In this document: piece by piece, positions 1-20,000 of the stretch | Position numbering within the stretch: position 1 is the stretch's first letter | Layout: every line of letters begins with the position of its first letter | Virus record (IMG/VR): IMGVR_UViG_3300021197_000193 | Location: 45,105-65,104 of that record | Source: an uncultured virus (IMG/VR IMGVR_UViG_3300021197_000193) | Lineage: Duplodnaviria; Heunggongvirae; Uroviricota; Caudoviricetes | Reading direction: 5' to 3' (one strand) | DNA length: 20,000 nt | The notes under the pieces: model-generated | What the model saw: the letters and a program-made list of their open reading frames with translations, nothing else | What the model was told of the DNA's origin: nothing | The model's database searches: none | Position numbers and translations under genes: made by a program

Positions 1-320
1 AGTTTAACATAGAACAAGACCGTGGGATGCTCGCGCAAGATAAAACTAACCTGTATGGTGCCGAAGGATTACAGCGGCTAGCAAACATGGGCGCAACGCA
101 ACGCGGGATTGAATCGGAAGGCATTACGGCGGATAGACTGCAGTTTGAAGAAGAACGTGACTTCCCATACAAACAGGTGCAGTACATGCAGTCTTTGTTG
201 CAGGGGCTACCGATAGCCGCGCAATCAGTGCAATACGAGGAACCTAGTTACCTACAAAGGATAGCTGCGGGAGCCTCAGATACCGAAACCTTACTGTCAA
301 ACTTGTTTGGACGAGGCTAA
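1..320 (+). CDS. 5'-truncated putative virion/DNA-ejection (pilot-like) protein, C-terminal part
   Basis: The frame is open from position 3 (FNIEQDRG) into ORF 27..320, so the real start is outside the window. Gln-rich helical sequence (QFEEERDFPYKQVQYMQSLLQGLP), located upstream of large internal virion genes. Function inferred from context. Confidence 0.6.
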   Translation, partial: FNIEQDRGMLAQDKTNLYGAEGLQRLANMGATQRGIESEGITADRLQFEEERDFPYKQVQYMQSLLQGLPIAAQSVQYEEPSYLQRIAAGASDTETLLSNLFGRG

Positions 321-321
321 T

Positions 322-2616
322 ATGGCGTTAGAAACTGGTGGGCTTGACGCCCAAATCGAACAGCGAATGGACGCCTATCGTGGCAACCCGCAAAAGTTAC
401 AGCAGCGTTACGGGGCCAACAAGGAACTCCTAGATTTATTAGCACTGCAAAAACTTACGTCTGAAAAGCAGGCGGCGGCACGCGATATGCAAATGAAAAT
501 GCAGCAGCAGCCCGGCACTATAGCGCAGCAGCGCGAACAACAAGCCTTGGACCTAACAAAACAACAGATGGGTGGTACGCTTGGAGAACTAACGGGACGT
601 ACTGCAGGTACTCTAGGGCAAAAACAAAAACAACAGCAGCAAAATATGCAGCGTATGGCAAAGATGCAGCCGCGCAAACCCGCAGGTATCGCAGGACTTC
701 CGGGCCTTGCAGGTGCTGGAGCCAGACCTCCACAAGCGCAGGGTTTAGCAGGTGCACGTATGGCGCAGGCCGCAGCACAAGGCGGTCCAAAAAGAATGGC
801 AAGTGGGGGCATCGTGTCGTTTGCGGAAGGCGACCAAGTGTCTAGCCCTATTAGTCGGTTTTTTGAAGGTTTGACTAATAAGTTTGACAAACGGGGCGCA
901 CGAAACAAATTAGAGGCGGCGGTCCGTCAAAAATATGGACCCTTTGCAACGGCTGACGGACTGTTTACTCCGCAGTCTGAAAAACAACAAACGTATGCTA
1001 AAGACGTTATTAGCATGATAGACTCACTAAGCGACCAAGAATTACAAACACTTGCTAACGCCCCCTTTACTTCAAGTATGAACGAAGCGCAGCTACAAGC
1101 GTTACCACGTTTGCCCGGCGATGTAGGTCGTCCTGACTTTGTTCCTGATAACTACGAGCCGGGGACTGTGGTTTCTAGTGATCCCACCCTGCCATCTAGA
1201 CCTGTACCTGATACAGTGGCAAGCCCTACTTCGGTAGACCCTACTACTTCGGCAGACCCTACTACAGGTACTGTGACGTTTGCACCTGTGGAGCAGGAAG
1301 ACTTTTTTAAGGACGTACCTACATCGTACGACCCCGTAGCACCAGAAAAGGCGGATAAATCAGCGCTAAATACATCTATTACTGACATGACGGACCAAGC
1401 GGGAAAAACTCCTACTAGAGCGAGCGTGGACTCTCTACAAGCTGCACCATTAGAAGCGGTAGCTGCACCGTACACAGAATCAGAACAGAAATTAGCTGAC
1501 GAACTTTCAGAACGCTACGTTGCGGATTCAAACGAAAAACCTTTAGAAAGACTTGACGCGGCACGGGCCAGTTCTGATGAGTATTTTGACCGCGCAGGTG
1601 TAGCAGCGCTTTACGACCAACAAGAAAAAGATGAGCGTGCTCTACAAGCTGACATATTAAGCCCGTCAAAACTTAAACGGCTACGCAGATTGCGGGCGAT
1701 GTCTGGCGCAAGACGTGGGCTTGGGGGTATCACCGATGCGTACTTGGGCGAATTAGATAAACAAGCAACAGACCGTAGCGCAGGACTTACAACCTTACGG
1801 GGTATTCAAGACACAGGGGTAACCAGCGACTACAATATTGCCTCCAAAGGAGCAGCTTCAGGGGAAAACGCAGCACTGCGGGCCGAGAACAGACGCACTA
1901 CAGGTATGGGTGGGTTGCAGGGGATTCTGGATCAAGGACAAGAACGCGCGTTACAGGGGCAACGAGAAGAAAACGACGTCCGCGCGCTTAACTTCCAAGC
2001 AGACAGCGCCATTGCGGAGGGTAATTTCAACGCCGCAAGAGAAGCGTACAACCGTCAAGGTAGCGCACTTCGTAAAGTTGTTCAGATGAACATAGATGAT
2101 GTTAACAACCAAGTTAAAACAAACTTGTCTATTTCTGAAGACCAAAACTCAGCGATGCGCGACGCACTGGAAGCCAAGCTAGAAGTCGCAAAAGCAAAAT
2201 CTAAAGCGCGGTACGAGCAAAATGTTGCATTAATGAACAACGAGGTGGAGCTGCAAAAACTGCTAGACGCGCGCGCTGCAACTGTTAACGCCAGCGTAGA
2301 AGAAGTTTTGAAGAATGACCCAACAGTTATGGCGCTACGAGCTAAACAAGCTGAGTTGGCAGCGACAGAAAACGAACCTGAACTTAGAAAAATTAACGAA
2401 CAACTAGAGAGGCTTAGACGTGCTACCATAGAAGTGCTTGTTAGCCGATACGATACTTTTGCTGATATGTACGCAGAAACAGCCGATTTAGCCGAACGTA
2501 TCATGCAGGTTAGGGCGGGGAATACTATGGTGTCTAGCACGCGTAGTGAATTAAACCCCAATGATATTGTAGATCGTACTCGCCTTGACTATCAACCATC
2601 GGTTCCAAACCCATAA
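322..2616 (+). CDS. Putative internal virion / ejection protein (~764 aa)
   Basis: Long ORF. Preferred start is ATG 322 with GAGG at 313-316, rather than TTG 307. Gln-rich coiled-coil N-terminus, MASGGIVSFAEG motif, Pro/Thr-rich linker, helical C-terminus; no enzyme motif seen. Confidence 0.6.
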   Translation: MALETGGLDAQIEQRMDAYRGNPQKLQQRYGANKELLDLLALQKLTSEKQAAARDMQMKMQQQPGTIAQQREQQALDLTKQQMGGTLGELTGRTAGTLGQKQKQQQQNMQRMAKMQPRKPAGIAGLPGLAGAGARPPQAQGLAGARMAQAAAQGGPKRMASGGIVSFAEGDQVSSPISRFFEGLTNKFDKRGARNKLEAAVRQKYGPFATADGLFTPQSEKQQTYAKDVISMIDSLSDQELQTLANAPFTSSMNEAQLQALPRLPGDVGRPDFVPDNYEPGTVVSSDPTLPSRPVPDTVASPTSVDPTTSADPTTGTVTFAPVEQEDFFKDVPTSYDPVAPEKADKSALNTSITDMTDQAGKTPTRASVDSLQAAPLEAVAAPYTESEQKLADELSERYVADSNEKPLERLDAARASSDEYFDRAGVAALYDQQEKDERALQADILSPSKLKRLRRLRAMSGARRGLGGITDAYLGELDKQATDRSAGLTTLRGIQDTGVTSDYNIASKGAASGENAALRAENRRTTGMGGLQGILDQGQERALQGQREENDVRALNFQADSAIAEGNFNAAREAYNRQGSALRKVVQMNIDDVNNQVKTNLSISEDQNSAMRDALEAKLEVAKAKSKARYEQNVALMNNEVELQKLLDARAATVNASVEEVLKNDPTVMALRAKQAELAATENEPELRKINEQLERLRRATIEVLVSRYDTFADMYAETADLAERIMQVRAGNTMVSSTRSELNPNDIVDRTRLDYQPSVPNP
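1226..1265 (+). repeat. 18-bp in-frame tandem repeat (2.2 copies)
   Basis: CTACTTCGGTAGACCCTA (1226-1243), CTACTTCGGCAGACCCTA (1244-1261), then CTAC; encodes TSVDPT-TSADPT. Confidence 0.85.
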
Positions 2617-2630
2617 TATAAGGTCATATA

Positions 2631-5600
2631 ATGGCACTGTACCAATTAACTGACCGCCGCGGGAACAAAATACAGGTAGAAGGCCCAGAAGGCGCTACCA
2701 CAGAACAACTTGTGTCAATATACAACCGCACGATGGTAGAGCGCAGGCGCGAACCAGAACGTAGGTTCCGTGCAGGGTTGGAAGATTATTTCGGTACGCA
2801 AGAAAACATAGCGGAGCAGATAGCGCGTAGTAGAAAACCTACGGTGGGCGACTATTTTGGTGAAGTTCCAAAAGGTCTTATTGGCGGCGCTGCGGGGTTA
2901 GTAGAACAGGGCGCGTTAGGTCTTGCGGCATTACTACCAGAAGATGCAGAAAATGTTGTCCGTGATGGGATAAAATCTGTGGGCGGCGCGGTGCAAGATT
3001 ATGTAGCCCCAGACTTTAACTTAGAAGATAGCATCCCCCGCAAACTTAGCGAAGCAGGTGGTTCTTTTGCGGGTCTTGTTGGTGCGTCTCTTATAAACCC
3101 TATAGCAGGGGGCACATTGGCGGTAGCCGCGGGGTCTGGAGAAGCTAGCGAACGTGCGCGAGCCGCAGGTGCTACACAGGAACAACGTAACCTAGCAGCG
3201 TTACAGGGTATACTCCCGGGCGCACTTGAGCTTATCCCTGTAGGACGTTTAGTCAAAGGGATTAAACAAGTATATAAGGGTGAAGCTAAACCCGTCGAAC
3301 TTATAAAGAACCGCATCCAACGTGCATCGCGCGAAGGTGGTATAGAAGCCGCGCAAGAAGTTGCGTCTGGTATTGCCCAAAACATGATAGAGCAGGGGTA
3401 CAACCCCGAGCAAGGTACGTTTGAAGGTAGCGGAGAAGCCGCAGGGTACGGCGGTGCCGTAGGGTTTTTAGCGCAAAGCCTGCTTGACCTTGCTACACCT
3501 AGAACCCGTGGCAGTGCGGCAGATGTAGAACCAGAAGAAACACTTGCTTTACCTGCACCGGACACAGGTATTGCGGGGCTTTTACCTGCACCACCAAAAC
3601 AACTTGCCGACCAACGTAAACCTTTGGGTAATGCGCAAGCTCGCGCAGATGTAGGCAGAATAATTGATTCTACAGGGGATGTAACCCTTGGAGAGATGGA
3701 AGACATTGTAGCGCGAACAGGTATATCTCTGCCTGACCTTGAAACTGTTGTTTCTGAAGAAATGCAGAAACGTGGCACTAAGCTAGCGCAACGTGCGCAA
3801 GAAGAAATCGAAGATGAGCTTACTACTCCAGAAGTAGAACGCCCACCGTCCCGTATGGACACCGCTGTAGCAGATGCGTTGGCAGGTAGAAACGCAGTGC
3901 AAGAGGCAGCACGCAGACGTGAAGAACAAGCTGCATTAGAACGTGACGATGTAGCCGCGTACGAGCAACCCGACCTGTTAGCCGCAGAATTAGAAGCGGA
4001 ACGTAAAATATCACCAGAGGCTGCGGCACAAGATGCAGCGCGTCCTGCACCGCCGAACGTGGAGCTAGATGAACAAGGTAAAGTACGAGAAATAAAAGAA
4101 GAAGAAGTTTTACCAATACAGGGGCCACGAAGACGTGACCTTGTAGATTTAATAAGTGAAGAAAGTGCACTTGCTAAAGAAATTGAAGCGGAAGAAACGG
4201 TAAAACGTCAGCAAGAGCAAACAAGGGCCGAGTCTACCGCGGAAACCGCGCAGGGTAAATTAGACGCAGATCGTGCAGCGCAAACCGAAGCTACGCGCAC
4301 CAAAGTGTTGCAGGACACAGTGGCTAATGCAGGCGAAGTACGTAGACCAGAAGCGTTGCGTAGGCTGTACGAAACCGCGTTGACAGAAGCGGGAATTACA
4401 AACCCCAAAGCCACATCACAAGAAATGGAAAGCCTGCGCCGTGCGTCTAATGTCATACGGGCAAAAGACCCTGTAGCAGACGCCGCCGCCGCGCAAGAGG
4501 GAATCAAAGACCCAGCACAAGTAAAATTGGAAGCTATGGTAACTCCCAAAGAAAGGCGGCGAAATGTTAGACCAGTTGACCCAGAGACAGGTGGAGATGG
4601 CGTTTCGTCTGCTGGACAAGGCAGTACAGTCGGAGCCGCCCCAACCGCTGCGAGTACCGCCAACATTACAGCACCTAACGACAGCGGAATGGGACGCCCT
4701 GTGTCTGGCGTTGGAGGAACTACTGCACCAGAAGGAGCGCAGTCAGATACACTAAATCTGGACGCAGCTATTTTAGAAGCTGTAACAGACCCTGATCCTG
4801 TTACGCCTCCCGTAGAGCAGAAAAAACGGCCCGAGGCAGGACCCAAGTCAAAACGTGTTACACAGAAAACTAAACGTACGGATACCTCCGGTAGACGTAA
4901 AGTATTACCTACGTTTCCAGAAAAACAAACACTTACAAAAGTATCGAAAGACCTGAAGCGCAGGGGTCCAGCGGGTTCGTCTGTTCGTGGTACTCGTAAA
5001 GTCCAAGCCAAAGAAGACACTACACGCGCCGAGCTACGTAAACGGTGGGATGAAACTGCGCCAGCCGTGGTCAAACAAGACACCCAGACCACAGACACTT
5101 TGGTCAAAGGCGATGTGCTATCGAATAGTGACAATAAGAAAACTCTAAACTTCTTGGAGGGTAAGGTTACTACCCGTGACAAGGTTGGGCTTGCCGCTAA
5201 ACGCTACCTGTCTATGCACCCGAACCCAGAAGAAGGTTTGTTTGTAGCATTGTTCGATATGGTAAACCGCACGCCTAAGTTTTCTGGGCGTGAAAAAGGC
5301 ATGACCGATGCGCAAGCCGAGTTACGCAAAGGTACAAGTGACGTGCAAGGCGCACGCGCTGTATACTGGGCCATGAACAACCTGAGTCCACAAACACAGA
5401 AGTGGATGGACGAAACTAAAGCCGAGATACAAAAACAGTTAGATGCTGTTACGGGGTTAGACTACGCGGCGCGGACAGAATCACCTTTGACTATACGACA
5501 ACGCATAGAGAACGCTGCCCGTGCTATTAAAGAGCGCGAAGCGGTAACAGTGAAGACGGGAGTTACAGTTCAGACATCAGAAGCTGTAGAAGCTATGCCT

Positions 5601-8600
5601 GAAGGTCAGTACAGACCCCGTAGAAAAACAGGCAAGACTGCGTATGAAGCATATTTATCGGATCAGTACACCGCCGAAGAACGCAAAGCTATTGCCAAAG
5701 ACGATGACCTTGCGCTTAAAACATACGCAGACTTTGAGTTTCTACAGAAGCAAGGATTTGCCCTAGAAAAAGACGCGGTGGTTGGGCTAGATGCGGCACC
5801 CCACCCTACAGTTATGCAGGCCATAAAACGTGGTGATCTTAAAGCCGCGCTTGCCGCACTAGCCAACACAAACGGTAACGCACAGGTGCGAGAGCTAGCC
5901 GCTAAGTTTGCCAATGTAGCAGGTGACACAAAACTTGTTATAGTGAAGAACCTGAAGGCCGAAGACGGACGCCCCGCTGCAGGATTGTTTGATCCTAAGA
6001 CCAACACGATATCGCTAGACGCAGATACTGGTATCAACACGCACACGTTGATGCACGAAATGTCTCACGCAGGCATGTCAGCGGCATTGGCTGACCCTAA
6101 GAATGGGTTTGGTATTCAGCTTAAAAAGCTGTTCAAAGACTTGGATGGTCTGCTAGGTACAGCTTACGGCTCAAAAGACCCTGATGAATTTTTATCTGAG
6201 GCGATGAGCAATCCAGAGTTCCGATCAGAACTTGCAAGCATAAACCCAAAAGGCGAACCTGTTAGCGCACTGCAACGTTTCTTTAATATGGCTAACAACT
6301 TTTTGAGTAGGTTTGTGCCGTTTATTAAATCTCGTAACCTGACCGCTTTGCAAGAAGTAGACAGTCTTGTAGATGCGTTGTTAGCCCCTGCACCCATGTA
6401 TCGTTACGCCAACCAGATGGCAATGATGACTACCGCCGATGGTGTTAGGAAGTTTACACGAGACGCAGTTGATGCAACGCAGAAGGCTATAAACAAAGAA
6501 AGCCGAGAGCAATTCAGGTTCAACGTGCGGGACTTCTTTACCCAAGGGTTCTCAAAGAAAACCAAAAACCTGCTACTTAAACTTACTGGCTCTCAAGGGT
6601 TAGGCGACATTGCGGAAGCAGTTGGCTTGGGCAGAATGGGCCACGATTTGGATGAGTTGATATCCAACCAACGAGGAGAAATCCAAACCGCAAACGAACT
6701 TATTAAAAGAAAGATCAAGGAAATCCTAACCAAGTTAAACAAGGGTACGGACGAGCAGGCGCAAAAACGCCGAGAAGCCTTAGATCGTTTGATCTATGAT
6801 AACGACTACGGTGCCACTATCTATCAGGTAGACCCTACAAAACCAAAGGGTACATACATTAACAAAGACGGTAGCCCTCGTATAGACAACGATGGCAATG
6901 ATCTGTTGGAGGTATGGAACAAGCAACGTAAAGACTGGAAAGCATTAGGACCAGAGGGGCGAGCTGTATATAACGAGATGCGAGCAGTGTACAAAGGTCA
7001 GTACGAAAAGCTCAAAGCCGTTATCCTGAAACAGATTGACGAGTTGGTGCAGAACCCTGACGATGCTAAAAAACTGAAGAAGGACATCTTTGCCAGATTG
7101 TTCGATGCTAGCACCCTAGATGTGTACTTCCCGCTTATGCGTGACGGTGATTACGTGCTACGTTATGAGGTCAAGAACCCTAAGTCGTCACGCGAAGCCA
7201 CTGTGGTGCAGACATTTACTACAGACGCAGAACGTCAAGACGCTGCCAAGATGTTCCGAGCGAACAAAGACTATAAGAATGTAGAGATTGTTGACGAAGT
7301 GTCCGCGAACACCTTCAGGGGTACAGGCGTAGACCCAAGTTTTGCATACGAAGCCCTAAGTATTTTGGACAAAAACAAAGTCCCACAAGACGTAAAAGAT
7401 CAGGTAATCAAACTGTTTATAAACTCGCTACCTGAGACATCGTTTGCCAAGTCATTGCAGAAACGTAAAGGCACCCCGGGGTACATGCAGGATTCTGTGT
7501 ATGCTCTTAAGACAAAGGGCTACAGTCTTGCTAGTCAAACAGTCAAACTAAAATACGGGGCACTTTTGCGTCAGTATGAAGCTGACCTTGATACATTACC
7601 CTTTAATGCGATGTTTAAAGTTCCAAAAGCAAAGAGCTTGGTAGGGAAGAACACGGAACGGCTTACCGCTGCGTTTGGTGATGTAAAGGCAGAATTAAAA
7701 GACCGTGCGCAGTTTGCACGAAAAGGCGCGGACAACAAAAGCATAGAAGCGGTAGCCCGTAGACTGAACCAGACCGCGTTTATATACACCATCGGCTTTA
7801 ACGCATCGTCTGCTCTGGTCAACCTGTCGCAAATCCCGTTGTTCGTTGCCCCGTTTTTGGGCGGGAAACATGGGTACGTAAAAACGTACGCCGCTATTAA
7901 ATCTGCCTACGGTAATACATTACTGGGTGGTAAGCGTGGCGGCAAAACAAATTCAATACTAGATTTTTATGACATATCTGACAAAGGTACATTCACCCTG
8001 AAAAAAGGTTTAGAGTTACCTGAAGGGAAAGAAGCCGAACTACGCAACATGACCGCCTTGGTGCAAACTGCATCTCAACGGGGCTTGTTGGGCCAAGGGT
8101 TCTTAGCAGAAGCTATGGGGTTGAACGAGACTAGCCGCATCAAAAAGGGCGGTAAAATAGGCAACGCTATGGACAATGCGTCCGTGCTATCCGCATGGCT
8201 GTTTAACCACGCAGAACAACTTAACCGCCAAGTAACTTTAATGGCTTCGTTCAATCTAGCGTTGCAGGGCATAAAAATAAAAAACTACCTCGACACTAAC
8301 AAGTTAGACGACACTCCCGCCAATCGTACCAAGGCAGAAAAGAAAACGACTGGTAAAGACCCTAGCGAAGCACAAATAGAAGAAGCCGTGCGGCAAGCCA
8401 TTTATGATACACAGCAAACAAACGGTGGCACGTTCTTGGAGACTGCCCCGAGTATTGCGCGGGAAGGTATCGGGCGCGTTGCGTTTATGTATAAAAACTA
8501 CGGCCTGCAAATGTACTACACCATGTTTAAGACCGCAAAGATTGCATTGGACAGTGATAAAGGTAGATTGTTTGGCCCAGAAGGGTCACCCGAACGTAAG

Positions 8601-9446
8601 GCCGCGGTAAAACAACTTATCGGTATGCACGGATCGGCGTTGTTTTTTGCAGGGGTACAAGGACTACCATTGTACGGCGCAGTAAAACTTATGGTTAACC
8701 TGTTCTTATTGGATGAGGAAGAGGAAGATTTTGATACAATCGTGCGACAGTATATGGGTGAGGGTTGGTATAAAGGCGCGATAACCCAGTTCGCAGGGAT
8801 CGACGTGGCAGGGCGTATGGCGCTTACTGGACTTCTGATCCAAGAGAACCGCTATAACAACAACCCATCCCTAGAAGAAACAATCGGGTTCTACGCAGGT
8901 GGACCCGCACTTAGCGTTGCTAATCGTCTGTACCGTGGAGGTTCCGATTTACTGGCAGGGGAAACACAGCGTGGCATGGAAAGCATATTACCTGCAGGGG
9001 TGACCAACGCATACAGAGCAGCGTTTGGTAGGTATGCACAACAAGGCGGCGCGTTCACTAGACGTAACGACCCTATCTACGATGATGTTACCAATGGCGA
9101 ATTACTGATGTGGGGGCTTGGGTTCCCTCCTACAGAATACACATTCCGTCAGGAACAAAACTCTATCACCAAACGTATAGACATCGCTGTAAACAAGAAA
9201 CGATCCGCGCTAAACAAAAAATACTACGTTGCCTCGCGTATGGGAGATTACAGTGAGATGATGCAAGTCTATAAAGATATGCTTAAATTCAACAAGCGTC
9301 ATCCAGAGGCTGCTATTACCCCAGAGTCCATAGATCGTTCCATGAAGCGCCACGCAGAGACTACGGAAAACATGCACAATGGCGCGTCGTTTAGCACTAC
9401 GTACGGTGCCGCAGTTCAAGACATACGGAACGCCTTCAAGCAATAA
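2631..9446 (+). CDS. Giant virion/ejected polyvalent-type protein (2271 aa) with zincin-like HExxH metallopeptidase motif and PLxRFG-like domain
   Basis: AGLFDPKTNTISL...THTLMHEMSHA...DEFLSEAMSNPEF (HExxH at 6054-6068, downstream Glu). YFPLMRDGDY at ~7125-7154. Gly/Ala-rich N-terminal helices, a low-complexity linker and a long helical C-terminus with hydrophobic segments. Last gene of the + strand arm. Confidence 0.7.
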   Translation: MALYQLTDRRGNKIQVEGPEGATTEQLVSIYNRTMVERRREPERRFRAGLEDYFGTQENIAEQIARSRKPTVGDYFGEVPKGLIGGAAGLVEQGALGLAALLPEDAENVVRDGIKSVGGAVQDYVAPDFNLEDSIPRKLSEAGGSFAGLVGASLINPIAGGTLAVAAGSGEASERARAAGATQEQRNLAALQGILPGALELIPVGRLVKGIKQVYKGEAKPVELIKNRIQRASREGGIEAAQEVASGIAQNMIEQGYNPEQGTFEGSGEAAGYGGAVGFLAQSLLDLATPRTRGSAADVEPEETLALPAPDTGIAGLLPAPPKQLADQRKPLGNAQARADVGRIIDSTGDVTLGEMEDIVARTGISLPDLETVVSEEMQKRGTKLAQRAQEEIEDELTTPEVERPPSRMDTAVADALAGRNAVQEAARRREEQAALERDDVAAYEQPDLLAAELEAERKISPEAAAQDAARPAPPNVELDEQGKVREIKEEEVLPIQGPRRRDLVDLISEESALAKEIEAEETVKRQQEQTRAESTAETAQGKLDADRAAQTEATRTKVLQDTVANAGEVRRPEALRRLYETALTEAGITNPKATSQEMESLRRASNVIRAKDPVADAAAAQEGIKDPAQVKLEAMVTPKERRRNVRPVDPETGGDGVSSAGQGSTVGAAPTAASTANITAPNDSGMGRPVSGVGGTTAPEGAQSDTLNLDAAILEAVTDPDPVTPPVEQKKRPEAGPKSKRVTQKTKRTDTSGRRKVLPTFPEKQTLTKVSKDLKRRGPAGSSVRGTRKVQAKEDTTRAELRKRWDETAPAVVKQDTQTTDTLVKGDVLSNSDNKKTLNFLEGKVTTRDKVGLAAKRYLSMHPNPEEGLFVALFDMVNRTPKFSGREKGMTDAQAELRKGTSDVQGARAVYWAMNNLSPQTQKWMDETKAEIQKQLDAVTGLDYAARTESPLTIRQRIENAARAIKEREAVTVKTGVTVQTSEAVEAMPEGQYRPRRKTGKTAYEAYLSDQYTAEERKAIAKDDDLALKTYADFEFLQKQGFALEKDAVVGLDAAPHPTVMQAIKRGDLKAALAALANTNGNAQVRELAAKFANVAGDTKLVIVKNLKAEDGRPAAGLFDPKTNTISLDADTGINTHTLMHEMSHAGMSAALADPKNGFGIQLKKLFKDLDGLLGTAYGSKDPDEFLSEAMSNPEFRSELASINPKGEPVSALQRFFNMANNFLSRFVPFIKSRNLTALQEVDSLVDALLAPAPMYRYANQMAMMTTADGVRKFTRDAVDATQKAINKESREQFRFNVRDFFTQGFSKKTKNLLLKLTGSQGLGDIAEAVGLGRMGHDLDELISNQRGEIQTANELIKRKIKEILTKLNKGTDEQAQKRREALDRLIYDNDYGATIYQVDPTKPKGTYINKDGSPRIDNDGNDLLEVWNKQRKDWKALGPEGRAVYNEMRAVYKGQYEKLKAVILKQIDELVQNPDDAKKLKKDIFARLFDASTLDVYFPLMRDGDYVLRYEVKNPKSSREATVVQTFTTDAERQDAAKMFRANKDYKNVEIVDEVSANTFRGTGVDPSFAYEALSILDKNKVPQDVKDQVIKLFINSLPETSFAKSLQKRKGTPGYMQDSVYALKTKGYSLASQTVKLKYGALLRQYEADLDTLPFNAMFKVPKAKSLVGKNTERLTAAFGDVKAELKDRAQFARKGADNKSIEAVARRLNQTAFIYTIGFNASSALVNLSQIPLFVAPFLGGKHGYVKTYAAIKSAYGNTLLGGKRGGKTNSILDFYDISDKGTFTLKKGLELPEGKEAELRNMTALVQTASQRGLLGQGFLAEAMGLNETSRIKKGGKIGNAMDNASVLSAWLFNHAEQLNRQVTLMASFNLALQGIKIKNYLDTNKLDDTPANRTKAEKKTTGKDPSEAQIEEAVRQAIYDTQQTNGGTFLETAPSIAREGIGRVAFMYKNYGLQMYYTMFKTAKIALDSDKGRLFGPEGSPERKAAVKQLIGMHGSALFFAGVQGLPLYGAVKLMVNLFLLDEEEEDFDTIVRQYMGEGWYKGAITQFAGIDVAGRMALTGLLIQENRYNNNPSLEETIGFYAGGPALSVANRLYRGGSDLLAGETQRGMESILPAGVTNAYRAAFGRYAQQGGAFTRRNDPIYDDVTNGELLMWGLGFPPTEYTFRQEQNSITKRIDIAVNKKRSALNKKYYVASRMGDYSEMMQVYKDMLKFNKRHPEAAITPESIDRSMKRHAETTENMHNGASFSTTYGAAVQDIRNAFKQ

Positions 9447-9469
9447 AAATCCCCCGCGCGAGGCGGGGG
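9445..9469 (-). terminator. Rho-independent terminator of the - strand operon (possibly also acting on the + strand)
   Basis: The - strand reads CCCCCGC-CTCGC-GCGGGGG-ATTTTT: 7-bp GC stem then a T-tract, at the convergence of the two arms. Confidence 0.8.
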
Positions 9470-9510
9470 TAGTAGAGAGGAGAATGACAAGTATGTCGAG
9501 CTTGTCATGT
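9445..9510 (-). ncRNA. Candidate 3'-UTR-derived sRNA: hairpin + anti-SD linker + terminator
   Basis: 8-bp stem AUGACAAG/CUUGUCAU (9508-9484), then single-stranded UCUCCUCUCU, then the terminator hairpin. Confidence 0.35.
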
Positions 9511-9518
9511 ATGATGTA

Positions 9519-9746
9519 TCACACTGTCCTCCATATGCGAACCCCAAACATACCATTTTCAATTCGGACCCGCGTTTCTGCGCCCCACTTTTTGCGTTGC
9601 GCTATATCTTGTAGTTGTTTTCGCGCCTTAATAATGTTGACGCACGGGATGAAAACAGACGCTCCAACCACCATATCATCCCAATTAACAACTATTTTTA
9701 CTTGGTCTGGCGACAGATCATCAGTCTTCAGTGGTTTCTGATACAC
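9519..9746 (-). CDS. Small conserved-type phage protein (75 aa)
   Basis: GTG start overlapping the primase end. The pattern W..M.VG.SVFIP...G.RIWR is one I recognise from small phage proteins; function unknown. Confidence 0.7.
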   Translation of the reverse strand: MYQKPLKTDDLSPDQVKIVVNWDDMVVGASVFIPCVNIIKARKQLQDIAQRKKWGAETRVRIENGMFGVRIWRTV

Positions 9747-12519
9747 CGCTAAACCCCGTTAGTTTTACCGACAATGCCCATATAGCAGGTAAGTTAAAGT
9801 TCGTGCCCTTGCTTAACCGCATCTTAATACGTTTAGCCCCCATCTCTTTTTGCATACCTTCCACGGTGCTTGTGTAGTCTATTTTCTGTTCTCCAAGCCA
9901 CGTCTTAAATGTCTTTGGTACAATATAAAGCATGTTTGTATCTGTCTCGTATCGTGCAACAAACATACCTCGGGGGTTCTGCTCGGGTATGACCATGGGT
10001 GTAATACCTTCAGCGTTGGGCGCTTTCTCCGTGCTTTTAATTTTAAGTATGCTGCCCCAATGCTCGGTAGCAAATTCTGTGACTAATGTTTGTACCGACG
10101 CGGTGCTATCGTCTACGAACGCCTTGACCCTTATCAGTTGTCCTACCACCCACTTGAATAGCTTTTTCATGTCGTAATCTACTATGCCTGCACGTTTAGC
10201 GGCTAACGCTCCCACCAGTATGGCCGAACACCCACCAGACCAAAAACGGTTTTTCTGATCCAACCCTGCGGCCTTGTCTAACTCAGCTTTAATTTTTTCA
10301 TAGTCCGCGACTATGGCTGTTTTATTTTGGATAACATACCGCACAAAGTCTGGGCCATAATGCCCGTAGTTGTTTTGTATGTCCTTGAACAACCCTGCGG
10401 ATACAACGGGGTCTACTTTTACCATAGGTATTTCGTCCACCCGTAGCTCCAATAACCGCTGCATCTCCGCTTTAGTGTCGCCCTTCGCCATAGCCATCTG
10501 CGCGTACATACTAACATTACCTGACGATAACGCTATCAAATGCCACGGCCTACCCCTAACACGTTCGTAGTTGCCGCCACCTGCCATCCGGTTCTTCTGC
10601 GTACCTTCTGATAGTTGGTATGCGTAATCAGATGCTTGCTTGCCATGAATGTTTGTCATTTCGTCTGTGTTCAGACCAAGGTTGTGCATGACCTCGGCAA
10701 AATTCATACGAGAGTTTGGGGTATCCCCTTTGGTGCCCGTAAGCCCACGCGGTTCGCCCCATATAGCGGTGCCCGTATACATAGCAGTTGTTTTACCACC
10801 ACCCGTCTCACCGAACAGATGGATACCTAAACTATACAAACCTGTTAGGGGCATGAGTATAGTGCCAAACCCTGCGCACACCGTGAACTGCTGTAACTCC
10901 ATACCGTCTTGATTGTAGAAGTCTAATATCTCTTTGTGCCGTTCTCTGGTGCCTTTAGGTTTGAACTTAACTATGTGCCCTGCGGTCTTACTAGATGGTG
11001 GATTGTACTCCGCGCCATGTGCGGTAATAAGTTGGTCACCTAACACAAACTCATCCATAACTTCGTCGTCAACCCATCCAAATTGTTGGTGCGCCTCACT
11101 TGCTGTGGTGGTCTGCTGCAACTCTCGTATCCATGCCGCTGTGTATGCCATAAGTTTATCTACTTCCTTACCGTAAGTTACTATACCCTGCATGGACATG
11201 TGCTTACGAAACTCTTCTCTGGACGTAACCGCAGATAGCGGCACTACAAAGTCGCGCACCCCGTCTCTTGGCAAGTGTAGCGCAAAAGCTATAACTTCTC
11301 CAAGCTCCACATCATGCAGTCTGCGCGTAACGTAAAAGTCATGGTGGTATATGCAAATTTCTTCGGGATCACCGTTATCATTTTCCCCTCTCAGGTACAC
11401 ACCCCCATGCTGACCTCTAAAGTATGGACGTGGTAGCGCAGGTATAGCTACCTGTTTTTCGTCACCCCCAAACATATCTTCTGGTGCAGCCTCTTTAATT
11501 TCTTTTGTGAGTACCGCAGGTGTTGTTATCTTCCCCTTGTTAGGGCAACCTTCGCACCCTTCTGGGTTCAACCGCTCTATGGTGCTACAAAAATGCGGTC
11601 CCCCTGTGTCTTGCATTTTCTTCAAGGTGGCTTCCACGTTGTAGTCTGCATGACTAGCCGACATTATGTGCGCCGCTTCGTCCCCGTCCTCGCAGACGTT
11701 AGCTATAGACAACCCTGCGCGCCACAAGTCATGCGATATGCTGTCCTGATGCTTTATTATGTGCTTGATCTGATTGCAGCCCGTACCGTTTTTTGTGCGT
11801 GTTATAAGCCGCTTAAAACTACCTTTATAGTTTTGGTACATGGCTTCTTTAAATGCGCTAACCGCAGATGTCTCGCGTTTCTGGGGTACTGGTATCGGGT
11901 CATCGCCAAGCAACACCGCAAACTGGTCAAAGTCCACGGTGGAAAAATCTTCTATGCCATAAAAATCTACGGGTAGCGGTGTCTCGTATTTGTGGTTGTA
12001 GGTACTTGGCACACGTAAAACACTAGCAGCATCAGATGTACGTGATGGGTCTACAGGAAAACCTTGTTCTTCACATAACCTCTTTAGTCGTGTCGCTACA
12101 GGAAACCAATCTTCTCTACACACAGGCGCGGACAATATCCAATAGACATGTACGCCACGCCCTGAGTTCACGAGTGTAGGTGTAGGCAGGCTGTTATTTT
12201 CGCAGAAGGTGCGTAGTTCATCAATGGCGACTACCTGAGATGGAAATTCCTTATCGGGGCCGCAGTCTAAATCCAAGAAAAAAGACTTCATCCATTGCAT
12301 ATTTTTTGCGGTGCGCGAACTACTGTCAAAAAACGTACCCAAAGCAAAGAAAGCGTTCCACCCATTATCATTAAGGTTACGTGCTTCGTGCAGTAGGTCG
12401 TCTGTAGACAAGCAAAATGTTTGTTTAATCTGCTCGTTGGGTTTTACACCTTTGATGGCCCACACGCAATATTCGCCTTCGTGCGCTAGCACCAAGTCTA
12501 AAAAAGTTTTGGTTTTCAT
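9721..12519 (-). CDS. Primase-helicase fusion: AEP/RepB'-like primase, Cys-rich domain, DUF927, Cch-like AAA+ helicase (~932 aa)
   Basis: Primase motifs FFLDLDCG, VNSGRGVHVYW and VLRVPSTYNHK; DUF927-like QQFGWVD; Walker A GETGGGKTT; Walker B-like LNTDEMT; RLLE arginine-finger-like motif. Preferred start is ATG 12519, since the GTG at 12555 lies inside a hairpin. Confidence 0.85.
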   Translation of the reverse strand: MKTKTFLDLVLAHEGEYCVWAIKGVKPNEQIKQTFCLSTDDLLHEARNLNDNGWNAFFALGTFFDSSSRTAKNMQWMKSFFLDLDCGPDKEFPSQVVAIDELRTFCENNSLPTPTLVNSGRGVHVYWILSAPVCREDWFPVATRLKRLCEEQGFPVDPSRTSDAASVLRVPSTYNHKYETPLPVDFYGIEDFSTVDFDQFAVLLGDDPIPVPQKRETSAVSAFKEAMYQNYKGSFKRLITRTKNGTGCNQIKHIIKHQDSISHDLWRAGLSIANVCEDGDEAAHIMSASHADYNVEATLKKMQDTGGPHFCSTIERLNPEGCEGCPNKGKITTPAVLTKEIKEAAPEDMFGGDEKQVAIPALPRPYFRGQHGGVYLRGENDNGDPEEICIYHHDFYVTRRLHDVELGEVIAFALHLPRDGVRDFVVPLSAVTSREEFRKHMSMQGIVTYGKEVDKLMAYTAAWIRELQQTTTASEAHQQFGWVDDEVMDEFVLGDQLITAHGAEYNPPSSKTAGHIVKFKPKGTRERHKEILDFYNQDGMELQQFTVCAGFGTILMPLTGLYSLGIHLFGETGGGKTTAMYTGTAIWGEPRGLTGTKGDTPNSRMNFAEVMHNLGLNTDEMTNIHGKQASDYAYQLSEGTQKNRMAGGGNYERVRGRPWHLIALSSGNVSMYAQMAMAKGDTKAEMQRLLELRVDEIPMVKVDPVVSAGLFKDIQNNYGHYGPDFVRYVIQNKTAIVADYEKIKAELDKAAGLDQKNRFWSGGCSAILVGALAAKRAGIVDYDMKKLFKWVVGQLIRVKAFVDDSTASVQTLVTEFATEHWGSILKIKSTEKAPNAEGITPMVIPEQNPRGMFVARYETDTNMLYIVPKTFKTWLGEQKIDYTSTVEGMQKEMGAKRIKMRLSKGTNFNLPAIWALSVKLTGFSGVSETTED

Positions 12520-12544
12520 TGTATCCGCCCATACCGTAAGAGTA

Positions 12545-12570
12545 ACTACGGCCACCGTAGCAGCCGTAGT
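12545..12570 (-). promoter_or_regulatory. Intergenic C(UACG)G tetraloop hairpin between SSB and primase genes
   Basis: The - strand reads ACUACGGCUGC-UACG-GUGGCCGUAGU: 11 bp including 2 G-U pairs, with only a weak U-rich tail (UACUCUUA). Confidence 0.65.
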
Positions 12571-12581
12571 GTTTTGAGTTA

Positions 12582-13268
12582 TTATTCGTCGTCAAACAAA
12601 CTGTTCACAACGCTACTCAAATTCTCTTCGGAAGGCTTTGCCGCAGGTTTCTTCGCAGCCTTTTTAATCGGTTCAACGTTGTCGGCCTCTGCGAGTACGT
12701 TGTTAGACTGAGATTTAGTCTTGGTGAACGGGTTGGGGTCTTCCATTACAAACCCTCCGTCCACTTTCTTAAACGGATTTGCCTTCTCTCTTGGAACAAA
12801 CTTTATAACCTGTACGGCATTTATACGCAAGGACACACTTTGATTACCACCAAAATCATACGGCACCATTTTAACCGCTATATTGACAGTGCTACCAGTG
12901 GTTAACTGAAAGTCTTCGGGTAGCGCGTTCCCTTGAGAATCATACTGCGCAGGGTTGTTAGTCACCTGCCCGTTGTATGAACCCTTCAAGACAGCCTTGT
13001 GCGTAAACGTACCATCGTCGTCTTTGACAAAAGGATTGTCTAACATCTCAGCCCACTTGGGTTCGCGGTTGGCTACGTAAACTTCAGCCATAGCAGTGAA
13101 CAAAGCCTTGGCTGTTTTGTTATCCATACGGAACTGTATAGAAAATTCCGCGTTAGTGTCGCGTGGACCACATGGCATACTGCGATTGACTTTCTTGTCA
13201 AAAGCATAGGTCTGGTCCAAACGTGGCCACAGAGCCTCGACTTCTTCAATTATATAGTTTTCAGACAC
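12582..13268 (-). CDS. ssb: Single-stranded DNA-binding protein, T7 gp2.5/DUF2815-like
   Basis: GSTVNIAVKMVPY...VSLRINAVQVIK OB-fold signature and acidic/aromatic tail LFDDE. GTG start with AAGGAG 6 nt upstream. Confidence 0.75.
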   Translation of the reverse strand: MSENYIIEEVEALWPRLDQTYAFDKKVNRSMPCGPRDTNAEFSIQFRMDNKTAKALFTAMAEVYVANREPKWAEMLDNPFVKDDDGTFTHKAVLKGSYNGQVTNNPAQYDSQGNALPEDFQLTTGSTVNIAVKMVPYDFGGNQSVSLRINAVQVIKFVPREKANPFKKVDGGFVMEDPNPFTKTKSQSNNVLAEADNVEPIKKAAKKPAAKPSEENLSSVVNSLFDDE

Positions 13269-13284
13269 ATCATTCTCCTTTTAT

Positions 13285-13515
13285 TTATTGGTCTTCGTCG
13301 GGATTAAAATCAAACTCTAACTGTGCATCGTCTGTAGGTTGCGGTGTTTTAGTTAGAGCGTCAGTCACATTGGTTTTGTTAAACCTGTATGTGTTACCTA
13401 CCTTTATATAAGTAGACTTGGGGATATGACCCTGCCGCACCCAAGCGCGGACAGTAGACACTGACACTGCGAAATGCTTTGCCAAGTCTTCTATTGGTAC
13501 ATATGGTTCTGCCAT
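13285..13515 (-). CDS. Excisionase/AlpA-like HTH DNA-binding protein
   Basis: IEDLAKHFAVSVSTVRAWVRQGHIP...KVGNTYRF is an HTH_17/MerR-like winged HTH. TAATG coupling to the upstream gene. Confidence 0.85.
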   Translation of the reverse strand: MAEPYVPIEDLAKHFAVSVSTVRAWVRQGHIPKSTYIKVGNTYRFNKTNVTDALTKTPQPTDDAQLEFDFNPDEDQ

Positions 13516-13916
13516 TATTTTTTCCTCACTGAAATGACGTACTCGGTGTCGATGTTCATACCCTTGGGCATTACATCAGGGTTCTCCTCTATAAATTGTT
13601 TTACATTGGTCTGGTTCAACCGCCTGTCTAGAAACTCGGGCACATCATGTTCTTTAATAAAGTTGTACATCTGCTCCCAATCACTGGTCCAGTATTTGGT
13701 TTTAGTAGACCGAAAAAACAAACCTTCAGAGGTTCTAACGCTTTCGACATTGTGGCTATCACAGTAGTCTAGCAGCGCGTTCTTTAAGATTTCCTGTTGG
13801 CGTACCAACGCTCCATCTTCTTCCTTGTACCGTGCGGATAATTCTGCTCGTTTTGCCCTTAATTTTATGTAGGCTTTAGTCAGTTTATCTGCAGGTATAT
13901 CGGACGTATCGTCCAT
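13515..13916 (-). CDS. Conserved phage replication-module protein (133 aa), coiled-coil N-terminus, possibly Gam-like
   Basis: Strong RBS AGGAG; coiled coil followed by VESVRTSEG...DWEQMYNFIKEH. Function is inference only. Confidence 0.7.
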   Translation of the reverse strand: MDDTSDIPADKLTKAYIKLRAKRAELSARYKEEDGALVRQQEILKNALLDYCDSHNVESVRTSEGLFFRSTKTKYWTSDWEQMYNFIKEHDVPEFLDRRLNQTNVKQFIEENPDVMPKGMNIDTEYVISVRKK

Positions 13917-13946
13917 TAGTCATTCTCCTACTGTAACGAGAATTAC

Positions 13947-13975
13947 AATCTAGTAGCTTATAATGCCCTAGTCAA
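13947..13975 (-). promoter_or_regulatory. Sigma70-type promoter driving the 133-aa/HTH/SSB/primase genes
   Basis: -35 TTGACT (13975-13970), 17-nt spacer, -10 TAGATT (13952-13947), upstream of RBS AGGAG (13929-13925). Confidence 0.65.
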
Positions 13976-15503
13976 GCAATTCTTTGTATAAGTCGATCAT
14001 TTTTGTGTGAACGTCTATTCTGTTGTTTAATAATGAATAAATACGCTTTTCCACAGCAGAACCTTGTAGCTGAACAACAGTACATCGGTGTTTCTGCCCC
14101 GACCTATGCACCCTAGCGTTTGCCTGTGCGTATGTTTCCAATGAAGATGTTGGCCCCCACCAGACTACAGTGTTAGCTGCTGTTAACGTAACACCGTGTG
14201 CCGCGGACTGCGGCTGGATGACAAGCACCTTTGGGTTGTCTGTGTTTTGGAACCGTTTAAAGATATCGGTGCGCCGTGCTACGGGAACATCCCCACGGAT
14301 CACCTCGGTTGTAATACCATCGTCTCGTAGTTTATCTGTCAGTATATCAATGGTGTGTTTGAATGGTACGAACACAAGAACCTTTTGACTGCTCTCGTCG
14401 ATAACTTCTTTCAACACTTTGTATCTGTGCTTGATGTCAAACTCTAGCGTGTCGCCTTCGTCGGTGTAGACTGCCCCTGCCGATATTTGCAGTAGTTTGT
14501 TCATAATTATCGCTGCGTTCACAGCGGTGACTTCATCGTCACCCACTGTCATAGTCATACGCTTACGCAGCATCTCATAATATTTTTTCTGTTGCCGTGT
14601 TAGCTCCACATGTCGGTTGGTGTATGTCATCTCAGGTAGGTCAAGACATTCTTCCTTGGTAAACCGTATGGCAGGTTGCAGAATGTTAAACACTGTATCT
14701 GACGCATGGGGTTTTATTACCCACCTAAATTGTGACACCTTGCTCATAACCATATCACGGAACGAACCAAAGAACCGTGGTACAGCGTTGGGGTTTATCA
14801 TTTTAGCAAGGCCGTATGCATCCAATGGAGATTGCGCCGCGGGTGTACCTGTCATCATCCAGAGCCAAGTATCTTCCCCGATTATGCGCCGTAGCACCTT
14901 CCATCGTTTTGATTGTGCGTTCTTGTAATGCGTAGCTTCATCTACAACAACCAAATCAAACCCACCGTTCAAGATGTCTTCCGCTACTATTTCCACACCG
15001 TCATAATTTATTATGACAAACTCTGAACCTTGCTGGATGATCTCACGGCGTTTCTTTGACGCGCCATAAGCTATCGACACGCTACGATGCGGCGCAAACG
15101 TAAACAAATCCTCACGCCACGCGCTATCCATAATTGACAAAGGGCATATAACTAACACTCGTTTAATCTTGCCTTGCTTCATCAGATAATCCGCGGCCCA
15201 GATAGCGGACGCTGTTTTGCCTGTGCCTTGTTCGTTGAAACAAAAAGCCTTTGTGTTCATGGTTAGAAACGCGGCGGTCTTCTTTTGGTGGTCAAACGGC
15301 GTATGTTTGCCTGTCCATGTATACCTACCATTGATCGGAGAAGGGACGTTTATGTTTAACTTTCTCAGGCTGTGCGCTTCGTCTATCCCCCACTTCACTA
15401 CGACTTCGTTATCCTCTATGGCACGACTTGCAGGGATTGTTTCAGTGACACGTTTAGGGTTGCGTAGCTTTAACAGCAACGCCTTGCCATCGACTATTTG
15501 CAT
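13968..15503 (-). CDS. SNF2-family (SF2) helicase
   Basis: Motif I EQGTGKT, Ia VICPLS, II VVVDEATH, III MTGTP, VI QANARVHRSGQ; RBS AGGAG. Confidence 0.92.
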   Translation of the reverse strand: MQIVDGKALLLKLRNPKRVTETIPASRAIEDNEVVVKWGIDEAHSLRKLNINVPSPINGRYTWTGKHTPFDHQKKTAAFLTMNTKAFCFNEQGTGKTASAIWAADYLMKQGKIKRVLVICPLSIMDSAWREDLFTFAPHRSVSIAYGASKKRREIIQQGSEFVIINYDGVEIVAEDILNGGFDLVVVDEATHYKNAQSKRWKVLRRIIGEDTWLWMMTGTPAAQSPLDAYGLAKMINPNAVPRFFGSFRDMVMSKVSQFRWVIKPHASDTVFNILQPAIRFTKEECLDLPEMTYTNRHVELTRQQKKYYEMLRKRMTMTVGDDEVTAVNAAIIMNKLLQISAGAVYTDEGDTLEFDIKHRYKVLKEVIDESSQKVLVFVPFKHTIDILTDKLRDDGITTEVIRGDVPVARRTDIFKRFQNTDNPKVLVIQPQSAAHGVTLTAANTVVWWGPTSSLETYAQANARVHRSGQKHRCTVVQLQGSAVEKRIYSLLNNRIDVHTKMIDLYKELLD

Positions 15504-15514
15504 TTGCTTCTCCT

Positions 15515-15534
15515 ATTTAGGGAACTCCCTAAAT
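15515..15534. promoter_or_regulatory. Palindromic operator-like site, copy 1
   Basis: ATTTAGGGA-AC-TCCCTAAAT with perfect 9-bp arms, between the HNH stop codon and the helicase RBS; second copy at 19605-19624. Confidence 0.6.
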
Positions 15535-15803
15535 CATTTTTTCTTTTTGTAGTTCCGTGCGCGGTTCTTGCTGCGGCTTTCAATTCTTACACCGTCTTTA
15601 TTTGAACCGCCTTTCGACAAGGCTTTCTTGTGACTGATGTCTTTGCCTTCGCGTTTATCAGCTTTACCGTTCCTGTTAGCATCTTTACTGGTGCGATCCA
15701 TCTTACGGCGGGCACGCTGACGTTCCATCCTAGCCTCAAACGGCTTACTACCGACAGGTTTGTTCTTCTGTTTGGGGCGATCTTTGGGGTTCTTGTATGG
15801 CAT
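15534..15803 (-). CDS. Small basic HNH-like protein (89 aa)
   Basis: GKDISHKKALSKGGSN...VRIESRSKNRARN is an H-N-N type beta-beta-alpha-Me motif without Zn-binding Cys. TGATG coupling to the upstream gene. Confidence 0.7.
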   Translation of the reverse strand: MPYKNPKDRPKQKNKPVGSKPFEARMERQRARRKMDRTSKDANRNGKADKREGKDISHKKALSKGGSNKDGVRIESRSKNRARNYKKKK

Positions 15804-16471
15804 CAGTTGGCTCCGTTATGGACACATTCAATGATAGGGCAGTGGCGTCTGCATAACCCATTAGGGCGAGCGTTCCACATATCTTCTTTTGCCGCGGTTT
15901 CCATCTGCCCATACTTGCCGAGCCATTTCTCCCACAGCTTAGATTTATCATACTCCATGTAAGTATCTTTTACCAAGTCATTACATACCACAAAAAGTAA
16001 TGCGGCGCGTACTTTCTTTATCTGCGGATACAACGCCATCAACGCTAGGGCCATCAACTCTAGCTGCCCTTTGTCCGCGTACTTGGAAGACTTGCCTGTT
16101 TTGTAATCCACAACAGTAGCTGTTTCGTCGTCTAATATAACTAAATCAGCTATACCGCGAAACCAAACATCATCCGCATAAAAATTACATGCGTCCAAGT
16201 TTGCTGTTAATCCTAATTTTATTTCACATAGTTTTTGCCCCTGCCTATCCTTTAAAGATGTTAAGGCTTGAGCTGCGTAGCTGAACTTAGCGGGCACAGG
16301 TGTGCCTTTACCAATAAAATCCTCGGCCATTTTATGGAACTCGTTGCCATATATTATAGCTTCGGTCTTTACAAACGGCACCTCTTTCAAGATGTGTTTA
16401 TGGTAATACTGTTTTGGACACTGCTCAAAGTCTTTGATCTTGCTAAACGACCACGGCCATACTTTTGTCAC
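15803..16471 (-). CDS. PD-(D/E)XK RecB/Cas4-like exonuclease
   Basis: WSFSKIKDFEQCP, RGIADLVI, VVDYKTGK, QLELMA and C-terminal CRRHCPIIEC (1+3 Cys, Fe-S-like). GTGA overlap with the polymerase stop. Confidence 0.85.
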   Translation of the reverse strand: MTKVWPWSFSKIKDFEQCPKQYYHKHILKEVPFVKTEAIIYGNEFHKMAEDFIGKGTPVPAKFSYAAQALTSLKDRQGQKLCEIKLGLTANLDACNFYADDVWFRGIADLVILDDETATVVDYKTGKSSKYADKGQLELMALALMALYPQIKKVRAALLFVVCNDLVKDTYMEYDKSKLWEKWLGKYGQMETAAKEDMWNARPNGLCRRHCPIIECVHNGAN

Positions 16472-18297
16472 TCACACTCTCCATATGATTTGCCTGTGCC
16501 GCTTTCACATGTGATCGGTAATCCATCAGCCCAGTCGGGCGTCTGGCGCATACATTCTTCTATGTACGCTTGTGCTTCGTCTAATTCTTCGTCGGCTACA
16601 CAGGCTACAATACTATCATGTACAGTTAGCACAACATTGTATCTCTTGGCAATAAGTAACATCTGATGCCCAATGATACAACGTGCAATGGCTTGGCATA
16701 CATTCTCCACGACCTTACCACCGTATATACGTTTCGGTCCACGCCTAGTCTTGTAAGTGTATTCAAACCCACGTTCACCCTGTTCCGCGTCTAAGCCATG
16801 ATAGAACATGGGTAGGCCCGAAGGTAACACAATGGCGCTATGCTTTGCGACTACATGTAGGACGCCTTCACGCCCAAACGGTAGATCATCTCCGCGTTGC
16901 ATGTGCTGCACCATGTTGTTGGCATCGCGCCATAACTCACTAATCGCATCGTTAGCGTCACGGTATACTTGTATGATGCGCCGTGCTTCTTCCAAGTCTA
17001 TATACACGCCCATACCTTGTAACTGTGCTTGGAACTTAACTGCCCCCATACCGTACCCTGCACCAAGGATAGTGGTTTTACCCACAAATCTTTGGTCTTT
17101 GCTTACCCCATCTACTGGCACGTTATATATGCTAGACGCCATGTACTTATATACGTCTTCACCCGCTGCGAACTGTGATACCAGATCATGCTGCCCTGCA
17201 AGCCACGCCAACACACGCGCTTCAATTTGGGAACTGTCACAATCAACAAGAGAATGTCCTGTTGGTGCGACTATGCTTCCCTTTAACTTCTTACCGTTTG
17301 GTCCACGGCTAGGTAGGTTCTGTAGGTTGATTTTATCATCTCCGCCCCAACGTCCAGTGTGCGCAGCATAATATCTTACAGGCACAGGCAGAAGTCCGCG
17401 CGCTGCTATATCTATAAACCTCTGCGTACGCGTTTCTTCTAGCGTGGATTTACTGCCTAACCTTGCGGCCACCAGTGCTTGCACCCGATCATCTTCGTGG
17501 TCAGTCAGTGCTTTAAAGTCTTCGTCGTTCTTAGCGAACGCAAATGTTTCTTTGCCTGTTGTCAGACTTATCTTCATGGGCGGTTTAACCCCGAACCCTT
17601 TTAGTAACTCCGCGAACTTAGGGTTGGACATAAGGTCTTTTTTGTCTTCAACACCTGCATCAGATAGCAGCCTTTCTTTTCGCTGCTTAACATCCTGCAA
17701 GTGCGACTGTAGCAATCCGCTGTCCAACTCTAGTGTAGGCTCAGTAAACATCCGCAGGGTGGCGTCTATCAAACGTAGCTCCGGCTTAGGGAACCGTTTG
17801 AGCATCCTGTTAAAAAGTTTGTAGGTTAGTTCCACATCATTTATGCAGTAGTCTCCGTACTGCTCTAATTCTTCGGTGGCAAAATCTCCACGTTGCTTGC
17901 CGATTGCGCGTACGACCTCTGTGCCTTTAACGCCGAGATTGTACCTCTCAGATAACGCAGCGAGACTTGCGCGAGCTTCAGTCCCATGTAGGGCACGGGC
18001 AATACACAAAGTATCGGTATACATCCGAGGACGAATACCAAAACGCCAACTAAGAATGGCACCATCAAACATAGTGTTATGACAAAGTACCATAGCATCT
18101 TCCCAAGGGAACGATGTGAGGTATCGGTTAAGCTGTTCGTACGTACCACTGGCCCACTCCGTCTCCCCATTATTTACTTTAACAGCCACGCCGATCACCT
18201 CAAAACGAGGATCACGGACGTAGGCTTCTGTTGTTAACTTAGACAAAGAATAATCTCTGTCATAGTAGGTTTCAAAATCTAGCGTGATTAAGTCCAT
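16468..18297 (-). CDS. polA: Family A DNA polymerase with 3'-5' exonuclease domain
   Basis: Exo I TLDFETY, Exo II HNTMFD, Exo III YCINDV; motif A DSSQIEARVLAWL, motif B RFVGKTTILGAGYG, motif C LTVHDSIV. Confidence 0.95.
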   Translation of the reverse strand: MDLITLDFETYYDRDYSLSKLTTEAYVRDPRFEVIGVAVKVNNGETEWASGTYEQLNRYLTSFPWEDAMVLCHNTMFDGAILSWRFGIRPRMYTDTLCIARALHGTEARASLAALSERYNLGVKGTEVVRAIGKQRGDFATEELEQYGDYCINDVELTYKLFNRMLKRFPKPELRLIDATLRMFTEPTLELDSGLLQSHLQDVKQRKERLLSDAGVEDKKDLMSNPKFAELLKGFGVKPPMKISLTTGKETFAFAKNDEDFKALTDHEDDRVQALVAARLGSKSTLEETRTQRFIDIAARGLLPVPVRYYAAHTGRWGGDDKINLQNLPSRGPNGKKLKGSIVAPTGHSLVDCDSSQIEARVLAWLAGQHDLVSQFAAGEDVYKYMASSIYNVPVDGVSKDQRFVGKTTILGAGYGMGAVKFQAQLQGMGVYIDLEEARRIIQVYRDANDAISELWRDANNMVQHMQRGDDLPFGREGVLHVVAKHSAIVLPSGLPMFYHGLDAEQGERGFEYTYKTRRGPKRIYGGKVVENVCQAIARCIIGHQMLLIAKRYNVVLTVHDSIVACVADEELDEAQAYIEECMRQTPDWADGLPITCESGTGKSYGECE

Positions 18298-18731
18298 TAC
18301 TTACTCGCTATCTCGCCACCACATGCCATGTAACCACATGCGTCTATCCAGTTGTCTGGATGTGATGGGTTCGACTTGATACGCGCGACTTTTAACAAGT
18401 TCATCATCACAGCTACATCTGTGGCGCTTACTTCCACACCTAGATGCACGGACCAATACTTACCTATCGTGGTGAAATTATCTTCCATGTTACCATGGTC
18501 AGCCGCGCGATCCTTGGTCACGTATTCTTTGGCGGTGTCTAGCACCTTCCCACGCGTAACCCTACGCGCTTCTTTTTCAAAAACTTCTTTGGGCGTACCA
18601 ATCTTCTTCATCAGATTGCTTACATAGCTTGGGGATGTTTTAGTCGCCATGGCAATTTCTCTGCCTGTAGCGTCAGGGTTTTTTATTTTATACTTCCAGA
18701 CTTTTTCCGCTTTGTTTGGATTCTTCGCCAT
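18297..18731 (-). CDS. HTH + DUF6378-like protein (~144 aa)
   Basis: Preferred start is ATG 18731 (GAGGAG 6 nt upstream). N-terminal ATGREIAMATKTSPSYVSNL is HTH-like; C-terminal DRAADHG..EDNF..I..YWS...DVAVMM.LLKVAR...DNWIDACGY matches DUF6378. Confidence 0.75.
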   Translation of the reverse strand: MAKNPNKAEKVWKYKIKNPDATGREIAMATKTSPSYVSNLMKKIGTPKEVFEKEARRVTRGKVLDTAKEYVTKDRAADHGNMEDNFTTIGKYWSVHLGVEVSATDVAVMMNLLKVARIKSNPSHPDNWIDACGYMACGGEIASK

Positions 18732-19050
18732 TGTTTTCTCCTCTTGGCAAGTCATATTTTCTTTTTATGTTAGACGCTGTTTTTGGGCTTATACCCATTA
18801 TTTCCGCGATAGATTTCAACGTCATGCTACGTTTCAACATGCGGTCAACCATCTCAGCGTCTTTGGTCAACACCAACTTATTGGCTTCTTTCTTGGGTCT
18901 ACCCCCCATCTGTCCGTTAAGTTTGTTGGTGCAGTTTTTGTGGGTGACACGAGAAAGTACCCGTGGGTTATCTTCTTTATCTTTTTTGGTTTGTTTCTCC
19001 CACACTTCCCGATAAAGTTCTTCATATTTTATTCGCTCTTGCTCATTCAT
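18688..19050 (-). CDS. HTH DNA-binding protein (120 aa)
   Basis: RBS AGAGG; NGQMGGRPKK motif followed by HTH MTLKSIAEIMGISPKTASNIKRKY; 44-nt overlap with the next gene. Confidence 0.7.
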   Translation of the reverse strand: MNEQERIKYEELYREVWEKQTKKDKEDNPRVLSRVTHKNCTNKLNGQMGGRPKKEANKLVLTKDAEMVDRMLKRSMTLKSIAEIMGISPKTASNIKRKYDLPRGENNGEESKQSGKSLEV

Positions 19051-19059
19051 GTGTATGCC

Positions 19060-19249
19060 TCTTATTTAATAGTGCCCTGCAGCCCACGCAAAAACAGGAG
19101 TCAAAAAATGGGCCGCAGGGTCTAACCGTACGCGGTTTCTTCGGTGCAATCACAACAACAGAAAGGATAATCATGGAGGTCGTTGCTTACACTGCTGCGG
19201 TTTTCGTGGGACAAATCAAAAAACCCACAACCCACTCACAGCTTGGGTT
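19060..19249 (-). ncRNA. Candidate structured ncRNA: five tandem hairpins, two with anti-SD/anti-AUG loops
   Basis: Stems at 19229-19249, 19206-19228, 19144-19192, 19124-19137 and 19075-19120. Four G-U wobbles in the two large stems form only on the - strand. This is the largest intergenic gap in an otherwise tightly packed operon. Confidence 0.6.
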
Positions 19250-19550
19250 AGCCGTCTGGGACCATAGACCACGTACGTAAGTCCAGCGAGACTTCGTGTA
19301 CGTTATCTTCATTGACAACCATGTCTAGTCCACCTGCGGCTCTTATTTCTTCTAGGTTCTTCTGCTGTAAGGGTGTAGGTTTGTTTTTACCTGCCTTACA
19401 TTCGATCCCAAAAAATAATCCTTCATAACATCCTATGACATCAGGCACACCGCTACGCCCGTAGCCGCCTGTCACAGGGTAAAAATAATACGCGCCTAAT
19501 TCTTTAAGCTGCGCCACTACCTTTCTTTTAACTTTTGCTTCGGGTGTCAT
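19248..19550 (-). CDS. VRR-NUC domain nuclease (putative Holliday junction resolvase)
   Basis: MTPEAKVK...GYGRSGVPDVIGC...FFGIECKAGKNKPTPLQ...IRAAGG. Preferred start is ATG 19550, 7 nt after GGAG. Confidence 0.9.
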   Translation of the reverse strand: MTPEAKVKRKVVAQLKELGAYYFYPVTGGYGRSGVPDVIGCYEGLFFGIECKAGKNKPTPLQQKNLEEIRAAGGLDMVVNEDNVHEVSLDLRTWSMVPDG

Positions 19551-19580
19551 TACCATTCTCCGATACCAGTACCCCCCTAG

Positions 19581-19602
19581 ACGAGAGGCCGTAGCCCCTC
19601 GC
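19581..19602 (-). promoter_or_regulatory. Intergenic C(UACG)G tetraloop hairpin upstream of VRR-NUC
   Basis: The - strand reads GCGAGGGGC-UACG-GCCUCUCGU: 9 bp including 2 G-U pairs, no U-tract. Confidence 0.65.
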
Positions 19603-19604
19603 CC

Positions 19605-19624
19605 ATTTAGGGAGTTCCCTATTT
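19605..19624. promoter_or_regulatory. Palindromic operator-like site, copy 2
   Basis: ATTTAGGGAGTTCCCTATTT is 18/20 identical (17 contiguous) to the reverse complement of 15515-15534 and overlaps the stop codon of the 83-aa ORF. Confidence 0.6.
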
Positions 19625-19870
19625 ATAGACCCAAAACAAGTATGGGCCAATCCGAGCGCCAACTCCATCCACATCGTTGGGCGGTGGTGGGATGTCTAGC
19701 ATGGACAGCGTTGCTAAACGCTCCTGCATCCAAGTTGGTAGCTCGTCTACACAGTTATAATGGCCGTCTACTTCCTTGTCAACCTCTCCAATGCCAAAAC
19801 TTGTGATCTTGACTTGTTTAGTATCAAAGGCTATGTTTACGCGATAAGTTATACCATCAGGTGCTTGCAT
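19619..19870 (-). CDS. Hypothetical phage protein (83 aa)
   Basis: RBS GAGGT about 7 nt upstream. C-terminal ELPTWMQERLATLSM...VDGVGARIGPYLFWVY resembles the C-terminus of the upstream gene. Confidence 0.7.
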   Translation of the reverse strand: MQAPDGITYRVNIAFDTKQVKITSFGIGEVDKEVDGHYNCVDELPTWMQERLATLSMLDIPPPPNDVDGVGARIGPYLFWVYK

Positions 19871-19881
19871 CTAGTAACACC

Positions 19882-20000
19882 TCACACGTAGAGGTAAAAC
19901 GTATGGGCATTTACTTTATACCCCACACCCTCTACGAAGTGACCATCCTCACACATACTCATAGCAGCGCACTTGTGTTGCATATCTTCCGACATCTCGT
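19882..20000 (-). CDS. 5'-truncated hypothetical phage protein, C-terminal 38 aa (not in ORF track)
   Basis: Open frame from 19998: EMSEDMQHKCAAMSMCEDGHFVEGVGYKVNAHTFYLYV, with stop TGA at 19884-19882. Confidence 0.65.
   Translation of the reverse strand, partial: EMSEDMQHKCAAMSMCEDGHFVEGVGYKVNAHTFYLYV

Follow-up and report, generated by a model that had tools for sequence, protein, structure and literature searches.

Phage antisense RNAs, as treated in the relevant sections of a 2025 review, mostly act on single genes in temperate phages or on host genes (PMC12197685). According to the same sections, the c4 RNA of P1 and P7 is a small phage RNA which blocks translation around the ribosome-binding site (RBS) of its own mRNA, and the sar RNA of P22 is an independent RNA of 68/69 nt which keeps translation from starting on a phage mRNA (PMC12197685). 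Cluster K mycobacteriophages carry the SAS and ESAS motifs, whose function is stated as unknown in the sections of the two reports devoted to them (PMC3203893, PMC11373665); the start-associated sequences of Cluster K1 have been unexplained since 2011. In Alphaproteobacteria, the cuckoo RNAs consist of two to four hairpins with CCUCCUCCC in each loop, in the part of the paper that describes them (PMC4615179). Finally, T4 RegB is a protein endoribonuclease which depends on ribosomal protein S1 and, in the section concerned, is assigned an 11-nt site made of GGAG and downstream bases (PMC1702504).

The locus presented here lies in a window of 20,000 nucleotides from the complete 65 kb genome of a phage whose family is uncultured, widespread, and both marine and freshwater. 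On the minus strand, positions 9506-9445 look like an independent non-coding RNA gene of ~62 nt, as predicted from fold and sequence model. The unit comprises, in order, a -35 box, an extended -10, a hairpin, an unpaired anti-Shine-Dalgarno (anti-SD) seed and a one-way terminator, and sequence comparison finds this layout of promoter, hairpin, seed and terminator kept across 65 lineages. We judge it rather probable that the phage encodes here a trans-acting antisense sRNA which, made from its own promoter, would repress translation of early and replication genes. The conserved layout, the selectivity for early over late genes and the covariation of seed and RBSs are supported by the comparison of lineages; from this material we infer that the unit is transcribed, where its RNA starts, that it pairs in vivo, that the effect is repressive and not activating, and when it acts.

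Like c4, the predicted RNA is phage-encoded and would pair at the RBS of the phage's own mRNAs through bases exposed by its structure, blocking being a prediction here. In temperate phages, c4 governs how much antirepressor is made, whereas several early and replication RBSs are matched here and belong to genes other than an antirepressor operon; the tyrosine integrase and serine recombinase families (PF00589 and PF07508) were absent from all five complete genomes searched. The small RNA would work like c4 of P1 but is not c4. In Rfam, no family reached its gathering score in the window, with chance matches only (E 2.4 or worse) at 9300-9700, nor at the junctions contained in the scanned pieces of relatives. 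The sar RNA, encoded opposite its target, resembles the present RNA as a short stand-alone RNA directed against translation initiation of phage mRNA. It differs in its single target (ant) and its role in lysogeny; for the present RNA, the targets are 4-10 kb or more away and the pairing covers only 8-14 nt.

The promoter elements are located in, or just past the end of, an upstream 75-aa gene of no known family (9519..9746, minus strand), the last of the replication operon. The opposing structural operon ends with a convergent gene of 2271 aa (2631..9446, plus strand; LPD39). In this genome no U-rich terminator follows on the strand of that gene, so antisense transcripts from it may extend into the RNA gene. 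The region 9445-9510 folds with a z of -5.7, and the genome holds a single match to the model of the small RNA. The region 19060-19249, alongside which the unit had been proposed as a second anti-SD element, is not matched by this model and proved to be a different structured RNA of patchy presence.

The preliminary description regarded the RNA as derived from the 3′ UTR of the operon. Conserved promoter signals favour an own promoter instead, though read-through may coexist. A -35-like hexamer of putative function, TTCGCA (9536..9541, minus strand), stands 17 nt from the -10, within the final codons of the 75-aa gene, and rests on base counts by position in 65 lineages. A synonymous bias is seen at this box, where the third position of the valine codon is T in 31/48 cases against 143/540 for the other valine codons of the gene, and a further one at the TG motif. 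The extended -10 (9513..9521, minus strand) overlaps the stop codon, reading TG-A (the stop) and then TACATC, without the last T of the family consensus TGA-TAnnnT. TAnnnT follows the stop in 49/65 lineages, compared with 4/531 other early-gene stops (0/187 where the stop is TGA), and TGA with TA occurs in 56/65. The base 13 past the stop, at the base of the hairpin and corresponding to the putative +1 at G9506, is G in 40/65 lineages and forms part of a pyrimidine–purine step in 35/65. Taken together, the extended -10 at the stop, the synonymous -35 bias and this step indicate that the RNA is most likely made from its own promoter and not cut from a 3′ UTR.

Transcripts reading through from the operon would carry the seed too, so both origins may be possible. 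In an alternative which we consider unlikely but worth weighing, the same pairing would be exerted by the replication-operon mRNA through its 3′ end, either as a processed 3′ UTR or by long-range pairing within the transcript, and the promoter boxes would be weak or vestigial. Every full-length operon mRNA does carry the unit, which is placed between the last stop and the operon terminator; the -10 of the window lacks its last T; and in the clade of L125 and L132 the match begins just upstream of the usual +1, with two pairing bases 1-2 nt before it. Yet a TAnnnT held in a fixed place, the synonymous biases at the -35 and TG and the pyrimidine–purine step would be difficult to account for if no promoter were active here.

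Downstream of the own promoter favoured here, the hairpin, the unpaired linker and the terminator fall where they had first been placed, and the folds agree. The 5′ hairpin P1 spans 9486..9506 (minus strand) and would reach 9508-9484 (8 bp) in a read-through transcript. Across 30 sequences, 80.8% of its cells are paired, with 43 G-U against 13 A-C, but its covariation shows no significant excess over shuffles in this set (28/500); P1 is missing from one clade (L077, L125, L132). Its 3′ arm contains the 5′ half of the seed UUGUCAUUCUCCU (9478..9490, minus strand), of which AUUCUCCU is single-stranded and a predicted toehold. The linker UCUCCUCUCUACUA (9483-9470, minus strand) is unpaired in the fold, in line with the earlier view of UCUCCU as unpaired, and over 49 lineages the predicted unpaired probability of the seed is 0.83 against 0.52 for the remaining body. 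The SD complement UUCUCC is the most conserved part of the RNA: among loci with at least 90 nt past the stop, TCTCC is found in the body of 50/65 lineages (shuffles: mean 10.3, maximum 18), and 5/65 have no CTCC in the scored body. Some lineages carry an extra CCUCC-type motif in the hairpin loop. The intrinsic terminator (9445..9469, minus strand only) consists of a 7-bp GC stem (9469-9451) followed by AUUUUU, the U-run marking the end of the RNA. With a strong GC hairpin, the T-run lies on the RNA strand in 60/64 lineages and on the opposite strand in 3. Conserved signals for an own promoter and an intrinsic terminator hence flank a non-coding body, as in base-pairing sRNAs.

In this genome, up to about six early or replication RBSs match the seed; they belong to genes for SSB, an ATPase, a helicase, a nuclease and unknown proteins. 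All four complementarities reported from the first inspection were reproduced. GUCAUUCUCCU (9488-9478) is the exact complement, over 11/11 nt, of AGGAGAATGAC at the RBS of a 133-aa gene (13919..13929, minus strand), whose leader folds over its own SD, this hairpin lowering the predicted binding to -7.5 kcal/mol. The SSB RBS (13270..13279, minus strand) offers 10 Watson-Crick pairs plus a G-U, with a predicted binding of -13.2 kcal/mol. The RBS of a VRR-NUC-like endonuclease gene (19554..19561, minus strand) matches over 8 nt here and over 12/12 in relative G015, and that of a DUF6378 gene (18736..18744, minus strand) over 9 nt in a shifted register. The best matches of the genome, both 12/12 (GGAGAATGACAA), lie outside the window and had been missed, at a 366-aa ATPase (G000:C1:5020, minus) and a 407-aa gene (G000:C1:3890, minus). 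A weaker target is the RBS of an SNF2-type helicase (15508..15514, minus strand), with 7 nt here and up to 13 in relatives, and the start region of a PD-(D/E)XK gene (16460..16482, minus strand) may be another, by co-folding only (interrupted duplex, -17.2 kcal/mol). The preliminary description cautioned that SD sequences are shared by design, which inflates such matches. The match between seed and early RBSs is nevertheless real and beyond chance: with AGGAG kept constant and its flanks sampled at random from the early RBSs, the probability that 4 or more of 21 early RBSs match over at least 10 nt is 0.0002. Co-folding within the genome gave -8.0 kcal/mol for early and -4.4 kcal/mol for late genes (21 versus 41).

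A comparison of this junction across related phages had been suggested, and it finds the linker conserved and co-varying with the RBS sequences. Gene starts were called for this analysis with SD guidance; selectivity and orthologue counts cover RBSs containing GGAG, antisense calls over the junction itself being set aside. Over 56 lineages, the seed matches the early RBSs of its own phage by 8.25 nt, against 7.0 ± 0.14 after permutation (9/65 lineages without CTCC, 4.8 kb upstream or three RBSs were left out); as the lineages are related, pooled p-values are inflated. Disjoint nearest lineage pairs were better with their own seed in 14 cases and with the swapped one in 4, with 8 ties (p 0.03). 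Significant covariation was obtained for orthologous RBSs of three genes. The 133-aa gene is the most consistent (own 7.8 versus permuted 6.3 nt; 49/60 orthologues scored; p 1e-4), and the SNF2 (7.35 versus 6.6 nt; 40/61; p 0.0002) and SSB genes (8.34 versus 7.8 nt; 35/48; p 0.009) also follow their seeds. An HTH gene used as control was flat (5.33 versus 5.34), and the DUF6378 RBS was not significant (10/11 orthologues, p 0.11).

Compensatory changes are visible in single lineages. The seed of the window lineage (...CAUUCUCC) goes with GGAGAAUG at five RBSs, and that of G015 (...CGUUCUCC) has GGAGAACG as its counterpart in the RBSs of the ATPase, 407-aa and VRR-NUC orthologues. L125 and L132 differ at two seed positions and their 133-aa RBSs at the same two, with 12/12 in each; L188 (14 nt) and L230 (12 nt) match with their own variants. 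In 33 records, matches of at least 8 nt occur at 87/422 early but 5/208 late RBSs (paired p 0.001 in 16). Perfect complements of at least 10 nt in 1.2 Mb (n=48) comprise 37 early starts, 10 other early-strand sites, 1 site on the late strand and no late start. An accessible, conserved seed therefore co-varies with several distant mRNAs, as in base-pairing sRNAs, but this fails in several clades, the own seed ranking 44-53 of 56 for L078, L166, L197, L209 and L232. The earlier proposal of an anti-RBS RNA directed against the phage's own early and replication genes is thus supported, since the linker is conserved, co-varies and avoids late RBSs; its restriction to the replication module is not, as the target set is broader and turns over between lineages.

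Covariation could also arise without RNA pairing if early RBS cassettes, made of a palindrome and an extended RBS, were homogenised by recombination or bound by a phage protein, the inverted copy at the junction being another such site. Early leaders are indeed repeated cassettes with lineage-specific palindromes. In this genome the palindrome TTTAGGGAANTCCCTAAA (15515..15534), directly upstream of a target RBS, has 9 copies, all in the early arm; we regard it as a companion feature, presumably operator-like. The letter of the window lineage is common to five RBSs, and isolated mismatches in own duplexes lack a G-U preference (18 wobble versus 17 anti-wobble; other seeds 512 versus 569). On the other hand, the inverted copy is single, has no palindrome and keeps one constant place between a promoter and a one-way terminator, where it is predicted to be unpaired; moreover, 47/48 long matches are on one strand and the matching tracts span just 10-14 nt. 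Such a DNA-level origin appears to us improbable.

With pairing between RNAs as the preferred reading, a mechanism can be proposed. Host RNA polymerase, recognising a promoter of the sigma-70 type placed in the final codons and stop of the 75-aa gene, would produce the ~62-nt RNA, which would end at the replication operon terminator. The unpaired toehold would first engage early and replication mRNAs at their SD (AGGAGA), and the duplex would then grow into the SD-to-start spacer (AUGACAA) as the 5′ hairpin opens, yielding 10-13 bp which would cover the ribosome-binding site and block initiation. Specificity would stem from the spacer match, early genes bearing a private extended RBS while late genes, with other spacers, would escape. 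The RNA probably switches the matched early genes off as a group, and its likely purpose would be to slow the production of early and replication proteins, after a delay, as copies of RNA and template accumulate.

It is doubtful that the RNA, though real, is aimed chiefly at host mRNAs as a broad anti-SD weapon, or serves as a sponge for a host factor, with phage early RBSs matching because they copy a host-preferred RBS. The strong conservation of the SD complement would suit this, as would the second, CCUCC-type loop motif of some lineages, which recalls the alphaproteobacterial cuckoo RNAs (PMC4615179). But the matches reach into the spacer, differ between close phage lineages and track the phage's own RBSs, and late RBSs, which serve the host ribosome too, do not match. 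Cuckoo RNAs share with the present RNA an anti-SD-like pyrimidine motif; in the folds obtained here, a single 5′ hairpin carries a variable loop, while UUCUCC(U) lies in the linker and has a variable extension that tracks phage RBSs, and Rfam gave no match.

Antisense duplexes over the SD and spacer should exclude the 30S subunit, and the duplex predicted here covers both, which makes it quite unlikely that pairing is positive or protective, opening self-hairpins or shielding GGAG from a RegB-like nuclease. The self-folded 133-aa leader would fit such a role. So would the activity of T4 RegB, which cuts GGAG in an 11-nt A-rich consensus of early mRNAs, in the section cited (PMC1702504). RegB is alike in selectively inactivating early mRNAs via GGAG plus downstream bases, as given there, and differs as a protein nuclease, the reader of the site appearing to be an RNA here. 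The idea that AGGAGA (9478-9483) is the RBS of a translated plus-strand ORF antisense to the 75-aa gene is largely refuted and very improbable: its SD lies 10 nt from ATG 9493, opening an 82-aa frame in the window, and 15/50 lineages have an ATG 4-12 nt past GGAG, but the ATGs 9484 and 9493 of this shadow ORF (9484..9741, plus strand; rejected as a gene) are not conserved, start spacing and frame vary (2-82 aa), 24/50 lineages lack any ATG/GTG/TTG, Pfam gives no match, and promoter and terminator face the opposite way.

The proposed repression in trans by an RNA also offers a comparison with SAS/ESAS. As far as the reports describe them (PMC3203893, PMC11373665), here too non-structural genes bear an extended RBS, some of them are preceded by an inverted repeat specific to the lineage, and a single reverse copy stands away from gene starts; the present system has the same layout, by analogy and not homology. 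In Anaya, Adephagia, CrimD and Nutello, we found that the reverse copy (anti-SAS) occupies the loop of a predicted hairpin (unpaired 0.97-0.99); this loop was absent from 5/9 of the intergenic regions that were checked (Yuna, Amohnition, Shandong1, Hurricane, Pixie) and from the examined right part of TM4. In Adephagia its place is the 92-93 gap, from which late transcription reportedly starts (PMC3203893, PMC11373665). Sequences and hosts are unrelated, and SAS is a nearly invariant 13-mer, whereas the RBSs here form a looser, drifting class; the RBSs of this genome show another motif than the 13-bp SAS consensus.

The present RNA appears to be directed, via the SD-to-start spacer, at an entire temporal class among the mRNAs of its own phage, and seed and targets visibly co-evolve in a family with no integrase found. 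If true, it would be an RNA counterpart of RegB-type early shut-off and would provide a rule by which early regulons can be recognised in sequence, along with a natural series of orthogonal RNA–RBS pairs. Tentatively, sRNA and extended RBSs may form a private RNA code in apparently lytic phages, a translational regulon which would diverge like repressor–operator pairs, time the early-to-late switch and shut down early genes in closely related superinfecting phages, sparing, and being evaded by, lineages with other seeds. The same principle, independently arisen, might explain the SAS of Cluster K1; this is a testable hypothesis, and the shared layout with an anti-SAS loop gives it a cultured test system. 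We found no description of the present RNA in the literature; it may be listed without function in a catalogue of 10,006 candidate viral RNAs (PMC10690425), although motif and contig-id searches gave no match in the available part of its tables.

The 75-aa gene, which has no Pfam or PHROG match, has relatives in IMG/VR; no cultured phage with a relative was found, and a genome scan with its alignment gave no match. The covariance model, whose automatic structure holds only 4 pairs and which served as a sequence profile only, found one junction each in the records of 8 relatives, several of these matches being weak (E 0.05-0.4); G005, Pag-Yong1, DSL-LC04, L326 and L327 gave no match. SSB relatives occur in small Roseobacter phages (29-43% identity), and capsid relatives include HTVC023P/HTVC027P, CRP-901/902, DSL-LC04 and Pag-Yong1, the last with a convergent junction lacking the element. 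Capsid matches fall in bins of many unrelated taxa and indicate no host. Ten public run rows, all assembled contigs and four of them on record as RNA, contain the window stretch; four runs compared with it consist of sparse contig pieces carrying no end or strand information. A contig of run X6, possibly not an independent source, spans 8831-10579 and places the junction in a public run.

In the terminal 20 kb of this complete 65,104-bp phage record, two gene arrays converge. Terminase, portal and major capsid genes are among the packaging and structural genes of the + strand, which end with the gene of a 2271-aa LPD39 protein, at 9446. On the minus strand, the early and replication set includes genes for DNA polymerase A, PD-(D/E)XK nuclease, SNF2 helicase, SSB and DUF927 primase-helicase; its last member, at 9519, is a 75-aa gene without a known family. 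The 72-bp gap between them holds a short minus-strand element (9506-9445) which, as judged by comparison of related genomes, is a real, conserved and uncatalogued candidate regulatory RNA. Furthermore, there is good comparative evidence that it would pair with the ribosome binding sites (RBSs) of the phage's own early genes.

The 75-aa gene was not detected in any cultured phage, the closest cultured capsids share 56-74% identity with its capsid, and the accessible text of PMC10149686 extends to distant capsid relatives only. Tyrosine integrase and serine recombinase families are absent from all five complete genomes. A 466-kb contig in a Pseudomonas bin has a capsid relative (75%) close to its start; this locus is a possible prophage or chimera, and a search of that genome did not find the 75-aa gene.

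Relatives were collected in three viral-contig scans, in which 80/90, 80/92 and 60/60 were confirmed. The full junction occurs in 185 loci, 118 of them distinct; adding the window and grouping at 85% identity gives 65 lineages. Its order is kept: stop codon, TAnnnT, about six bases, a hairpin, a pyrimidine-rich anti-Shine-Dalgarno (anti-SD) stretch, a GC hairpin and a U-run. TCTCC lies within the RNA body in 50/65 lineages (shuffles: mean 10.3, maximum 18) and the sense form GGAGA in none of the 65, so that the anti-SD stretch proposed in the preliminary description is conserved when the junction is aligned across related phages. The motif has a predicted unpaired probability of 0.83, against 0.52 for the rest of the body (49 lineages). 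The RNA strand carries the terminator T-run in 60/64 lineages, the opposite strand in 3/64. CTCC is missing from the scored window in five lineages (L079, L141, L158, L183 and L187). The 5′ hairpin shows 80.8% pairing (43 G-U against 13 A-C cells); its covariation does not exceed that of shuffles, and it is missing from one clade. In some lineages (L148, L151, L154-L156, L161, L175, L180, L184, L219 and L227) its loop also bears CCTCCC or CCTCCTT, a further anti-SD-like motif. Conserved words are inserted in some terminator loops, either GGTTTCGCACTGCAA or GTTTCCGAGGC depending on the lineage (L017, L029, L038, L043 and L176, and L060-L078, L146, L149, L166 and L195-L213). The alternative that AGGAG on the + strand is the RBS of a translated ORF fails, an ATG being present in 15/50 lineages, in scattered frames of 2-82 aa.

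The RNA appears to have its own promoter. TAnnnT immediately follows the stop codon in 49/65 lineages and TGA is followed by TA in 56/65; among controls TAnnnT follows 4/531 other early-gene stops and 0/187 TGA stops. The TG of the stop codon occupies the extended -10 position, and a consensus TTCGCA lies seventeen bases 5′ of the -10. Inside it, the third position of a Val codon is T in 31/48 cases versus 143/540 for the other Val codons of the 75-aa gene. Base 13 past the stop is G in 40/65 lineages, with a pyrimidine-purine step in 35/65, which suggests a +1 at G9506 and a 62-nt RNA. As the 65 lineages are related, these promoter tallies are not independent samples. In the window itself the -10 hexamer is TACATC, without the last T, a promoter type described as common in alphaproteobacteria in the accessible part of PMC7703639. 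Of the earlier proposal of a 3′-UTR-derived anti-RBS RNA, the anti-RBS part is supported; the promoter signals favour independent initiation over a 3′-UTR origin.

All coordinates and matches reported previously were reproduced, and a whole-genome scan revealed two better ones outside the window, each 12/12, at the RBSs of a 366-aa ATPase gene and of the adjoining 407-aa gene. When AGGAG was held fixed and the flanks were randomised, only 0.02% of 20,000 trials gave at least four matches of at least 10 nt among the 21 early RBSs; the sharing of SD sequences, raised earlier as a cause of inflated matching, therefore does not explain them. In co-folding within the same genome, the energy was -8.0 kcal/mol for 21 early leaders versus -4.4 kcal/mol for 41 late ones, the top four belonging to the 407-aa, PD-(D/E)XK, SSB and ATPase genes. 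The leader of the 133-aa gene reached only -7.5 kcal/mol, since its own fold covers the SD. This leader (13919-13945, minus strand) has TCTCGTT 5′ of the SD, recurring in many relatives.

Selectivity for early genes extends to the relatives. Across 33 records, pairing of at least 8 nt was found at 87/422 early but 5/208 late GGAG-containing RBSs (p 0.001 in a paired test restricted to the 16 records in which each class had four or more of them). Perfect complements of at least 10 nt number 48 in 1.2 Mb: 37 coincide with early starts and 10 are on the early strand away from those starts; the late strand has a single one and late starts have none.

The seed around the anti-SD stretch co-varies with the RBSs of its own genome, as the preliminary description had suggested checking. 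Where upstream DNA sufficed (56 lineages), the mean length of the two best perfect duplexes was 8.25 nt with own RBSs versus 7.0 ± 0.14 nt after seeds were permuted, p being at the minimum that 20,000 permutations allow. By orthologous RBS, own versus permuted values were 7.8 and 6.3 nt for the 133-aa gene (49/60 orthologues), 7.35 and 6.6 nt for SNF2 (40/61), 8.34 and 7.8 nt for SSB (35/48, p 0.009) and 5.33 and 5.34 nt for the HTH gene (12/63); DUF6378 was not significant (10/11). Seeds were also swapped within 26 disjoint pairs differing in seed, chosen greedily by tree distance, of which distant ones may share branches: the own seed won 14 comparisons and lost 4, the other 8 being ties (p 0.03). 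Individual substitutions follow the same trend. The window lineage has A in the seed where most lineages have G, and U replaces C at five RBSs; in the relative G015 the G is retained and is faced by C in the orthologous ATPase, 407-aa and VRR-NUC RBSs. In G001 the seed G faces U in the RBS of SSB, giving a G-U state. Two seed differences between L125 and L132 are mirrored in the 133-aa RBS, with a 12/12 match in each, and the seed variants of L188 and L230 match their own targets over 14 and 12 nt. The genes bearing the long match differ from lineage to lineage, indicating turnover. No matching was seen in L166 and L232, nor within the 10 kb scored in the L078/L197/L209/L213 clade, although in G035 and G039, of the same clade, early genes further away show matches of 7-8 nt. 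In own duplexes, isolated mismatches have no G-U bias (18 versus 17), so the targets carry no RNA-specific signature.

The best reading, which we hold with moderate confidence, is a trans-acting antisense RNA made from its own promoter and blocking early RBSs. Free AUUCUCCU would nucleate on the SD of early and replication mRNAs; the duplex would then grow into the spacer, opening the hairpin of the RNA, and ribosome loading would be blocked on a subset of these messages. Late RBSs would escape because their spacers differ. Such an RNA could serve as a delayed brake on early synthesis and, possibly, exclude superinfecting kin. Since a U-rich terminator is missing from the structural operon at the junction, late transcription could run through it and produce an antisense transcript that neutralises the RNA; this, if real, would complicate the timing.

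A live alternative places the likeness of seed and RBSs at the DNA level, through recombination or protein binding. It is sustained by the organisation of early leaders as repeated DNA cassettes with a lineage-specific palindrome. In this phage TTTAGGGAANTCCCTAAA occurs nine times, exclusively in the early arm and frequently directly 5′ of an RBS (15515-15534, 19606-19621 and seven at G000:C1:890-8280 of the same genome). Relatives have other palindromes at the same places, for example TTCGGGCANNTGCCCGAA (G002/G003/G018), GTGTAACANTGTTACAC (G035) and GTTATAACACGTTATAAC (G028/G041). By analogy, they seem operator-like, reminiscent of ESAS.

No Rfam family matches the candidate RNA. The antisense RNAs c4 (P1/P7) and sar (P22) resemble it in mode of action, but it fails membership of either as described in the accessible part of PMC12197685. 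Cuckoo RNAs share only an anti-SD-like motif with it (PMC4615179, in part), and T4 RegB is the protein analogue (PMC1702504, in part). The nearest layout is the SAS/ESAS system of Cluster K mycobacteriophages, in which non-structural genes have extended RBSs and lineage-specific inverted repeats; four K1 phages have one reverse SAS copy. The function of SAS was left open in the consulted sections of PMC3203893 and still in those of PMC11373665. The reverse SAS falls in the loop of a long predicted sense-strand hairpin in Anaya (L328:29871-29883), Adephagia, CrimD and Nutello (matching gaps in L331, L332 and L333); no such loop was found in five other regions or in the examined part of TM4. Sequence similar to the Anaya region occurs in 154 mycobacteriophage records, and in Adephagia the region is the 92-93 gap, the reported start of late transcription (PMC11373665, in part). 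The literature searched gave no account of the candidate RNA, and the accessible text of PMC5737381 and PMC10690425 has nothing similar; the search stopped short of the alignments of PMC10690425, which may hold it unannotated.

Some further features were noted. SD-supported starts of the DUF6378 gene (18731) and the VRR-NUC-like gene (19550) lie downstream of the first start codons of a mechanical ORF list (18755 and 19556). A separate structured non-coding element (19105-19247, minus strand) lies 3′ of the VRR-NUC-like gene, with conserved blocks including CCGAAGAAACC and GGTTAGTCCC and a CTCCATG motif. It has no Rfam match and was found in 4/32 other records by blastn and in two more by eye. 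Lastly, the Rfam Mu-gpT-DE RNA (RF03012) scores over the gathering threshold at L089:18432-18484 in the relative G002 and at L081:16755-16805 in the present genome, where it is directly 3′ of the major capsid gene.

What the first reader, a model, noticed from the sequence alone, without database searches (positions are those of the whole stretch)
19060..19249. Multi-hairpin phage RNA whose loops display antisense copies of ribosome-binding sites (anti-SD + anti-AUG)
Seen: this ~200-nt gap in a tightly coupled operon folds on the - strand into consecutive hairpins. Hairpin 19120-19075 has a 12-bp stem (CCCUGCGGCCCA/UGGGCUGCAGGG) and loop UUUUUUGACUCCUGUUUUUGCG, which together with the stem edge is the complement of AAAACAGGAGUCAAAAAAUG (SD, 7 nt, AUG). 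Hairpin 19192-19144 (GUGUAA-GCAACGAC / GUUGUUGU-GA-UUGCAC) has loop CUCCAUGAUUAUCCUUUCU, the complement of AGAAAGGAUAAUCAUGGAG (SD, 5 nt, AUG). Hairpin 19228-19206 has loop UUUUUUGAUUUGU, sharing UUUUUUGA with the first loop. Four G-U wobbles orient the structure to the - strand. Inference: a modular multi-guide antisense RNA, each loop blocking the initiation region of a different phage or host mRNA. I found no matching RBS among genes in this window, so any targets would lie elsewhere.
Basis: partly seen in the sequence, partly recalled or inferred. Interest (0 to 1): 0.85.

Follow-up and report, generated by a model that had tools for sequence, protein, structure and literature searches.

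The report
Conserved pseudoknotted RNA in marine phages
The gap holds a real, uncatalogued folded RNA shared by dozens of uncultured marine phages, lying between a DNA-cutting enzyme gene and replication genes and showing a loop that copies the ribosome's mRNA-docking sequence, so it probably tunes translation of its neighbours rather than silencing distant genes.

Summary
They belong to one larger RNA (window 19248-19070).

The RNA matches no Rfam 15 family, tRNA or terminator. It is a family: 63 loci found with a sequence anchor, and 25 of 80 loci found only through the upstream nuclease protein. Covariation is strong (about 91-95% of cells paired against 32-46% in slid controls; 26-29 of 36 pairs change on both sides).

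The long hairpin P4 always carries an unpaired CUCC-type anti-Shine-Dalgarno motif.

The trans multi-guide reading is not supported:
- P3 is optional and the long P6 loop is specific to this lineage.
- The best antisense target in the genome (16 nt) is at chance level.
- No + strand ORF is conserved.

The element sits directly after a PD-(D/E)XK nuclease gene (42 of 52) and 19-40 nt before the next start codon in 10 of the 11 examples measured.

My best reading (about 0.4) is a cis-acting translational control element. A riboswitch, a ribozyme or a protein-binding scaffold remain open.

The parts
19070..19248 (-). Whole structured RNA element (179 nt; element position n = window 19249-n)
   Evidence: Full-length covariance-model match: R1 131.4 bits and R2 105.6 bits, E 6.7e-23. 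There is one copy in the 65-kb genome.
19230..19248 (-). P1 hairpin ACCCA / UGGGU. Its 9-nt loop AGCUGUGAG supplies the 5' strand of the pseudoknot.
   Evidence: P1 was not in the covariance model's structure. It is still 89.6% paired with 3 of 5 pairs changed on both sides in A4, and 85.5% paired with 3 of 5 in A6.
19194..19242 (-). Pseudoknot helix PK: GCUGUG (19242-19237) pairs with CGCAGC (19199-19194). It encloses P3 and the A-rich linker GAAAAC (19205-19200).
   Evidence: 5 of 6 pairs change on both sides in A4 and in A6, where 99.2% of cells pair. Variants include GCUAUG/CAUAGC, GCCAG/CUGGC, GCGGG/CCCGC and GCAGUG/CACUGC.
19206..19228 (-). It is an optional insert in the pseudoknot linker.
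   Evidence: 86.4% paired, with one pair (1 of 5) changed on both sides, in the 22 window-like sequences. It is absent or replaced in L057, L091, L094, L073 and others.
19144..19192 (-). Outer stem 19192-19187 with 19149-19144; inner stem 19186-19179 with 19159-19152; GA bulge 19151-19150; loop 19178-19160 with the conserved CUCC at 19178-19175.
   Evidence: 12 of 14 pairs change on both sides in A4 and 13 of 14 in A6. The CUCC-type motif is present in 25 of 25 representatives.
19121..19143 (-). Junction CGAAGA (19143-19138), hairpin P5 AACC/GGUU (19137-19134 with 19127-19124), then AGA (19123-19121)
   Evidence: These positions never vary in the anchor-selected set, but that is by construction of the search pattern. 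In the anchor-independent set, P5 is 100% paired and 3 of 4 pairs change on both sides: AACU/AGUU, GGCC/GGCU, AGUA/UACU.
19075..19120 (-). The 12-bp stem has 7 conserved basal pairs. The 22-nt loop (19108-19087) carries a second CUCCU and is specific to this lineage.
   Evidence: Basal 7 pairs: 6 of 7 change on both sides in A4 and 5 of 7 in A6. The long loop is seen only in the window, L001/L007/L026/L232, L062 and L125.
19048..19074 (-). A/U-rich spacer: the conserved CA (19074-19073), SD GAGG (19061-19058), then AUG of the HTH gene (19050-19048)
   Evidence: Read directly from the sequence. From the family sequences printed, I counted 19-40 nt from the 3' strand of P6 to the next start codon in the 10 of 11 examples that have a nearby start.
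19248..19556 (-). Its stop codon TAA overlaps the first base of the RNA. The likely true start is AUG 19550, with SD GGAG at 19561-19558.
   Evidence: phrog_93 'endonuclease', E 5.7e-19. Pfam gives only Hjc at 19.2 bits, under the 21.1 cut-off. The same gene lies upstream of 42 of 52 distinct elements.
18688..19050 (-). Downstream HTH gene, the first gene after the RNA in this phage
   Evidence: Pfam HTH_28, E 2.1e-05, 24.9 bits against a 25 cut-off. In most relatives a 66-aa ORF lies between the RNA and this gene.

Best explanation
The gap holds one copy of an undescribed family of structured RNAs of uncultured marine phages. It is transcribed as part of the - strand replication-module mRNA, between a PD-(D/E)XK nuclease gene and the next gene.

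Shown:
- The fold is an H-type pseudoknot (P1 plus PK, with an A-rich linker), followed by a long hairpin P4, a short hairpin P5 and a hairpin P6 of variable length.
- These are joined by highly conserved junction nucleotides.
- P4 always exposes a CUCC-type anti-Shine-Dalgarno motif. In this phage the P6 loop carries a second one.

Inferred:
- The RNA acts in cis on translation of its neighbours.
- The exposed anti-SD loop pairs with the SD region of a flanking gene. The candidates are the nuclease's own RBS about 330 nt upstream (an icaR-like 3'-to-5' contact) and/or the RBS 20-40 nt downstream.
- The conserved pseudoknotted core fixes the geometry or senses a signal that decides whether the loop is free.
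- What that signal is remains unknown.
For: A real RNA on this strand:
- Fold z-score is -2.98 on the - strand against -0.89 on the + strand.
- On a plain MAFFT alignment of 22 sequences, 91.5% of cells pair against 35-43% in slid controls, and 15 of 41 pairs change on both sides.
- On 52 distinct anchor-found sequences, 90.9% pair against 32-39%, and 26 of 36 pairs change on both sides.
- On 22 distinct sequences found only through the nuclease protein, 94.7% pair against 35-46%, and 29 of 36 pairs change on both sides.
- No shuffle of 500 reaches the observed share of paired cells or the covariation score in any of the three.
- G.U cells number 159 against 31 A.C cells.
- Variant contigs in RNA libraries carry A69G with U91C (compensatory), A66G (giving G.U) and G51A (U.G to U-A).

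Not coding:
- Indels of 1-2 nt separate close relatives.
- The + strand ORF from the conserved ATGGAG is absent in 22 of 52 sequences, and elsewhere its frames and lengths differ.

Anti-SD motif:
- It is present in 45 of 52 sequences by a strict window.
- It is present in 25 of 25 representatives against 13.8 expected.

Position:
- The RNA starts within -27 to +9 nt of the nuclease stop in 24 of 25 cases.
- In 10 of the 11 members whose spacer I counted, it ends 19-40 nt before the next start codon.
- Nuclease loci without the RNA are tightly coupled to the next ORF: the gap is 31 nt or less in 42 of 47.

Pairing with the nuclease RBS:
- There are runs of 10 nt (CCUCCAUGAU/AUCAUGGAGG in L043), 9-10 nt (L057) and 9 nt (L031).
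- The mean longest Watson-Crick run is 5.77 for own pairs against 5.26 for cross pairs, permutation p = 0.001.
- The base 5' of CUCC pairs with the base 3' of GGAG in 14 of 28 own combinations (0.50) against 0.29 in cross pairs. The pairs are U-A 8 and C-G 5.
- L246 has CCUCCGU with ACGGAGG where others have CCUCCAU with AUGGAGG.
Against: - In the window itself the complementarity is minimal. Downstream it is CCUC with GAGG. Upstream it is CUCC with GGAG, plus GAU with AUC across a 2-nt bulge (my reading of the sequences).
- The upstream own-versus-cross signal fades when G.U pairs are allowed (p = 0.087). By duplex energy it is p = 0.16.
- Downstream tests give p = 0.17 by energy and p = 0.075 by run length.
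- None of these tests corrects for shared ancestry.
- Loops with A before CUCC pair at that position in only 1 of 11 combinations.
- 10 of 52 elements have no nuclease gene within 450 nt upstream, although 2 of these have under 60 nt of sequence available.
- 55 of 80 nuclease homologues have no RNA.
- A simple anti-SD clamp does not need a pseudoknotted core with this many fixed junction bases. In this reading the core is unexplained.
- There is no expression map. The RNA-library data are contigs without ends or strand.
Confidence: 0.4

Rival explanations
1. It is a riboswitch or a self-cleaving ribozyme of a new class. The conserved pseudoknotted multi-helix core is the functional heart. The CUCC motif is a tertiary contact or part of an expression platform.
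For: - The pattern is typical of aptamers and ribozymes: junction bases nearly fixed, peripheral stems (P3, the P4 extension, the P6 extension) variable in length.
- There is a pseudoknot with an A-rich linker.
- It sits directly upstream of an RBS.
- In the subgroup with a long P6, the purine-rich P6 apical loop (for example AAUGGGUGGAGAU) is complementary to the P4 motif (CUCCA with UGGAG in L089). That would fit a loop-loop contact (my reading of the sequences).
Against: - No Rfam ribozyme or riboswitch model matches, even at E up to 10.
- The downstream genes differ: a 66-aa coiled-coil ORF, HTH, DUF6378, HD-domain, SNase-like and RusA-like. No common metabolite is suggested.
- The association is stronger with the upstream gene.
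- No cleavage or ligand data exist.
Confidence: 0.25
2. It is a scaffold that binds a protein or a machine: RNA polymerase (put-like antitermination), the ribosome, or the neighbouring nuclease. The conserved core is the binding surface.
For: - Highly conserved unpaired junction bases.
- Strong linkage to one protein gene, the nuclease upstream of 42 of 52 elements, while the downstream genes vary.
- One copy per genome in 3 of 3 complete genomes that carry it.
- It sits at the head of the replication module.
Against: - 55 of 80 close nuclease homologues lack the RNA, and at least 8 RNAs lack the nuclease next door. An obligate partnership is therefore unlikely.
- Nothing tested here bears on binding.
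Confidence: 0.15
3. One reading: a trans-acting multi-guide antisense RNA, in the manner of S. aureus RNAIII. Its loops would block the initiation regions of several phage or host mRNAs.
For: - An unpaired anti-SD-like motif in a hairpin loop is conserved.
- The window has a second one in P6, as do L060 and L091.
- One 16-nt complement (2 G.U) covers the SD, spacer and AUG of a 70-aa Cys4 ORF at genome 32200-32215. Its duplex energy is -19.8 kcal/mol, against -15.8 (sd 1.2) for the minima of shuffled loops.
Against: - The same loop finds 16- and 17-nt runs in 2 of 5 other phage genomes, including one without the RNA.
- 0 of 2 complete RNA-bearing relatives have the 70-aa gene.
- 0 of 4 complete phages with that gene have the RNA.
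- Close homologues of the gene have different RBS spacing.
- The P4 loops of relatives G001 and G002 find no own-genome run that other genomes do not match (G001 14 nt; G002 16 nt, shared with G000 and G001).
- The P3 loop and the P6 long loop are not conserved.
- No sigma-70-type promoter or intrinsic terminator flanks the element.
- The core is conserved more than any seed.
Confidence: 0.1
4. It is an mRNA processing or stability element. A compact fold would mark an RNase cut site, or shield the 3' end of the nuclease message or the 5' end of the downstream message.
For: It is intercistronic. It starts at the stop codon of one gene and ends just before the next RBS. It is an optional insert between otherwise tightly coupled genes.
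Against: Stabiliser hairpins and RNase III sites do not usually need a pseudoknot or this many fixed unpaired bases. No end data are available.
Confidence: 0.07
5. The + strand is the functional one: short ORFs from ATG 19108 or 19173, or a CsrA-type sponge with GGA loops.
For: The + strand loops read AGGA/GGAG with good SD-AUG geometry.
Against: - The + strand fold is not better than shuffles (z -0.89).
- G.U cells outnumber A.C cells 159 to 31, which favours the - strand.
- The ORF from ATGGAG is absent in 22 of 52 sequences, and elsewhere it is 8 to 29 or more aa long in shifting frames.
- The ORF at 19108 has 5 codons.
Confidence: 0.02

Closest known systems
icaR mRNA of Staphylococcus aureus
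   Same: An anti-SD-like pyrimidine motif lies downstream of a coding region and is complementary to that gene's own SD region. Here that is the P4 loop against the nuclease RBS, with runs of up to 10 nt in relatives.
   Different: Here the motif sits in the loop of a hairpin inside a conserved pseudoknotted multi-helix RNA. The element is intercistronic in a phage operon. The pairing is only statistically suggested, and in the window it is 4 bp plus 3 bp.
S. aureus RNAIII and RsaE/RoxS-type sRNAs with C-rich (UCCC) loops (recalled)
   Same: A multi-hairpin RNA with unpaired anti-SD-like motifs in its loops.
   Different: - No own promoter or terminator was found.
- No targets stand above chance.
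- The core is conserved rather than a seed.
- The RNA is embedded in an mRNA.
Phage T4 gene 32 translational operator (a 5' H-type pseudoknot followed by an unstructured A/U-rich run to the RBS; recalled)
   Same: It is a phage replication-module leader. It has an H-type pseudoknot, then an A/U-rich spacer (for example CACCACUUUAACAAUGGAGG) to the RBS.
   Different: - This RNA is far larger, with three more helices.
- The downstream gene is not the ssDNA-binding protein. The T7-type SSB gene lies at 13268-12582.
- The downstream genes vary across the family.
SD-sequestering pseudoknot riboswitches (preQ1-II, SAM-II/V, NAD+-II) and the pistol ribozyme (a hairpin-loop pseudoknot); features recalled
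   Same: A hairpin loop pairs downstream to form a compact pseudoknot with an A-rich linker. The element lies next to an RBS.
   Different: No Rfam 15 model scores, even at E up to 10. This RNA is larger. The SD is not part of the pseudoknot. No ligand or cleavage is known.
Catalogue of 10,006 candidate structured RNAs from IMG/VR (Fremin, Bhatt, Kyrpides 2023, PMC10690425; I read the abstract, the outline and section 2.4)
   Same: It drew on the same source collection and the same kind of object: a covarying structure within 25 nt upstream of genes.
   Different: The main text parts I read name no motif like this one. The per-motif tables are supplements, which I could not open, so it may or may not be listed there without a name or function.

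Membership tests
Any Rfam 15 family | Covariance-model score at or above the family's gathering score | tested here: not met
   There are 0 matches in the 20-kb window at gathering thresholds. At E up to 10 on 18950-19350 there are only ceN63 (19.7 bits against 65, outside the element) and TCV_H4 (15.7 bits against 50).
Intrinsic terminator | G+C-rich hairpin followed directly by a run of U | tested here: not met
   The scan of 18600-20000 finds one terminator-like site, at 19923-19905, and none in the element. No U-run follows P6 or P3.
tRNA / tmRNA | Cloverleaf or tmRNA fold found by ARAGORN | tested here: not met
   0 genes in the window. The 3' GCACCA of many relatives reads GCACUA here and varies elsewhere.
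Trans-acting anti-SD sRNA (RNAIII / RsaE type) | Unpaired C/U-rich anti-SD motif in hairpin loops | tested here: met
   CUCC-type motif in the P4 interior: 45 of 52, and 25 of 25 representatives against 13.8 expected.
Trans-acting anti-SD sRNA (RNAIII / RsaE type) | Independent transcript with its own promoter and terminator | tested here: inconclusive
   No sigma-70-like promoter or terminator was found at the element. Phage-specific promoters are not covered, and RNA-library contigs give no ends.
Trans-acting anti-SD sRNA (RNAIII / RsaE type) | mRNA targets with complementarity beyond chance | tested here: not met
   The best own-genome run is 16 nt. Runs of 16-17 nt occur in 2 of 5 other phage genomes. 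Host mRNAs could not be tested.
cis 3'-UTR to 5'-UTR anti-SD pairing (icaR type) | The motif is complementary to the SD of the gene upstream, and the two covary | tested here: inconclusive
   Own-versus-cross Watson-Crick runs are 5.77 against 5.26, p = 0.001. With G.U allowed, p = 0.087. By energy, p = 0.16. The flank position pairs in 14 of 28 own combinations against 0.29 for cross pairs. None of this is corrected for phylogeny.
Riboswitch | Conserved structured domain with covariation, in a leader directly upstream of an RBS | tested here: met
   Covariation. In the 10 of 11 members with a nearby start, I counted 19-40 nt from P6 to the next start codon (from the sequences).
Riboswitch | Controlled genes share a pathway that points to a ligand; ligand binding | tested here: not met
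   The downstream genes vary. Ligand binding cannot be tested with these tools.
Self-cleaving ribozyme | Site-specific self-cleavage | not testable with these tools
   No match to the hammerhead, twister, pistol, hatchet or HDV models of Rfam. No raw reads with ends were available.
T4 gene 32-type operator | The downstream gene encodes the ssDNA-binding autoregulator | tested here: not met
   The downstream gene is an HTH protein. The SSB-like gene is 5.8 kb further on.
Small protein gene on either strand | Open frame kept across relatives | tested here: not met
   The + strand ORF is absent in 22 of 52 sequences and elsewhere shifts frame. On the - strand, indels of 1, 2 and 1 nt separate the window from L002/L003.

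The most novel reading that the evidence does not exclude
A new class of phage regulatory RNA. A pseudoknotted sensor core, inserted between a Holliday-junction-type nuclease gene and the replication genes, would use an exposed mimic of the ribosome's anti-SD to clamp the RBS of the gene before it and/or the gene after it. That would time nuclease and replication protein synthesis during infection. The core might respond to a ligand, to ribosome passage over the stop codon that abuts P1, or to a host factor. It would be the first phage example of icaR-like 3'-to-5' SD sequestration, built into a riboswitch-like fold.
Probability: 0.25. Interest if true: 0.75.

Novelty: new variant of a known kind. 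Interest (0 to 1): 0.62.

Why it matters
Structured RNAs of phages are poorly charted, and this one has unusually clean evidence. It has five helices, including a pseudoknot, supported by compensatory changes in two differently ascertained sequence sets. It has a fixed genomic address and a conserved anti-SD loop.

If it regulates translation of a nuclease and the replication genes, it is a compact, portable control module of marine phages. If its core binds a ligand or cleaves itself, it is a new riboswitch or ribozyme class.

It also bears on a wider question: whether the anti-SD-like loops often noticed in phage RNAs act in cis or in trans. Reporter assays with compensatory mutations can test this directly.

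Tried and rejected
- blastn of 18600-19700 against 50,697 phage records found no match. blastn of the L038 element at E up to 10 found one chance 29-nt hit in an E. coli phage. No cultured phage carrier was found, though BLAST is insensitive for this purpose.
- The anchor pattern in genome contigs gave 2 hits (Brevibacterium, a Moorellales MAG). Both are GC-rich and not confirmed by the models: L059 has no hit and L058 is partial at E = 0.18. No prophage or host lead came from this.
- Model R1 was built with the 5' strand of P4 shifted by one base. This was my error. The wrong structure gave 37.7% pairing in P4. The corrected structure gave 82.8% and was used for R2.
- Cis pairing of P4 with the downstream RBS: own-versus-cross p = 0.17 by energy and p = 0.075 by run length, so not significant.
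- The 70-aa Cys4 ORF as a trans target is rejected as chance level.
- RNA-library contigs (4 runs from 3 studies) cover parts of the region, but they are contigs. They show no ends, no strand and no proof of transcription.
- Readthrough or frameshift pseudoknot: the spacing to the stop codon varies from -27 to +41 nt, some members have no ORF upstream, and I saw no slippery site by eye.
- tRNA-like CCA end: GCACCA is not conserved.
- DNA-level cruciform: the G.U over A.C asymmetry argues for one strand.
- Literature searches:
  - 'VRR-NUC' with 'ribozyme' found 0 papers.
  - 'VRR-NUC' with 'noncoding RNA' and 'phage' found 1 unrelated paper.
  - The string GAAGAAACCGCG found 7 papers whose titles and abstracts are all on unrelated topics.
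  - 'structured RNA', bacteriophage, pseudoknot, covariation and metagenom found 8 papers (7 listed), none describing this motif in the parts I read.
- Earlier findings of this scan: nothing near this place or like this sequence.
Full report
**Context**

The window is the last 20 kb of a 65,104-base virus record rated 100% complete. From about 9.7 kb to the window's end, the genes run on the - strand and form a replication module:
- DUF927 primase/helicase
- T7-type SSB
- HTH_17 protein
- Gam-like protein
- SNF2 helicase
- PD-(D/E)XK nuclease
- family A DNA polymerase
- DUF6378 protein
- an HTH protein (19050-18688)
- upstream of the gap, a 102-aa nuclease gene (19556-19248)

The nuclease matches phrog_93 'endonuclease' at E 5.7e-19. 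Pfam gives only sub-threshold Hjc and VRR_NUC matches. The polymerase is only 37% identical to its nearest cultured relatives, which are Rhizobium and Pseudomonas podophages.

**Checking the observation**

The - strand folds at -67.0 kcal/mol, z = -2.98, with 1 of 200 shuffles as good. The + strand gives z = -0.89, with 38 of 200 as good. Rfam finds nothing at gathering thresholds and only two irrelevant sub-threshold matches at E up to 10. ARAGORN finds no tRNA or tmRNA. The consensus scan finds no promoter or terminator at the element.

**It is a family**

- A protein search with the HTH gene gave one near-identical contig (99.8% over 951 nt) and two relatives. In those two, the flanking genes are about 70-75% identical, yet the first 130 nt or so of the gap are better conserved and differ by compensatory changes and by 1-2 nt indels.
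- An exact 20-mer from the 5' part found 15 viral loci.
- A pattern from the centre of the element found 38 viral loci, 69 metagenome loci and 2 genome-contig loci. Together with the window's own copy these make 110 stretches, of which 68 are unique.
- Covariance models built from these hit 63 of 63 family loci at full length and 0 of 4 chance anchors at E up to 0.01.
- The pattern forces the central bases to be invariant. I therefore made a second set that does not depend on it. The nuclease protein alignment found at least 586 relatives in IMG/VR, of which the best 80 were kept. The model hits 25 of those 80, always just downstream of the nuclease gene on the same strand.
- In this second set the 'anchor' does vary. 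The junction reads YCG[AGU]A[GU]A, and P5 shows compensatory pairs.
- G000, G001 and G002 each hold exactly one copy.

**Structure**

Element position n corresponds to window 19249-n.
- P1: positions 1-5 with 15-19
- PK: 7-12 with 50-55. This is the P1 loop pairing downstream, an H-type pseudoknot whose linker ends in the conserved AAAAC.
- P3: 21-25 with 39-43 (optional)
- P4: 57-70 with 90-105, with a GA bulge
- P5: 112-115 with 122-125
- P6: 129-140 with 163-174

| Alignment | Sequences | Cells paired | Slid controls | Pairs changed on both sides |
|---|---|---|---|---|
| A2, MAFFT only | 22 | 91.5% | 35-43% | 15 of 41 |
| A4, anchor set | 52 distinct | 90.9% | 32-39% | 26 of 36 |
| A6, anchor-independent | 22 distinct | 94.7% | 35-46% | 29 of 36 |

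In all three alignments, 0 of 500 shuffles reach the observed share of paired cells or the covariation score. A4 and A6 were fitted to the model, so they lean towards its structure. P1 was not in the model, and it still shows 3 of 5 covarying pairs in both sets.

G.U cells outnumber A.C cells 159 to 31, which fixes the strand. Variant contigs in RNA libraries carry four substitutions in helices, and all four keep the pairing.

One slip of mine should be noted. It was corrected and in R2.

**What is and is not conserved in the loops**

- The P4 interior always carries a CUCC/UCCU-type motif: 45 of 52 by a strict window, where the 7 misses are boundary effects, and 25 of 25 representatives with a wider window against 13.8 expected from shuffles.
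- The representatives are related to one another, so this is descriptive rather than a probability.
- The second half of the window's P4 loop (CCUUUCU) recurs only in some members.
- P3 is optional.
- The 22-nt P6 loop with its second CUCCU is limited to the window's nearest relatives. Two other lineages, L060 and L091, have different long pyrimidine-rich P6 loops. One subgroup has a purine-rich P6 loop that is complementary to its P4 motif.

- In the 65-kb genome, the four quoted 16-20-mers match only their own complement, at up to 3-4 mismatches.
- The longest complement to the P4 loop, counting Watson-Crick and G.U pairs, is 16 nt. It lies exactly on the SD, spacer and AUG of a 70-aa Cys4 ORF.
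- That hit does not survive controls:
  - The same loop gives runs of 16 nt in G001, 17 nt in G006 (a phage without the RNA), 14 nt in G007 and G008, and 13 nt in G002.
  - The 70-aa gene is absent from the 2 complete relatives that have the RNA.
  - The RNA is absent from the 4 complete phages that have the gene.
  - Close homologues of the gene have other RBS spacings.
- The P4 loops of G001 and G002 find no own-genome run that other genomes do not match (G001 14 nt; G002 16 nt, shared with G000 and G001).
- No + strand ORF is conserved.
- Host mRNAs could not be examined.

**Genomic address**

The downstream gene varies. Examples are a 66-aa coiled-coil ORF, then HTH, DUF6378 and the polymerase in most close relatives; HTH directly after the RNA here; and HD-domain, SNase-like, RusA-like or small acidic ORFs elsewhere.

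The upstream gene is the same nuclease in 42 of 52 distinct elements. Of the 10 misses, 2 have fewer than 60 nt of upstream sequence available.

The RNA starts within -27 to +9 nt of the nuclease stop in 24 of 25 cases. Nuclease loci without the RNA run into the next ORF with a gap of 31 nt or less in 42 of 47. The element therefore behaves as an optional 150-190 nt insert at this junction.

**Which SD might the loop meet?**

- Downstream: own-versus-cross tests are not significant (p = 0.17 and p = 0.075).
- Upstream, against the nuclease RBS:
  - There are long runs in several lineages: 10 nt in L043, 9-10 nt in L057 and 9 nt in L031.
  - The mean longest Watson-Crick run is 5.77 for own pairs against 5.26 for cross pairs, p = 0.001. 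This drops to p = 0.087 with G.U allowed, and p = 0.16 by energy.
  - Anchored on CUCC:GGAG, the flanking position pairs in 14 of 28 own combinations against 0.29 in cross pairs, with U-A 8 times and C-G 5 times. Loops with A at that position pair in only 1 of 11.
- These tests ignore phylogeny.
- The nuclease SD lies inside the conserved 3' end of a small upstream ORF (my reading), which also constrains it.
- In the window itself the complementarity is only 4 bp to either SD.

**Verdict**

The object is a new structured RNA family. Its best-supported role is cis control of translation at the junction between the nuclease gene and the replication genes (about 0.4). Riboswitch or ribozyme (0.25), protein or machine binding (0.15), trans antisense (0.10) and processing or stability (0.07) remain open.

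The IMG/VR catalogue of candidate structured RNAs (PMC10690425; I read the abstract, the outline and section 2.4) may list it without a name.

Earlier notes of this scan mention other phage RNAs with anti-SD-like loops. They are unchecked leads, not evidence.

Noticed in passing
window 19548-19561 (- strand): The nuclease ORF is listed from AUG 19556, but the SD GGAG (19561-19558) lies only 1 nt before it. The second AUG (19550) has a 7-nt spacing and matches the conserved N-terminus MTPEAKVK, so it is the likelier start.
   Followed up: partly
window 19528-19674 (- strand) and relatives (L232-L283): A small upstream ORF ends in a conserved Tyr-Trp-Tyr (UACUGGUAUC) stretch that overlaps the nuclease SD. 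GGUAUC is present in 15 of 23 RNA-bearing nuclease loci and in 1 of 47 without the RNA. This may be lineage relatedness, or it may be part of the pairing site.
   Followed up: partly
G000:C1:32213-32425 (+), outside the window: A 70-aa Cys4 (zinc-ribbon-like) ORF whose RBS is a 16-nt complement of the P4 loop. The protein family is widespread: 117 relatives in IMG/VR. The match is judged to be chance.
   Followed up: yes
L029, L021, L061, L089 and relatives, 20-45 nt upstream of the element: One subgroup of the family has an extra covarying hairpin just 5' of P1 (GUAAGGG...CCCUUAC, UAGGUA...UACCUA). It also has a long P6 whose purine-rich apical loop (AAUAGGUGGGGAU or AAUGGGUGGAGAU) is complementary to the P4 CUCC motif. 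This may be a loop-loop contact.
   Followed up: no
window 19043-19174 (- strand): A 43-codon ORF with four Cys runs through P4-P6 and ends 8 nt into the HTH gene. It has no SD, and indels in relatives break the frame, so it is probably not a gene.
   Followed up: partly
window 18688-18755: The listed DUF6378 ORF (18755-18297) overlaps the end of the HTH ORF by 68 nt. A later start is likely, since relatives begin at MAKK/MTKK with a good SD.
   Followed up: no
window 2631-9446 (+): A 2,271-aa ORF, preceded by a 769-aa ORF, lies on the opposite strand. Presumably these are structural or injected proteins. I did not examine them.
   Followed up: no
L038:913-1113 and relatives: A 66-aa ORF (MGDEQL..LKWLKRQVDNLQDE.., which looks coiled-coil) lies between the RNA and the HTH gene in most relatives but is missing in the window. 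It has no PHROG match.
   Followed up: no
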